Origin: a virus | Lineage: Duplodnaviria; Caudoviricetes | Reading direction: 5' to 3' (one strand) | Length of the DNA stretch: 50,965 nucleotides | IMG/VR virus record: IMGVR_UViG_3300048598_000494 | Coordinates: 1-50,965 of that record | Shown here: positions 1 through 50,965 of the stretch, piece after piece | Position numbering within the stretch: the stretch's first letter is position 1 | Layout: each line of letters starts with the position of its first letter | Notes under the pieces: generated by a model | What the model saw: the letters and a program-made list of their open reading frames with translations, nothing else | Told to the model about the DNA's origin: nothing | Database searches by the model: none | Translations under genes and position numbers: made by a program

Positions 1-1728
1 GTGGCGGCGGATCTCGACGTCGCCCACCTCGAGGCGATCGCCGTCGCGACCGAGGCGGACGACGCCGAGCCGCCGCCGCCGGCCGTCTTCGCCCGCGCCG
101 AGACGATCGTCGTTCCCGCCGCCGAGGGCGGACCGTCGGTGATGGTGATCGCGCCGAGCGCCGCCAAGCGCGCCGCCACGGCGGCCTTCCTCGCCGCCCA
201 CCCGGCCGAACGCGGCCGCATCGCCGTCGCCGCGCCGCGGGCGATCCGCCGGGCGCTGATCGAGCGCTGGGCCCCGGCGCTCGGCCGACGGGCGGTCCGC
301 ACGATGCTCGACCGCGAGCCCGTCGTGTCGGCGGCGCATCTGCCGAGCCTCGGCCGACCGCTCCTTGCCGTCATCGCCCTCCTCGTCGTCGCGGTGACGG
401 TCATCGGATCGCCCGGACCGATCCTCGCGACCTGGACCTTCGTGTTCCTGATCATCGGCCTCTTCCGCCTGCTGGTCGCCGAGACCGGCCAGCCGCCGCC
501 GCCACCGCCGCTCGCCGAGGGCGATCTGCCGCGTTTCGCCGTGCTGGTGCCGGTCCATCGCGAGGAGGCGGTCGTCGACGATCTGGTCACCGCCCTGTCG
601 CGGCTCGACTATCCCGCCGACCGGCTCGATCTGCGGCTGGTGGTGGAGGCCGACGACCTCGCCACCCGCGCCGCCGCCGAGCGCGCCACGGCCGACACCG
701 CGATCGAGACGGTGATCGTGCCGCCGTCGCGGCCGCGCACCAAGCCGAAGGCGCTCGACTTCGCGCTGGCGACCGTCGATGCCGACTTCGTCACCGTCTA
801 CGACGCCGAGGACCGCCCCGACCCGGATCAGCTGCGCCGCGCCGCCGCCGCCTTCGCCTGCGGACCCGCCGATCTCGCCGTGGTCCAGGCGGCGCTGGAG
901 ATCGACCACGCCGCCGATGCCCGCCCGTGGTTGGTGCGCCAGTTCGAGATCGAATACGCCATGCTCTTCCACGGCCTGCTGCCGTGGCTCGCCGAACGTC
1001 GGCTGTTCCTGCCGCTCGGCGGCACGTCGAACCACTTCCGCCGCGACGCGCTGCTGTCGGTCGGCGGCTGGGATCCGCACAACGTCACCGAGGACGCCGA
1101 CGTCGGCGTGCGTCTGGTGCGCGCCGGCTGGCACGCCGGCGTCGTCGCCTCGGTCACCCGCGAGGAGGCGCCGACCGGCCTCGGCGCCTGGTTCGCCCAG
1201 CGCACCCGCTGGATGAAGGGGTGGATGCAGACCTGGTTCACCCACATGGGCCGGCCGCGACGGTTCCACGGCGATCTCGCCCCGCGCGACGCGGTGGCCG
1301 TCCACATCGTGCTGGCCGGCCAGGTCCTGTCGGCGGCGACCTTCCTGCCGAGCCTGATCCTGATGGCGCTGCAGCTCGCCGGCGTGCTGCCGCTCTTCAA
1401 CGATTCCGGGATCGAGGCCGACGTCCTGTCGCTGGCCGCGCTCGCCGCCTTCGCCACCGGCCTCGTCGGCGCGCTGATTCTGGCGCTGACGGTCGCGCCG
1501 CGCGTCGGCCGGCGCTTCCGCCTCGGCGATCTGGCGACCATGCCGCTCTACTGGTGCGCGATCTCGCTCGCCACCTACGCCGCGATCGTCGAACTGCTGC
1601 GCGCGCCGGCGCACTGGAACAAGACGCCGCACGGCCTCGCGGCCCGCCTCGCCGAAGACGCCGCGGCGACGACGTCGCAGCCGACGACCACCCGCGAGGG
1701 CTTGCACGGAGCCCCCGCCGAAGGGTAA
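1..1728 (+). CDS. Host membrane glycosyltransferase, family 2 (may extend upstream of the window)
   Basis: GT2 motifs KPKALD, YDAED, TED, QRTRW and flanking TM segments; begins at the window edge. Confidence 0.9.
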   Translation: MAADLDVAHLEAIAVATEADDAEPPPPAVFARAETIVVPAAEGGPSVMVIAPSAAKRAATAAFLAAHPAERGRIAVAAPRAIRRALIERWAPALGRRAVRTMLDREPVVSAAHLPSLGRPLLAVIALLVVAVTVIGSPGPILATWTFVFLIIGLFRLLVAETGQPPPPPPLAEGDLPRFAVLVPVHREEAVVDDLVTALSRLDYPADRLDLRLVVEADDLATRAAAERATADTAIETVIVPPSRPRTKPKALDFALATVDADFVTVYDAEDRPDPDQLRRAAAAFACGPADLAVVQAALEIDHAADARPWLVRQFEIEYAMLFHGLLPWLAERRLFLPLGGTSNHFRRDALLSVGGWDPHNVTEDADVGVRLVRAGWHAGVVASVTREEAPTGLGAWFAQRTRWMKGWMQTWFTHMGRPRRFHGDLAPRDAVAVHIVLAGQVLSAATFLPSLILMALQLAGVLPLFNDSGIEADVLSLAALAAFATGLVGALILALTVAPRVGRRFRLGDLATMPLYWCAISLATYAAIVELLRAPAHWNKTPHGLAARLAEDAAATTSQPTTTREGLHGAPAEG

Positions 1729-1731
1729 GAG
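1702..1731 (+). promoter_or_regulatory. Putative host tRNA promoter
   Basis: TTGCAC (1702-1707), 18 nt, TAAGAG (1726-1731), just upstream of the tRNA 5' fragment. Confidence 0.5.
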
Positions 1732-1743
1732 AGGTTGCTTCGA

Positions 1744-1765
1744 GCGGGTGTAGTTCAGAGGTAGA
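1744..1765 (+). tRNA. 5' fragment of tRNA-Gly; probable att core (left junction), not an intact tRNA
   Basis: GCGGGTGTAGTTCAGAGGTAGA matches a tRNA-Gly acceptor 5' strand and D arm, then breaks into AT-rich sequence. Confidence 0.75.
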
Positions 1766-1860
1766 TTTTAATTGTTTTTTATTTTCAATTTCTTGGACAA
1801 TGACGCTTTGTTTTTGAAGAGCATTGTTTGACAATGCTTTTTTGCAGACATTGTCCCACC
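1766..1860. repeat. att arm: CATTGTY/GACAATG repeats, IHF-like site and TTGTCCCAC motif
   Basis: Four CATTGT-type copies (~1796, 1822, 1830, 1849); TTTCAAtttcTTG at 1783-1795; GTCCCAC recurs at 50918 and inverted at 50946. Confidence 0.55.
1820..1843 (+). terminator. Possible intrinsic terminator within the att arm
   Basis: AGCATTGT-TTG-ACAATGCT hairpin followed by a T run. Confidence 0.4.
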
Positions 1861-1871
1861 CCGAAAGTCGG

Positions 1872-2723
1872 CTAACCGAACAGACCGGGCGCTCGCGGAT
1901 GACGCGGCATCCCCCGCGGCGTGATCACCAACTCGCCGACGTCCTTCGGGGCGCCGGCGCCGATCGTGTACGTGAGAGAGACGGGCGCCTGGTCGAACGC
2001 CGCGAAGATCTCGCGCACCTCCAGCGTGTCGTTGATCGACAGCACGAAACGCCCGGCGATCCCGGCGAGCGCGTCGGCCAACCGCCGGAAGTCTGAACGG
2101 TCGAAGGTGCCGGCGCCATAGTCGCCCTCGCAGCCCCAGTAGGGCGGGTCGAGATAGAACAACGCGTCGGGTCCGTCGTATCGCGCGATGAAGGCGTCGT
2201 AGCCGAGGTTTTCGATGATGACGCCGGACAGGCGCTCGTTGATCGCCTCGAGCATCGGCCCGAGCTTGCCCACGTCGAAGCGGCCGGGCATCCCGGGCGA
2301 AACGCCGAAGGAGCGGCCGGAGACCTTCCCGCCGAACGCCAGGCGCTGCAGGTAGAGGAAGCGGGCCGCCCGCTCGAGATCGGTCAACGTGGCCGGGTCG
2401 GTGGTGACGAGCCGATCGAAGTCGCGCCGGGTGGTGAACTGCCACTTCAGCATGTCCATGAACGGCACGTAGTGGCGCTGCAGGATGCGAAAGAGGGTCG
2501 TCACGCAGCCGGAGCGGTCGTTGATCACTTCCGCCTGTGGGGCCCGGCGGCGGCGGAAGAAGACGCCGCCCATGCCGACGAAGGGCTCGGCATAGGTGGC
2601 GTGGGGGATCTCCTCGATCAGATCGACGAGCATCGGCGCCAACTGCTTCTTGCCGCCGATGTAGGCGGCGGGCGGAGAAATGGGCCGGACGGAGCGGTGG
2701 GTGAAGGTCTCCATTGAGAACAT
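1872..2723 (-). CDS. D12-class (Dam-like) N6-adenine DNA methyltransferase
   Basis: YIGGK, EPFVGMGGV, IND and DPPY motifs; start may be ATG at 2714. Confidence 0.93.
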   Translation of the reverse strand: MFSMETFTHRSVRPISPPAAYIGGKKQLAPMLVDLIEEIPHATYAEPFVGMGGVFFRRRRAPQAEVINDRSGCVTTLFRILQRHYVPFMDMLKWQFTTRRDFDRLVTTDPATLTDLERAARFLYLQRLAFGGKVSGRSFGVSPGMPGRFDVGKLGPMLEAINERLSGVIIENLGYDAFIARYDGPDALFYLDPPYWGCEGDYGAGTFDRSDFRRLADALAGIAGRFVLSINDTLEVREIFAAFDQAPVSLTYTIGAGAPKDVGELVITPRGMPRHPRAPGLFG

Positions 2724-2732
2724 CTCGCGAAC
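2718..2732. promoter_or_regulatory. Alphaproteobacterial LexA (SOS) box
   Basis: GAAC-ATCTCGC-GAAC is an exact GAAC-N7-GAAC; overlaps the methylase start and a TTGAGA-N17-TACCCG plus-strand promoter candidate. Confidence 0.65.
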
Positions 2733-2762
2733 ATGCTACCCGGCGAAGCGCGCTCGAGCGCA

Positions 2763-2853
2763 CGGCGGGAGACTTCGCATGCCGGGTCTCGCAGGGTCGT
2801 CTTGGCGGATGGACCTGCGGCGGAAGGCGCTGATGCGCCATGACGCCCCGCCG
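2763..2853. ncRNA. Candidate structured RNA, perfect four-way junction (strand uncertain)
   Basis: P1 2763-2768/2848-2853, P2 2769-2790, P3 2791-2818, P4 2819-2847, with no unpaired junction bases. Confidence 0.55.
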
Positions 2854-2875
2854 GCTCGGTCGACGGGGTCTACGG

Positions 2876-3133
2876 TCAGGGGTGGCCGCCCCCCTTGAGC
2901 GAGGCCCAGACGGCACCGGCGATGCCTGCCACGATGATCGTAACGAGGGCGATGAAGCTCTTGCGCTTGATTTCCTCGGTTGACTCTCGCCACGACCGCA
3001 GATGGGCGAAGTCCTTCTGCATGATGATCGGGTCTTCGACCTCGACGCCGATCGAAGTCAGGGTCGCCCGGACGGTCTCGGCGATCAGCTCGCGAAGTTG
3101 CGCCTCGGTGAGATTCATGGACTGCTCGCTCAT
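2876..3133 (-). CDS. Small phage membrane protein (lysis-cassette associated)
   Basis: 85 aa, C-terminal TM helix, follows the spanins. Confidence 0.7.
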   Translation of the reverse strand: MSEQSMNLTEAQLRELIAETVRATLTSIGVEVEDPIIMQKDFAHLRSWRESTEEIKRKSFIALVTIIVAGIAGAVWASLKGGGHP

Positions 3134-3226
3134 AATGGCCTCGCGTCGTCGAAGTCGATCTGTGGATCAGGCGGCCGGTATCGCGCGCCGAACCGGGCCG
3201 CTCGGGCCGGCGCTTGGGAGATCATG

Positions 3227-3448
3227 ATGTCCGGCAAACAAGAGCCTCGGCGCCTGCCTGCGCCCTGGCGCGTCGAAGAGATCGCCGCGGCCTATCTGGT
3301 GGTCGACGCCATGGGACGCCGGATCGCGCACGTCTATTTCGAAGACGAGAAGAGCCGACGCGATATCGCGAACCTCCTCACGAAGGACGAGGCCAGGAGG
3401 GTCGCGCGGGCCATTGCTCGCCTGCCGGAGATCCTGCCGAAGGCGTGA
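3227..3448 (+). CDS. Small hypothetical protein, moron-like, opposite to the late operon
   Basis: GGGAG RBS; PWRVEE...VYFEDE...LLTKDEARRVA resembles a small conserved rhizobial protein. Confidence 0.7.
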   Translation: MSGKQEPRRLPAPWRVEEIAAAYLVVDAMGRRIAHVYFEDEKSRRDIANLLTKDEARRVARAIARLPEILPKA

Positions 3449-3487
3449 TCACTGTCGCCTCCCGATCGCGGCGCGCGGGCGGTTTCG

Positions 3488-3787
3488 TCAGGGGATCGTG
3501 GCGCCTCCGCGAAGTCTCCCGTCGCGGTCGATGTAGAAGCGCACCAGCGCTTCGTGTCGGACGCGGCACACCCGGGCGGCCGTGTAGGCCGCCGCCAGCG
3601 CCTTGACGACGTCGGCCTTGCGACCGCTCGCGAGTGGCGCGGGCGCAGGGACAGGCGACGTCAGTTCCACCGGAGGCGGGTCGGCGCGGACGCCGGCGCC
3701 GATCGGGTCAACGCTGCTTGTTGATCTCGCGCACGCTGCCAGCGTCGAGGCAGTCGCGATCACGATCAGGGTCGACATCAGCCGCAT
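3488..3787 (-). CDS. Outer-membrane spanin lipoprotein (Rz1-like)
   Basis: Lipobox LAAC, Pro-rich, overlaps the 3' end of the Rz-like gene. Confidence 0.75.
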   Translation of the reverse strand: MRLMSTLIVIATASTLAACARSTSSVDPIGAGVRADPPPVELTSPVPAPAPLASGRKADVVKALAAAYTAARVCRVRHEALVRFYIDRDGRLRGGATIP

Positions 3788-4124
3788 GGGTCAGGTCCTC
3801 GAGGGCTTGGGCGAGATCGTCGCGCTCGCGGCGGAGCGCGACGGCGGCTCGTTCGGAGGCGGCGACCGCCTCGGCGTTGGCGCGCGCCTGGCGCTGGCGC
3901 TCCTCGTCGGCGGCGGCCCGCCAAACCTCGCGCTCGGTGGCCTTGCCTTCGCGAACGCCGGCCTCGTGGGCGGCCTCGACGCGCTCGGCGGCATCCCACG
4001 TCGCGGAAACGGCGTGGAAGCCGCAGGCGGCCACGAGAACGACGACGAGCGCCGCCCATCCGACGAGGCGAGCGGCTGCGTCGTCCAATCCGGTCAGCCT
4101 GGCGATGATCGCGATCGGGTTCAT
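3708..4124 (-). CDS. Inner-membrane spanin (Rz-like)
   Basis: N-terminal TM, coiled coil, C-terminal Cys. Confidence 0.75.
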   Translation of the reverse strand: MNPIAIIARLTGLDDAAARLVGWAALVVVLVAACGFHAVSATWDAAERVEAAHEAGVREGKATEREVWRAAADEERQRQARANAEAVAASERAAVALRRERDDLAQALEDLTHAADVDPDRDRDCLDAGSVREINKQR

Positions 4125-4420
4125 TGCTCGCCCCCCGGGTCGCGCCGAACAGGGGCGTCGTCATAGGACGGCGCCGGCGGGCGATCGAAGCGCGGCGGAT
4201 CGTCGAACCGGCCATGCTTCATGCGGTTGAGGTCGTCCCACGCGGCGCCGCCGATGTAGGAACCGACCGTCATCCCGGCGAGAAGCGAGAGCGCCGAGAC
4301 GATGTCGCGCGCGAGCGCCGTATCGGCGCCGAACATCGTCAGATACCCGACCGCCCAAGCACAGAACCCGAGCGTGCCGAACACCGCCCAACGGCGCCAG
4401 AACCATGAGGTCTCGACCAT
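4121..4420 (-). CDS. Holin-like protein
   Basis: 99 aa, two TM helices, charged tail, directly after the endolysin. Confidence 0.7.
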   Translation of the reverse strand: MVETSWFWRRWAVFGTLGFCAWAVGYLTMFGADTALARDIVSALSLLAGMTVGSYIGGAAWDDLNRMKHGRFDDPPRFDRPPAPSYDDAPVRRDPGGEQ

Positions 4421-4423
4421 GGG

Positions 4424-5260
4424 TCAGCCCCTTTCCGCGAGCGCGGCCTCGATCGCCGCCCACGTCTTCGGCCCCGGGTCGCCGTCGGCGACGAGACCGT
4501 GATCGCCCTGGAAGCGGATCACCGCCGCGCGGGTGCGCGGGCCGGCGACGCCGTCGGCCGTGAGCGGGCCGTAACCGAGATCGGTCAACGCGCGCTGCAG
4601 CTCGACCACCGAGCGGCCCGGCGGCGGATCGGCCGGACGCGGCGGCGCGGACGCCGGGGCCGATCCGCCGAGAACCGCCACCCGGAACGCCGGGAGGTCG
4701 AAGGCCGGGCCGGGGTCGACCTTGCGCGCCGGCGCGATGTCCTCGTGTCCGCAGACGTCCTCGAACCCGTAGGCCGCCTCGAGCGCGCGGGCGACCGCGA
4801 GGGCGGTCTCGATCTGGCGCGCCGGGTACGTGTGCCAGCCGCGGCGCCCGCCGCCGTGCTTGTGCTCGGCGACGAGAACACGATCGTCGGGGACGGGCCG
4901 TCCGGCGAAGGTCCACCGCCCCGGCGCGCCGTCGAGCTCGCCGTAGTTCGCCATCTCGATCCCGATCGAGTTGCTGTTCATGGCCGTGCAGCCGTGCCAC
5001 TCGCTCTTCCCGGCGTGCCAGGTCGCCCGGTCGAACGGCGCAAGCTGCACGACATCGCCGGCTTCGGAGATCACGAGGTGCGCCGACGCCTTGGCCTCGG
5101 GGTTGCAGAGCCATTCGACCGCGCCGTTGAAGCCGCCGGACGTGAAGTGCATCACGAGGAAGCGAGGATTGCACTCGCCGCCGAGGTTCGGGGTCGGACG
5201 GAACGGCACGCGGACGCCATCGGCGAGCAAGCGCCCGCCGGAAACAGAGTAGGTGATCAT
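4424..5260 (-). CDS. Endolysin: Amidase_2 N-acetylmuramoyl-L-alanine amidase with C-terminal peptidoglycan-binding domain
   Basis: VMHFT, SAH, WHAG, SIGIE, GHEDI..RKVDPG; LQRAL..LGY..DG..GP.T repeat. Confidence 0.93.
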   Translation of the reverse strand: MITYSVSGGRLLADGVRVPFRPTPNLGGECNPRFLVMHFTSGGFNGAVEWLCNPEAKASAHLVISEAGDVVQLAPFDRATWHAGKSEWHGCTAMNSNSIGIEMANYGELDGAPGRWTFAGRPVPDDRVLVAEHKHGGGRRGWHTYPARQIETALAVARALEAAYGFEDVCGHEDIAPARKVDPGPAFDLPAFRVAVLGGSAPASAPPRPADPPPGRSVVELQRALTDLGYGPLTADGVAGPRTRAAVIRFQGDHGLVADGDPGPKTWAAIEAALAERG

Positions 5261-5268
5261 GGGGAACC

Positions 5269-5691
5269 TCAGTCGATCGCCTCGACGCGGACGCGCACGA
5301 GGCCGGAAAATCCGAGATGAGATGCGGCGGCGACGGAGAGGTCGACGCAGCGGCCGGCGATGTAAGGCCCGCGATCGCGCACGGGGGCGGTGATCACGGC
5401 GCCGTTGTCGAGGCGGGTGATGCGGACACGAGAGCCGAGACGATGGCGGCGATGGGCAACCAGCACCTCGGCGCGGGATCGGGCGCGCGACCAGCGCGAG
5501 CCGTCGGCGAGGCGCGATCCCTCGTCGAACACCGAGGCGATACAGGTCTCGCCGCCGCCCGGGCGCACCGCGTCGAGGCGGGTGCCAGAAAGGCTGGCGA
5601 GATAGACCTCGGTCGCCTCATGGGCGGCAGAAGGGAAGGCGCAGGCGAGCGCCAGCGCGACGCCGAGAAGCGCCGTCAGGAGGTGTCGCAT
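5269..5691 (-). CDS. RlpA-like (DPBB) lytic transglycosylase with signal peptide
   Basis: AHR..LGSRVRIT, DRGPY..GR.VDLS motifs; Sec-type N terminus. Confidence 0.85.
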   Translation of the reverse strand: MRHLLTALLGVALALACAFPSAAHEATEVYLASLSGTRLDAVRPGGGETCIASVFDEGSRLADGSRWSRARSRAEVLVAHRRHRLGSRVRITRLDNGAVITAPVRDRGPYIAGRCVDLSVAAASHLGFSGLVRVRVEAID

Positions 5692-5708
5692 GGGATTCCC
5701 TTTGGGTT

Positions 5709-6434
5709 TCAGGCCGCCATAAGGATCGCGGCGGAGCGTGACCGGCGGCGAGACCGGGCAACGAGTGTCACGGGGGCGAGGGTCGCGACCAGTGAGGCCG
5801 ACACTGCCGCACGAGCCGTCGAGATGGCGTCCGCGGGTGCCGGCGAGACCTGGACCGAGGCCGCGACATAGGCGGCAGCCGAGGCCGACAGGCCCGCCGG
5901 AGCGAGTGTAGCCACGACCGTTGCCGAAGCCCGCGCCGCCGCCACCGCCGACGAGGTGATGGCCGCCAGCGTCGACGACACAGATCCCGACACGCGCGAG
6001 GACGCCGAGGCCGACAGGCCCATCGGGGCGAGCGTAGCCGCGGCCGTCGCCGATGCCCGTACCGTCGCCGGGGCTGATGAGGTGACGCCCGCCAGGGTCG
6101 ATGCCACCGTCGCCGATGCCCGCACCGTCGCCGAGGCCGACGAGGTCACCGCCGCAAGGGTCGTCGACACTGCCGCCGAGGCCCGCGCCGTCGCCGAGGC
6201 CGACGAGGTCGCCGCCGCAGGGGTCGTCGACACCGTCGCCGAGGCTCGCGCCGTCGCCGAGGCCGACGAGGTCACCGCCGCAAGGGTCGTCGACACTGCC
6301 GCCGAGGCTCGCGCCGTCGCCGAGGCCGACGAGGTCGCCGCCGCAAGGGTCGCAACCACGACGGCCGATCGGGCCGCCAGAGCAGCGGGCCGTGTCGCCA
6401 GGGGCAGCGTTGCGAGCGGGGTGCCGCCGAGCAT
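5709..6434 (-). CDS. Ala/Ser/Thr-rich 21-aa repeat protein, probably virion fibre associated
   Basis: About 9 TLAAxTSSASATARASAxVST-like units; operonic spacing with neighbours. Confidence 0.7.
   Translation of the reverse strand: MLGGTPLATLPLATRPAALAARSAVVVATLAAATSSASATARASAAVSTTLAAVTSSASATARASATVSTTPAAATSSASATARASAAVSTTLAAVTSSASATVRASATVASTLAGVTSSAPATVRASATAAATLAPMGLSASASSRVSGSVSSTLAAITSSAVAAARASATVVATLAPAGLSASAAAYVAASVQVSPAPADAISTARAAVSASLVATLAPVTLVARSRRRSRSAAILMAA
5780..6352 (-). repeat. 63-bp coding tandem repeat
   Basis: Near-identical units at 6100-6350, degenerate towards 5780. Confidence 0.85.
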
Positions 6435-6436
6435 GG

Positions 6437-6868
6437 TCAGACCTCGATCATCGCGTCGATCTGCGCGTAGGTGGTGACAGATCCGGCCGCGATCGCCTCG
6501 TCGACGGCTCGCTCAGCGGCGAAACAACGCTGGACATGGGCGGCGACGGCCAATGCGATATTGAGGATCTCGTCGGCCGAAAGAGTGGTCCAGCCGCTCG
6601 CGGCCTTGAACTCGACGCTCGCCGCGCCTGAGGCCTGCATATAGCCGACTGCTCCGGCAATCATCGATTGACTGCTGCGCGACGTGTCGATTGTCGCATC
6701 GCCGACCACGAGGCCGCCGGTTTCGACCGCGTAGCGACGCGCTGCAGCATGGGTTCGCAGATCATCAGCCGTCGGAGACGTGGGCACGAGAGCCGCAGCC
6801 TCGGCCGCCGAGAGCGCGACGACGGCGAGAACGTCCGTCGACAGGTCCATCACGATGCGCTCGGCCAT
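6437..6868 (-). CDS. DUF4376-like tail fibre assembly protein
   Basis: RRYAVETGG..T.R.SQ..I, HVQRCF..E pattern; follows a fibre gene. Confidence 0.8.
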   Translation of the reverse strand: MAERIVMDLSTDVLAVVALSAAEAAALVPTSPTADDLRTHAAARRYAVETGGLVVGDATIDTSRSSQSMIAGAVGYMQASGAASVEFKAASGWTTLSADEILNIALAVAAHVQRCFAAERAVDEAIAAGSVTTYAQIDAMIEV

Positions 6869-6871
6869 TGG

Positions 6872-7657
6872 TCACTCCCATGCGAGATTGATGAGCCCGG
6901 CACGGAACGTGTCGACGCCGTTCGTAGGGGTGATGCGCAGACGGTCGAGGACGCCGCCGAGGGCGATGCTTCCCGAGCCCATCAGCACAACGCCGCCGCT
7001 CGGCAGCGAGAGCTGGTGCTCCGAGGTCCAAACATTGCCGCCCATGTGCGAAAGGATCATTTGGCCGTGCAGGAGGTTGGAGCTCGACGTCGAGTAGATC
7101 CCGAACCCGGCCGTCGGCGAAGCTGTCGCCGGCGTAACACCGTTGGCAATGCCCGTGATCGATCCGACGTAGCCCGTGGTTTGAAAAGAGCCAGAGCCGA
7201 GTTGGACGAGCGGCACGCTCGAACCATTGGTCGCGACGCCGGCGAACATTACCGCCAGTCGCCGCGCCGTCGAGGGGATGCCGACGAAGTCGATGGCGAC
7301 GCCACTCGTCGAATTCACAGCGGCTCCGAGGGAGATACCGATATCTCCCGCCAACGCCGTCACGAACACCTGCGCATCGGACGTCAGGGCGACAGGAGAG
7401 GCGCCGGAGGTGCCGCCCTGGACGACTGTCCGGGTCAGCGTCGGCCCGCTCGACGAATAGGTGCCCTGCCCGAATTCCCAGATCGTTGCGACACCATTGG
7501 AGTAGCCGGATTCGGCCACGTAGGAGACGACGTCGCCATTCGCGACACCGGCAGCCGCGAACGTCTGCGCCCCCGTCACGGCCGATCCGAGCGTGATCGC
7601 GCCGGTACCGGGCGCGCTCGCCACGGTCATCCGGGCGCGGTTGGCCAGCTTTCCCAT
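6872..7657 (-). CDS. Tail fibre / receptor-binding protein 2
   Basis: NRARMT..GTGAITLGSA..WE.G.GTY..TLTRT N terminus; G/S/T rich. Confidence 0.7.
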   Translation of the reverse strand: MGKLANRARMTVASAPGTGAITLGSAVTGAQTFAAAGVANGDVVSYVAESGYSNGVATIWEFGQGTYSSSGPTLTRTVVQGGTSGASPVALTSDAQVFVTALAGDIGISLGAAVNSTSGVAIDFVGIPSTARRLAVMFAGVATNGSSVPLVQLGSGSFQTTGYVGSITGIANGVTPATASPTAGFGIYSTSSSNLLHGQMILSHMGGNVWTSEHQLSLPSGGVVLMGSGSIALGGVLDRLRITPTNGVDTFRAGLINLAWE

Positions 7658-7670
7658 CGCGCCCTCGAGG

Positions 7671-8072
7671 TCAGGGGTTGTTGTCGGTCAGGGTGAATGC
7701 ATTGACGGACAGCACCTGACCGACGGCGATGTTCGTGTTGTCGAACGACATGTCGCCGGACCCCAGGCCGCACGCCCCCTGGACGTGGCACGTCGTGCCC
7801 GCCGTGTCGGTGATGCGCCAATAGCCAGCCGTACCAGCGGCGACGGCCGCGCCGGTCCACGGGCCGCCTGCGATCGCCTTGGCGCCGGCTGCAGCATTGG
7901 TTTCCCAGTCGCTGGGCAGCGTGAGCGTCATCAGGAGGGTGCCGGTCGCCGCCGCCGCGCACGAGGCCGGTGCCGCTCCCGTGTAGATCAGGAGCTTGGG
8001 CGCGGTGCCGATTGCCGTCTCGATGGCGTCGAGGCGGGCATTGCGGACGGCGGTCGAAAACTGGATCGTCAT
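7671..8072 (-). CDS. Conserved phage virion protein (fibre module)
   Basis: RNARLDAI..LLIYTG..P..GTLL..GTAGYWRI pattern; location in the fibre module. Confidence 0.7.
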   Translation of the reverse strand: MTIQFSTAVRNARLDAIETAIGTAPKLLIYTGAAPASCAAAATGTLLMTLTLPSDWETNAAAGAKAIAGGPWTGAAVAAGTAGYWRITDTAGTTCHVQGACGLGSGDMSFDNTNIAVGQVLSVNAFTLTDNNP

Positions 8073-8078
8073 GAGACC

Positions 8079-8582
8079 TCACAGGTAGTCGGTGCCGACC
8101 ATGTTGCCGTAGACGATGCCGCCGACGAGGTCGAACACGAGGCAGTCGACCGCTCCCGTGGTGGTCGACAGATTGGGCGGAGATCCATCGGGCCAGCGTA
8201 CCGCGCCGGTCGCGAGGACGAGATGATGGCCGCCGGCGCCGCCTTGCGTCAGGTACAGGACGATGCGTTGCGAGCGGGCCGCCGGCGCTCCGATGATCGA
8301 CAGGCCGGTGATGTCGCCCACGAGGGTCGCGCGCATCGTGTTTCCGGCGGCAGCATCGATCATCAGCGTGCCGGAAACGGCGCCGAGATCGATCTCGGCC
8401 GTAGTCGCGGCCCGTGTCGTGCTCGCCGGATCCAATACGACGATGTCGGCGGCCTGACCGGCTACGGCGACGAGCGACGATGAAGCCGCAACGGTGATCG
8501 TAACGTCGTCGCCGCTGGCGACGATCGCGACCGGCGGCGAGGCGATGGTCAGGGACGCCGACGGCGCAGCCAGAGTGATCAT
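8079..8582 (-). CDS. Fibre-associated protein
   Basis: ATGA-coupled start at 8582; C-terminal LTQ.G.G...V.WP.G..P.LST..GAVD beta domain. Confidence 0.65.
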   Translation of the reverse strand: MITLAAPSASLTIASPPVAIVASGDDVTITVAASSSLVAVAGQAADIVVLDPASTTRAATTAEIDLGAVSGTLMIDAAAGNTMRATLVGDITGLSIIGAPAARSQRIVLYLTQGGAGGHHLVLATGAVRWPDGSPPNLSTTTGAVDCLVFDLVGGIVYGNMVGTDYL

Positions 8583-8950
8583 CGCGTCACCCCCTGGCGA
8601 ACGAGGAGCGTGAGCGGATCGGCGCAGAGATTGACGCGGATCCCCTCGGCCTCGGCGATGATGTCGGTGACATAGTCGCCGCGAAGCGTCGTCAGCATCG
8701 ACTCCGGCACAGCCCATGAGAGCCGACCGGCCGGCGCGTCGATGACGAGCGTCCCGTCGTCGGTCGACAGATCGAGTAGGACGACTGCCGATTCGGCCGA
8801 TGACCGGACCTGCGAGTGAAACGAGATCCCGGTCAGATCGATCGGCGTCGTCGTGCCGGTCGCCACGAACTGGATGGTCTGGCGCCAATCCCCGTTGTTG
8901 GTGATCGACAGCGATCCGGTCATCTGAGGGAGGGCGAGGATGTTCGTCAT
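8579..8950 (-). CDS. BppU-N-like adaptor protein
   Basis: PIDLTG..F..QVR, Y..DI motifs; ATGA coupling. Confidence 0.65.
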   Translation of the reverse strand: MTNILALPQMTGSLSITNNGDWRQTIQFVATGTTTPIDLTGISFHSQVRSSAESAVVLLDLSTDDGTLVIDAPAGRLSWAVPESMLTTLRGDYVTDIIAEAEGIRVNLCADPLTLLVRQGVTR

Positions 8951-9408
8951 CCAACGGACTCCGGCCAAGCAATAGCGGGCAGCCCGGCGATCAGCGCATC
9001 GACCGTCGGCACCGCCTCGGTACCGGCCTCGACGGCGGCGAACAGCGCGAACGCCGCCGACCAGACGCCATCGCGCCATGCGACGAACGCCTCGGCCTCG
9101 GCCGCCCATCCGGCATTCGTCGACATCACGTACGACGCACAGGACGCCGCAGAATTGTATCCGCGGGCGCGGGCCGTCGCCTCGACATGGCCATCGATCG
9201 CGGCCGTCGCGATCACACGAAGGCGAGCGAGCATCGCCGCGTCGAGGTCGATGGCCACCACGGCTGTCTCGAGGTCGTCCGGCACCTCGACCACGTAACC
9301 GCCATCGGTCGCCTCGGCGACGAGACGGGAGCGCGCCTCGCCGGGGAGGGCCATCACGAGGGCCGCGACCGCATCTGCCGACGGGAACAGGATCTTCTCC
9401 ATGATCAA
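8947..9408 (-). CDS. Tail fibre assembly chaperone-like protein
   Basis: GYNSA.SCASY..S...W..EA..F.AWRD.VW..LP.I.WP motif; follows fibre 1. Confidence 0.7.
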   Translation of the reverse strand: MIMEKILFPSADAVAALVMALPGEARSRLVAEATDGGYVVEVPDDLETAVVAIDLDAAMLARLRVIATAAIDGHVEATARARGYNSAASCASYVMSTNAGWAAEAEAFVAWRDGVWSAAFALFAAVEAGTEAVPTVDALIAGLPAIAWPESVG

Positions 9409-10403
9409 TCTCCGATCCGCTTGACGAGGTAGTGACCGCCGCCGGTGGTGGTCTGCGTGTAGCCCGAATACTGGATGAGCGAGAACGCCAGCAGTTCACC
9501 GGCCGAAAACCGGTAGGCGCCGGCCGCGTTGCCCCACGTCCCAGATCCATCGGCACCGAACAGGCCGAACACATTCCAGGCGAGCTCGGCGTCGGCCGCC
9601 GACCGGCGCCGAGCCGAGAGCACGCCGGACGTCGCCGTCGTCGTGATGCCGGCAGACGCGGTGACGAGGTAGAGACCGGCGGTCGGGATGACGAGACGGT
9701 TCGAGGCGAGCGTGATGCCGGACGCGGCCGAGGGCGCTCCGATCGTCAGCATCGTCGTGGCAGAGGTCGGTATCGTGGTCGGCGACAGCAGGCCGATCGC
9801 GTAGGGCTGGGCGGCCGCGATTGCCTTGTCGACATAGGTCTTCGACGACCCGATCAGGACCAGCTTGCCGATCGACGCGCGATAGACGGCGACGAGCGGC
9901 GCGCCGGACAGCCCCTCGCCGACCAACAGCGCCGTCCCGTCGTCGTGAACGATCGTCTTGGGCGCCAGCCCGTCGGGAGCGAAGGTCGGCGCCGTCGACG
10001 TGGTCGTGGTACCGGGTGCAAAGATGTAGACGGCGCCATCAGCCCACGCAGAAACAGACGGGACGACATCGGCCGCGATCGCGTTGACGGTGCCCGTGTC
10101 GGTCAGGCCGACATGGACCGCCGATCCGGTCGCAATCAACGCCAGGATCGCGGCGAGCAGAACGCCGTCGTCGCCCGGCGTCACGTCGCTCGAGTCGATC
10201 CCGCCGGCGAGCCGGACGGCCTCGAGGTTGCCGACGAGGCGGTTGAGCCACTCGGCGGAAATCTGGGTGCCGTCCTCGTTGTCCTCGGACGAGCAGGGAG
10301 CGAACCACGACGGCGGGGACCCGACGAGCGGGATCTGAGGCGTGAGCGTCGGGCGGGTCGAGACGGCGCCGTCGGACGCGGGACCGAAGAAATCGTCAGC
10401 CAT
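9405..10403 (-). CDS. Tail fibre protein 1 (baseplate anchored)
   Basis: GT.ISAEWLN...L Mu-gpS-like N terminus; follows the gp48-like gene. Confidence 0.75.
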   Translation of the reverse strand: MADDFFGPASDGAVSTRPTLTPQIPLVGSPPSWFAPCSSEDNEDGTQISAEWLNRLVGNLEAVRLAGGIDSSDVTPGDDGVLLAAILALIATGSAVHVGLTDTGTVNAIAADVVPSVSAWADGAVYIFAPGTTTTSTAPTFAPDGLAPKTIVHDDGTALLVGEGLSGAPLVAVYRASIGKLVLIGSSKTYVDKAIAAAQPYAIGLLSPTTIPTSATTMLTIGAPSAASGITLASNRLVIPTAGLYLVTASAGITTTATSGVLSARRRSAADAELAWNVFGLFGADGSGTWGNAAGAYRFSAGELLAFSLIQYSGYTQTTTGGGHYLVKRIGD

Positions 10404-11022
10404 TGATGGTCCTCCAGTCCCGGGCGACGTGGTCCGGGATCAGGCGTTCGAGGAGACAGATGAGGGCGGAAATATCGGGGCCGCAGCCGACGGCCTGAGA
10501 GGCGCGGTAGCGGCCGGCACGGGCCGGGCGAAAGCGCGGCGCCGAGAACGCGGACGAGGCGGCGAGGTCTGCGGTGATCACGACCATCGGTCCCGTCCAC
10601 CGATCGCCGGCGCGTGCCCGCGACGCCGACGACGCACGAGCGCCGCCGGCACGAGCGCCGCAGGGGCGGACCTCGCGACAGGTGATCACCCACCCGGCGA
10701 GCACGGCGAGATCGACCCACCGCTCGCAGCGCGTGGCCGCGAGCGCCGCCCGCTTGATGCAGGGGTCGGGATAGGGATCGCAGGCGTCGGGCAGCCCGTA
10801 GTCGGTCAGCCACCAGTCGCGGGTCTTGGTCGCCGTCCCGCAGAACCATTCTTCGCGCACCGCGCAGGCCCGCGCCTCGAGAACGGCGAGCGGCTCGGCG
10901 AGCGCCCGGAAGAAGCGGCGGATGACCGATCCTTCGCGCCAGAGACCATCCCAGGCACGCCCGCGCGGCATCAGCTGGACGAGCATGTCGGCGATGTCGT
11001 CGGCACTCGGACAGGTCGGCAT
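10396..11022 (-). CDS. Baseplate wedge protein (Mu gp48/DUF2313-like)
   Basis: L.QLMPRGRAW, W..DYGLPD.C, LERLIP.H. Confidence 0.85.
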   Translation of the reverse strand: MPTCPSADDIADMLVQLMPRGRAWDGLWREGSVIRRFFRALAEPLAVLEARACAVREEWFCGTATKTRDWWLTDYGLPDACDPYPDPCIKRAALAATRCERWVDLAVLAGWVITCREVRPCGARAGGARASSASRARAGDRWTGPMVVITADLAASSAFSAPRFRPARAGRYRASQAVGCGPDISALICLLERLIPDHVARDWRTING

Positions 11023-11030
11023 GGGAGACC

Positions 11031-12134
11031 TCACGTGAAGAGGATGTTGCCGAGCACCGCGCGCTCGCCGTCGGCGAGAACGATGTCCTCGACCGGCTCG
11101 ACGGGACCGTGGCGAACCTCGCCGACCGCGCGACTGATCGCCTCTTCGATCCACGACCGGGAGAACGAGAAGGCGGTCGCGCGCATCGGGAAGCTCGGGT
11201 GCGCGTCGGCCAACCCGGCCACGCGGGACCGGCTCGCGAAGACGTTGGCGAGTTCGGCGGCGATGGCGTCGCGCACCTCGCGGCTCGAAGGCGAGAGAGC
11301 CGGGATCCGGACGTCGACGACGACCGGCGTGAACGCCGTGACCGAAATCAGGGCACCGTCCGGCGCCGACGCTTCCACGGCCTCGCGCACGGCGGCGAGT
11401 TCGGCCGCCGTCGGACGACCGCCGTTGCGCCGTCCGTCGAAGACCGGAAACAGCGACACGCGGCCGACACCGCTGCGGCGCGGCCAGACCCAGCAGTCGG
11501 AGCAGCCGTCGACCGAAGTCGCCCAGCGCCAGTAGTCCGACGTCGTGCCACCCTGCGGCGGATAGGCGAGCCGCTGCAGCAGTCGCGCGCGATAGACGTC
11601 CTTGTCCTCGATCTCGTCGCCGCCGACGAGGCCGGCGGCACCGACGACGAAGGTCGCCTCGCCGTCGACGCCGGACAGGGCGACGAGGGTCGATCCGGCG
11701 GCGGTGTTGCCGACGGCACCGGCCTCGACGGCCCGGACCGACAGGGCGAGCACGCCGGACCCCGCAATCGAAGCGCCGGTCACGACCGAGAAGCGGACCC
11801 CGTCGGCGCGACGCAGCACGGCGCCCTTGTCGACGGTGACCGCACCGTCCGTCGTCGCGGCGACGTCGCCGGTCGCCTTCGAAGCGGCGCGCCGCGGCAG
11901 CGAGAAGTCGGCGCCGTGGCGGATGAGCGCATCCTCGCCGGCCATGTGCACGAAGCGATCGCGGGCGATGTCTTCGATCTTGGCGTCGATCTGCCACATC
12001 GCACCGCCGACGGCGGTCGCCGTCGGGCCGATGTTGTTGCGGGCGAGCCGGGCGTCGACGCCCGGAAGCCATGCTTCGAAGGCCGCGGACAGGCGGTCGA
12101 CCCACGTCTTCGTCGTCTCGGAAACCCAGCTCAC
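11031..12134 (-). CDS. Baseplate J / Mu gp47-like protein
   Basis: GAVGN, GG.EIE...YRARLL, PPQGG...DY..WA; GTGA-coupled start. Confidence 0.9.
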   Translation of the reverse strand: MSWVSETTKTWVDRLSAAFEAWLPGVDARLARNNIGPTATAVGGAMWQIDAKIEDIARDRFVHMAGEDALIRHGADFSLPRRAASKATGDVAATTDGAVTVDKGAVLRRADGVRFSVVTGASIAGSGVLALSVRAVEAGAVGNTAAGSTLVALSGVDGEATFVVGAAGLVGGDEIEDKDVYRARLLQRLAYPPQGGTTSDYWRWATSVDGCSDCWVWPRRSGVGRVSLFPVFDGRRNGGRPTAAELAAVREAVEASAPDGALISVTAFTPVVVDVRIPALSPSSREVRDAIAAELANVFASRSRVAGLADAHPSFPMRATAFSFSRSWIEEAISRAVGEVRHGPVEPVEDIVLADGERAVLGNILFT

Positions 12135-12661
12135 GTCTGCCTCCAGAGGATGTCGAACGTGCGATCGTGAATGACGGCCCCGGACGTCGACCGGATCTCG
12201 ATCCGCAGATCGAGGCGCCGATCGGCGGGGTATGGCATCGCGGTGACGGTCACGCTGCCGGCGACGCGGTCGCGCACCATCCAGGCGAGCGCCCGCTCGG
12301 CTTCGCGCCGGGCGTCGGCCGCCATGGCATCGGAGACGATCGCCTGCTCGAGAACGGTCCACAGCCATGAGCCGAACGGCTCGGTGCCGGCGGGCGTCAT
12401 CCCGTCGCCCCACCAGCCGCGCCGGTCCTGCACCTCGGTCCGCCAGCCGTCCGGCGCGCGGGCATCGGTGAAGAGCGACAGGATCACCGCCGTGGCGATG
12501 GCCGCGCGGGAGACGAGGCCGCCGCTGTCGGAAGATCCGTCGAGAGGCGCGAGTGCCCAGTCGAAGGCGAGCCCGTCGCCGTCGACCATCACGGTATCCC
12601 AGTCGAGCGGGGCCGCCGGCGCGGTCGATTCTGCATCGCGGAAGGAGACGGTCCAGGTCAT
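12131..12661 (-). CDS. Mu gp46-like baseplate protein
   Basis: TAVILSLFTDARA, RRGWWGD, GS.LW, ALAWMV. Confidence 0.9.
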   Translation of the reverse strand: MTWTVSFRDAESTAPAAPLDWDTVMVDGDGLAFDWALAPLDGSSDSGGLVSRAAIATAVILSLFTDARAPDGWRTEVQDRRGWWGDGMTPAGTEPFGSWLWTVLEQAIVSDAMAADARREAERALAWMVRDRVAGSVTVTAMPYPADRRLDLRIEIRSTSGAVIHDRTFDILWRQT

Positions 12662-13113
12662 ACCGCCCTCGCCTTCTCGGCGAAGCCCGCTTCGGTCGCC
12701 ACCCGCGCCGAGGCGTCGGGAGCGCCGAGGCGGACGTCGCCCTCGAGAATGATTTTCGCGGCCGAGAAGTGGATCTCGTCGCCGCCGACGACGCGGATCT
12801 TGCGCTTGACGATCGAGATGACCTGACCGGAGGCGTCATAGATGCGCGTGCCGCCGTCGGCGAGGCCGCCGGGGCGATGATCGGGGTGCTCGAAGCCGAG
12901 CGCATAGGCGCGTTCGGACGCGCCGGACTGCTGCAACAGCACGCCGACGGAGCCCACGGGCGGCGTCGACGAGAAGCCGAACGGCTGCAGGCGCACGACG
13001 TCGGTGAACTGCGTTCCGCGAAGGCCGGTCGCCCGCGCGGTCTGCAACCCGCCGCTGTCGTCGAGGCCGGAAAGCCGGGCGCGGACGAGCGCCGCATGGA
13101 TCGCGTCTCTCAT
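12658..13113 (-). CDS. Mu gp45-like baseplate spike protein
   Basis: QPFGFSS.PP.G, RP.GL..G.T.IYD; ATGA-coupled start. Confidence 0.88.
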   Translation of the reverse strand: MRDAIHAALVRARLSGLDDSGGLQTARATGLRGTQFTDVVRLQPFGFSSTPPVGSVGVLLQQSGASERAYALGFEHPDHRPGGLADGGTRIYDASGQVISIVKRKIRVVGGDEIHFSAAKIILEGDVRLGAPDASARVATEAGFAEKARAV

Positions 13114-14195
13114 TCCGGCATCTCCCATGCGGCCCCGGACTTGGAGCCCTTGCCCTTGTCGCCGCCGAGGGCGCGCGGATCGACGAGATCGAGATGGGCG
13201 ATCGTGCCGTCGTCGGACTGCCGCGCCGCGACCTTCTCGATCGCCATGTCCTGGGCCACCCCGAGATAGGGGCTCTCGACCCAGAGGAGTTTGCCGGGCG
13301 TCCAGATCTCGCCGGCCTCGTCGCGCCAGCCGATGGTGCGCGGCGCCGTCACCTTGACGCCCTCGCCGGCCGCCTGATCGCGCCGCCACAGCGCCCGGCG
13401 AGCGGCCGACTTGGCATCGACCTCTTCGGAAGCGACGATCACGACCTCGACCGGCCGCTTGACCGTGCGGTCGCGCGCCTGTTCGTCGACCTCGAGATCG
13501 TCACGGGTGCCGCCCGTCGCCTTCTGTCCCTTGACCGACTGTTTCTGCGCGCGCTTCGACCAGTCGAAGATGGCCTCGGCGTCTTCGCAGAGGTTGACGC
13601 CTTCGACAAGGCCGCCGGCGTGGCGACCGAGCGTGCCGCGGTAGTAGACGACGCCGCCGTCGGCGGTGCCGGTCAGCAGGTGACCGTCGATGCGGGCGAG
13701 GCGCCAGGCCGCCGACAGGACGCTCTCGCCGAGCGTGACGCGGAAGACCCGGCGCGAGGCCGATCCCTTCGACCGGTCTTCGATCGGCACGCCGTAGCGG
13801 TCGGCCAGTTCCTTGATGATCGCCGCGGGCTTCGCCTTGCGCCATTCGCCCGTGCCGTGGATCGCCGAGGAATCGACGATCAGCGACGACTTCGATCGCC
13901 CTTCGATGGTGATCGACGGCGACGTCGACGACAGGCGCGGATTGTACCGCTCGATCCACCCGACGAGCACCGTGTCGGCTCCGGCGAAGAGCGTGCATTC
14001 CGGCCCTTGTGCCAGCTTCTCGCCGAGCGCGGCGATGTCGGCGACGAAGGCGGCGATGCCGGCCTCGGTCGCGTCCTTCGGCGTGATCTTGGCGGTGAAC
14101 GAGCGCGCCGCCTCGGACGCCGACGCCTCCCATTCGATATCGGTCGGATGCAGCATCGCGCCGCCGGCCGACAGGGTGACGGTCTCGAAAGCCAT
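13110..14195 (-). CDS. Mu gp44-like baseplate hub
   Basis: GRSK...IVDSS, GESV, LVEGVN, GWR...G.IW.PG. Confidence 0.88.
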   Translation of the reverse strand: MAFETVTLSAGGAMLHPTDIEWEASASEAARSFTAKITPKDATEAGIAAFVADIAALGEKLAQGPECTLFAGADTVLVGWIERYNPRLSSTSPSITIEGRSKSSLIVDSSAIHGTGEWRKAKPAAIIKELADRYGVPIEDRSKGSASRRVFRVTLGESVLSAAWRLARIDGHLLTGTADGGVVYYRGTLGRHAGGLVEGVNLCEDAEAIFDWSKRAQKQSVKGQKATGGTRDDLEVDEQARDRTVKRPVEVVIVASEEVDAKSAARRALWRRDQAAGEGVKVTAPRTIGWRDEAGEIWTPGKLLWVESPYLGVAQDMAIEKVAARQSDDGTIAHLDLVDPRALGGDKGKGSKSGAAWEMPE

Positions 14196-14211
14196 GGCGA
14201 CCTCGGCGATG

Positions 14212-15471
14212 TCAGGCGGCGAGCGCCTCGAAGGTCTCGGGCACGAAACCCGGATGATCGAGCCGATTGCGAGCGGCGATCTCCGCCGCCCGCGTCGGAT
14301 CGGCGTAGAGATCCCAGGCCCAGGCGAGCGCCGGACGAGTCCGCGACGACGTGATGGTGACGACCGGCGCCAGCGTGGTCGACCGCGCCCGCAGGGCGAC
14401 GACCGTCCGATCGCGCACCGCGACGAGCGAACGGATCGCGGCGAGCGGCGGCGGCGACAGGCCGGCGAGATCCTCGATCACGTCGGCAAAGGTCGTGGCC
14501 AGCGTCGCCCGCGCGGCGACGGCCGACGGGCGATCGCCATAGGACCGACGCACGGCGGCCTCGGCGAAGGTCGCCAGCGACGCGACGGAGACGATCCGCG
14601 CGGCGATGGTCGACGCCGCCTCGACTGCCCGCGAGCGCGGCGTCGACACCGCGAGCGAGACCGACGGCAGCGTGACGGCGACGAGGCCGGCGGCGCGCGT
14701 CGGCCAACCGACGGGATCGGACGCATCGGCGACCGCTCGGACGATCGAAGCCGCCGAGGCGGCCCAGTCGGCCGGATCGGCGACGATCGACCACGACGCC
14801 GCGGCGAGGTCGGCGAGGTCGTCGGCGAGCGCGGCGAAGGTGGCGACGTCGGCAGCCGTGGCGTCGGAGGCGACGCCGACCGCGGCCTCGAAGTCGCGGA
14901 CGATCTCGAGATCGGCGAGCGCTCCGAGCGCGCCGGAGACAAGCGCGTCGGACAGGTCGCCGACGATCGCCGGCAGCCCGCCGACGAGGTCGACGGCAAA
15001 ATCGGCAACCGTCGACAGGACGTCGTCGACGGCCGCGAAGACCATGTTCTCGAGGGCAGCGATCGACGGCAGGGCGAGCAACGAGCCGCCGAACCCGGGC
15101 GCCGACACCTCGCCGGCATCGACACACTCGATGTCGACGGCGACGTACCCGAGCTTGTCCTTCTGGAAAGCCCGCTTGACCGTCGACAGTGACACCATGG
15201 CCGAGATCGTCGGCAGCACCAGGAGGTGCGGACCCTCGACGCCGTCGAGGTCGAGCAGCGACCGCGCCTGCGCCGCGGCGTCGAGGCCGCCGCAGTAGGC
15301 GGTCGCCCGATAGGTGCGGGGTGCCGGCCCGAACTCCTCGACGACGTGGCCGCCGTTCGGGATGGTGTGGACCGCCTTTCGCCGCCCGGCCTCCACGTCG
15401 TCGGAGGCGACATGAAAGGGCCGGCCGGCGAGCGACGCGCGGGAGAGCGAGGCGGCGAAGGGCGTCATCAC
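14212..15471 (-). CDS. Mu gpN-like DNA circularization / tail protein
   Basis: AS..G.PF.V..GRR..VH, C-terminal A..LY.D..RA.EI..RN..HPGFVP. Confidence 0.88.
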   Translation of the reverse strand: MMTPFAASLSRASLAGRPFHVASDDVEAGRRKAVHTIPNGGHVVEEFGPAPRTYRATAYCGGLDAAAQARSLLDLDGVEGPHLLVLPTISAMVSLSTVKRAFQKDKLGYVAVDIECVDAGEVSAPGFGGSLLALPSIAALENMVFAAVDDVLSTVADFAVDLVGGLPAIVGDLSDALVSGALGALADLEIVRDFEAAVGVASDATAADVATFAALADDLADLAAASWSIVADPADWAASAASIVRAVADASDPVGWPTRAAGLVAVTLPSVSLAVSTPRSRAVEAASTIAARIVSVASLATFAEAAVRRSYGDRPSAVAARATLATTFADVIEDLAGLSPPPLAAIRSLVAVRDRTVVALRARSTTLAPVVTITSSRTRPALAWAWDLYADPTRAAEIAARNRLDHPGFVPETFEALAA

Positions 15472-17300
15472 GGGGCTCCCGAGAAGTCACCGCCCTTGAA
15501 CGAGCGGCCGGTGTCGAGCGGAGCCTTGGCGGCTTCCGTGCGGGTGCGGATGATCAGGGGCTGCGCGTCGAGGCTCGACTGGAGACGCGCCCGCATACGG
15601 GCAATCTCGCTGTCCATGCTGGCGTCGTCCAACTGGACCGGGATGTCGAACGGGTCGGGCCGGGCCTTCGGCATCGGCAGGACGCCGCCGACCTCGCCGG
15701 CACGCCGGGGTCGGGCCTGCGGCATCATGTAGTGTCGCAGCGGCGCGAGCTCGGAATCCGGGATGCCGGGCGTCGCGCCGTAGTCTTCGTAAGGGAACAA
15801 CCGGTTGGCCGCCTGACGCGCGCGGTCGAGGCGGGCCTGGGCCGCGTCTCGATCACGAGCGGCAAGACCGGACGGGCGACCATAGACGGTCGTCCGGCCG
15901 GCGCGTTCGGCCACGTCGACGGCGCGGCGTGCGGCATCCATGTCGCCGAGGGCAGCGACGTCGGCCTTGTGCTGGTCGGCAGCCTGCTCGCGCGGCCCCT
16001 TCTTCCGGAACATCGGCCAACTCTCGTCGGCGTAGATCAGTTTCTCGGCGTCGTCCGGCGACATGCCGCCGGCGACGAGCTTGCGGATCCGGACCTCGGG
16101 CATGCCGCCCGGCGTCGCCGCCGCCTCCTCGAGTGCCTGGAGCCGCTCGTCCATCGCCTTGGTCAACGCGTCGAGCGCCTTCGGAACGCCGAGCCCCGCG
16201 ACCGTCTTGCCGGTCGACACCACAAACTGATTCCAGGAGTTCGACAGGCGGTCGAGCGACGACTGGGCATCGCCCGTCACCTTGGCGAGGTCGCCGATGG
16301 TGGTGCCGTCGACGCCGTCGAGCGCCGCCTGGAGCTTGCGCAGCGCGTCACGCTGCGACAACAGCGCGCGAACGCCCGCCGAGACCTGCATGTCGCCGAA
16401 GAGCTGCGGGATCTTCGACAGGTCGCCCTTGAGGGCGCGCTCGGACAGGTCGAGGAACACCTCGGAAAGGTCCTTCCCTTCCTTGCGCGCCTTGGCCATT
16501 TCCTTGCGGAGATCGACGCCGAACTTCTCGAACTTCTTCGCGGTCTCGTCGCTCTCCATCTTCTGGAAGACGTTCTGCAGGTTCGTCGCGGCCGACGAGG
16601 CATCGCCGGTCTGGTTGCGGACGATCTGCAACATCGCGACGAGGCGCTTCAACCCGGCCTCGCCCTTCATGCCGACGGCAGCGGCGGCCGGCGCCAGCGA
16701 AGGCAGATACTGCGACATGTCCTTCAGTTCGAACTTGCCGGCCTTGCCGCCGGCGACCAGGACGTCGAAGGCGGCCTGCATGCGTGTGGCGACGATGTCG
16801 AGACTGTCGGCCAGTGCGCCGGACGTCGCGGCGATGTCCTTGACCTCGGCCCCCGACGCCTGCGCGGTGCGCGCGACCGCCGGCAGGAAGGCGAGCGCGT
16901 CCTCGAGGCTCTTGCCCTGCGAAACGAGATCCTCGAGGCCGCCGGTGACGGCATCGAGCGGAGTCGCCGTCTCCTGGCCGATCTCGACGATCTTCGACCG
17001 GATGTTGCCGACGGCTGCGGCCGAGGCATCGGCGGTGATGCCGATACGAGTGATGCGCCGATCGACCTCGGCGAAGTCGGTGAGGGCGCGCTTGGCCGCG
17101 CCGGCGACCACGGCCGGCGCCACGACGGCGGCGACGCGCCCCGCCATGGCGACGGTCGCCGCGCCGATCTTCGACGAGGCGGCCGTGACCGCCTTCGCCT
17201 TGTCGTCGATCGCCTTCATGCGACCGGAGACCGACTGGAAGGCGCCGGCCGTGCGGTCGACCGCCGACAGCTTGAGGCGCGCCTCGATTTCGCGGCTCAT
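15468..17300 (-). CDS. Tail tape measure protein
   Basis: Ala-rich helical protein, GK.G.FELKDM..Y.P, AATNL.N; position. Confidence 0.92.
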   Translation of the reverse strand: MSREIEARLKLSAVDRTAGAFQSVSGRMKAIDDKAKAVTAASSKIGAATVAMAGRVAAVVAPAVVAGAAKRALTDFAEVDRRITRIGITADASAAAVGNIRSKIVEIGQETATPLDAVTGGLEDLVSQGKSLEDALAFLPAVARTAQASGAEVKDIAATSGALADSLDIVATRMQAAFDVLVAGGKAGKFELKDMSQYLPSLAPAAAAVGMKGEAGLKRLVAMLQIVRNQTGDASSAATNLQNVFQKMESDETAKKFEKFGVDLRKEMAKARKEGKDLSEVFLDLSERALKGDLSKIPQLFGDMQVSAGVRALLSQRDALRKLQAALDGVDGTTIGDLAKVTGDAQSSLDRLSNSWNQFVVSTGKTVAGLGVPKALDALTKAMDERLQALEEAAATPGGMPEVRIRKLVAGGMSPDDAEKLIYADESWPMFRKKGPREQAADQHKADVAALGDMDAARRAVDVAERAGRTTVYGRPSGLAARDRDAAQARLDRARQAANRLFPYEDYGATPGIPDSELAPLRHYMMPQARPRRAGEVGGVLPMPKARPDPFDIPVQLDDASMDSEIARMRARLQSSLDAQPLIIRTRTEAAKAPLDTGRSFKGGDFSGAP

Positions 17301-17303
17301 GGC

Positions 17304-17737
17304 TCACCTCCGGCGCGAGAGATAGTTCGACGCCCGAAGCGCCCGACGTTCGATCTGCGAGAAGGTCAGGCGCTCGGCTGCGGCGGGGTCCCACCCGGCG
17401 CGGAAGACGAGGAAGTCCCAGAGCCGCCCGATGTCCCCGCGACCTTGAAAAAATCGAGGAGGGCATCCTTCACCTTGCGGATGTCGGCGAGCGACAACTG
17501 ACGCAGGATGGCGGAGGGTTCGCTCTCGCCTTCGAAGGTGACGCAGGCCTCGACATAGGCGCGGACCGCGGCGAGGTTCTCGATCACGACCATCTCGCCG
17601 GCCGCGGTTCGCTGCGCCTCGACGGCCTCGCCGTGGTCGAGATAGAGGCCGCCGGTCGGCTCGGAGACGAGGGCGACCTGCGTCCCCGAGCCATGGCCGA
17701 TGTAGACGCGCGAAAGGAGAACGCGGGTCGGCGCCAT
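17304..17737 (-). CDS. Tail assembly chaperone G (17366-17737) and G-T fusion via -1 frameshift (to 17304)
   Basis: T TTT TTC at 17453-17447; the -1 frame stays open to a TGA 3 nt before the tape measure ATG. Confidence 0.85.
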
Positions 17738-17738
17738 G

Positions 17739-18107
17739 TCAGATCATCCGGTAGTCGACGCTCTCGAACGAGAGGCCGGAGGTCGAGAGGTTCTTCTGGT
17801 CGGTGGACGGCTCGCCGACGAAGCACCCGTCGGTGAAGAGATGGGTCCGACCGGTGTGGGCCTCCTCGACCGTCAGGTTGCCTTCGAAGGCGAGGAGGTC
17901 GTCGGCGGTGACGCCGGGCGGAAGCTCGAGCGTCATGTCCGCCTTGTAGTTGCGCGGCGAGATGATCCGGGTGAAGGAACCGTCGAGGTTCTTCTCCGTC
18001 GTGACGCCCGTCGACGACGGGTCGATCTTGAAGTCGCCCTTGATCTTCACCCGGCGGCCGTCGCCGAGCGTCAGGATCATGCGGCCACCGGCCGACTGGT
18101 TGGACAT
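17739..18107 (-). CDS. Tail tube protein
   Basis: 122 aa between sheath and chaperone. Confidence 0.85.
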   Translation of the reverse strand: MSNQSAGGRMILTLGDGRRVKIKGDFKIDPSSTGVTTEKNLDGSFTRIISPRNYKADMTLELPPGVTADDLLAFEGNLTVEEAHTGRTHLFTDGCFVGEPSTDQKNLSTSGLSFESVDYRMI

Positions 18108-18126
18108 GGGGGAAGCCTCCGGTTGA

Positions 18127-19626
18127 TCAGAACTGGCTGTAGAGCACCGCGTTCGCGGCGATCACGTCGAGCGGGTTGACGCGGTCGAGCGGCGCCAGGA
18201 CGTTGACGCGGTTCGACGCGTCGGCGTCGCGTTCGACACGGATCGCCGCGGCGAAGGCGTCGAGGTCCTCGAGCACGCCGCGCGTCACCAGCGCGCCGTA
18301 GGCGTGCACGAAGGTGGCGCGGATGTCGTTCGGCGTCGAAATCGCGGCATTGCCGCCGGGATTGGTCGAGGCGATCGCCTTCTGCCCGTGCTCGACCGAG
18401 AGCCGGAAGCGGAAGAACTTCAGCGCGTAGACCAGCTGGTAGAGCGCCTGGACGTCGCGGAAGGTCGTGTCGGTCTGGCCGAGCGCGTTCTTCTTGGACA
18501 TCGTCACCGCCTTGTCGACGACGACCACTCCGTTGATGACCGACCAGGTCGAGATCCGCGCCTTGAGGAGCGCGTTACGCGTCGCGTGCGACGGCCACTT
18601 CGACCGCGAGCGCGGGGCCTTGACGTAGACCAGCGCACGACCGGTCTGGTTGCGCGACACGTTGCCGGACGCGCCGTCGTGCAGCCACCCCACCTGCATG
18701 GCGGTGTAGGAGGCCAGCCAACCCCAGGCAGGCGTGGCATCATCGGACGACGCGATGCGGCCGACGCCGGTCACGTGGCGGTCATCGGCCAGCGCCTCGC
18801 CCCACGTGATCAGCGCGGCGGCCGTGTCGGTCTTCACCGTCCAGAGGTGGCCGTAGGACTGGCGCGACCAGGACCAGCGGCCGGAGACGTCGCCGAGCAT
18901 GTCGCGAGCGCGCTGCAGGTTGGTGTCGTCCGAGAAGGGACAGATGATCGTCGTCCACTCGTCGTCGCCGAGCGCGGCGAAGAGCGTCGAGAGATCGGGC
19001 GTGCCGGCGCCGGCGGTCGCGGCGGCGATGGTCAGCGCGGTCGCGAACAGGTTTCCGGTCACCGACGGATCGGCCCAGATGTCGAGATCGGCGAAGATCG
19101 TACCCTTGTGCGCCGCGGTCAGCGTCACGACGTTGGTCGCGGCCGTGGCGGTGACGGGCAGCGTCGCCTTGGTCAGCTCGTCGTAATGAGCGTTGACCGC
19201 GGCGGCGAGGTCGGTGGCGACGGTGGCCGCGGTGGCGCCGGCGGCTATCGCGATCTGCACGCGCTCGCCGGCGATGTCGACGACGCCGATGCCGCCGGCG
19301 GCGGGGATGGTGCCGACCGTCAGCGTCCAGGTCTGGGCCGTGCCGGTGTCCGGCGCCGCGGCGATCCAGATCTCTTCCGCCGGAGCGTTGGCACGGGCCC
19401 GGCGGTACATGTCGCGCAGGATCGACGTCGGACCTGCCAGCGCGTCGACGGCTTCCTGCGACGCGGCGAAGACCGGCGTGTCGGTCGACATGGCGCCGGC
19501 GGACGTCTTGTGACCGACGAGCACGATCCGGGTTTCGGACTCGAACGTGCCGCCCGAGTTGACCTCGAAGGCGAAGATCGGCGCGACGATGCTGCCGGAA
19601 ATCTGGTTGAGGGGGACGGTGGTCAT
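18127..19626 (-). CDS. Contractile tail sheath protein (Mu gpL-like)
   Basis: 499 aa; RWS..RQ.YGH, RN.LL, VERD....NRVNVL.P.D.VN. Confidence 0.93.
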   Translation of the reverse strand: MTTVPLNQISGSIVAPIFAFEVNSGGTFESETRIVLVGHKTSAGAMSTDTPVFAASQEAVDALAGPTSILRDMYRRARANAPAEEIWIAAAPDTGTAQTWTLTVGTIPAAGGIGVVDIAGERVQIAIAAGATAATVATDLAAAVNAHYDELTKATLPVTATAATNVVTLTAAHKGTIFADLDIWADPSVTGNLFATALTIAAATAGAGTPDLSTLFAALGDDEWTTIICPFSDDTNLQRARDMLGDVSGRWSWSRQSYGHLWTVKTDTAAALITWGEALADDRHVTGVGRIASSDDATPAWGWLASYTAMQVGWLHDGASGNVSRNQTGRALVYVKAPRSRSKWPSHATRNALLKARISTWSVINGVVVVDKAVTMSKKNALGQTDTTFRDVQALYQLVYALKFFRFRLSVEHGQKAIASTNPGGNAAISTPNDIRATFVHAYGALVTRGVLEDLDAFAAAIRVERDADASNRVNVLAPLDRVNPLDVIAANAVLYSQF

Positions 19627-19627
19627 G

Positions 19628-19837
19628 TCAGTCCTCGTCGGTCGGTTCGGGGGCGGTCGGTTCGGGGGCGGCAGAGGCGTCGGCGTCGGTGATCTCGACG
19701 ACCGATCCTTCGGCGATCAGGGCGGACCACCACGGGCTCTCGACGTCGACGGGGCGAGGCTCGACGAGCGTCGATGCCGTGCCGGGAATGGGGATGGTCA
19801 GATCCGGACGGGCCGGTCGGACGGTGGCGATCCGCAT
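19628..19837 (-). CDS. DUF2635-like small tail protein
   Basis: 69 aa, V...PWW...I.EGSV; immediately before the sheath gene. Confidence 0.7.
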   Translation of the reverse strand: MRIATVRPARPDLTIPIPGTASTLVEPRPVDVESPWWSALIAEGSVVEITDADASAAPEPTAPEPTDED

Positions 19838-19842
19838 GGGGC

Positions 19843-20580
19843 TCACTCCGTTGGAGGGGTGCCGACGACGCCGCGAACCGGCGCGTCGGCGAGCGTATCT
19901 GGCATCGTCGGTCCGAAGCCGAAGACGATCGTCTCGAGCGGCGTCGGGTCGGACGGGGCTTCCCAGGTCGAGGCGATCGCGGCGAGCACCGCGCCACCGT
20001 AGGAGCCCGGCGGCAGCGCCGCGAAGACGTGCGACGCCGGCGCGGGCAGGCCGCCTTCGACGTCGTCCCAGTCGTCGTCTTCGATCACGACGGTGATGCG
20101 GAGCATCAGGCGCGACAGACGCACGCCGAGTTCCGGGTCGCGATCCCATCGGGTCTCGAACCGTCGATAGCCCCGGACGAAGCGGGGCACGAGCAGGGGC
20201 GACGTCGCCAGGACGCGCCGGATCTGCGTCGCCGCGAGTTCCAGCTTGGCGACGGCGTCGGCATCGGCGGCGCCGATGCCCATTTCGTCGGCGCCGTCGA
20301 CGATCGGGATCTCGAGGTCGATCACCAGCCCGACCTCGATGTATTCGGGGTCGTAACCGTGCTCGTCCGAGGGCGGGTCGGCGCGCGTCTCGTCGACATA
20401 GACGGACCCCAGCACAAAGCCGGGGTCGATCACCGTTCGGCCCCACGGCACCGACCCGCTGTCGAGAACACGCGGACCGAGGAGCGTCGGCCAGTTCGGC
20501 GACGACGCGTCGAAGAGCGGCGTCGGCGCCAGTGCCTCGACGACGGCGAGGCGGAGGGCGGTCGTCGAAAGCGATGCCAT
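19843..20580 (-). CDS. Neck / tail terminator-like protein
   Basis: Position and operonic spacing. Confidence 0.6.
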   Translation of the reverse strand: MASLSTTALRLAVVEALAPTPLFDASSPNWPTLLGPRVLDSGSVPWGRTVIDPGFVLGSVYVDETRADPPSDEHGYDPEYIEVGLVIDLEIPIVDGADEMGIGAADADAVAKLELAATQIRRVLATSPLLVPRFVRGYRRFETRWDRDPELGVRLSRLMLRITVVIEDDDWDDVEGGLPAPASHVFAALPPGSYGGAVLAAIASTWEAPSDPTPLETIVFGFGPTMPDTLADAPVRGVVGTPPTE

Positions 20581-20582
20581 GG

Positions 20583-20972
20583 CTACCTCGCGAGCGTCAG
20601 CGTCACCGTCATGCGCCCGCGGCCGTAGGGCTGTGGACGCGAGACCGAATAGACGAGACCGCTGGCCTTGTTCTCGAGCCGGTCGCCCTGGCGAACGTCG
20701 ACACCGTCGGCGACGACATAGCTGGCGGTGTGGATCGACCCGGCCGACGGCGTCGGCGAGAAGCTCGCGACGCGGCCGGTCGAGAAGGCATCGGCCGGCG
20801 TCTCGCGCTGGATGGCGACGAAGGGGTCGACGATCGCGCGGTCGGGATCCGGCACGGCGGCGGCGTTCGGACCGACCGGGCGGGCCATGGGGCGGAAGAT
20901 CCAGTCTTCCGCGAACGCGGCGTCGACCGACCGCCTCGCACGCGCGAGACGGTCGGCGAAGGTGCCGGCCAT
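20583..20972 (-). CDS. Head-tail joining protein
   Basis: RQGDRL...Y.V..P.P.G.G...V.L; follows the capsid gene. Confidence 0.7.
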   Translation of the reverse strand: MAGTFADRLARARRSVDAAFAEDWIFRPMARPVGPNAAAVPDPDRAIVDPFVAIQRETPADAFSTGRVASFSPTPSAGSIHTASYVVADGVDVRQGDRLENKASGLVYSVSRPQPYGRGRMTVTLTLAR

Positions 20973-20977
20973 GGCCG

Positions 20978-22006
20978 TCAGGCCCGCTTGCCGCGGAGGA
21001 GCATCTCCGGGCGGGTCGGGACGAACAGCGGATAGCTGTAGATCTCGATGCGGTCCCACTCGTCGCGGCCCGACTTGTCTTCCAGGATCAGGCCGTAGTA
21101 CTCGCGACCGCGCTGGTTGACGTAGGGCTTGAACTCCGAAGCCGGCGCCCAGCCGACCTTGAAGGCGCCGCGAGCGCCGACCGGGAAGAATCGGACCTTG
21201 TCCGTGCCGATGGCGATCGTGGAGCCGTCGTCGGTGCCGCGATGATTGATGAAGGTGATGCCTTCGATCTCGATCGCGGAGTAGCCGGGGATGTTCTCGA
21301 GCGCGACGGCCTTCTCGGTGCCGAGCTTCGTCTCCTTGATCTGCTTGTGGTTGACGAGCCAGTCGAAGAAGGCGTCACCGGCGAGAGCGAAGACCCGCGT
21401 GCTCGGCGTCCAGACGCCCTTCGCCGCCTTCTCCATGGAACGCTTGACGTCGCGGCAGATCTTGCGGACGTCGGTGTCGGGCTCGTCGAGCGCGAAGTCG
21501 ATCTCGGCGGGCTCGGTGATACCCCACTCCTGGAACCAGTCGTAGAGCACGGTCGAGCCGTCGGCGTCGATGACGCGGCCCTGGATCGCGCCGAACCGCA
21601 TGTGCTCCCAGGTCAGCTCGAGATCGTCGATGATCTGGGCGGTGCGATCGGTGACCTCCTGGGCGACGTCCTTGGTCTGCTGATCGAAGGGCAGCGCGAG
21701 AACGCCCGCCATCTCGATGGCATAGACGGTCGAGCCCTTGGCGAGCCGGACCGCGTCGAACTTGCGGATCTTGGAACCCTGGGGGATCAGCTCCTCGGGC
21801 GGAGCACCGTTCTCGGACGTCGGGATGAGGGCCATGGTGCGGTCGCGGCTGGCGACGGCGATGGTGCGGGAGCGCGAATAGATCGGCTCGAACAGGTTGA
21901 GCATGCCGAGCAGCTGCGGCTTGTGGTCGACCTTCTCGACCACTTCCTCGTTGAACTCGATCGCACCCCAGGCGTTCTGGGAGAAGATGTCGGTGATGAG
22001 GGCCAT
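20978..22006 (-). CDS. Major capsid protein (lambda gpE family)
   Basis: T.EHMR.GAI.G.V.DADG, SYPL..PTRP. Confidence 0.93.
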   Translation of the reverse strand: MALITDIFSQNAWGAIEFNEEVVEKVDHKPQLLGMLNLFEPIYSRSRTIAVASRDRTMALIPTSENGAPPEELIPQGSKIRKFDAVRLAKGSTVYAIEMAGVLALPFDQQTKDVAQEVTDRTAQIIDDLELTWEHMRFGAIQGRVIDADGSTVLYDWFQEWGITEPAEIDFALDEPDTDVRKICRDVKRSMEKAAKGVWTPSTRVFALAGDAFFDWLVNHKQIKETKLGTEKAVALENIPGYSAIEIEGITFINHRGTDDGSTIAIGTDKVRFFPVGARGAFKVGWAPASEFKPYVNQRGREYYGLILEDKSGRDEWDRIEIYSYPLFVPTRPEMLLRGKRA

Positions 22007-22021
22007 GGGACGAAATCTCCT

Positions 22022-22681
22022 TCAGCGGCCGATGATGCCGAGGGTCGCCAGGGAGGCGAGCGCGGCGGTCTTCTGATCGGTCGTGACGCCCGACGCCCAC
22101 GCCAGCTCGGCCGTGTGAACCTCGGAATCCCGAACCGTGGCGGTGCGTCGACGATCGGCGGAGGTCGCGTCGACGCCTTCGTAGAGGATGGCCGACGCCG
22201 CGCGGCTGCCGTCGAACGGCACGTACTTGCCGGCGGTCGCCGGGTCGGCCTTGGCGACCGTGACCGGGAACCAGCTGCCGGCGGCGAAGTCGGTCGAACC
22301 GTCCGCGATCGTGAACTTGATGTCGCCGGTGAACGCGACGCCGACGACGGCGCGGCCGACGACGACGCCATCGGGATCCTCGACGACGAAGGTGCCGCCG
22401 TCGGTCGCCGGCTCGACGCACAGGACCTTGTAGACGCCGGCCTTGACGCCCGCGCCGACGGACGGATCGGCGAGCGTCAGCGCGCCGTTGCCGGTGCCGA
22501 CGAGGGCGCCGACCGAGGCCGTGGCGGTGCCGCTGGCGGGCGCGACGCGGGACAGCACGGCGCCCGCCTTCAGAACGCCCGAGCCCGAAGCGACGGTGAT
22601 CTGATCGCGCGAGCGATTGCCCGAGGCCTCGGAGACGAGATAGCCCGCGGTGCGGGCGAGGTCTTCGGAAAGAACGGTCAT
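22022..22681 (-). CDS. Head decoration protein (gpD/HDPD-like) with internal insertion
   Basis: SEA.G.RSR..I, C-terminal L..LGII.R. Confidence 0.85.
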   Translation of the reverse strand: MTVLSEDLARTAGYLVSEASGNRSRDQITVASGSGVLKAGAVLSRVAPASGTATASVGALVGTGNGALTLADPSVGAGVKAGVYKVLCVEPATDGGTFVVEDPDGVVVGRAVVGVAFTGDIKFTIADGSTDFAAGSWFPVTVAKADPATAGKYVPFDGSRAASAILYEGVDATSADRRRTATVRDSEVHTAELAWASGVTTDQKTAALASLATLGIIGR

Positions 22682-22691
22682 GTCGGCCTCC

Positions 22692-23753
<1,062 letters not shown>

Positions 23754-23766
23754 GGTGCCCTCTCGA

Positions 23767-24000
23767 TCAGCAGAAACGGATGCCGCGCGCGAAGCGGCGG
23801 CGCGGGGCCGGGCGCCCGGAGGCGATCGCGCAATCGCGCTCGGTGGAGGCGATCAGGCGATCGAGGGCGGCGAGGTCGGCCTTGAAGTAGCGAACCTCCT
23901 CGTCGCCGAAGCGGACCGACTGTTCGGCCTGACCGGAGACGATCGCGGTGCGCAGATCCTTGAGCCGCGCGAGCTCGGTGCAGGGATCGGTCTCAGCCAT
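23767..24000 (-). CDS. gpW-like head completion protein
   Basis: G....V.F....V.Y..ADL..L...I motif. Confidence 0.75.
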   Translation of the reverse strand: MAETDPCTELARLKDLRTAIVSGQAEQSVRFGDEEVRYFKADLAALDRLIASTERDCAIASGRPAPRRRFARGIRFC

Positions 24001-25609
24001 TCGCCCCTCCGGTCGCTTGTCGGTCGGTGGCGAGCGGATCGCCGCCGCCGCCCTGCGTCCGCAGGAACGGATTCGGCAGACCCGCGTTCGTCACCATCAC
24101 GAGTTCGCGACGGCGCTGCTCGATCACCTCGCGGTAGTCGAGACCGCCCTCGGCGCACTCCATCTCGAGCGTCGACGTCCCGGCCTGCAGGCGCTCGGTC
24201 GATGCCCGCGCCGACTTCTGATCGTCGGCGGTGGGCTTGGCCGGGCCATGCCATTCGGCCCAGGTCGCCCGGGCACGGTTGGCGGCGAAGGCACGGTGGC
24301 CGCCCTTGAACGGGATGCGGCCGGTGGCGACCTTCTCGTCGAGCCAGGACTCGTAGACCGCCTGATAGATCGGCGCGGCGATGCGGCGGCGGCGACGCAG
24401 CACCACCGGCCAGATCGACGCCGTTTCCATCCGAACGGACGAATAGGTCGCGTCCGACTGGTCCATCGCCAGCGACGAGTAGGTGACGCCGATGGCACGG
24501 GCGAGTTCGCGGCGCAGGTCCGCCGAGAACGGCAGGTAGTTCGACCCGGGCGTCTCGGCCGTGTGGATCTCCATCTTCTCGCCGGGGGCAAGGTGCGAGA
24601 CCTGCGGATCACCGTTGAGGGCGATGCCGCCGGACTTGGCGGCGTCGAGACGCGAACCGAGATAGCCGAGGAATTCGGTTTTCAGGTCCTTGTCGACGTC
24701 CTCGAGGCGCTCGATCGCGTCGAACGCCTCGGCGCTCGGCTCCGGCGAGGTCAAGGTGACCGCCAGGACCGTCTGCAGGATCGCCGTCGAAAGCGTCGCG
24801 TCGCCGAGCGTCTCGGCCATCGTCTGGGTGCGCAGCGCCGAGGCGAGCACCGACATGCCGCGGACGTCGGCGCCGTCCCACGGCTCGAAGACGTGGGCGA
24901 CCAGCGTCCGGTTCTCGGCGTCTCGCGCCGGGCGGTCCTGCGTCTGCTCGATGCCGTTGGCGCGCACCCGAAAGCGATAGGCCGTCGGGCGTCCGTTGAC
25001 GTCGTGGAAGACGCCGGAATGGAGCCCCCGGCTCTCGTCGGTGTCGCGCACCAGCCGGTGCGGCGAAACCATCAGGAGCTTGGTTCCGGTCTCGATGCCG
25101 TAGGACCGGCAGGTCGCCGGATCGAAGAAGTCGACGACGCCGATCGCCTCGCCGAAGGCCATGTTGTGCCGCAGCGCGACGTCGGCCTGCGTGTGCAGGT
25201 CGAACTTGCCGCGGAAGTCGCATTCGTCGGGGTTCTCGGCGAAGCGCTTCCACTCGGCCTCGACCAGCCGCACCCAGTCGGCGATTTCCTGTTCGCTCCA
25301 ACCGAGACCGGCGAGATCGGGACGCGCCGAGAGCTTGAGGCCGGTGCCGATCGTGTCGGCGCAGACCTGATCGGCGGCGCCCTTGAGGCGGCCGGAGTTC
25401 TGAATGAGATCGAGCGCCACCGAGGCGAGGCGATCCCACGACCGGCGGACGTCGTCGCGATTGTCGACGAGCGGCCGACGGCGCGCCGACAGGATACCCG
25501 ACGGCGTGTCGCGGCCCCACTGGGCGCGCGCCCGCGGGGCAGCCGTCGGCGCCGGCGCACGAGCACCGGCGCCGCGACCGAAAGGGGCGCGGGGCTTGTC
25601 GATGATCAT
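23993..25609 (-). CDS. Portal protein (lambda family)
   Basis: IGTGL, VRG.S.LA, L.PGE, YSSVRM; ATGA-coupled to terL. Confidence 0.93.
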   Translation of the reverse strand: MIIDKPRAPFGRGAGARAPAPTAAPRARAQWGRDTPSGILSARRRPLVDNRDDVRRSWDRLASVALDLIQNSGRLKGAADQVCADTIGTGLKLSARPDLAGLGWSEQEIADWVRLVEAEWKRFAENPDECDFRGKFDLHTQADVALRHNMAFGEAIGVVDFFDPATCRSYGIETGTKLLMVSPHRLVRDTDESRGLHSGVFHDVNGRPTAYRFRVRANGIEQTQDRPARDAENRTLVAHVFEPWDGADVRGMSVLASALRTQTMAETLGDATLSTAILQTVLAVTLTSPEPSAEAFDAIERLEDVDKDLKTEFLGYLGSRLDAAKSGGIALNGDPQVSHLAPGEKMEIHTAETPGSNYLPFSADLRRELARAIGVTYSSLAMDQSDATYSSVRMETASIWPVVLRRRRRIAAPIYQAVYESWLDEKVATGRIPFKGGHRAFAANRARATWAEWHGPAKPTADDQKSARASTERLQAGTSTLEMECAEGGLDYREVIEQRRRELVMVTNAGLPNPFLRTQGGGGDPLATDRQATGGANG

Positions 25610-27705
25610 CGTCTGCGGCTCCAGGACTTGCGGGATTCGGCGACGGACGAGGGCGAGGCAGACGGGGGCTGCCGCTTGGCGAACGGCCCCTCGTCGGCGA
25701 TGGCGAACAGGTCGGGCTCGACCGGCACGCCGTGCACGGACACCAACAGGGCCGCCCATTTCTCCGCGTCGAGTTTGCGACGGTTGACCAACAACCAGGC
25801 CAGCGCCTGGGCGTAGACCGCCGTGTCGAACCAGTCGTTCTTGCGACCGGGGTACTTGCGCCAGACCCGGCCGGAGCGAGACTTGATCATCCGCCGTCCG
25901 CGCTTGGCGGATGCGGCGGCTTCTTCGTCAGGGTCGACGAGGCGTTCCGCCGTCATCTCCTGGGCGAAGTCGTCGTCGCAGAGATCGTTGGACAGATGCA
26001 GGGTGTTGCGCGGCCAGACACCGTCGTTGGCCGGGCCGAGAACGAGGTTGGCGAGACCAGCGACGACCTTCGATTTCAGATCATCGATGCCGACGGGGTA
26101 CAGCATGACACGCGCCAGCACCGGACCTTTCGGCTGAAACCGAACGTCCTGCTTCTTGGCCGTGCCGATCGGTGGTTTGCCGAAACCGTCGCGGCCGTCG
26201 AGCGCCAGAATGTTCGGGCGCGAAGCACAGAAGGCGTAGACCCGCATCGTCAGATAGCCGGTGTCGATGCCGGACAGATCGATGCCCTTCTCCACCCCGC
26301 CCGCCGTCACGTAGGTTCGCCCGAGTGCGTCGGCGAGCGCGATCCACGGCTCGTCGCTCTGGTCGGGAGACCCTTCGAAGATCTCGCGGTCGATGAGCCA
26401 ATACTGGTCGCGTGGACCGACGGCCCAAACCGACCACTTGATGCCGTATCCCTGCACGTCGGCCGCCGACACGACGAGGCCGGCCTCTGCCGGGATGGTG
26501 CCGCGCGGCATCGGATAGGCGCGGGCCGCCTCGACGATCTTCTCCGGCGCCATCTGAATGCCACCGGGATCGTAAGGCTCGGCGAGATCCTGCTGGAAGA
26601 ACGTCCGCAGTTTGGTGACTTCGCCTTCGGCGGCGATCCAGCGATCCCATATGTCGGCCCAGCGCTCGCGCGGGGCGTAGGCGGCCCAGAGGTGATAGGA
26701 CGGCTGCCAGGCGCGGCACCGACCTTCGCAAGGATCGCAACGCCATACGGCGAGTTCGGCCGCCGCCATGGACTTCGGAACGGGTGCCTCGCCGTCCTCG
26801 ACGCGCGTCGCGATCCACACCGCGGCAGCGAGCATGTCGGGCTTGTGCCCGTCGACGATCACGCCGTCGCAGGCGATGCAGCGGAAATGCGTCGGAAGGT
26901 CCGTTTCCGGGCCGCGCATCTGATCGAAGGTCAGCGGCTGCCATGCCTCGCAGTGCGGACAGGGCACGTAGAGCATCCGCCGGTCGCCGGCTTCATAGTC
27001 GGCGGTGACGGCACATTCGCCGACGAGACCGGGCGTCGACCCTTCCCATTCCTTGGCGAGATCGCCGTACATCTTCTGGCGAGCGCGGGCCTGATCGCGA
27101 GGACTGCCACGACCATCGACGTCGCGCGGGTAGCCGGTGACCTCGTCCATGGCGAGGTACTTGATCGACACCATCTGCAGGCCCTTGGAGGAGCCCGCAT
27201 TGACGATCTGGCAAAAACCGCCGGCGAAGCGCTTGAAGGCCGTGGTCGAAGCCTGTTCGTCGCGGCTGTTGACGGGAACGACCTTGTGGTTGATCCGCGG
27301 CGAGGCATCGATCGTCGGACCGAGCTTGACGCGGTTGAACTTGATTGCCTCCTCGAGGGTCGGGAGCACGATCATCATCGAGCCGGGGGCCTGATCGACG
27401 ATGTAACAGAACCAGTTCTCGATGGCCGTCGACTTGCCGAGCTGCGCCGCCCACCGCGCCGTCACGCGCCGCGCCGGATGATCCGGGTGCAGGCAGTCCT
27501 GCGGCTCGCGCAGATACGGCACCCGCGACGTCCGGAACGGACCAGGCCAGGGCGACCCGGATTCGGCCGAGACCACACGGTGGAGGTCGGCCCATTCCGA
27601 GATCGTCAGGTTCTCGATCGGCTTCGAAGCGGCGGCGAGGCCGGCGAACAGCACGAGCCGCCCGCTCGGGAGTTCGGGGAACCCCTCTCGAATGGTGCAG
27701 TCCAT
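25606..27705 (-). CDS. Terminase large subunit (GpA family)
   Basis: AQLGKS Walker A, MDEV Walker B, STP, CPHC, DVQ. Confidence 0.95.
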   Translation of the reverse strand: MDCTIREGFPELPSGRLVLFAGLAAASKPIENLTISEWADLHRVVSAESGSPWPGPFRTSRVPYLREPQDCLHPDHPARRVTARWAAQLGKSTAIENWFCYIVDQAPGSMMIVLPTLEEAIKFNRVKLGPTIDASPRINHKVVPVNSRDEQASTTAFKRFAGGFCQIVNAGSSKGLQMVSIKYLAMDEVTGYPRDVDGRGSPRDQARARQKMYGDLAKEWEGSTPGLVGECAVTADYEAGDRRMLYVPCPHCEAWQPLTFDQMRGPETDLPTHFRCIACDGVIVDGHKPDMLAAAVWIATRVEDGEAPVPKSMAAAELAVWRCDPCEGRCRAWQPSYHLWAAYAPRERWADIWDRWIAAEGEVTKLRTFFQQDLAEPYDPGGIQMAPEKIVEAARAYPMPRGTIPAEAGLVVSAADVQGYGIKWSVWAVGPRDQYWLIDREIFEGSPDQSDEPWIALADALGRTYVTAGGVEKGIDLSGIDTGYLTMRVYAFCASRPNILALDGRDGFGKPPIGTAKKQDVRFQPKGPVLARVMLYPVGIDDLKSKVVAGLANLVLGPANDGVWPRNTLHLSNDLCDDDFAQEMTAERLVDPDEEAAASAKRGRRMIKSRSGRVWRKYPGRKNDWFDTAVYAQALAWLLVNRRKLDAEKWAALLVSVHGVPVEPDLFAIADEGPFAKRQPPSASPSSVAESRKSWSRRR

Positions 27706-27723
27706 GGCGCGGGCTCCGGCTCG

Positions 27724-28317
27724 TCACGCGCCGGGCGCTTTCTCCGGCCGCTGGCGCATCGCGTCGAGTTCCTTCATCACCTCGCGGTGGAAGACGTCGA
27801 TGCCGACGCGGGCGAATTCCTTCAGTGCGAGCCGTGCCACCCTGGCGTCCCACCCGTACCGAAGATTGAGCCGGTCGGCTTCACCCTCGACGGCGCGCTC
27901 CATCGCGGCGCGCATCAGGGCGATGGCATCGCGGCCGGCACGGTCGACCTCGGAAACCGGCGTCACCTGTTTGAGGCGCTCGGCGAGGTCGAGCTCGGCG
28001 TCTCTGGCTTGCGCCATCCTGAGGCGCCCCGTCGCATCGATCTCCGATCCCGCAAACCGCGGCGACGTCTTTCGTTGAGACGAAGCCGAGGCCTCGGCAA
28101 CCGAAGAGGCGACGGCATCGAGCGTCGGCGTCGAGATCCGGATGTTTTCGCGGCGGTGCGCGACGAGGTCTTCGAAGTCCACCAGCCGCTCGCGACCGGC
28201 CACCGAAAGCGGCAGCGTCGCGGCGTGTTGTTTCAGGTAGCGAGACAGCGTCGTCCGGTCGACCTTGTCGCCGAGCGCCGTGAGACGGGCCGCCGCATCG
28301 GAAATCGAAACGAGCAT
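27724..28317 (-). CDS. Terminase small subunit (Nu1-like)
   Basis: N-terminal HTH, coiled coil, directly upstream of terL. Confidence 0.75.
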   Translation of the reverse strand: MLVSISDAAARLTALGDKVDRTTLSRYLKQHAATLPLSVAGRERLVDFEDLVAHRRENIRISTPTLDAVASSVAEASASSQRKTSPRFAGSEIDATGRLRMAQARDAELDLAERLKQVTPVSEVDRAGRDAIALMRAAMERAVEGEADRLNLRYGWDARVARLALKEFARVGIDVFHREVMKELDAMRQRPEKAPGA

Positions 28318-28324
28318 CGTCGAG

Positions 28325-28460
28325 ACCCGTGCGTGCTGACGCGTGCAAGCGTGCGACGCGTGTACCGGATGAAAACCGCCCCACTGACAGTTATCAACGG
28401 CTGCGGCCACCCGCATGTGTGTCGGAAGGGGGTACGGTCCCTAGACCGGGGGGGGTGTGA
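28325..28460. other. Putative cos / packaging initiation region
   Basis: Non-coding gap upstream of terS with five CGTG repeats and a G8 run. Confidence 0.5.
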
Positions 28461-28471
28461 AACGCTATGTT

Positions 28472-29125
28472 TCACAGGCCTCGCAGGACCAGATCGAGTT
28501 GCCGCTCGACCTCCGGAAGCAGCCGCCTCTCAGCCTCGGATGAGATCAGGGATTGGAACTCGTCCGCATGCATCCGAATGTGCTGTGCCGGGTTGGGACC
28601 CCACAGCGCCTTTACCGGAAACCTCGGCTTGCCGACCCGGGCATAAGCCCGAAGTCCAGCGCCCTTGTTGTAGATCGACGCAAGAAACGCATGCTTGTGG
28701 GTTCCCCACCCACGCACCCAAACGCCGACCTTTGTTTGCTTGGCTGACCCGAGATCCGTAAGTCGGATCCACTTCGACCTGACGACGATCTTCACTTCCG
28801 AAGAGGTCGACGATGACGTCATTTTCGATCTGACGTCCTTTTGGCGAAGCGACGTTTCGGCAGCAACCTTTTTGACGACCTTCGACTCGGCGGTGCGTCG
28901 GAATGTGGCGAGTGACCTGGTCAACACGCGATCGCGTATCTGATCTGGAACCTTTTCCAAGATCTTTGCGACCCGGGAAAAGTCAGATCCGTCAATGTTG
29001 ACGCCGACGTACCTGACGTCGGTGTGTCCTTCACGCTCGACGGAATGCGTCCATCGGCCCGTGTGTCGGCTCGTGTTGGTCCAGTACTGACCTGCGCCGA
29101 CCCCGACGATGCGGCTTTTCGTCAT
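28472..29125 (-). CDS. Lambda gpZ-like (Minor_tail_Z) basic protein
   Basis: Basic protein with HAF, R.GK.RFPV..LWGP motifs. Confidence 0.65.
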   Translation of the reverse strand: MTKSRIVGVGAGQYWTNTSRHTGRWTHSVEREGHTDVRYVGVNIDGSDFSRVAKILEKVPDQIRDRVLTRSLATFRRTAESKVVKKVAAETSLRQKDVRSKMTSSSTSSEVKIVVRSKWIRLTDLGSAKQTKVGVWVRGWGTHKHAFLASIYNKGAGLRAYARVGKPRFPVKALWGPNPAQHIRMHADEFQSLISSEAERRLLPEVERQLDLVLRGL

Positions 29126-29295
29126 GGCCGACTCCGCGAGATCGAGCCCACGATCTTCCGAAACGCCGCCGCGAGATCCTCGCCCGACGTCTTGACGACG
29201 AAGCGAGCGGCGGGCGCCAGGCGCGAGACGTCACCGCGAAGAACCGACCGGCCGGCGCCGACGATGGCGGCCCGGCGTTCTGCACACCTGCACAT
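29122..29295 (-). CDS. Small hypothetical protein (first late gene)
   Basis: GGAGG RBS, MCRCAERR start, ATGA-coupled to the next gene. Confidence 0.55.
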   Translation of the reverse strand: MCRCAERRAAIVGAGRSVLRGDVSRLAPAARFVVKTSGEDLAAAFRKIVGSISRSRP

Positions 29296-29314
29296 GGCCA
29301 CCCTCCCGGCAACG

Positions 29315-29345
29315 AAAAGCCCCGGCCGCTTTCGCTCCGGGGCTT
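29315..29345 (-). terminator. Intrinsic terminator at the head of the late operon (tR'-like)
   Basis: AAGCCCCGG...CCGGGGCTT hairpin then TTTT; TTGACT about 50 nt upstream (29402-29397). Confidence 0.65.
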
Positions 29346-29438
29346 CCAAACGCACCTCTTCCGAGGTTGACCATTGCTCTCACCACACCCGCCGCAAGTC
29401 AAGCGGTCCGCCGATTTTTTTCACAGGCCGGCGCGACC

Positions 29439-30239
29439 TCATGCGATCCACGGCGCCGCAGGACGATCGGGCGGCAGGACGACCCGCCCGCCGATCCCGT
29501 TGAGTGTTCCAGCCAGAGCCGTGAACCAGGCATGGATCATCGCCCACCGGATCCGCGCGGCGAGAACCGGCGCCGGATCGGGATCGAGCCTTTCCGCCCG
29601 TCGCGCGCCCGGGTGCGGGCGCTGCGAGACCCGGTTGAAGCCGTCGACCTCAACCAACTCGAACCGCGTCGGCTGGCCCGCCCCGTCCCAACCGACCGCG
29701 CGCTCGATGGTGCGGACCCACTTCGGCTGTCCGCCCGGGTGGACATCGGGCACCACGACGGGAGCGACGCCCCGCCAGTCCGGCCACTGGTCGACGATGG
29801 CCGTCCGGACGACGATCGACGAGGCGAGCCCCTGCAAGATCGTGCCTTCGCCGCCCTTGCGCCCAGGACCGGCCTCGCGAACGACGAGACCCCACGCCCG
29901 CGCCAGCGCCGCCTCGCCGAGCCGGTCGAGATCGCCCCACGCGCCGAACCAGTCGATTTCGTCCGGCTCCTCGACGACGAGATCGTCCAAGGCGGAGACG
30001 GCTCGCGCGACGGCGAGCGCGTCGGGATGAGGTTCGCCTACCCGATCGGCGGCGAAGACCGCGCCGAAGCGGTTGATCGTCAGCCGGGATCCGCCGTCAT
30101 CAGGCAGATCGCCCCTCGCCGCCCAAGAGTTGCCGAAGCCGAGGGAAGCCGGCGCCCGGAAGCCCCATTCGGGCGGGACCTTGGAAAGCTCGTCGATCCA
30201 AGCCCACCGCACCAGATCCTCGATTCCCGTCGTCGACAT
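29439..30239 (-). CDS. Conserved phage protein, candidate late-gene regulator (Q position)
   Basis: Lies between the origin and the late leader terminator; function inferred from position only. Confidence 0.55.
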   Translation of the reverse strand: MSTTGIEDLVRWAWIDELSKVPPEWGFRAPASLGFGNSWAARGDLPDDGGSRLTINRFGAVFAADRVGEPHPDALAVARAVSALDDLVVEEPDEIDWFGAWGDLDRLGEAALARAWGLVVREAGPGRKGGEGTILQGLASSIVVRTAIVDQWPDWRGVAPVVVPDVHPGGQPKWVRTIERAVGWDGAGQPTRFELVEVDGFNRVSQRPHPGARRAERLDPDPAPVLAARIRWAMIHAWFTALAGTLNGIGGRVVLPPDRPAAPWIA

Positions 30240-30250
30240 CGTTCACCCCT

Positions 30251-30550
30251 CCGGTCCAACCGGTCCAACCTTCTTTGAAAGGTTGGACCAGATAACACAT
30301 TGATTTTACTCGCTTGGTCCAACCGGTCCAACCGGTCCAACGTCCAAGCCTCGCGCTTGAAGCTCCGAACTCGACCGCCGAGAGACAGGGCCGAGGAATT
30401 TTTTGCTCGTCGTTGGAATACTGTTCTCATCGCGCGCGTGAGAAGTGGGTTGGACCGGTTGGACCGGTTGGACCGCTCAACGATTTCAACGACTTGCGAT
30501 TTCGTTTGGTTGGACCACGGTTGGACCGCGAAGGCTCACGCGTTGGACCA
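30251..30550. repeat. Iteron array, putative replication origin
   Basis: 12 GGTCCAA/TTGGACC copies in both orientations, 9-bp period, IHF consensus at 30293-30305. Confidence 0.8.
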
Positions 30551-32065
30551 CTCGCCTTCCTCCCCTTCGATCCTGCTCTCTCCGTCGCCGTCATCGCCCC
30601 AGTCGACCGTCTGTCCGACGGCCGCTTCGAAGGCCGCGCGGCATTCGGCGAGGGTCGGAAAGACGTAGACACGCGGGCGCTTGCCGCTGCTGACGCGCGG
30701 ACGGCCATCCTTCATCGCCGGCACGAGCTTCTTGAGGTCCGTGCCGACCTCGGTCTCGATGCTTCGCCGCTTGATGCCGACCTTGTCGGACTTCTCGAGG
30801 TAGTCCTCGAACATGAGCGAGCGTTCGACTTCGGTTTCCCAGAAATCGGCCTTGCGCCGCGTCGTCCCTTCCATCAGCCGCTCGAACCACCACGATTCGA
30901 CACTGTTGAGCGAGCGGATCTTCTGTTCGAGCAGAGCCTTGGTCTTCGGGATGACGCGCAGGTTCACCGATGACAGGTCGAAGGCGAGCAGGTCGGCGAG
31001 CAGCGCCTCGCGCCCGCCGTTGTCGAGCTCATGGACCATCTCGCCGAAGTACTCGTGGTTTTCCTTGCAGCGGTCGGAGACGTCGAAGACCGCGTAGCGG
31101 CGCTCGTCCTTGCCGGCCGGCACCACCCAGCCTTCGTTCGACGTCATCATGAGCCGGATGAAGTTCTCGAGCCGGATCGGATCGACGCCCTTGTTCTCGA
31201 TCATCTGGATCTTGGCGGTGATCAGGCCCTTGAGCCGGCCTTCGGCCACCTTGTCGCCGGCCCAGACCGCCTCTTCGGCCTGCAACAGCAGGCATTGGGC
31301 CATGTGGGCGTTGAAGTTGCCGGTGACGTAGCGCGGGTCGTCGACCTGGAAGAAGTGCGCCGCGATCAGCGACCCCATCACCTCACCGAGGATCGTCTTG
31401 CCGACGCCCATCTTGCCGCGCAGCACCATGGCCACGCCGATCCGCTCGCGCGGTCGCTGCACCATCTGCGCGAAGAAGGCGAAGACCCAGTCATAGAGTT
31501 TCGGGTCGCTTTCGCAGACGTTGGTGAAGATGTGATCCTTGAAGATCGCGTAGCTTCCGCCGCGCCGGGGCTCGACCGAAAAACCGCTCCACAGGTTGTA
31601 ATAGCCGTCGGGCGAGCGCGCGCCGTCCGGATTGGGGAAGAAGCACACGCCGGAATACTGGCGCCGATCGCGGTCGCGCATCCATCGCGCAGACCACGGC
31701 ATCGCCTTGACCTTGCCGTCGGCGCCGATGATCTCGGTGGGACGGTTGGCGTACCAGGCGTTGAAGGCCTCGATCGTGCGGAACGCGTGACGTTCCTCGA
31801 TCGGCGCCGAGGGGTTCTCGTCCATCACGACGGACTTCGATCCGATCAACACCAGCGCATGTCGGCGGTTCATCGCCTCGACGTCATAGCCCATGTCGCG
31901 AGGGGCCATCGGACCCGGCTCATCGGAGGCGTCTTCTACCCCTTCGGTCCTGTTCTCTTCCGCGCCCCTCATCACGCGCGCGACGTCGTCGCTGACGGGC
32001 GACCCGTCCGCGGTCAGGATCTCGGCGCCGTCGAGCGCCTCGAGGATCCTCGAATGGTCATTCAT
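30536..32065 (-). CDS. SF3 / D5-like helicase (DUF5906-like)
   Basis: Walker A GKMGVGKT, AEE, KG, TSN, RRY. Confidence 0.88.
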   Translation of the reverse strand: MNDHSRILEALDGAEILTADGSPVSDDVARVMRGAEENRTEGVEDASDEPGPMAPRDMGYDVEAMNRRHALVLIGSKSVVMDENPSAPIEERHAFRTIEAFNAWYANRPTEIIGADGKVKAMPWSARWMRDRDRRQYSGVCFFPNPDGARSPDGYYNLWSGFSVEPRRGGSYAIFKDHIFTNVCESDPKLYDWVFAFFAQMVQRPRERIGVAMVLRGKMGVGKTILGEVMGSLIAAHFFQVDDPRYVTGNFNAHMAQCLLLQAEEAVWAGDKVAEGRLKGLITAKIQMIENKGVDPIRLENFIRLMMTSNEGWVVPAGKDERRYAVFDVSDRCKENHEYFGEMVHELDNGGREALLADLLAFDLSSVNLRVIPKTKALLEQKIRSLNSVESWWFERLMEGTTRRKADFWETEVERSLMFEDYLEKSDKVGIKRRSIETEVGTDLKKLVPAMKDGRPRVSSGKRPRVYVFPTLAECRAAFEAAVGQTVDWGDDGDGESRIEGEEGEWSNA

Positions 32066-33317
32066 CGGTCGATCCCCGAAGCATGTCGTTGAAGTCGCCG
32101 CCGACGCGCGCCCAGGCGCGCCGCACGACGAGGCCGGGCCGCGACCAGCGCGCGGCGCAGCGGCGCAGCGCGAAGTCGGTCACGGCCGCGTCGCTGTCGC
32201 CGTCGCCGAGCAGCGTCGCCTCGACGACACTCGCCGGCAGGGCGATGCCCGGGGAATCGGCGAGCGGCACGGGGCCGGGAACCATGACGGCGCGGGCGCG
32301 GCCCGCCTTGTCCGTCTTGGTGAGGCCTTGCGGGTGGCGCACGGTCTCGGTCGCCTTGCCGCCCATGTTGCCGAGGCTGATCCCGGCCCACCACGCCGTG
32401 TCGGCCGTCGCGCGGCCCGCCTCGATCGCCGCGTCGCGCACAGAGAGCGTCGTCTCGATCCCCTCGCCGATGACGAGGCGCGCCGGATCGGCGACCGGAC
32501 CGGCGAGGCGCAGCACGCCGCCGTGGACCGATCCGCGGATCTTCTTCGCCGGCTGCAGCTCGCCCGTCTCGGGATGGACGACCGTCGCCTTGCGCGGCTC
32601 GACCGGATCGAGGTGCGTGATGTGCGCGCCCCGGAACCGCCCGTCGCCATCGGCGATCGCGGCGACCATGGCCGGCAAGTCGCAGACCTTGATGTAGTAC
32701 GGTTTGACCCCACGGAGCTTCTCGTCCTCGGTCAGCTCGTGCAGAACGAAGAACCCGAGCTGTTCGACGAAGCGCAGACGCAGGCCGGCGACGTGGCGAA
32801 TGCCGCGCGCGGCGAGATAGGCCTCGGCATGGGTGCCGGCGATCCCGCGGCCCTCTTCCCAGATCTCGAGCGCGCGCTTGATCTCCGCATCGCGATAGCT
32901 CGACGCCTCCTTCTCGCGCTTGGCCGCCGCCTCGGCGCCCTCTCGCGCACGGGTCGCCATCCGCGCCTCGCGCTCAGCGCGGGCCTCTGGCGCCTCTTCG
33001 CGCGCCCGTTCGGGCGGCGGCGCACCGTTGATCTCTTCGCAGATCACGACGAAATCGGCGCCGATCTTCGGATCGAGGCTGCGGACGTGGGCGACGAGAT
33101 CGATCACGTCGCCGCCGGCGCCCCCCATGTGACCGCAATTCCAGACGCGCTTCGCCTCGTTGATCGAAAACCGGTCCGTGCCGCCACAACCCGGGCACGC
33201 ACCGACGAGTTCGCGACCAGACCGCTTGAGCCCCGCCGCGCCGAGGCGGCCGGCCATCTCGGTGATATCGGCCGCGCGAGCGTCGGCCACCCAATCGTCG
33301 AACGAGATCCAGATCAT
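32058..33317 (-). CDS. Phage primase (zinc finger + Toprim)
   Basis: GACPGCGGTDRF, YL..RGI, GEGIET.LS, GDGD, DFND. Confidence 0.88.
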   Translation of the reverse strand: MIWISFDDWVADARAADITEMAGRLGAAGLKRSGRELVGACPGCGGTDRFSINEAKRVWNCGHMGGAGGDVIDLVAHVRSLDPKIGADFVVICEEINGAPPPERAREEAPEARAEREARMATRAREGAEAAAKREKEASSYRDAEIKRALEIWEEGRGIAGTHAEAYLAARGIRHVAGLRLRFVEQLGFFVLHELTEDEKLRGVKPYYIKVCDLPAMVAAIADGDGRFRGAHITHLDPVEPRKATVVHPETGELQPAKKIRGSVHGGVLRLAGPVADPARLVIGEGIETTLSVRDAAIEAGRATADTAWWAGISLGNMGGKATETVRHPQGLTKTDKAGRARAVMVPGPVPLADSPGIALPASVVEATLLGDGDSDAAVTDFALRRCAARWSRPGLVVRRAWARVGGDFNDMLRGSTDE

Positions 33318-33347
33318 GACGGCTTCACTCTTTCGAAAATCGCCAAC

Positions 33348-33400
33348 TCGCACAAAAATGTGCGAGAACCATTGACACCCGCACATTTTTGTACGAGATT
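33348..33400 (+). promoter_or_regulatory. hicAB promoter with two palindromic operators
   Basis: TCGCACAAAAATGTGCGA (33348-33365), TTGACA (33372-33377), CCGCACATTTTTGTACGA (33379-33396). Confidence 0.7.
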
Positions 33401-33430
33401 GCATCCATCGAAACGGAACAAGGAGATGCG

Positions 33431-33634
33431 ATGAATCGAGAGGGATTGATCCGAGCCCTTCGCAAGTACGCCAGAAAGAACGACGTGTTCTTCGAGGTCG
33501 ACAAGAAGAAGGGGAATGGATCGCACTACATCGTCCGGGTCGGGACAAAATGGACCACGGTCCAAAGCGACCTGAACCCCGGACGAATAGAGCGCATCCT
33601 GAAACAACTCGAAGTGGACCCCGCCGCCATCTAG
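33431..33634 (+). CDS. hicA: HicA-family toxin
   Basis: 67 aa, basic, G.GSH motif, ILKQL; AGGAG RBS. Confidence 0.82.
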   Translation: MNREGLIRALRKYARKNDVFFEVDKKKGNGSHYIVRVGTKWTTVQSDLNPGRIERILKQLEVDPAAI

Positions 33635-33685
33635 GCGGGGTCTCCCTCTCGCGGCCACGCGCCTTGATTGATGGATGGAGTGAAC

Positions 33686-34111
33686 ATGAACTACGCGATC
33701 CGAATTACCCCGGACGGCCACGGCGGTTTCGACGCCGCCTGCCGCGACCTGCCGCAGCTCGTGACCGGCGGCGCGACCGAAGCCGAAGCCTTCGACATGG
33801 CCGCCGATGCGCTCGAGGTGGTCGTCGCCGGCTACATGATGATGGGCGAAGACCTGCCTCTGCCGTCGCCGGCCGAGGCGGGAGAGCGCCTCGTGCCCGT
33901 GCCGGCGGCCATGGCCGCCAAGGCGGCCGTCTGGCGCGCGTGGCGCGCGTCCGGCATCTCCAAGAGCGAACTGGCGCGCCGGATGGACGTGGCCGAAGGC
34001 GAGGTGCGCCGCATCCTCGACCCCGACCACGCGACCAAGCTCGAGCGTCTCGACCAGGCGGCCCGCGCCCTCGGCACGCGCCTGGTGGTCGATCTCGCCG
34101 CGGCGGCGTGA
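33686..34111 (+). CDS. hicB: HicB-family antitoxin with C-terminal HTH
   Basis: RDLP..VT.G.T..EA..MA.DAL; SKSELARR..RILDP.H.TK. Confidence 0.88.
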   Translation: MNYAIRITPDGHGGFDAACRDLPQLVTGGATEAEAFDMAADALEVVVAGYMMMGEDLPLPSPAEAGERLVPVPAAMAAKAAVWRAWRASGISKSELARRMDVAEGEVRRILDPDHATKLERLDQAARALGTRLVVDLAAAA

Positions 34112-34134
34112 CATGAGACGGTGGGGGTGGATGC

Positions 34135-36072
34135 TCACAGCGCCACCCCCGCATTCTCGAACAGCGCGCCGGCGTTCCAGAGGCCCTTGGCGAGCCGCTT
34201 GCGCGGCCTCGCGCGCGACAACGCGGGCTGGTCCGGCACGTAGTTGGCGGCGACCAGCGCGGCGGCGACGGGCGGCGAGACGGAGTTGCCGCACATGCGG
34301 ACCTGCGCCGTCTTGGTGATCGGATGGCCGTCGGCGCCCTCGTCGATGACGTAGCCGTCCGGGAAGCCCTGCGCCCGGTAGAGCTCGCGAGGCGACAGCA
34401 TCCGCATGCCGATGTCGACGATCTCGTAATCGGCCCCCTCGATCGTCACGAGGCCGAAACGCGGTTTCGCCGTCACGGTATGCAGCGGGTCGCGGCAGTC
34501 CTGTCCATGCTCGGCGGCGCCGTAGTATTTGGCCAGGAACGCCCGCACCTCGGCCTGATGATTCCCTTCGGCGGTGATGGTCGGCGCCGGAGCGGTGATC
34601 GGGCGGCCACGGCGATCGGAGCCGTGCAGGTCGACCATGCCGGCCGACACCTCGACGACCGCCTGTTGGCATCCCTTGGCCGTCAGCGTCGACACCGGCT
34701 CGCGCACGTCGTGGCCGACGACGCCGACGTTGTGCTGCGCCAGGAAGGCGGTGACGACGGCCGACTTGCCGCCGCCGCCGGCCGTCGTGGTGCCGATCGG
34801 CTCGCCGGCATCGGACCCGACGGAGGCGCCGAACTGGCGCTGGACGTGCCCCGCGATCAGCATGTGGTGGTTGCCGCCGGCGACGATCGTCCTGACCGGC
34901 TCGTCGACCGGATAGTGCGGCTTCTCTCCGAAATTGTTCTTCACGATCAGCGGGGCGACGAGGCTTCCCTCGTTCCCGGTCGTCACCACCGTCGCCATCG
35001 GCTCTTCGATCGATCGCGTCCGCGGCTCTTGTCCGTCGCGCTCGCCGTAGCGCGGCACCAGGTAGGGCGCGACGAGCGAAAGCTCGCCGCCCTTGGCCGT
35101 GGTGACCGTCCGCAACGGCGCCGCGATGTCGTGCGCGGTCGGGGCGTTCTTGGTGTGACAGATCGGGACGACGTGCGGCGCGACCAGCGCGGTCTCGCCG
35201 CGCTTCGCCCCGGTCACCGTCCGCGTCGGCTCGTCGAGCGGGTAGATTCGCGCCGCGCCGTGATGCGTCAGCGGGACGACGAAGGGCTTCGCCGCCTCGA
35301 GGACGTAGCGCTGCACGCCCTTGGCGATGCGGGCCATCGTCGCCTCCGCCAGCGGGCGGTTCACGCCGATCGCGCGGCCTTCCTCGCGCGTCAGGAAGAT
35401 CGACGGGCAGGGGATCGACCAGTCGATGATCTCGGCGGCGGTGCGCCACGGCGCCAAGCGGCCCGAGACGACGGACTCCGACTTCGGATCGCCGTGCGTC
35501 GGTTCCGGCCAGACGATCGGCCGTCCATCGCAGCGCGCGACGAGGAACAGGCGCTTGCGGATCGTCGGCGCGCCGTAGTCGCAGGCCCTGAGCTCGCGCC
35601 ACTCGACCCGGTAGCCGAGCCGCTCCAACTCGCCGACCCACCGGCGGAACGTCTCTCCCCGGCGCGCCGGGCACGGCTGGCGGTCGGCGGTCAGCGGCCC
35701 CCACGTCTGGAACTCCTCGACGTTCTCGAGAAGGATCACGCGCGGCCGCACCTGCTCGGCCCACCGGACGACGACCCAGGCGAGATCGCGAATTCCCTTT
35801 TCGCGCGGTTCGCCGCCCTTGGCCTTCGAGAAGTGCTTGCAGTCCGGGCTCGCCCACATCAGGCCGACCGGACGGCCTTGCGTCGCCGCGATCGGATCGA
35901 CCTTCCAGACGTCGTGCCGGATGTGCCACGTTGTCGGGTGATTGCGCTCGTGCATCGAGAGCGCCTCGCCGTCGTGATTGATGGCGATGTCGGGAGATCG
36001 TCCGAGCGCGATCTCGATGCCGGTGGAGGCCCCGCCGCCGCCGGCGAAACTGTCGACGATGATTTCACGCAT
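34135..36072 (-). CDS. C5-cytosine DNA methyltransferase with repeat-expanded variable region
   Basis: FAGGGG, SPDC, ENV, R.RLF, RML.P.EL..AQGFP, GNSV. Confidence 0.93.
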   Translation of the reverse strand: MREIIVDSFAGGGGASTGIEIALGRSPDIAINHDGEALSMHERNHPTTWHIRHDVWKVDPIAATQGRPVGLMWASPDCKHFSKAKGGEPREKGIRDLAWVVVRWAEQVRPRVILLENVEEFQTWGPLTADRQPCPARRGETFRRWVGELERLGYRVEWRELRACDYGAPTIRKRLFLVARCDGRPIVWPEPTHGDPKSESVVSGRLAPWRTAAEIIDWSIPCPSIFLTREEGRAIGVNRPLAEATMARIAKGVQRYVLEAAKPFVVPLTHHGAARIYPLDEPTRTVTGAKRGETALVAPHVVPICHTKNAPTAHDIAAPLRTVTTAKGGELSLVAPYLVPRYGERDGQEPRTRSIEEPMATVVTTGNEGSLVAPLIVKNNFGEKPHYPVDEPVRTIVAGGNHHMLIAGHVQRQFGASVGSDAGEPIGTTTAGGGGKSAVVTAFLAQHNVGVVGHDVREPVSTLTAKGCQQAVVEVSAGMVDLHGSDRRGRPITAPAPTITAEGNHQAEVRAFLAKYYGAAEHGQDCRDPLHTVTAKPRFGLVTIEGADYEIVDIGMRMLSPRELYRAQGFPDGYVIDEGADGHPITKTAQVRMCGNSVSPPVAAALVAANYVPDQPALSRARPRKRLAKGLWNAGALFENAGVAL

Positions 36073-36766
36073 GAGCCTTCTCCCCAGCGAAGCGCGCGAC
36101 GTCGTTCGGACGGGTACAGCGCTGGGCGGCCCCCGGCTTGATCCAGTAAAGTCGGGTGTGGTCACGTACCTCGCGGTGCGGGCCGTACCAGACGAACCAT
36201 GCGTAGGGCGTCGCCGTCGACGCGCCGGGATCCCATCGCCCCCTGACCATGGGAACACGCTCGGCGAATTGCAGGACGGCGCTCGGCGGCGTTCGCGCGA
36301 AGATGCGGTTGTATCGGCCAATCCCATCGACCCATGCAGAACGCAGCAGCATCGCGACCCCACATGCGGCGAGGCCGAGGGCGCGCTCGACGAACGCTTC
36401 GGACAGCTTGAAGGGCGGGTTGGTGACGACCCAGTCGACACGACCCTTCGGCCAATCGAGCGACCGCGGCCGCTGGATGACGTCGAGGCCTTCACCGACG
36501 AACGAGCCGACATCGTCGAGGTCGCCGTAATCGTGGACGTCGGTGGCGACGACGAGGCGAAACGCCTCGGCCAGCACGTTGGCCATGTGACGGCCGCCGG
36601 CGGCAGGCTCCCAACACGTGCATTGCGCGAGATCGCAATAGACGTTGGCAGCTATCCACTCGATCAGCGCTCGCGTCGCCCATGGCGGCGTCGGGAAAAA
36701 GTCGAGGCTGTCTAGAGCGGAGTGGCGCATCTGGCCGACCGCGTAGGGAATCGGGGTATTGCTCAT
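36065..36766 (-). CDS. Amino (N6A/N4C) DNA methyltransferase, NPPF type
   Basis: FFPTP.W.T, EPAAG..HM, VTNPPF. Confidence 0.85.
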   Translation of the reverse strand: MSNTPIPYAVGQMRHSALDSLDFFPTPPWATRALIEWIAANVYCDLAQCTCWEPAAGGRHMANVLAEAFRLVVATDVHDYGDLDDVGSFVGEGLDVIQRPRSLDWPKGRVDWVVTNPPFKLSEAFVERALGLAACGVAMLLRSAWVDGIGRYNRIFARTPPSAVLQFAERVPMVRGRWDPGASTATPYAWFVWYGPHREVRDHTRLYWIKPGAAQRCTRPNDVARFAGEKAHA

Positions 36767-36927
36767 CCCGCCCTCCGCATCTCTTCGGCCAAGCGGGCAC
36801 GCTCGGCGATGGACCACAGATCGCGGCCACGTCGCGACCGCTCGACGCGGCGCCAGACGGCGACGCGAAGGGTGCGGGCGACGCGGGTCGAGATCGTCAG
36901 CCAGCGGTCGAAGACGATCACCTTCAT
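36763..36927 (-). CDS. Small hypothetical protein
   Basis: ATGA coupling on both sides. Confidence 0.5.
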   Translation of the reverse strand: MKVIVFDRWLTISTRVARTLRVAVWRRVERSRRGRDLWSIAERARLAEEMRRAG

Positions 36928-37541
36928 CGCGCGGCCCTCGTCAGCAGGGTGATCAGCGTGTCGGCGTCGGCCTTCAGAGCAGGATCGACGGCGAGGCGCG
37001 CTTCGACGGCGCGGCATCCATGGATCACGGTGGTGTGGTCGCGCCGTCCGATACGACGACCGATCTCGCCCATCGTCGCCGTCGTCAGAGTGGCCGCGAT
37101 CCACATCGCCAGCTGGCGCGGGCGGGTCGTCGCCTTGTCCCGTCGAGCCGAGATCAGATCGAGACGCGTCCGGCCGTAGTAGGCAGCGACCGCCCCGACG
37201 ATCATGGCGACCGTCGGGGCGCGCGAAGCCGGGGCGACGGGCGCAGACGCATCGAAGAAGTCACCAGGGGCAAGCGGTCGCTGCACGAGGTGATCGAGCA
37301 CATCGGCGGGAATCGGCTGGCGCTGCGGCGCCGCCTCGACGACCGGCATCGGCTCGTGCGGCACGCTCTTGCGCGCCGGCGGCACCGGGCGCGCCGTGGC
37401 CACGGTCGACGGCCGTGGCACGCGCCCCAGCCGCACGGCGAGATCCATGGCGGCCGTCGTGCGCTCGGCGCGCCGTTCGGCCGCGGTGATCGGCGGCGGA
37501 CCCGCGCGGCCCGCCGAGGACGTCTCGTCGATCGCGGTCAT
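36924..37541 (-). CDS. DnaA domain IV (Bac_DnaA_C) DNA-binding protein
   Basis: S.RR......RQ.AMW....T......IGR..G.RDHTTVIHG signature. Confidence 0.85.
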   Translation of the reverse strand: MTAIDETSSAGRAGPPPITAAERRAERTTAAMDLAVRLGRVPRPSTVATARPVPPARKSVPHEPMPVVEAAPQRQPIPADVLDHLVQRPLAPGDFFDASAPVAPASRAPTVAMIVGAVAAYYGRTRLDLISARRDKATTRPRQLAMWIAATLTTATMGEIGRRIGRRDHTTVIHGCRAVEARLAVDPALKADADTLITLLTRAAR

Positions 37542-37543
37542 GA

Positions 37544-38029
37544 TCAGCCCCCGGCCACCAGTCGGGGCCCCTTGGCGGCGGCGACGTCGGCACGCCAGGC
37601 GTCGAGGCTGCGCGACACGCTGCTCGCGGCGCGGTCCATCTGTTCGGCTTCGGCCGGGCTGAACTTCCCGTCCGCGGCGGCGGCGGCATAGACCGTCATC
37701 ATCTCGCCGACGGCGCGCATCAGCTCGGCGTGCCGCGACATGATCGCCGAAGCATCGCCGCCGGGCGCCTCGTCGGCCTCGGTCAGGCGCCGCCCGCCGA
37801 GCCCCGCCATCGCCGCCGTGACGCACGGCACGCCGCATTCGGCCTCGAGCGCGAGCGCCGCGGTGATCGGGATGATCACCTCCGGCCCGCTCGCCTGCCA
37901 GCGCGACACCTCCGACTTCGACATGAGGGCGATTTCGCCGGCCCGCTCGACGCCGCCGCAGAGCTTGACGAGATCGCGGGTGGCGCTCTTGACCCGGTGG
38001 AACCAGGCATCGGGGATCGGATGGGACAT
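37544..38029 (-). CDS. CII-like regulator
   Basis: K.ATR.LV..CGG, N-terminal HTH, LE..CG.P.VT, DGK.SP.E; start may be 38047. Confidence 0.7.
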   Translation of the reverse strand: MSHPIPDAWFHRVKSATRDLVKLCGGVERAGEIALMSKSEVSRWQASGPEVIIPITAALALEAECGVPCVTAAMAGLGGRRLTEADEAPGGDASAIMSRHAELMRAVGEMMTVYAAAAADGKFSPAEAEQMDRAASSVSRSLDAWRADVAAAKGPRLVAGG

Positions 38030-38050
38030 GAGGCAGACCCTCGGCATGGC

Positions 38051-38094
38051 TTTCCCGTTCCGGGAAAACGCCTCGGCGTTTCCCGTTCCGGGAA
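38051..38094. promoter_or_regulatory. Tandem palindromic operator pair
   Basis: TTTCCCGTTCCGGGAA at 38051 and 38079. Confidence 0.65.
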
Positions 38095-38147
38095 TGAAGT
38101 CTCTGTGTGATGGTCTCGGTGTCGGGCGGGTTCGCCGCCCCTATCGA

Positions 38148-38375
38148 TCAGGAGGTATCATGGCGTCGCTTCTCCGCCTCGACGGCAACCGCCAACCCTC
38201 GCAGCGTGCCGACCAGACGGCGAGCGCTGCGGTCGATTTCGGCCGAAATGAAATCGAAGGGCGACGACCGCTGCGCCAGTCCGCTCCCAACGGAAGCGGA
38301 CACCCCGGCGGGCGAGAAAACCGTCTTGTTGTGGTCGTCGGTCGGCATCGCCAACCCCCTCGGAATGGCAGTCAT
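38148..38375 (-). CDS. Hypothetical protein
   Basis: ATGA-coupled to cro. Confidence 0.5.
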   Translation of the reverse strand: MTAIPRGLAMPTDDHNKTVFSPAGVSASVGSGLAQRSSPFDFISAEIDRSARRLVGTLRGLAVAVEAEKRRHDTS

Positions 38376-38632
38376 GCCGCCTTCTCCTCGGTCACGCCGC
38401 AGGGCCGCGGCACGTCGGCCGGCCAGTCCAGCCCGTCGGGCCAGTTGTCGGAAAACCAGCCGACCGCACGGTCATAGGTGCGGATGCGCCAGTTCAGGCG
38501 CCCGTCGCGCACCTTGTCGAAGAACTGCCAATCGCCACCGGCTCGCTCCGAGAGCGTCGCCGACGACATGCCCGTCGCCGCCATGTAGGCGTCGGCGAGG
38601 GTGACGAGGTGCGTGGTCAGGGTCGTTTCCAT
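38372..38632 (-). CDS. Cro-like regulator
   Basis: Small HTH protein divergent from cI; W.S.NWP....WP..VPRP tail. Confidence 0.75.
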   Translation of the reverse strand: METTLTTHLVTLADAYMAATGMSSATLSERAGGDWQFFDKVRDGRLNWRIRTYDRAVGWFSDNWPDGLDWPADVPRPCGVTEEKAA

Positions 38633-38639
38633 GGGGTCG

Positions 38640-38717
38640 ACCATACCAGACAGTTCTGGATATTCAACCCGGAATTTCTGGAATGCGAGCCGGCCCGAAT
38701 TGCCGGATAAATCTGGT
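38640..38717. promoter_or_regulatory. oR-like switch with three 14-bp operators
   Basis: CCAGACAGTTCTGG 38646, CCCGGAATTTCTGG 38668, CCGGATAAATCTGG 38703. Confidence 0.75.
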
Positions 38718-39383
38718 ATGAAAACCTTGCAGGAAATCGTGACCGCGCGCCTGGACGAGATCGGCCGCGGGCCGGGGACTGCCGAGCGGATCGGCGGTCT
38801 TGGCAAGAACTACGTCTCGGACATCGTCCGCGGTGAAAAGCGCGACGTGCGCTCGTCTTACCTCCCGCGCCTCGCCAAGGCGCTGGATTGGACCGCCGAA
38901 GAGCTGAGGGCGCAGATCGCCGGCACCCAGCCGACGCATGTCGCGATGATGGAGATCGATGCGACCGCCATCGAGCGGCTGCCGCTCGACATCCCCGTGC
39001 TCGGCGTCGCGGCGGCTTCGGTGGCCGGCGCCTTCGTCGTCGACGGCGAGATCGACCGCGTCCGTCGCCCGCCCGGCCTGACCCACGCCAAGAACGTCTA
39101 TGCGCTCTACGTGCGCGGCGATTCCATGAGCCCCAGGTATCGCCCGGGCGAGTTGATCTTCGTCTCGCCCGATCGCCCGGCCGGCGCCGGCGACGACGTG
39201 GTGGTCCAGACGCGAAATCACCCGGGCGCGCCGCTCGAAAGCTGGTTGAAGGAATATGTTCGCTCGGACGGGTCGACCGTCCACACGCGACAACTCAACC
39301 CGCCCGGCGCCGTCGACTTCAGGGCCGACCAGGTCGTCGCCGTTCACCGCGTCCTGACGATGCGCGAGATGTTCGGGGCGTGA
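38718..39383 (+). CDS. CI-like repressor (HTH + S24 peptidase)
   Basis: N-terminal HTH; V.GDSM.P.Y..G and catalytic K; AG cleavage-site candidate. Confidence 0.92.
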   Translation: MKTLQEIVTARLDEIGRGPGTAERIGGLGKNYVSDIVRGEKRDVRSSYLPRLAKALDWTAEELRAQIAGTQPTHVAMMEIDATAIERLPLDIPVLGVAAASVAGAFVVDGEIDRVRRPPGLTHAKNVYALYVRGDSMSPRYRPGELIFVSPDRPAGAGDDVVVQTRNHPGAPLESWLKEYVRSDGSTVHTRQLNPPGAVDFRADQVVAVHRVLTMREMFGA

Positions 39384-39731
39384 TCAGCGCCGCAGCTTGA
39401 TGATTCCCGGCACCGACGAGCCGTTCGGCCCATAGAGCAACATGCCCGCGACGCAGGCCGCGTCGCCGTCCTTCCCCGACCAAGCCCGGATGTCGGACCG
39501 CGCCTGCTCCAAAGCGATCGCCTTGTGGTCGGGGCGCTGCAGATCGGCGCCGTTGCCGACCAGCATGAAGGCGAGTGCCGTCTGGTTGACGATCAGGCGC
39601 GAACAGAGCTTCTCGAGCGCCATGACCTCGCCGGCATGGCGCAAGGCGTTCTCGGCGGATTCGGCAAGGACCGGGCTCGCGCAGCCCGTCGCCACGGCGA
39701 CGAGCAGTGCTCGGACGACGACGCTCGACAT
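39384..39731 (-). CDS. Exported hypothetical protein
   Basis: Signal peptide ending VLA, Cys pair, GAGGT RBS. Confidence 0.65.
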   Translation of the reverse strand: MSSVVVRALLVAVATGCASPVLAESAENALRHAGEVMALEKLCSRLIVNQTALAFMLVGNGADLQRPDHKAIALEQARSDIRAWSGKDGDAACVAGMLLYGPNGSSVPGIIKLRR

Positions 39732-39735
39732 TGCA

Positions 39736-39999
39736 TCACCTCTTGCCGCGCTTGATCCGGGATGCCTTTCCGGCTCCCCCGCCGGAGGACGCCCCGGCAC
39801 CGTCGGCGTATGCGGCGTCACCCGACGAGCAGGTCTGTTTCGACGCGCTGATCGATCCGTCGTTGCAGACGAATTTCGCGCCGGAGCAATGGGCTACGCC
39901 GCCCTTCTTGCCGGAACACGGGGTGTTTCTGGCATCGGCCGACGAAGTGGCCGACAGCAGGGCAAAAACGGCCAGAGCGAAGGGAATTGCTAGTCTCAT
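39736..39999 (-). CDS. YdcA-like small exported Cys-rich protein
   Basis: Signal peptide then N.PCSGKKGG..HC.G.KFVCNDGSISASK..C. Confidence 0.8.
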   Translation of the reverse strand: MRLAIPFALAVFALLSATSSADARNTPCSGKKGGVAHCSGAKFVCNDGSISASKQTCSSGDAAYADGAGASSGGGAGKASRIKRGKR

Positions 40000-40054
40000 G
40001 GCGACCTCCATGCATCCGGAGGTGGAGACTATCAAAGCGAACAAGCATCGCATT

Positions 40055-40105
40055 CCAGATGTTTCTGGATATCCAGTTGACTTCCAGAAATGGCTGGCAT
40101 AACGT
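40055..40105 (+). promoter_or_regulatory. pL/oL-like early promoter with two operators
   Basis: CCAGATGTTTCTGG 40055, TTGACT 40077, CCAGAAATGGCTGG 40084, TAACGT 40100 (17-nt spacer). Confidence 0.75.
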
Positions 40106-40138
40106 CGCTCTCCATCGGCGCATCCCGCGCCGTCGGAG

Positions 40139-40558
40139 ATGCGAATGTCTGCACCGCGCCTCGCCCCGTCCAACGAGACCCCGCCCGAGATCATCGATCG
40201 CCGCTCGATCACCGCGCCCACGGCGATCGTCGAGAGCATGGCGCGCGACATCCTCGCCGCCCGCCGCGACGGTCAGCATGCGGTTCTGATCGACCTCACC
40301 GAACTGGGTTGGACTCGCGCCCAGGCGCAGCGCTTCGGCTCGCAGGCCCACGCCGCCGCGCTCGACCCGCGCGTCGCGACGCAGGACGCGGTCGAGCGTC
40401 TGGCGGTGCGCGAGGGCAAGCACCTCGTCGCCGTCGCCGGCATCGACGCTGCCCGCATCATGGCGGCGGGCGAAGCGGCCGTCGCCGAGGCGCTCGCCGT
40501 CCCCGTGACCGGCGACATGGCCCAGATGATCGACGACATCGGAGGCGACGCGGCATGA
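40139..40558 (+). CDS. Hypothetical early protein
   Basis: First ORF after pL. Confidence 0.65.
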   Translation: MRMSAPRLAPSNETPPEIIDRRSITAPTAIVESMARDILAARRDGQHAVLIDLTELGWTRAQAQRFGSQAHAAALDPRVATQDAVERLAVREGKHLVAVAGIDAARIMAAGEAAVAEALAVPVTGDMAQMIDDIGGDAA

Positions 40559-40719
40559 CCCGACCTTCGATCCTGCTCCACCGTTTCGAAGACGCCCTCG
40601 AGGACGTCGCCCGCAAGCGCCGCTGGTGGATCGGCGAACTGATCCTCTTTGCCGGCATCTGCGCCGAGGTCTGGATCGGCATCGCCCGCACCGCCGCCCT
40701 CTATCACGGGGGACCGTGA
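40555..40719 (+). CDS. Small membrane protein
   Basis: GGAGG RBS, ATGA coupling, one TM. Confidence 0.55.
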   Translation: MTRPSILLHRFEDALEDVARKRRWWIGELILFAGICAEVWIGIARTAALYHGGP

Positions 40720-40721
40720 CC

Positions 40722-40844
40722 ATGTCGAAGCGGACCTTCGGAGATCGGCTGTTCGATTACGCGATCAGCGCCACCGGCATCGCGTTCATCGTGGCCGTGA
40801 TGTCCTCCCTCGCGCGCTTCACCGTCTGGCTGTGGGGATACTGA
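40722..40844 (+). CDS. Small membrane peptide
   Basis: 40 aa, one TM, 2-nt spacing. Confidence 0.5.
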   Translation: MSKRTFGDRLFDYAISATGIAFIVAVMSSLARFTVWLWGY

Positions 40845-40846
40845 CC

Positions 40847-41068
40847 ATGCTCCACGAGTCTTGCGACATCGTCGAGGATGCCGGCGGCTGGACCTGCCGG
40901 ACCTGCCGCGCGCACTGGCGGACCTCGCTCCAGCCCGACACCTGCGCCGAGGCCCGCGTTCCGACCGACGCGCCGACGGATCGCTCGGTGCTGATCGTCC
41001 TGGCGGTCTTCGGCATCGGCGCCGCGCTCTGCCTCGCCGCCGGTCTGGCGGGAGGCCTCGCGCCATGA
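40847..41068 (+). CDS. Small Cys-containing membrane protein
   Basis: CxxC plus C-terminal TM. Confidence 0.55.
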   Translation: MLHESCDIVEDAGGWTCRTCRAHWRTSLQPDTCAEARVPTDAPTDRSVLIVLAVFGIGAALCLAAGLAGGLAP

Positions 41069-41358
41069 CCCGCCCCCGTCTCTCCGAGACCCGCATCGGC
41101 ATCCTGCGCGCCATGCTGTCGCGCCGCGCGCCGCTGATCCTCGGGAATCGCACTTGGTTCGTGCGCGGCTGGTCGACGTTCGTTTCGCCCGCCGACGTCG
41201 AGGCCCTGCGCAACGGCGGATGGATCGAGCCCCCGGCCGATGCGCCGGCGCGCGGCAGTCACCGCCTCTTCGTCCTCACCGAGGCCGGACGCGATTTCGC
41301 CGCCCGCGCGGCCGCCCGCGCGATCCCGCCGTCCCGTGCCGAGGAGATCGCCGCATGA
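41065..41358 (+). CDS. Hypothetical winged-helix-like protein
   Basis: AL...GWI....LTEAGR motif; GGAGG RBS. Confidence 0.55.
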   Translation: MTRPRLSETRIGILRAMLSRRAPLILGNRTWFVRGWSTFVSPADVEALRNGGWIEPPADAPARGSHRLFVLTEAGRDFAARAAARAIPPSRAEEIAA

Positions 41359-41519
41359 GCATGGTGCCCACCGACGTCGCCGAACGCGCGCTCTCGGTCA
41401 TCGTCGTCATCGTCGACGAGATCCGGCAAGAGGCCGAGGCTCTTTTCGACCTCGCCGCGCGCCTCGAGGACGAGGCCGCCCGTCTTCGCTGCCCCGACAC
41501 CCGAGGAGAGAGCGCATGA
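41355..41519 (+). CDS. Hypothetical protein
   Basis: GAGGAG RBS, ATGA coupling on both sides. Confidence 0.55.
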   Translation: MSMVPTDVAERALSVIVVIVDEIRQEAEALFDLAARLEDEAARLRCPDTRGESA

Positions 41520-42256
41520 CGCGCATGCAGTCGTCCACCGGCCTCGCCATCGACCTCGCCGAGCCCGACCTCTCGATGATCGACATCGAGAAGGACATCG
41601 CCGGCCCGCTGTCGCGCCTCGTGCGCTTCGGCGGCCACCGCGTCGAGGTGCCCGGCGAAGCGCTGCCGCATCCCTACACGGTGGCGCAGCACTGCGTCGT
41701 CGGCGCGGATGCCCTCTTCGAAGAGACCGGCGACGTCGTCGCGGCCCTCGCGTTCCTGACGCACGACGCGCACGCGGCGCTGATCGGCGACCTGACCACG
41801 CCCGCGGCGATGGCCATCGAATACTGGGTCGAGGCTGCGATGCGGATCGCTGGCGGACCCGAGTTCACCCGGGCCGTGCGCTCGGCGCTCGGCACCGGCG
41901 TCGTCCGCGCCGGCCTCGATGGGCTCAAGGCCTCGCTCGACACGCAGATCCACCGCCTCGCCGGTCTCCCCCACCCGCTGCCGGCGCCGATCGCCCGGGC
42001 GGTGAAGGAGATGGACGAGCGGATGCTCGACCTCGAGCGTCGCCTGATCCTCGGCCAGCGGCTGCGCAATGCGACCGTCGACGAACTCTGGGGCGCGGTC
42101 GCGAAGGCCAAGCCGGTGCGGATCCGCGGCGGCCTGATCCCGTGGACGCAGCGCCAGGCCCGCACCGAATGGATGCGCCGGTGGACGATGTGGACCGGCG
42201 CGGCGAACGCACCCCGGGCCATCGCCCCGCGCCGCAAGCCCGCCACCGCCGCCTGA
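41516..42256 (+). CDS. HD-domain phosphohydrolase-like protein (YfbR/YfdR-like)
   Basis: RFGGH, YTVAQH, HDAHAALIGD..TP, VK..D. Confidence 0.85.
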   Translation: MTRMQSSTGLAIDLAEPDLSMIDIEKDIAGPLSRLVRFGGHRVEVPGEALPHPYTVAQHCVVGADALFEETGDVVAALAFLTHDAHAALIGDLTTPAAMAIEYWVEAAMRIAGGPEFTRAVRSALGTGVVRAGLDGLKASLDTQIHRLAGLPHPLPAPIARAVKEMDERMLDLERRLILGQRLRNATVDELWGAVAKAKPVRIRGGLIPWTQRQARTEWMRRWTMWTGAANAPRAIAPRRKPATAA

Positions 42257-42283
42257 ACACCCGCGACCGACAGGAGATCGCCC

Positions 42284-42586
42284 GTGAACATCGCCACTCG
42301 TACCGCTTTCGACCAGTCGACGGCCAGCGGCCCGCTGCTGACCACCGACGAGATCGCCGCCGCGCGCCGTGCGCTCGGTCTGCCGAACCGCCACAAGGTC
42401 TCGCACCGCAACCACCACCTCGGCCTCAGCCATCCCGACTGGCAGGCGATGGAGGCGCGCGGCCTCGCCACGGTGCGCCGGTCGTCCGAGGACGGCGCCC
42501 CCAGCCTGTGGCGCCTGACGCGCCGCGCCGCCGAGGCCGCCCTGCTGCCCGGCGAGCGCCTCAACCCCGACGACTTCCCCGCCTGA
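42284..42586 (+). CDS. Hypothetical protein
   Basis: AGGAG RBS with GTG start; R.ALGL, SHRNH. Confidence 0.65.
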   Translation: MNIATRTAFDQSTASGPLLTTDEIAAARRALGLPNRHKVSHRNHHLGLSHPDWQAMEARGLATVRRSSEDGAPSLWRLTRRAAEAALLPGERLNPDDFPA

Positions 42587-42587
42587 C

Positions 42588-42953
42588 ATGAGGCAACCCG
42601 TGTCGAAGATTCGCAACACCACCCAGATGCTCGGCCTGATCGGCGACGGCGACCTGCTCGCCGAACTCGACGAGAAGATGGTCGCGCTCAACACCACGCT
42701 CGTCGCCCAGACGGCCGGTCGCAAGAAGACCAAGGCCAAGGGCTCGATCACGCTGAAGCTCGACTTCGTCGTCGAGGACGGGACGGTGACGATCACCCCC
42801 GACATCGCGGTGAAGGAGCCCAAGCCGGCCCGCTCGACCGGGTTCTTCTGGGTCCGCCCCGACGGCACCCTGTCGACCGAACACCCGTCGCAGACCCGCA
42901 TGGACTTCAGCGAACGCGCCCGCACCGGCGACGCGGTCGTCACCTCCGCCTGA
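42588..42953 (+). CDS. Hypothetical protein, usual upstream partner of DUF2303
   Basis: KG.ITLKL, P...R...FFW...DG.L...HP.Q..M; start may be GTG 42600. Confidence 0.75.
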   Translation: MRQPVSKIRNTTQMLGLIGDGDLLAELDEKMVALNTTLVAQTAGRKKTKAKGSITLKLDFVVEDGTVTITPDIAVKEPKPARSTGFFWVRPDGTLSTEHPSQTRMDFSERARTGDAVVTSA

Positions 42954-42986
42954 CGCCGCCCACCCCTCTAGAACCGGAGCCACCAC

Positions 42987-44006
42987 ATGCCCGTCGAATC
43001 CACCCAGGCCGAAGCCATCAAGGAACTCGTCGCCCTCGCGTCCCAGGCGCGCGGCCTCGAGATCATCACCATCGAGAACGTCGCGGAAGCCCCCGGCATT
43101 CCCGAGCAGATCCCGATCGCCGTCCGTCACGGGACGGCGCCGGAACTGATCAACCTCGCGTCCTTCTTCGATTCCTGGCGCGATCGTCCGTCGGCGAAGC
43201 GCGGCACCGCGAAGGCGCTGGCGCTCGCCTCCTTCATCGACCTGACGAACCGTCACAAGACGATGCACTCGGTGGTCTTCGCGAAGACCGATTGGCGCGC
43301 GCCGTCCCTGCTCGCCGTGATCGACTATCACGAGATCAACGACGTTCCCGAGTTCAAGCCCGAGGACATCACCATCACGCCCGCCGGCGCGTGTGATCCG
43401 GCCGACGCCGCCGAGATGGCGGCCGCCTTCGTCTACAACCCGCCCCGTCCGGACAACATGCGTCATCGCATCGGCTACGACTACCCGCTCTCCGACGACT
43501 GGAAGTTCTGGGTCCTGAACGACGGCAAGGCCTTCGATCAGGGAGACTTCGCGGCCCTGGTCGAGGACCGGATCGCCGATCTCGCCGCGCCGGAGGACGA
43601 GGAGCGCTCGGTGCTCGAGGAGAAGTTCGAGACCAAGATCGCCTCGCCGGCGGACCTGATCCGCCTGTCGCGCGGTCTTCAGGTCAACGTCGAATCCAAG
43701 ATCAAGAACATCGTCTCGCTGCAGAGCGGCGCGGCGCAGATCCAGTTTGAGGAGGTCCACAAGGACAGCGACGGCCAGCCGCTGACCGTGCCCGGCCTCT
43801 TCATCCTGGCCATCGCGCCCTTCGCCTCGGGCGCGTCGATCCGCCTGCCGGTGCGCCTGCGCTACCGCAAGAAGGGCGGCACCATCGAGTGGTTCTACCA
43901 GATGTATCGGCCCGACCAGTACATCACCAATCGCCTGCGGCTCGACATCGCCGAGGTTGCCGAGAAGACCGGCCTGCCGGTCTACGAGGGCACCCCCGAG
44001 GCCTGA
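42987..44006 (+). CDS. DUF2303 (YfdQ-like) protein
   Basis: SFI...NR, AVIDYH, Q.DFA..VED, RLRYR, VYEG.P. Confidence 0.85.
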   Translation: MPVESTQAEAIKELVALASQARGLEIITIENVAEAPGIPEQIPIAVRHGTAPELINLASFFDSWRDRPSAKRGTAKALALASFIDLTNRHKTMHSVVFAKTDWRAPSLLAVIDYHEINDVPEFKPEDITITPAGACDPADAAEMAAAFVYNPPRPDNMRHRIGYDYPLSDDWKFWVLNDGKAFDQGDFAALVEDRIADLAAPEDEERSVLEEKFETKIASPADLIRLSRGLQVNVESKIKNIVSLQSGAAQIQFEEVHKDSDGQPLTVPGLFILAIAPFASGASIRLPVRLRYRKKGGTIEWFYQMYRPDQYITNRLRLDIAEVAEKTGLPVYEGTPEA

Positions 44007-44095
44007 TCCCCCGCGCCCCGCGCTCGCCTCCCGAGCGCCACTCCACCGCCCCGGTCGATCACCGGCCGGGGCGGGCTCTTCGAAAGGATCCGAAC

Positions 44096-44263
44096 ATGGC
44101 GGGCCTCATCTATCACCTTCGATACGCGCTACGGCTCCGCAGTAGGGGAGGTCTGACGCTCATTCAGGCCTGGACGTATCCGATGCCGAACCCCGACGAC
44201 CGTGGCGATCCGATCGAAGATGCCGACGACGAGATGGACGCCTTCTCCGACTGTGTCGGCTGA
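44096..44263 (+). CDS. Small hypothetical protein
   Basis: AAGGA RBS; flanked by hairpins at ~44046-44074 and ~44274-44296. Confidence 0.5.
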   Translation: MAGLIYHLRYALRLRSRGGLTLIQAWTYPMPNPDDRGDPIEDADDEMDAFSDCVG

Positions 44264-44328
44264 CCGTCTCGCTCTGCCGGCGCCCTCCGCCGGCAGCACC
44301 GGACGATCACCATCGTGAGGAACAGGAA

Positions 44329-45306
44329 ATGGCCGAAACGATCAGCAGCGGCGGAAGGATCGGAAACGATCTCATGTGGATCGGAGCCGACCGCGTCAAG
44401 ATCTCAGGAAGCGACGAGGTCGTCGTTCTCACCGTGAGGAAGAACAATTGCGGCGGCGAGGTGATCGCCAGAGACATTGCGTCGCCCGCGCATGTATCGG
44501 CCCTTCGCGACATCGCCCGTCGGATCGAGAACCTGTTGGTCGAGGTCGAATTCCAGGCCGTCGCCACACCAGCCGCCGAGGCCCTCGAGGGCGTCGCCCT
44601 CGCGATCTCGACCGAGGAGACCCGCTATTACCTGAACGGCGTCTACATCCACCTCGGCGGCGCCGAGAGCCGTCTGCTGACCTTCGTCGCCACCGACGGC
44701 CACCGCCTCTCGCTCGTCCGCCGCGACTGTCCCGACGGCGCCGACGGCATGCCCGGCGTCATCGTGCCGCGCAAGACGGTCGCCGAGGTGTCGAAGCTCT
44801 GCCGCGGCAACCCGAAGGAGGCACGCCTCTCGATCTCGGACACCAAGATCCGGTTCGAGATCGGCGACGTGACCCTCGTCTCGAAGCTGATCGACGGCAC
44901 CTTTCCGGAATACGACCGCGTCATCCCGGCCAAGACGGCGACAACGGCGTCGGCCGTGATCCAGCGCGAGGCCACGCGCGACGCCGTCGACCGCGTGATG
45001 ACCATGAACGCGGAGCGCGGACGGGCCGTCAAGGTGACGATCGACGGCGCGACGATGGAAATGCGCCTCGACGTTTCAGATCCCGACAGAGGAAATGCCA
45101 CCGAGACGGTCGGGCTGGTCAGCGCCGAGCCGATCGACATCGCGATTGGACTCAACGGACGATACCTCGTCGAAGCCCTCGACGCCCTCGGCGGCGACAC
45201 GGTCTCCATCGCCGCCACCGACCCGGGCTCGCCCGTTCTGATGACCCCCGCCGACGATCTCGCAGGCACCCGCCGCCTGATCGTCGTCATGCCGATGAGG
45301 GTGTGA
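44329..45306 (+). CDS. DnaN-like beta sliding clamp lacking domain I
   Basis: AISTEETRYYLNG, ATDGHRL, VPRK, SKLIDGTFP.Y.RVIP, MPMRV; first ~85 aa not recognisably DnaN. Confidence 0.88.
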   Translation: MAETISSGGRIGNDLMWIGADRVKISGSDEVVVLTVRKNNCGGEVIARDIASPAHVSALRDIARRIENLLVEVEFQAVATPAAEALEGVALAISTEETRYYLNGVYIHLGGAESRLLTFVATDGHRLSLVRRDCPDGADGMPGVIVPRKTVAEVSKLCRGNPKEARLSISDTKIRFEIGDVTLVSKLIDGTFPEYDRVIPAKTATTASAVIQREATRDAVDRVMTMNAERGRAVKVTIDGATMEMRLDVSDPDRGNATETVGLVSAEPIDIAIGLNGRYLVEALDALGGDTVSIAATDPGSPVLMTPADDLAGTRRLIVVMPMRV

Positions 45307-45309
45307 ACC

Positions 45310-45981
45310 ATGGCCAAGCTGGACACCGATGCCGTCGACCGCATTCGCAGGGTGATCGAGGCCGAAGAGGCCATGGGAGACCAGAAACTCGCGATCGCGC
45401 TGACGCTCTTGCTCGAGTGGCATGAAAGGCAGGGCGAGATGTTCCAGTCGCGGGTTCGCCCGTGGTTGTTCACCTGTTTCGGCATCGAGATCGTCGCCGA
45501 TCGAACGGAGCGCAATCACCGCTTTCTCGAGGAAGCGCTCGAACTGGTGCAGGCTCTCGGCGGCACCCGCAGCGAGGCACACCAGCTCGTCGACTATGTC
45601 TTCGACCGCCCCGTCGGCGATCCAGGCCAGGAGGTCGGCGGCGTCATGGTGACGCTCGCCGCGCTCTGCCTCGCCGCCGGCCTCGACATGCACGAAGCCG
45701 GGGACACCGAACTCACCAGGGTCTGGACCAAGGTCGAGGCTATCAGGGCGAAGCAAGCGGCGAAGCCGAAGCACGGGCCGCTGCCGGGGCAGGTTCGGCT
45801 GGTGCGGCACAAGAAGCGCGGATCCACCTATCGCGTCGTCGGAACGGCCCTGCTGCAAGCCGCCGCGCCCGTCGGCGAGGCATGCGCGATGGTCGTCTAT
45901 CGCGACGTCGACAAGGGAACCCTCTGGGTTCGACCGGAATCGGAGTTTGACGACGGGCGTTTCGAGGAGGTCGGCGCATGA
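45310..45981 (+). CDS. MazG-like domain fused to DUF1653-like domain
   Basis: RFLEEALELVQ...QEVGGV; RHKK.G..Y.V..MVVY....LWVRP..EF. Confidence 0.65.
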   Translation: MAKLDTDAVDRIRRVIEAEEAMGDQKLAIALTLLLEWHERQGEMFQSRVRPWLFTCFGIEIVADRTERNHRFLEEALELVQALGGTRSEAHQLVDYVFDRPVGDPGQEVGGVMVTLAALCLAAGLDMHEAGDTELTRVWTKVEAIRAKQAAKPKHGPLPGQVRLVRHKKRGSTYRVVGTALLQAAAPVGEACAMVVYRDVDKGTLWVRPESEFDDGRFEEVGA

Positions 45982-46241
45982 CCGCCCAGTTCACCGCGAA
46001 GTGTCGCGTCGAAGGCTCCCGCCTCATCCTGTGCTCCGCCATCGAGCCGGCCGTCGAGGTCGGTGGGCAGGGCGCCCGACGGCAGGGTCTGAAGATGACG
46101 ACGCGCGTGCACCTCGAGACGGACCGGACGCGCCAGGCGCTCGCCCTGATCTCCGGCGACTACGGCCGCGGCGTGCTCGTCAACTACTGCCCATTCTGCG
46201 GCGAGAAGATCGTGACCACCTTCGACGAGAAAGGCGCGTGA
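45978..46241 (+). CDS. Hypothetical protein with CPFCG
   Basis: GAGG RBS, ATGA coupling, NYCPFCG. Confidence 0.65.
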   Translation: MTAQFTAKCRVEGSRLILCSAIEPAVEVGGQGARRQGLKMTTRVHLETDRTRQALALISGDYGRGVLVNYCPFCGEKIVTTFDEKGA

Positions 46242-46242
46242 G

Positions 46243-46500
46243 ATGACCACCTTTCTCCGACAGGCCCTGATCTGGATCGGTCTCGCCACCGCGCTTCAGG
46301 TCGGAGCCGTGATGATCGACCGGTCCATCTTCCCGCTGATCCACGCGACCGGCGACGACACCGACAGCGCCAGCGAGCGCTCCGGCCTCGGCCTGCGCAC
46401 CGATCACGGCACCGGCTGCCAGTATCTCGAGAGCCGCTTCGGCGGCCTCGTCCCGCGCCTCGACGCCGCCGGCCGGCACGTCTGCAAGAGGGGGATGTGA
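46243..46500 (+). CDS. DUF6440-like membrane-anchored protein
   Basis: DDTD....RSG...TD..TGCQYL....GGL.PRL. Confidence 0.7.
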   Translation: MTTFLRQALIWIGLATALQVGAVMIDRSIFPLIHATGDDTDSASERSGLGLRTDHGTGCQYLESRFGGLVPRLDAAGRHVCKRGM

Positions 46501-46501
46501 G

Positions 46502-47104
46502 ATGACCGATCGTCCGATTCCCTTCTCCGATCCGATGGTGTCGGCGCTGCTCGCCGGCCGTAAGACGCAGACGCGGCGTGCCGGCGGTCTCGTCGTCGGG
46601 ATTTCCAGCGAACAGGCGGAGAGCCTCGATCTCGACGGATGGAGCGTCGGCGAGTGCGCCGGCGGGATGTGGGCCGCGAGGGTCTCTCCCGGTGACCGCC
46701 TCTGGGTGCGCGAGGCCTATTGGCAGCGCGGCCATTGGGTCGAGACGCCCGGCCTGACGAAGCAAGGTCGCATCAAGTGGGCCTTCGTCCCGGCCGACGA
46801 CGACGTCCGTTTCGACCGCCCCGACGGCGAGGTGCGCCTCGGCCGCTTCATGCCGCGCAAGTACAGCCGCATCACGCTCGACGTGACCGAGCTGCGGGTC
46901 GAGCGCCTGCAGAGCATCAGCCGTGGTGACGCGATGGAAGAGGGCTGTCCCTTCCCGAACATGGCGAAGGGACCGAACCCCGTCGACTGGTACGCCGACC
47001 TCTGGAACGTCATCAACGGCGAGGGTGCGTGGGAAAAGAACCCCTTCGTCACCGCCATCACCTTCCGCGTCCACCTCTGCAACATCGACCGCATGGAGGC
47101 CTGA
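46502..47104 (+). CDS. ASCH/PUA-like phage protein
   Basis: G.KTQTRR, GDRLWVRE, MPR..SRITL, RVERLQ.IS. Confidence 0.8.
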   Translation: MTDRPIPFSDPMVSALLAGRKTQTRRAGGLVVGISSEQAESLDLDGWSVGECAGGMWAARVSPGDRLWVREAYWQRGHWVETPGLTKQGRIKWAFVPADDDVRFDRPDGEVRLGRFMPRKYSRITLDVTELRVERLQSISRGDAMEEGCPFPNMAKGPNPVDWYADLWNVINGEGAWEKNPFVTAITFRVHLCNIDRMEA

Positions 47105-47109
47105 CGACC

Positions 47110-47550
47110 ATGTCCGGCAGCGTCAACAAAGTCATCCTGATCGGTCACCTCGGGCGCGACCCGGAGGTCCGCCGCACCCAGTCCGGCGCGCCGATCGTCA
47201 CCCTCTCGGTGGCGACGTCCGAGTCCTGGCGCGACCGCGCCTCCGGCGAGCGCCGCGAGAAGACCGAGTGGCACCGCGTGGTGGTCTTCACCGAAGGCCT
47301 CGCCAAGGTCGCCGAGCAGCACCTGAAGAAGGGCATGCGGGTCTATGTCGAGGGCAAGCTCGTCACCCGCGAATGGGCCGACCAGCAGGGCGGAAAGCGC
47401 TGGACGACCGAGATCGTCCTCAACGACTTCCGGTCGAACATCACCATGCTGGACCGCCAGCAGGGCAACCGCCCACCGGAAGGCGACGCCGACGACTACG
47501 CCGGGCCGATGTCCGGCGGCTACGACGACGATCCGATGGGAGGGCAGTGA
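47110..47550 (+). CDS. ssb: Single-stranded DNA-binding protein
   Basis: SVNKVILIG.LG.DPE, ATSESW, TEWHRVV, VYVEGKL. Confidence 0.95.
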   Translation: MSGSVNKVILIGHLGRDPEVRRTQSGAPIVTLSVATSESWRDRASGERREKTEWHRVVVFTEGLAKVAEQHLKKGMRVYVEGKLVTREWADQQGGKRWTTEIVLNDFRSNITMLDRQQGNRPPEGDADDYAGPMSGGYDDDPMGGQ

Positions 47551-47553
47551 GCC

Positions 47554-47784
47554 ATGAGCAACTTGGTGCAGACGTGCCTCGTCATCATTCAGCTTTCGAC
47601 CGGGGAACCGGCGGCGACGATGTTGTGGCCTGATGGACCGGAGGCCCGCGCCGTCTGCGAAGACTACGCGCCGAAGTGGAACAAGGAAGCCGAGGCGAAG
47701 GGGTTCCGAGCCGAGTGCCGCCCTGCCGTCCCGTGCCCTCAGTTGAAGGACCCGGTTGGATGGAGTGGGGAGCCGAAGCCGTGA
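47554..47784 (+). CDS. Hypothetical protein
   Basis: Operonic spacing, GGAGG upstream. Confidence 0.55.
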   Translation: MSNLVQTCLVIIQLSTGEPAATMLWPDGPEARAVCEDYAPKWNKEAEAKGFRAECRPAVPCPQLKDPVGWSGEPKP

Positions 47785-48419
47785 CCGACAAAACGCTCAT
47801 CATCGAACTGACCGTCGGCCCCAACCTGGCCAGCACCAATCACTATGCCATGCCGGACGAGAAGGAAGCCGAACATCTCGACTTCTATTCGACCGGCTTC
47901 GTCGCGGGGTACTCGGAACGCCTTGCCGAGTCCGCCGGCTGGCGCGGGTTCTTCGTCGGCCTTGCCATCGGCGCGACGCTGATCGGCTACATCGTCACCG
48001 CCTCGACGGCCCGCGCCGAGACCATCGACGGCGATCGCATCCGCATCATCGACGGCGATACCGTCGCGCTGCCGTGCGATCCGGCCCGCGGGATCTACCC
48101 CGGCTGCGCCGAGCGCGTCCGCCTCGTCGGCATCGACGCGCCGGAGACCGCCCCCCGCGCCCGCTGCGAGGCGGAGGCCGTCGCCGGCCTCGAGGCCAAG
48201 GCGACGCTCGCCGGCCTGATCAGAGGCCGCTCGGTCGAGATCACCCGCACCGGCGTCGATCGCTACGGCCGCACCCTGGCGCGCCTGACGGCCGGTGGCA
48301 GCGACGTCGACGCCGCGATGCTCGCCGCCGGCGCCGCCATCCCCTACGCCCCCGGTCGCGCCGCTTGGGGCCTGCGCTGCCGCCACTGGTGCCCGTCGGC
48401 ACCGCGCTGCGAGGAGTGA
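47781..48419 (+). CDS. Thermonuclease (SNase-like) with hydrophobic segment
   Basis: IDGDT, RL.GIDAPE, DRYGR.LA; start uncertain. Confidence 0.85.
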   Translation: MTDKTLIIELTVGPNLASTNHYAMPDEKEAEHLDFYSTGFVAGYSERLAESAGWRGFFVGLAIGATLIGYIVTASTARAETIDGDRIRIIDGDTVALPCDPARGIYPGCAERVRLVGIDAPETAPRARCEAEAVAGLEAKATLAGLIRGRSVEITRTGVDRYGRTLARLTAGGSDVDAAMLAAGAAIPYAPGRAAWGLRCRHWCPSAPRCEE

Positions 48420-48424
48420 CGATC

Positions 48425-49525
48425 ATGGCCGACAAGACCGCCATCGAATGGGCCGACGCGACCATCAACCCGGTCCGCGCGCGCCGAATGGACGATGTCG
48501 TCGAGCCGCGCCGTCGCATGGGCTGGCACTGCGAGCACGTCTCGGAGGGCTGCCGCAACTGCTACGCCGAGGCCCTGAACCGCGACCGCTTCGGCACCGG
48601 CCTCGACTACAAGCCCGGCCACCTCGTCGCGAAGGGCGGGACGGTCAAGATCTATCTCGCCGCCCGGGCGCTGACCGACATGCTGAGCTGGCGCCGCCCG
48701 CGCCGGATCTTCGTCTGTTCGATGACGGACCTCTTCGCCGACTTCGTCCCCGACTGGATGATCGACCGCGTCTTCGCCGCCATGGCGCTGGCGCCACAGC
48801 ACACGTTCATGCTGCTGACCAAGCGGCCCGAGCGGATGCGGGAGTACCTGTTTTCAATCAGCGCCGCCGGGCTGAATGGTCGCCAGATGGAGATGCGCGC
48901 CGCGGTCCGTGACATCAGCCCAGAAAAGGCGACGCTGGCCGAGACCGAGGCCGTAATCCGTGTTTCCGGGGCAAGAGAAACAGGAACTTGGGCGCCCCTC
49001 CCCAACGTCTGGCTCGGCGTCACCGCCGAGGACCAGACCCGGGCCGACGAGCGCATCCCGGTGCTGCTCGCGACGCCGGCGGCAAAGCGGTTCGTGTCGG
49101 TCGAGCCGATGTTGGGGGCGGTCGATTTGACCAACCTCGACAACACAGGGACCTGTCGCCAGGAAAAGCGGCATGGGATCAACGCACTCTGGAAAACGTC
49201 CCTACGCCCCCGCCTCGACTGGGTGATCTGCGGCGGCGAAAGCGGCCCGAACGCCAGACCACGACATCCGGTCTGGGTGCGGTCTCTTCGCGACCAGTGC
49301 GCCGCGGCAGGAGTTGCCTTCTTCGACAAACAGCAAGGCGAGTGGGCCGCGCGCTCGAATGCCCCGACGAAGTGGAGCCGGGCGTGGTGCGCCCGGAACG
49401 ACGGGACGTTCGTGTCGATGGACGACTACGATCCCGCGACCTGCGAAATCCTGTTCGACGTCGGCAAACGCGCCGCCGGCCGCCTCCTCGACGGCGTCGA
49501 GCATCTCGCCTTTCCGGAGACGTGA
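48425..49525 (+). CDS. Phage Gp37Gp68 (DUF5131) family protein
   Basis: T.IEW, C..VS.GC.NCYA, SMTDLF, LTKRP, SVEP.LG, GGESG..AR. Confidence 0.92.
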   Translation: MADKTAIEWADATINPVRARRMDDVVEPRRRMGWHCEHVSEGCRNCYAEALNRDRFGTGLDYKPGHLVAKGGTVKIYLAARALTDMLSWRRPRRIFVCSMTDLFADFVPDWMIDRVFAAMALAPQHTFMLLTKRPERMREYLFSISAAGLNGRQMEMRAAVRDISPEKATLAETEAVIRVSGARETGTWAPLPNVWLGVTAEDQTRADERIPVLLATPAAKRFVSVEPMLGAVDLTNLDNTGTCRQEKRHGINALWKTSLRPRLDWVICGGESGPNARPRHPVWVRSLRDQCAAAGVAFFDKQQGEWAARSNAPTKWSRAWCARNDGTFVSMDDYDPATCEILFDVGKRAAGRLLDGVEHLAFPET

Positions 49526-49527
49526 CC

Positions 49528-49812
49528 ATGGCGAACACCACGGCACCAGCCACCAGATCAGCCGCACGGCCTGCCCCGCGCCGAGGCCTGCGGCGCGCCG
49601 AGGCGGCCGACTACATCGGCGTGTCTCCTTCCAAGTTCGACGGCCTCGTCGCCGATGGGCGGATGCCGGCGCCCCGGCTTCTCGACGGCTGCGTGATATG
49701 GGATGTCCTGGAGATCGACTCCGCGTTTGACGATCTGCCGCGCAAGGGTCACCCTGAGGCGCCCACGGCGCCCGCCTCGACCTCGGACGTGTGGAGCAAT
49801 CCGCGTGTCTGA
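49528..49812 (+). CDS. Excisionase / AlpA-like HTH protein
   Basis: EAA.YIGVS...F...V..G.MP.P; directly upstream of int. Confidence 0.8.
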   Translation: MANTTAPATRSAARPAPRRGLRRAEAADYIGVSPSKFDGLVADGRMPAPRLLDGCVIWDVLEIDSAFDDLPRKGHPEAPTAPASTSDVWSNPRV

Positions 49813-49822
49813 GGATCTCGCC

Positions 49823-50965
49823 ATGCCGCGGCGCCTGCCGAAATACTGCGTCGAGGACGTCGATCGCCACGGGAATGCGCGCGTCTATCTTCGCCGCAAC
49901 GGCCGCAAGATCCGGATCGTCGGCACGCCGTGGACGGAGCCTTTCATGACCGCCTACGCCGCGGCGCTGCAGACGATGCAGCGGCCGGCGATCGAGGCCG
50001 GCGAGCGGGTCGAGATCAAGCGCTCGGCGCCCGGCACGTTGCGCTGGCTCGGCGAGCAGTATTTCGCGGGATGTGCCGACTACCTCGCCCTCGAGCCGTC
50101 GACGCGCGACGGCTATCGCCGCAGCCTCGAGGGCGCGTGGGAAGAGCCGATCGAACCGGGATCGGTGCACCTCTTCGGCGACATGCCGATCGCCCGGGCG
50201 ACGCCGAAGGCGCTGCGCGTGCTGCGCGACCGCAAGATGGACGCCAAGGAAGCCGGCAACGCGCGCGTCAAGGCGCTGCGCGGGCTCTTCCGCTTCGCGG
50301 TCGAATACGACCACGCGACGACGAACCCGGCCGATTCCGTTCCCTATTTCAAGACCCGGTCGAAGGGCCACCACACCTGGACGGTGGCCGAAGTCGAAGC
50401 CTATGAAGCGCGCCACCCGATCGGCACGACAGCGCGGCTCGCGCTGGCGATCCTGCTCTACACCGGCGTCCGACGGTCCGACGCCGTGCGGATCGGGCCG
50501 CAGCACGCTTCGGACGGGTGGCTGCGGTTCACCGCCTTCAAGAACCGGAATCGCTCGCCCGTCGAGATCAACATCCCGATCCTGCCGACGCTCGCCGCGG
50601 TGATCGAGGGATCGGCGAAAGGGCACCTCGCCTATCTGGTCACGAAGTTCGGAAAGCCCTACTCGATGGGCGGATTTTCCGGCCAGTTCAAGGACTGGTG
50701 CGTCCAGGCCGGATTGCCGCACTGCTGCGCCCACGGCCTGCGCAAGGCCGGAGCGACGCTCGCCGCCGAGGCCGGCGCAACCGAGCGCCAGCTGATGGCG
50801 ATCTTCGGATGGTCCGACGCCAAGACGCCGAGCATCTACACCCGCGCCGCCGACCGAAAGCGCATGGCCGGTGCCGGCATGGGGTTGATCGAAACGGGGC
50901 GAAGCGAGTACAACGAAGTCCCACCGGCCGCCGAGATGGCGTCCAGTGGGACAAAAACAGCCTGA
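49823..50965 (+). CDS. int: Tyrosine integrase
   Basis: TG.RRSD, K, HGLRK, GW, IYT catalytic set. Confidence 0.95.
   Translation: MPRRLPKYCVEDVDRHGNARVYLRRNGRKIRIVGTPWTEPFMTAYAAALQTMQRPAIEAGERVEIKRSAPGTLRWLGEQYFAGCADYLALEPSTRDGYRRSLEGAWEEPIEPGSVHLFGDMPIARATPKALRVLRDRKMDAKEAGNARVKALRGLFRFAVEYDHATTNPADSVPYFKTRSKGHHTWTVAEVEAYEARHPIGTTARLALAILLYTGVRRSDAVRIGPQHASDGWLRFTAFKNRNRSPVEINIPILPTLAAVIEGSAKGHLAYLVTKFGKPYSMGGFSGQFKDWCVQAGLPHCCAHGLRKAGATLAAEAGATERQLMAIFGWSDAKTPSIYTRAADRKRMAGAGMGLIETGRSEYNEVPPAAEMASSGTKTA

What the first reader, a model, noticed from the sequence alone, without database searches (positions are those of the whole stretch)
2714..2872. LexA box + four-way-junction RNA + terminal methylase: candidate SOS-linked riboregulatory module
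Seen: the 150-bp gap before the D12 methylase folds into a perfect four-way junction (CGGCGG/CCGCCG closing GAGAC/GTCTC, GCAGG/CCTGC and GGCG/CGCC stems, with no unpaired junction bases). Two competing hairpins overlap it: ACCCGGC 2738-2744/GCCGGGT 2781-2787 and CCCCG 2846-2850/CGGGG 2864-2868. An exact GAAC-N7-GAAC sits on the methylase start and inside a plus-strand TTGAGA-N17-TACCCG promoter candidate. Known: GAAC-N7-GAAC is the alphaproteobacterial LexA box; cloverleaf phage antisense RNAs exist (P1 C4, P4 CI); Mu mom, also the last late gene, is translationally controlled. Inferred: either an SOS-induced antisense sRNA or a switchable mRNA leader that times phage DNA methylation. High GC makes chance hairpins more likely.
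Basis: partly seen in the sequence, partly recalled or inferred. Interest (0 to 1): 0.8.

Follow-up and report, generated by a model that had tools for sequence, protein, structure and literature searches.

The report
Folded RNA gene guarding phage methylase
The gap in front of this prophage's DNA methylase gene holds a member of a widespread, uncatalogued family of cloverleaf-shaped RNA elements that always travel with phage DNA-methylase genes, and here it sits behind a promoter carrying a conserved DNA-damage (LexA) switch.

Summary
On the + strand this is the MFE (-53.2 kcal/mol, z -3.25, 0 of 200 shuffles). The whole 167-nt gap is no better than shuffles.

Nine metagenomic relatives share the gap and keep all four helices through compensatory changes. 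A covariance model built without the window finds it as the only hit in 50,965 bp (55.4 bits). The model hits 86 of 157 distinct methylase-homologue loci.

A whole-genome search starting from the RNA gave 8 of 8 examinable hits followed by a D12 methylase or by Com plus a C5 methylase. Rfam 15 holds no such family.

G·U versus A·C counts and RNAalifold favour the strand opposite the methylase, the window's + strand.

The GAAC-N7-GAAC box is kept in 8 of 10 close relatives. It is about 45-fold enriched at these methylase starts.

Expression, LexA binding and function are untested. This scan's earlier notes report similar RNAs before methylases of beta- and gammaproteobacterial phages.

The parts
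1872..2714 (-). D12-class N6-adenine DNA methyltransferase gene, last gene of the provirus's minus-strand block. An in-frame ATG at 2723 is an alternative start.
   Evidence: PF02086 E 2.4e-20; phrog_56 E 2.2e-75. The 280-aa form is 100% identical to a called protein, and relatives are 280 aa. Homologues start with ATGGAG.
2714..2742 (+). Candidate promoter of the + strand RNA. The -35 is TTGAGA(A) at 2714-2720 and overlaps the methylase start codon. The -10 region is GCTACCCG at 2735-2742.
   Evidence: TTGAGA is invariant in 8 of 10 W-group sequences and GCTA is present in 8 of 10. It fits the Caulobacter RpoD pattern TTGaCgS / GCtANAWC with a 14-nt gap (PMC8144410, passages). The E. coli-type scan does not call it. 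The start of transcription near 2749 is inferred.
2718..2732 (.). LexA-box-like direct repeat: GAACATCTCGCGAAC on the + strand, GTTC-N7-GTTC on the methylase strand.
   Evidence: Exact match. Kept at the same place in 8 of 10 close relatives. Found in 29 of 157 distinct homologue loci within -120..+40 of the start, against 0.004 per 160 nt elsewhere. Motif definition from PMC12700426 (passages).
2750..2761 (+). Hairpin P5 (palindrome GCGCTCGAGCGC) between the promoter and the junction.
   Evidence: Predicted de novo by RNAalifold on both strands. Two pairs carry compensatory changes. It has G·U pairs on the + strand and A·C mismatches on the - strand.
2763..2854 (+). Four-way-junction RNA core. 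P1 2763-2768/2848-2853. Arm 2769-2775/2784-2790. Arm 2791-2795/2814-2818. Arm 2819-2822/2844-2847 with inner hairpin 2825-2830/2835-2841.
   Evidence: The MFE is the junction, z -3.25. Model R2, built without the window, scores 55.4 bits, E 4.5e-7, and this is the only hit in the window. Covariation. Strand evidence.
2846..2868 (+). Hairpin P0 (CCCCG.../...CGGGG). It shares bases with P1 and the last arm, and is a possible 3' end or terminator of the + strand RNA.
   Evidence: Present. It has a G·U on the minus strand and a C·A on the plus strand here, and L139 adds a second such pair, so this hairpin alone reads better on the minus strand. A hairpin overlapping the P1 strand occurs in 59 of 86 members, against 0.49 of shuffles. 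Hairpin-plus-T-run terminators on the antisense strand occur in 9 of 84 members. There is no T run in the window.
2876..3133 (-). Upstream 85-aa gene (phrog_6420, unknown function) that follows the lysis genes. It marks the far border of the gap.
   Evidence: GC3 0.86; phrog_6420 E 3.6e-31; a spanin-like gene and an endolysin lie further upstream.

Best explanation
Positions 2763-2854 are a member of an uncatalogued family of roughly 95-nt four-way-junction (cloverleaf-shaped) RNA elements. In alphaproteobacterial prophages and phages these lie a median 43 nt in front of DNA methyltransferase genes. The genes are D12 adenine methylases, or Com plus a C5 or D12 methylase.

Shown: the fold is conserved by compensatory change, and the link to methylase genes is tight.

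Inferred from base-pair statistics: the RNA is made from the strand opposite the methylase, which is the window's + strand. It would start at a promoter whose -35 overlaps the methylase start codon, and it would run away from the gene.

Inferred from the motif and its conservation: in the window's own subgroup a LexA box lies in that promoter's spacer. The box also covers the only -10-like hexamer for a leaderless methylase transcript. LexA would therefore hold this control region shut in the lysogen and release it on DNA damage.

Inferred by analogy with Mu com-mom and its divergent promoter momP2: the divergent structured RNA, or transcription from its promoter, gates expression of a potentially harmful methylase. 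It could do so by promoter competition, or by pairing with read-through transcripts from the late genes.
For: Fold in the window:
- The + strand MFE of the core is the junction, z -3.25, 0 of 200 shuffles.

Covariation:
- Structure-blind alignment of 10 close relatives: 89.5% of cells paired against 38-50% when partners are slid. Eight pairs changed on both sides against 0-2 in the slid controls.
- RNAalifold predicts the same junction de novo.
- 67 distinct sequences: 88.8% paired against 39-49% slid, and 23 of 26 pairs changed on both sides.

Membership:
- Model R2, built without the window and without L139, finds only 2763-2854 in the window (55.4 bits).

Linkage to methylase genes:
- 86 of 157 distinct homologue loci carry the element, and 75 of those 86 have it within 80 nt of the start.
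- In the RNA-first genome search all 8 examinable hits, plus a second copy in genome G004, are followed by a methylase gene of one of two unrelated families.
- The isolated phage StopSmel carries it.

Strand:
- A·C 184 against G·U 26 on the methylase strand, where base composition predicts 1.67:1.
- Consensus energy -46.7 against -26.3 kcal/mol.
- Terminator-like sites after the element: 9 against 1 of 84.

LexA:
- Box kept in 8 of 10 relatives.
- 29 of 157 loci carry a box at the start, against 0.004 per 160 nt elsewhere; 26 of the 29 are in one orientation.

Published analogies:
- Mu mom control (PMC3378877, passages).
- Caulobacter RpoD and LexA motifs.
Against: - There is no expression evidence. 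No listed sequencing run is a confirmed RNA run, and the runs laid were probably DNA.
- The + strand -10 is weak by the E. coli consensus, and the scan did not call it.
- The window has no T-rich terminator. Hairpin P0 reads better on the minus strand.
- An RNA starting near 2749 would not cover the methylase start codon, so simple antisense masking of the start site is excluded.
- The fixed orientation and short distance to the start would also suit a sense-strand leader.
- Much of the A·C excess comes from three pair positions in one subclade, although every helix shows the same direction.
- The alignments behind searches were fitted to the model.
- LexA boxes are as common in homologues that lack the element (19 of 71) as in those that have it (10 of 86). 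There they overlap a canonical sense promoter, so the box may serve the methylase rather than the RNA.
Confidence: 0.6

Rival explanations
1. The element works on the methylase strand as a cis-acting mRNA leader. It would be a translational or termination switch, perhaps bound by Com or another factor. The + strand promoter look-alike would then be a by-product of the LexA box and the start codon.
For: - The element always has the same orientation and lies a median 43 nt from the start.
- The minus-strand core also folds as a junction, z -2.40.
- Hairpin P0 reads better on the minus strand.
- In the window, L141 and L142, the loop of one arm is complementary to the stretch just before the box. 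This is my reading.
- In 10 of 86 members a Com gene follows the element.
Against: - A·C mismatches outnumber G·U 184 to 26 on this strand, and they do so in every helix.
- RNAalifold gives only 20 pairs and -26.3 kcal/mol on this strand, against 30 pairs and -46.7 on the other.
- No sense promoter is conserved upstream of the element: promoter-like score of 9 or more in 3 of 84.
- The -35 for a sense promoter at the box is not conserved in the W group.
Confidence: 0.2
2. The LexA box controls the methylase itself, not the RNA. It would repress a leaderless mRNA from a -10 GATGTT at 2719-2724, starting at or near the ATG. This is compatible with either strand being the one that makes the RNA.
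For: - ATGTTCTCAATG is invariant in 8 of 10 relatives, and there is no Shine-Dalgarno sequence.
- Homologues without the element carry the same box, in the same orientation, over a canonical sense promoter such as CTGACA-N17-TATGTT. This is my reading; counts are.
Against: - No -35 is conserved in the W group: TTCGCC, GTTTCG, CACCGA and others.
- The invariant TTGAGA is equally well explained as the -35 of the + strand promoter.
Confidence: 0.35
3. The element acts as DNA rather than RNA, for example as a protein-binding or recombination structure that moves methylase cassettes between phages.
For: The element travels with methylase genes of two unrelated families, next to varied neighbours: lysis genes, a tail fibre gene, and Mu A/B genes.
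Against: - A DNA structure predicts no preference between G·T and A·C. The observed ratio is 7:1, against 1.67:1 expected from composition.
- Multi-helix covariation with a conserved loop is typical of RNA.
Confidence: 0.05
4. These are chance hairpins in 70% G+C spacer DNA, together with a chance GAAC-N7-GAAC.
For: - The 167-nt gap folds no better than shuffles.
- One box per window is what chance gives.
Against: - Core z -3.25.
- Covariation.
- Model hit.
- Box conservation and enrichment.
Confidence: 0.02

Closest known systems
Phage Mu com-mom control region: Pmom, the divergent overlapping promoter momP2, and the Com zinc-ribbon translational activator
   Same: - A DNA-modification gene placed last among the late genes and kept under layered control.
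- A promoter facing away from the gene that overlaps its control region (PMC3378877, passages).
- Com genes (PF10122) lie between the element and the methylase in 10 of 86 family members, and in 3 whole-genome hits.
- Host methylation sites cluster at the start. GANTC is 10-fold enriched here, comparable to the Dam sites at Pmom.
   Different: - The window has no com gene.
- The modification enzymes are methyltransferases, not Mom.
- A conserved four-way-junction RNA is not part of the Mu scheme as I recall it.
- LexA takes the place of OxyR and C.
P1/P7 C4 and P4 CI antisense RNAs (Rfam C4 family; named from memory)
   Same: Small, cloverleaf-like phage regulatory RNAs encoded just upstream of the genes they control.
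   Different: - No Rfam match at E up to 10 in the window's gap, or up to 1 in 15 homologue loci.
- C4 and CI are cut from the same strand as their target.
- This element reads better on the opposite strand.
- Its partner genes are methylases, not antirepressor genes.
D12-methyl RNA motif (Rfam RF02950)
   Same: A structured RNA motif named for its position in front of D12-class methylase genes.
   Different: - It is a 64-position model.
- It has no match in the window at E up to 10.
- It has no match in 15 homologue loci at E up to 1.
The roughly 100-nt antisense RNAs before prophage methylases noted earlier in this scan (beta- and gammaproteobacterial, Mu-like phages)
   Same: Same place, same size, same inferred opposite-strand reading, the same partner genes (Dam-like methylases, com), and likewise absent from Rfam. 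These are AI notes and are unchecked.
   Different: - Homology is not shown. Model R2 gave only weak top hits (13.4 and 9.2 bits) in the matching gaps of phiHAP-1 and Lodos.
- The LexA box and the GANTC sites are alphaproteobacterial features.
Alphaproteobacterial SOS boxes (GTTC-N7-GTTC)
   Same: An exact direct repeat with 7-nt spacing (PMC12700426), placed over promoter elements.
   Different: It lies in a prophage control region shared by a methylase gene and a divergent RNA. LexA binding is untested.

Membership tests
Methylase-associated four-way-junction RNA family defined here (models R1, R2) | Full-length match to a covariance model built without the window | tested here: met
   R2, built from 64 sequences without the window and L139, scores 55.4 bits, E 4.5e-7. 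It is the only hit in the window at E up to 10.
Methylase-associated four-way-junction RNA family defined here (models R1, R2) | Four helices kept by compensatory changes | tested here: met
   23 of 26 pairs changed on both sides; 88.8% paired against 39-49% slid.
Methylase-associated four-way-junction RNA family defined here (models R1, R2) | Lies directly in front of a DNA methyltransferase gene, or of com plus a methyltransferase | tested here: met
   In the window, 48 nt separate the core from the ATG at 2714. In the family, 75 of 86 lie within 80 nt. All 8 examinable whole-genome hits meet this.
Methylase-associated four-way-junction RNA family defined here (models R1, R2) | Transcribed as RNA from the strand opposite the methylase | not testable with these tools
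   Only indirect evidence. No RNA run was usable.
Alphaproteobacterial LexA (SOS) box | GTTC-N7-GTTC direct repeat | tested here: met
   Exact at 2718-2732. Motif as given in PMC12700426.
Alphaproteobacterial LexA (SOS) box | Conserved at the same position in related loci, beyond chance | tested here: met
   8 of 10 W-group sequences. 29 of 157 loci against a background of 0.004 per 160 nt.
Alphaproteobacterial LexA (SOS) box | Overlaps a functional promoter and is bound by LexA | not testable with these tools
   It lies in the spacer of the + strand promoter candidate and over the sense -10-like GATGTT. Both promoters are inferred.
Rfam C4 antisense RNA (P1 C4 / P4 CI) | Match to the Rfam covariance model | tested here: not met
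   No such match at the gathering score in the window, at E up to 10 in 2500-3100, or at E up to 1 in 15 homologue loci.
D12-methyl RNA motif (RF02950) | Match to the Rfam covariance model | tested here: not met
   0 matches at E up to 10 in the window. None.
tRNA / tmRNA | Called by ARAGORN or by the Rfam tRNA model | tested here: not met
   No gene in window 1100-4500, or in the gaps of 16 homologue loci. Rfam tRNA hits lie only downstream of the methylase in L011 and L012.
Mu com-mom type operon | Com zinc-ribbon gene directly before the modification gene | tested here: not met
   The window has no Com-like ORF in the gap. It is only 48 nt from the core to the ATG, and no CxxC peptide is present. 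10 of 86 family members do have one (PF10122).
Known riboswitch classes | Match to any Rfam riboswitch model | tested here: not met

The most novel reading that the evidence does not exclude
The four-way junction is more than an antisense transcript. Its deeply conserved shape and loop, and the hairpin that competes with its closing helix, could make it a ligand- or protein-sensing RNA, in effect a riboswitch-like or tRNA-mimicking sensor. On DNA damage (LexA release) or a change in host methylation state (GANTC sites), it would decide whether phage DNA methylases of several unrelated families are made. It would form one ancient, portable control cassette, shared with the similar RNAs that this scan noted in beta- and gammaproteobacterial Mu-like phages.
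Probability: 0.12. Interest if true: 0.9.

Novelty: new variant of a known kind. Interest (0 to 1): 0.72.

Why it matters
Phage DNA methylases defeat host restriction, and they can be toxic or can rewire host epigenetic control. In Alphaproteobacteria, GANTC methylation drives the cell cycle. Outside Mu mom, little is known about how phages time these enzymes.

A structured RNA that accompanies methylase genes of two unrelated families across many alphaproteobacterial prophages would add a family to the RNA catalogues. It would also give a testable mechanism for timing methylation. Here it is joined to an SOS operator, and elsewhere to clustered CcrM sites.

It would further mark methylase cassettes in metagenomes. 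Its perfect four-way junction makes it a good subject for structure probing.

Tried and rejected
Folding the whole gap. The 167-nt stretch 2714-2880 folds no better than shuffles on either strand. Only the 92-nt core does.

Known RNA families. Rfam gave nothing relevant: at the gathering score in the window, at E up to 10 in the gap, in 20 homologue loci at the gathering score (only two downstream tRNAs), in 15 loci at E up to 1, and for RF02950. ARAGORN found no tRNA or tmRNA in the gaps.

First comparison with relatives. blastn of the window's gap against the 58 IMG/VR homologue gaps found nothing. Only the closer metagenome relatives bridged the window to the family.

The upstream 85-aa protein as an anchor gave only 2 viral loci. 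I did not follow them.

Coding potential. ORFs overlapping the gap (2680-2898 on +, 2736-2993 on -, 1768-2916 on -) have no Pfam match and did not pass the GC3 filter. I rejected them as genes.

Expression. No RNA holder was listed. The four 'RNA?' runs that I laid are probably DNA and hold relatives only. Their contigs follow the methylase up to about 2742 and then differ, and no cover lay on 2758-3127. This says nothing about expression.

Sigma-70 scan.

Hairpin competing with P1. It occurs in 59 of 86 members, against 0.49 in shuffles. This enrichment is too weak to build on.

Sense promoter in the W group. The -35 is not conserved.

Gammaproteobacterial phages Lodos, PseuP_222 and phiHAP-1. 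R2 gave only weak hits (13.4 bits or less), so homology with the family is not shown. phi2LM21 had no hit at E up to 1.

Literature.
- 'D12-methyl' with 'RNA motif': 0 papers.
- 'DNA methyltransferase / prophage / antisense RNA / Alphaproteobacteria / Com': the listing showed no paper on such an RNA (listing only).
- I make no wider claim of absence from print. Supplements were closed. Those of PMC12700426 (list of LexA boxes) and PMC3378877 (scheme of mom control) may bear on the comparisons.
- PMC5537653 (passages): Phi2LM21_p66, the closest annotated phage homologue, gave no detectable protection, so the target sequence of this methylase clade is unknown.
Full report
**What is there.** The window is an IMG/VR provirus record of 50,965 bp with about 70% G+C. 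Genes from about 32 kb down to 1.9 kb run on the minus strand. The last is a D12-class adenine methyltransferase (PF02086, E 2.4e-20; phrog_56). It follows an endolysin, a spanin-like gene and an 85-aa phrog_6420 gene at 2876-3133. Its start is most likely the ATG at 2714. The 280-aa product is identical to a called protein, and the great majority of relatives are 278-284 aa with full cover. The non-coding gap is therefore 2715-2875.

- The 167-nt gap as a whole folds no better than dinucleotide shuffles: z -0.38 on the minus strand, -0.72 on the plus strand.
- The 92-nt core 2763-2854 does fold better.
- The minus strand gives the mirror junction at -43.0 kcal/mol, z -2.40, 4 of 200.
- One LexA-type box in 51 kb is what chance gives: 1.85 expected, and 80 of 100 shuffles have at least one. 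The box cannot be judged from the window alone.

**Relatives.** The methylase has many homologues in alphaproteobacterial prophages.

- 63 IMG/VR loci.
- 70 genome loci, from Sphingomonas, Brevundimonas, Bradyrhizobium, Rhodobacter, Paracoccus and others.
- 80 metagenome loci.

In several the gene is the last one before a tRNA gene, which marks the prophage end.

The window's gap had no blastn match to the first 58 gaps. Many of those gaps nevertheless shared a multi-hairpin element with obvious compensatory changes.

The metagenome scan then gave nine closer relatives: L139 (96% protein identity), L140-L145, L148 and L149 (63-75%). Their gaps align with the window's. I call these ten sequences, the window included, the W group.

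**Covariation.**

- In the same test, eight pairs changed on both sides, against 0-2 in the slid controls. The covariation score is 0.232 against 0.08 or less.
- The arms change as whole helices. Examples are GAGAC/GTCTC against AGCCT/AGGCT against TCGC/GCGA, and GCAGG/CCTGC against GCGGG/CCCGC.
- RNAalifold, given only the sequences, predicts the same junction plus a 5' hairpin.
- Model R1, built from these ten, found full-length matches in the other gap classes. All were on the methylase strand, just upstream of the gene.
- On 67 distinct sequences, 88.8% of cells pair against 39-49% slid. 23 of 26 pairs changed on both sides, and the covariation score is 0.437 against 0.085 or less. That alignment is fitted to the model, so it leans towards the structure. 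The slid controls share this bias.

**Is the window a member?** Model R2 was built from 64 sequences without the window and its near-twin L139. It hits the window once, at 2763-2854 on the minus strand, with 55.4 bits and E 4.5e-7. Nothing else appears at E up to 10. The seed did include W-group relatives that are 67-70% identical to the window.

**How tightly is the element tied to methylases?**

- R2 hits 49 of 100 and 49 of 100 homologue loci. That is 86 of the 157 distinct loci that have at least 150 nt upstream.
- The distance from the element to the methylase start has a median of 43 nt, and 75 of 86 lie within 80 nt.
- The 10 of 86 with more than 150 nt all encode a CxxC...CxxC peptide in between.
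- Starting from the RNA rather than the protein, one genome (G004) had a second copy. It is followed by a Com zinc-ribbon gene (PF10122, E 1.8e-11) and a C5 cytosine methylase (PF00145, E 4.3e-30). This copy lies just after Mu-type transposase A and B genes.
- In a sample of 151 genomes of one order, 7 had matches under strict filters.
- Of the 11 hits in that sample, one was already known and two lay on 254-nt contigs. The other 8 are all followed by a D12 methylase (6) or by Com plus a C5 methylase (2).
- The genes on the far side vary: lysis genes here, a tail fibre gene in phage StopSmel, and Mu B in G004.
- The isolated Sinorhizobium phage StopSmel carries the element (36.6 bits, E 1.2e-4). 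phi2LM21 does not at E up to 1.

**Which strand?**

- In the helices of 87 aligned members, A·C or C·A cells number 184 and G·U cells 26 on the methylase strand. After thinning to under 80% identity the counts are 136 and 21.
- Base composition predicts only 1.67:1, and predicts many more mismatches of other kinds than are seen.
- The excess shows in every helix, though three pair positions of one subclade contribute most of it.
- On the opposite strand these cells become G·U pairs, so 94.4% of cells pair instead of 87.0%.
- The consensus structure is more stable on the opposite strand in 62 of 67 sequences.
- For the W group, RNAalifold gives 30 pairs and -46.7 kcal/mol on the window's + strand, against 20 pairs and -26.3 kcal/mol on the minus strand.
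- Hairpin-plus-T-run terminators directly after the element occur on the opposite strand in 9 of 84 members, and on the methylase strand in 1 of 84. Promoter-like scores of 9 or more occur in 13 against 3 of 84.
- Against this, hairpin P0 in the window and L139 has G·U pairs on the minus strand, and the window has no T run.

I conclude, with about 70% confidence, that the RNA is read from the window's + strand, away from the methylase.

**Promoter and LexA box.** In the W group, the + strand sequence CATTGAGAAC-AT..C..GAACA.GCTA.... is the best conserved stretch outside the helices.

- TTGAGA is invariant in 8 of 10; the other two have TTGAGG and TTGTGT. It overlaps the methylase start codon.
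- GCTA follows 14 nt after TTGAGAA in 8 of 10.
- This fits the Caulobacter RpoD pattern TTGaCgS and GCtANAWC with 10-19 nt between them (PMC8144410, passages). The -10 is poor by the E. coli consensus, and the simple scan misses it.
- The exact GAAC-N7-GAAC lies in the spacer in 8 of 10. It is lost in L140 and L142, which keep the junction. The Caulobacter LexA motif is GTTCN7GTTC (PMC12700426, passages).
- Across all homologues, an exact box lies within -120..+40 of the methylase start in 29 of 157 distinct loci. Elsewhere in the same loci there are 15 boxes in 604,626 nt, or 0.004 per 160 nt. 26 of the 29 have GTTC on the coding strand.
- Boxes occur in 10 of 86 loci with the element and in 19 of 71 without it.
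- In the loci without the element, the box overlaps a canonical sense promoter such as CTGACA-N17-TATGTT. This is my reading.
- In the W group the box also covers a -10-like (G/A)ATGTT four bases before the ATG. That would suit a leaderless methylase mRNA, but no -35 is conserved for it.

One LexA dimer could therefore shut both directions. Which promoter is real cannot be settled here.

**Mechanism.**

- Shown: a conserved junction and a tight link to methylase genes.
- Inferred: a + strand RNA of about 100-130 nt that starts near 2749. It begins with the P5 hairpin (2750-2761), forms the junction, and ends near hairpin P0 (2846-2868). It would be made when LexA is cleaved.
- Because it starts about 35 nt upstream of the ATG and runs away from the gene, it cannot mask the start site.
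- More likely modes of action are competition between overlapping divergent promoters, as at Mu momP1/momP2 (PMC3378877, passages), or pairing with read-through transcripts from the late operon.
- The strict conservation of a perfect junction and of the loop of one arm (GUUGGCG or GUUAGCG on the RNA strand in most members) hints at a bound partner. I could not test this.
- In most family members, GANTC, the CcrM site, is 10-fold enriched between the element and the start codon: 59 of 86 loci, 0.0144 against 0.0014 per nt. The window has none and carries the LexA box instead. These look like two alternative inputs to one control region.

**Comparison with what is known.**

- No Rfam 15 family matches, including D12-methyl (RF02950) and C4. 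ARAGORN sees no tRNA or tmRNA.
- The nearest system in logic is Mu com-mom.
- The nearest in shape are the C4 and CI RNAs, but membership was tested and not met.
- This scan's notebook holds 44 earlier AI notes, from at least 41 genomes, of a roughly 100-nt opposite-strand RNA before methylase or com genes of beta- and gammaproteobacterial, mostly Mu-like, prophages. My analysis reached the same picture independently, on alphaproteobacterial DNA.
- Homology between the two sets is not shown. R2 gave only weak top hits in the matching 120-145-nt gaps of phiHAP-1 (13.4 bits) and Lodos (9.2 bits).
- My paper searches found no description of such an RNA (listings only).
- The target sequence of this methylase clade is unknown. 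Phi2LM21_p66 gave no protection in E. coli (PMC5537653, passages).

**Verdict.** The element is a real, conserved, uncatalogued RNA structure bound to phage methylase genes. Here it is coupled to a conserved LexA box. Expression, the strand, LexA binding and function still need experiments.

Noticed in passing
Loci L005-L218: the stretch between the element and the first downstream start codon. None in window 2700-2765.: GANTC, the CcrM methylation site, is about 10-fold enriched there. 59 of 86 element-bearing loci have at least one, at 0.0144 per nt against 0.0014 elsewhere. It often appears as CGATTC or GGAGTC right at the start codon. The window's subgroup has a LexA box instead.
   Followed up: partly
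L222:1618-2710; L226:384-1491; L227:1607-2720: In whole-genome hits the same RNA element precedes a Mu-type Com zinc-ribbon gene (PF10122) and a C5 cytosine methylase (PF00145). In L222 this lies directly after Mu transposase A and B genes.
   Followed up: partly
L015, L028, L032, L035, L052, L059 and others (about 40 nt upstream of the methylase start): Homologues without the RNA element carry TGTTCAYGTTATGTTC over a canonical sense promoter (for example CTGACA-N17-TATGTT), followed by a small hairpin and a ribosome-binding site. This looks like a plain LexA-repressed methylase gene.
   Followed up: partly
L233 (Pseudomonas phage Lodos), L234 (PseuP_222), L235 (Halomonas phage phiHAP-1): Gammaproteobacterial phages have the same layout: lysis or tail genes, a 120-145-nt gap, then a Dam-like methylase. 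The alphaproteobacterial model's best, but weak, hits fall inside that gap in 2 of 3.
   Followed up: partly
L011:3451-3527; L012:3504-3580; window 1702-1860: tRNA genes lie 160-220 nt beyond the methylase in two homologue loci, marking the prophage end. ARAGORN calls no complete tRNA in 1100-4500.
   Followed up: no
window 1768-2916 (-) and 2723: A 382-aa open frame overlaps the methylase gene and the gap in another frame, with no Pfam match. It is a typical spurious frame of high-G+C DNA. The mechanical ORF list starts the methylase at the ATG at 2723, but relatives and a called protein point to 2714.
   Followed up: yes
window 1-1728 (+): A 575-aa open frame with GC3 0.94 converges on the methylase gene, beyond the presumed prophage end. 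It has only weak matches to PHROGs of unknown function.
   Followed up: no
window 2565-2742: Contigs of four wastewater runs hold a relative of the methylase, 90-95% alike. They follow the window up to about 2742, just past the box and promoter, and then differ. The control stretch next to the gene is therefore better kept than the rest of the gap in that relative.
   Followed up: no

What the first reader, a model, noticed from the sequence alone, without database searches (positions are those of the whole stretch)
44329..45306. Two-domain beta-clamp with domain I replaced by an unrelated N terminus
Seen: DnaN similarity starts only near AISTEETRYYLNG and runs intact to MPMRV; the first ~85 codons look unrelated and less GC-rich, yet the frame is open. 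Known: DnaN rings close through domain I-domain III contacts, the partner-peptide pocket lies between domains II and III, and PCNA/T4 gp45 are trimers of two-domain subunits. Inferred: a decoy or dominant-negative clamp that titrates host Pol III, TLS polymerases or HdaA, a trimeric clamp, or simply a recent recombinant.
Basis: partly seen in the sequence, partly recalled or inferred. Interest (0 to 1): 0.7.

Follow-up and report, generated by a model that had tools for sequence, protein, structure and literature searches.

The report
Deletion-made fusion truncating a prophage clamp
A 422-base deletion in a resident prophage has welded a small neighbouring gene onto the last two thirds of the phage's DNA sliding-clamp gene, which is a one-off mutational accident and shows no sign of being a new kind of clamp.

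Summary
ORF 44329..45306 (325 aa) has clamp domains II and III only (Pfam, residues 84-314). Its first ~85 codons are unrelated to DnaN and lower in G+C.

The cause is a deletion. A syntenic prophage contig (L006, about 96% identical either side of the junction) carries two separate, ATGA-overlapping genes: an 87-aa small ORF and a full-length 377-aa dnaN. The window lacks 422 bases between two copies of a 10-base imperfect repeat (CGCCGAGGCC / CGCCGCGGCC). This joins small-ORF codon 85 in frame to about codon 134 of dnaN.

The N terminus is therefore a nearly whole member of a family of stand-alone 71-89 aa proteins. It is predicted as four strands plus a helix, not a clamp domain.

The fused form is a singleton:
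- a search of 5.8 billion protein clusters found only the window's own protein;
- contigs of 4 of 4 public runs carry the intact form;
- 80 of 80 listed IMG/VR relatives include domain I.

Domains II-III show no decay, and the partner-peptide pocket is intact in sequence. The domain-I half of the ring interface is gone, so the protein cannot work as a clamp.

The decoy reading is not excluded, but nothing supports it. The junction could not be checked against source reads. Interest is low.

The parts
44329..45306 (+). The fused ORF, 325 codons plus stop
   Evidence: the ORF listing. Its only exact match in the protein collection is the window's own protein P0001.
44317..44321 (+). Shine-Dalgarno-like GAGGA, 7 bases before the ATG. 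It is inherited from the small ORF.
   Evidence: Read from the sequence. The same upstream stretch is 96.6% identical in L006.
44329..44583 (+). Codons 1-85, which are 85 of the 87 codons of a stand-alone small ORF (four strands plus a C-terminal helix; no named family)
   Evidence: 96% identical to the 87-aa P0121 and to the L006 ORF that ends at 7259. 17 of 21 library hits are 71-89 aa proteins. AF2 pLDDT 86, E6-11 E16-25 E29-38 E45-50 H53-82. No Pfam or PHROG hit.
44574..44583 (.). Deletion junction: the one retained copy of a 10-base imperfect direct repeat. The crossover lies within GGCC at 44580-44583.
   Evidence: Window 44574-44583 aligns both to L006 7241-7250 and to L006 7663-7672, 9 of 10 bases shared. 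422 bases of L006 are absent from the window.
44584..45303 (+). Codons 86-325, derived from dnaN: clamp domain II without its first strand, plus domain III, with the partner-peptide pocket and the C-terminal MPMRV
   Evidence: Pfam. PDB sequence match. Model residues 71-325 superpose on E. coli beta 124-366, Z 28.5, rmsd 1.9 A, 243 aligned. 17 of 18 pocket positions are identical to E. coli.
44922..45161 (+). Divergent patch inside domain III, 63-80% identical to L006 against 90-100% elsewhere. It looks like mosaic recombination and is unrelated to the deletion.
   Evidence: Identity profile in 60-column steps.

Best explanation
The ORF is the product of one recent, private 422-base deletion in the early (replication) operon of an integrated temperate phage of a Rhizobiales-like host. 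In the ancestral arrangement an 87-codon small ORF ended in an ATGA overlap with a full-length three-domain phage dnaN. Slippage or illegitimate recombination between two copies of a 10-base imperfect repeat removed three things: the last two codons and stop of the small ORF, all of clamp domain I, and the first strand of domain II. The two reading frames happened to come into register (a 1-in-3 chance). The result is a 325-aa chimera: the small four-strand-plus-helix protein followed by clamp domains II-III. SHOWN: the deletion, the junction, the singleton status, and the sequence integrity of domains II-III. INFERRED: the domain-I half of the head-to-tail dimer interface (E. coli I78, R103, F106) is gone, so the protein cannot close a ring and is not a processivity factor. 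The lesion persists because early lytic genes are silent in a lysogen. On induction the phage would have to rely on the host clamp or replicate poorly. Any binding of host clamp partners to the still-intact pocket would be a by-product rather than a selected function.
For: Synteny: L006 1-6698 matches window 37424-44100 at 88.9% identity. L006 6929-7250 matches window 44262-44583 at 96.6%. L006 7663-8399 matches window 44574-45316 at 87%. In L006 the small ORF (stop at 7257-7259) and the 377-aa dnaN (start 7256) are separate genes. Pfam domain I sits at L006-contig positions 7256-7615, inside the span missing from the window. The junction lies at a 9-of-10 repeat. Synonymous divergence from L006 is the same on both sides of the junction: dS 0.094 for the small-ORF part, 0.092 and 0.096 for the dnaN parts. 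That fits one background rather than two parents. Singleton status: among proteins of 178-569 aa in 5.8 billion clusters, only the window's own P0001 carries residues 1-85 (1 hit of 221 candidates). Contigs of 4 of 4 runs laid (X1, X3, X4, X8) leave the window at 44583 with the intact-form continuation (ACCCCATGAAGCTC...), or carry 422 extra letters there (X3 record 9, X8 record 18), and none bridges the junction. 80 of 80 listed IMG/VR relatives of the full-length clamp match from residue 19 or earlier. 79 of the 80 genome-contig loci match only from residue 69-93 on, and the one that matches from residue 1 is L006, over 1391 bases instead of 975. Phages 16-3, RR1-A and AmM-1 carry 370-379 aa clamps, and RR1-A has the same DUF2303...dnaN...SSB...DUF5131 module. 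The lesion is recent: there is 1 private change at 89 sites invariant in ten relatives, and that change is the junction residue itself.
Against: The frame is open and keeps a ribosome-binding site. All clamp-binding-pocket residues are kept. In the AF2 model the tail of the small ORF (residues 71-83) takes the place of the deleted first strand of domain II, so a folded two-domain module is plausible (pLDDT there is only about 60). These points leave room for a working protein. Pairwise omega of 0.2-0.37 shows no relaxation, but it mostly reflects time before the deletion. No run holding the window's own sequence was found (best share of sampled words 0.41), so reads could not confirm the junction.
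Confidence: 0.78

Rival explanations
1. Functional neo-protein: the fusion is kept because it acts as a soluble decoy or dominant-negative clamp. Its intact pocket would titrate Pol III alpha, delta, Hda or TLS polymerases. Alternatively its domain III would cap host clamp monomers, or it would tether the small four-strand-plus-helix protein to clamp partners.
For: Open frame with a Shine-Dalgarno-like site. 17 of 18 E. coli pocket positions are identical, and the 18th (V344) is one of two positions the review calls unconserved. Domains II-III are modelled confidently and superpose on solved clamps at Z 28.5. There is only 1 private change at 89 invariant sites. A monomeric E. coli beta variant still binds delta (passage of PMC11139829 seen).
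Against: The fusion is a singleton in every collection searched. Integrity is equally expected for a very recent lesion. An in-frame outcome has a 1-in-3 chance. The domain III interface residues differ from E. coli (I272/L273 correspond to T225/M226), so capping of a host clamp is untested. There are no expression data.
Confidence: 0.07
2. Assembly artefact or chimeric contig: the 422 bases exist in the real prophage and were lost in assembly.
For: Only one record holds the joined form. P0001 has 1 member sequence on 2 contigs, which may be one assembly filed twice. No run with the window's own sequence could be laid. All four runs laid show the intact form.
Against: The repeat at the junction is 10 bases with a mismatch, which I judge too short for a k-mer collapse (my inference, not tested). 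Both flanks show the same divergence from L006. The neighbouring ORFs checked have the same length as in L006: 100 aa and 121 aa.
Confidence: 0.1
3. Illegitimate recombination between two different phages, not a deletion within one genome, joined a small ORF of one to the dnaN of another.
For: The region is mosaic. Cassettes differ from L006 at 44101-44261 and 45317-46237, and dnaN holds a divergent 240-base patch. The whole-segment identities differ: 96.6% against 87%.
Against: Outside the patch, identity is 90-100% on both sides of the junction and dS is equal at about 0.09. The small ORF and dnaN are already adjacent in L006 and in L086.
Confidence: 0.04
4. A PCNA/gp45-like trimeric ring built of two-domain subunits.
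For: The subunit has two clamp domains.
Against: The form derives from a three-domain gene by a private deletion. No family with this architecture exists in the searches made.
Confidence: 0.01

Closest known systems
Small ORF + full-length dnaN pair of the prophage on L006 (Rhizobiales MAG contig, genome contigs)
   Same: Same gene order and the same sequences: 96.6% DNA identity over the small ORF, 90-100% over dnaN outside one patch, and the same upstream DUF2303 gene.
   Different: L006 has two genes (87 aa and 377 aa, with an ATGA overlap). The window has one ORF that lacks the 422 bases between them.
Phage-encoded beta sliding clamps of alphaproteobacterial temperate phages (Rhizobium phage 16-3 p081, RR1-A RHXG_00041, Aurantimonas phage AmM-1 gp50; PHROG 947)
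   Same: 42-44% identity over domains II-III. RR1-A also has the replication module with DUF2303, SSB and DUF5131.
   Different: Those proteins are 370-379 aa with all three domains. Here domain I is absent.
Bacterial DnaN (E. coli beta, e.g. 2pol, 7azk; Bartonella 6deg/6ptr; Caulobacter 5wce)
   Same: Domains II-III share the fold: Z 28.5, rmsd 1.9 A, 243 residues aligned to E. coli 124-366. The pocket residues are conserved.
   Different: There is no domain I, so the I78/R103/F106 half of the dimer interface listed in the review is missing.
Monomeric E. coli beta variant I272A/L273A
   Same: A clamp protein that cannot close a ring yet still binds the delta subunit (passage of PMC11139829). 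This is the nearest precedent for what a non-ring fragment could still do.
   Different: It is an engineered point mutant with three domains. The window's protein is a natural deletion with a foreign N-terminal domain.
PCNA and T4 gp45 (two-domain, trimeric clamps; recalled, not fetched)
   Same: Two clamp domains per chain.
   Different: No homology beyond the general clamp fold was tested. The window's two-domain state arose by deletion, and no trimer is supported.

Membership tests
Beta sliding clamp (DnaN; Pfam PF00712 + PF02767 + PF02768) | Three tandem clamp domains in one chain | tested here: not met
   Only PF02767 (residues 84-194) and PF02768 (residues 197-314) match. PF00712 has 0 matches in the record at E <= 1, while the control genomes ring.
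Beta sliding clamp (DnaN) | Homology and fold of domains II and III | tested here: met
   E 1e-28 and 1.8e-14. 51 PDB clamp sequences match at E <= 1e-10. Z 28.5 to 7azk_B.
Beta sliding clamp (DnaN) | Clamp-binding-motif pocket residues (subsites I and II as listed in PMC11139829) | tested here: met
   17 of 18 positions are identical to E. coli, with V344 replaced by G300. This is sequence conservation only; binding was not tested.
Beta sliding clamp (DnaN) | Head-to-tail homodimer ring through domain I-domain III contacts | tested here: not met
   The domain-I interface positions (E. coli I78, R103, F106) fall in the deleted part. Ring formation itself cannot be tested with these tools.
Two-domain trimeric clamps (PCNA / gp45 type) | A recurrent family of two-domain protomers that trimerise | tested here: not met
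   No other protein has this architecture. The 248-aa 'two-domain' database entries begin at an internal Met of host-type DnaN on 1-3 kb contigs. Trimerisation itself is inconclusive.
Unnamed small four-strand-plus-helix phage protein family (P0121-P0139, alignment A2) | Sequence match over the whole 71-89 aa protein, with G8, W17, L59 and A63 invariant | tested here: met
   Residues 1-85 match P0121 at E 8.4e-44 (96% identity) and 16 further small proteins at E 4e-9 to 8e-4.
Unnamed small four-strand-plus-helix phage protein family | A stand-alone gene with its own stop codon | tested here: not met
   The last 2 codons and the stop are deleted, and the frame runs on into dnaN.
PUR-alpha / PC4 / Whirly-like ssDNA-binding fold (for the N-terminal part) | Four-stranded sheet plus helix repeat that superposes on solved members | tested here: inconclusive
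   Best Foldseek rows are Pur-alpha 3nm7 (E 0.43-0.66) and PC4-like 5a4n, 1pcf and 4bg7 (E 0.7-1.5). VIA gives Z 5.0 for 3k44 and 3nm7, tied with many beta-propeller blades.

The most novel reading that the evidence does not exclude
The in-frame chimera is made on prophage induction and folds. The small ORF's tail stands in for the lost first strand of domain II. The protein then acts as a non-ring clamp fragment whose intact peptide pocket sequesters host clamp partners (Pol III alpha, delta, Hda, TLS polymerases), or brings the small, possibly ssDNA-binding, domain to them. That would be a naturally arisen dominant-negative clamp.
Probability: 0.06. Interest if true: 0.5.

Novelty: new member of a known kind. 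Interest (0 to 1): 0.15.

Why it matters
As it stands it matters little. It is one more mutational lesion in a resident prophage, and a clean example of a microhomology deletion creating an in-frame gene fusion. It is also a caution that a 'domain replaced by an unrelated N terminus' may be the neighbouring gene welded on.

Two by-products may be worth a look. First, a small, unnamed four-strand-plus-helix protein family is translationally coupled to phage dnaN in two diverged prophages. Second, nature has supplied a ready-made domain II-III clamp fragment with an intact partner pocket. That fragment could be used to ask what a non-ring clamp does in a cell.

Tried and rejected
I used the search for related loci instead.

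I asked whether the N terminus comes from the 169-aa hypothetical gene that lies between DUF2303 and dnaN in phage RR1-A. BLASTP gave E 0.05, which is no relation.

With the 85-aa part alone it found no relative in viral contigs (0 of 27 stretches).

The protein atlas gave only scores of 0.77-0.82 to viral hypothetical clusters, below the level that means anything.

Alignment A3 contained an out-of-frame reference (L006:7663), which was my slip. In A4 MAFFT scattered the small proteins over the clamp part. Neither was used for folding. A5 holds only P0121 for the N terminus, so the N-terminal pLDDT of 47-61 in the fusion model reflects a shallow alignment.

Complex prediction with three copies of the whole protein scored 0.00 and 0.07 against a mark of 0.42. 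The verdict was 'no answer', and the controls were not run. This is evidence neither for nor against a trimer.

VIA wide search of the small-protein model: no clamp chain appeared among the 50 rows shown. That is an absence only.

The look-up of sequencing runs: no run held half or more of the sampled words (best 0.41). The parts of the stretch without cover (44116-44223, 45034-45087) are not interpreted.

Literature: two full-text searches listed no paper on a natural two-domain DnaN or a truncated phage clamp. I saw only the listings and abstract openings, and this is not an exhaustive check. From PMC11139829 I read the passages returned by 'find'. No supplements were seen; its Fig. S3 on pocket conservation could refine.

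The search of earlier findings returned four notes on other places of the window, and none bears on this ORF. The ORF list was not used.

Full report
WHAT IS THERE. The window is an IMG/VR provirus record of 50,965 bases that CheckV rates 98% complete. ORF 44329..45306 on the + strand is 325 codons long. It has an in-frame stop 61 codons upstream and no other start codon in between. A GAGGA site lies 7 bases before the ATG.

Pfam places the central clamp domain at residues 84-194 (E 1e-28, profile positions 9-116 of 116) and the C-terminal clamp domain at residues 197-314 (E 1.8e-14). It finds nothing for domain I. The domain I model finds nothing anywhere in the record at E <= 1, although the control genomes ring. 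PHROG 947, the phage processivity factor family, is matched only over profile positions 136-365 of 368. Solved clamps align from about residue 83 onward. The first 220 bases of the ORF have 0.59-0.61 G+C, against 0.69-0.71 further on.

CONTEXT. The ORF sits in the early operon of a temperate phage. Upstream are an S24-peptidase repressor-like gene (38601..39380), a PHROG 204 gene (42588..42953) and a DUF2303 gene (42987..44006). Downstream come genes of unknown function, then an SSB (47029..47550), an SNase-like nuclease, a DUF5131 gene and an integrase (49703..50965). Rhizobium phage RR1-A has the same DUF2303...dnaN...SSB...DUF5131 set. Phages 16-3, RR1-A and AmM-1 all encode clamps of 370-379 aa.

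WHERE THE N TERMINUS COMES FROM. Of 80 loci returned from 185,579 species genomes, 79 match the query only from residue 69-93 on. One locus, L006, matches residues 1-325, but over 1391 bases where 975 would be expected. L006 is a 10.6-kb Rhizobiales MAG contig.

L006 is syntenic with the window:
- L006 1-6698 matches window 37424-44100 at 88.9%.
- L006 6929-7250 matches window 44262-44583 at 96.6%.
- L006 7663-8399 matches window 44574-45316 at 87%.

In L006 there are two genes. The first is a small ORF whose product begins MAETISSGG and ends ...AAEATP. It is 87 aa from that Met, and its stop is at 7257-7259. The second is a 377-aa dnaN beginning MKLSIARR at 7256, so the two overlap by ATGA. 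Pfam domain I lies at 7256-7615 of that contig.

The base-by-base comparison shows that the window follows the small ORF up to ...GCCGCCGAGGCC (window 44583). It then continues with dnaN from ...CTCGAGGGC. Window 44574-44583 matches both L006 7241-7250 (CGCCGAGGCC) and L006 7663-7672 (CGCCGCGGCC). The window thus lacks 422 bases between two copies of a 10-base, 9-of-10 direct repeat and keeps one copy. The A at 44579 is the left copy's base, so the crossover lies in the GGCC that follows.

The two genes are in different frames in L006, and 422 is not a multiple of three. The deletion happens to put them in register, which is a 1-in-3 outcome. It removes the last two codons and stop of the small ORF, all of domain I, and about the first eight positions of domain II.

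THE N-TERMINAL PART IS A WHOLE SMALL PROTEIN. It is not a clamp domain. A full HMMER pass of residues 1-85 over 1.84 billion representatives gave 21 hits at E <= 0.001. Seventeen of them are proteins of 71-89 aa, matched end to end. They include P0121 (87 aa, 96% identity). The other four are long proteins of 689-4270 aa with short, repeated matches.

The aligned family has invariant G8, W17, L59 and A63. It has no Pfam or PHROG family. With that alignment AlphaFold2 gives a confident model (mean pLDDT 86) of four strands followed by one long helix. The clamp domains II and III in the fusion model instead interleave helices with their strands.

Fold searches give only weak rows. Foldseek's best are Pur-alpha and PC4-like ssDNA binders at E 0.4-1.5. 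VIA gives Z of at most 5.6, mostly single propeller blades. The ssDNA-binder likeness is therefore a lead only.

An HMM of the family, run over six-frame ORFs of all 166 records held at that point, hit only three places: the window, L006, and L086 at 3721-3987. In L086 the hit lies 13 bases before a full-length dnaN whose domain II-III part is about 52% identical to the window's. The small gene and phage dnaN are thus neighbours in two diverged prophages, while most phage dnaN genes lack it (79 of the 80 IMG/VR loci).

IS THE FUSED FORM FOUND ELSEWHERE? No.
- Searching residues 1-85 against proteins of 178-569 aa in the 5.8-billion-cluster collection returns only the window's own P0001 (1 of 221 candidates). 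Among shorter proteins it returns only P0121 (1 of 6).
- The ten closest clamp homologues (81-57% identity over residues from about 84 to 325) are 374-377 aa with all three Pfam domains.
- A scan of IMG/VR with one of them found at least 594 relatives. All 80 listed match from residue 19 or earlier through residue 375-376.
- Several 248-aa 'two-domain' entries begin at a conserved internal Met of host-type DnaN and come from 1-3 kb contigs. They are gene-call artefacts.
- One 297-aa entry (P0020) has another unrelated N terminus, on a 1671-base contig. It too is a singleton.

No public run holds the window's own sequence (best share of words 0.41). When contigs of four runs from four studies were laid on 43900-45500, all four showed the intact arrangement. 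X1 and X4 have loose ends behind 44583 reading ACCCCATGAAGCTC..., and X1 has one before 44574 reading into dnaN. X3 record 9 and X8 record 18 each carry the two flanks 422 letters further apart than in the window. None bridges the junction.

HOW OLD, AND ANY DECAY? Outside one 240-base patch (44922-45161, 63-80% identity), the window and L006 are 90-100% identical in every 60-column step on both sides of the junction. Nei-Gojobori dS is 0.094, 0.092 and 0.096 for the small-ORF part and the two dnaN parts, with omega of 0.20-0.37 (only 7-15 differences per segment). Equal dS on both sides favours a deletion within one genome over a join of two different phages.

At 89 alignment columns invariant in ten relatives, the window has one private change: the A-to-E at the junction itself. 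The relatives have 0-9 such changes. So there is no decay beyond the deletion. This fits either a very recent event or continued selection, and the data cannot separate the two.

WHAT THE PRODUCT COULD AND COULD NOT DO. The review PMC11139829 (passages) lists the E. coli pocket residues. Subsite I is R152, L155, T172, G174, H175, R176, L177, P242, R246, V247, V360 and M362. Subsite II is H175, N320, Y323, V344, M362, P363, M364 and R365. The review also names the dimer-interface residues I78, F106, I272 and L273, plus R103, E298 and E304.

Aligned with E. coli beta taken from the K-12 record, all 18 pocket positions fall in the retained part. Seventeen are identical, and V344 is G300 (a position the review calls unconserved). 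I78, R103 and F106 fall in the deleted part. I272/L273 correspond to T225/M226.

The AF2 model of the whole chimera has pLDDT 80-95 over residues 85-325 and 47-61 over the N-terminal part, where the alignment is shallow. Residues 71-325 superpose on E. coli beta 124-366 with Z 28.5, rmsd 1.9 A and 243 residues aligned. In the model, then, the small ORF's tail (strand 73-78) stands in for the deleted first strand of domain II.

Inference: without domain I the head-to-tail ring cannot form, so the protein is not a processivity clamp. If it folds, it could still bind clamp-binding motifs. A three-copy complex prediction gave no answer (reported under Tried and rejected).

VERDICT. The feature is real in the record and fully explained. 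It is a private microhomology deletion that fused a neighbouring small gene to a phage dnaN lacking domain I. It belongs with phage-encoded beta clamps as a damaged member, and there is no evidence for a new two-domain clamp class.

The most novel reading still open is a naturally arisen decoy clamp fragment, at about 6%. The main uncertainty on the facts is that the junction could not be checked against source reads; I put an assembly artefact at about 10%. Interest is low (0.15).

The side observations may deserve a separate look: the small protein family coupled to phage dnaN, and the mosaic patch inside dnaN.

Noticed in passing
window 44329-44583; L006 6996-7259; L086 3721-3987: An unnamed family of 71-89 aa phage proteins, predicted as four strands plus a long helix (pLDDT 86), with no Pfam or PHROG hit. 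It lies directly 5' of phage dnaN in two diverged prophages: an ATGA overlap in L006 and a 13-base gap in L086. Fold matches to Pur-alpha and PC4-like ssDNA binders are weak.
   Followed up: partly
window 44922-45161: A 240-base patch inside clamp domain III is only 63-80% identical to L006, while the rest of the gene is 90-100% identical. It looks like mosaic recombination or gene conversion between phage dnaN alleles.
   Followed up: partly
window 44101-44261 and 45317-46237, against L006 6699-6928 and 8400-8619: Cassette swaps between otherwise syntenic prophages. A 55-codon ORF in the window replaces a 75-codon ORF in L006 upstream of the small ORF. Downstream of dnaN, two ORFs (223 and 87 aa) replace a 76-aa ORF.
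   Followed up: no
protein P0020 (297 aa, 1671-base contig): Another singleton DnaN with domains II-III only. Its unrelated N terminus is hydrophobic and looks like a signal peptide. It may be a chimeric contig or a second independent fusion.
   Followed up: no
proteins P0107, P0052, P0053, P0065, P0031: Five database 'two-domain' DnaN entries of exactly 248 aa all start at a conserved internal Met of host-type DnaN and come from contigs of 1-3 kb. They are truncated gene calls and do not form a family.
   Followed up: yes
G001 (genome of L006): C107:5310-5669, C301:7256-7615, C372:4897-5253: The 3.7-Mb MAG that holds L006 has three dnaN domain-I matches, presumably the host gene plus two mobile-element copies.
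   Followed up: no
window 44539-44583 (residues 71-85): By chance the tail of the small ORF resembles the start of clamp domain II. HMMER extends E. coli clamp alignments back to query residue 66-69, and AF2 models a strand at residues 73-78 in place of the deleted one.
   Followed up: partly
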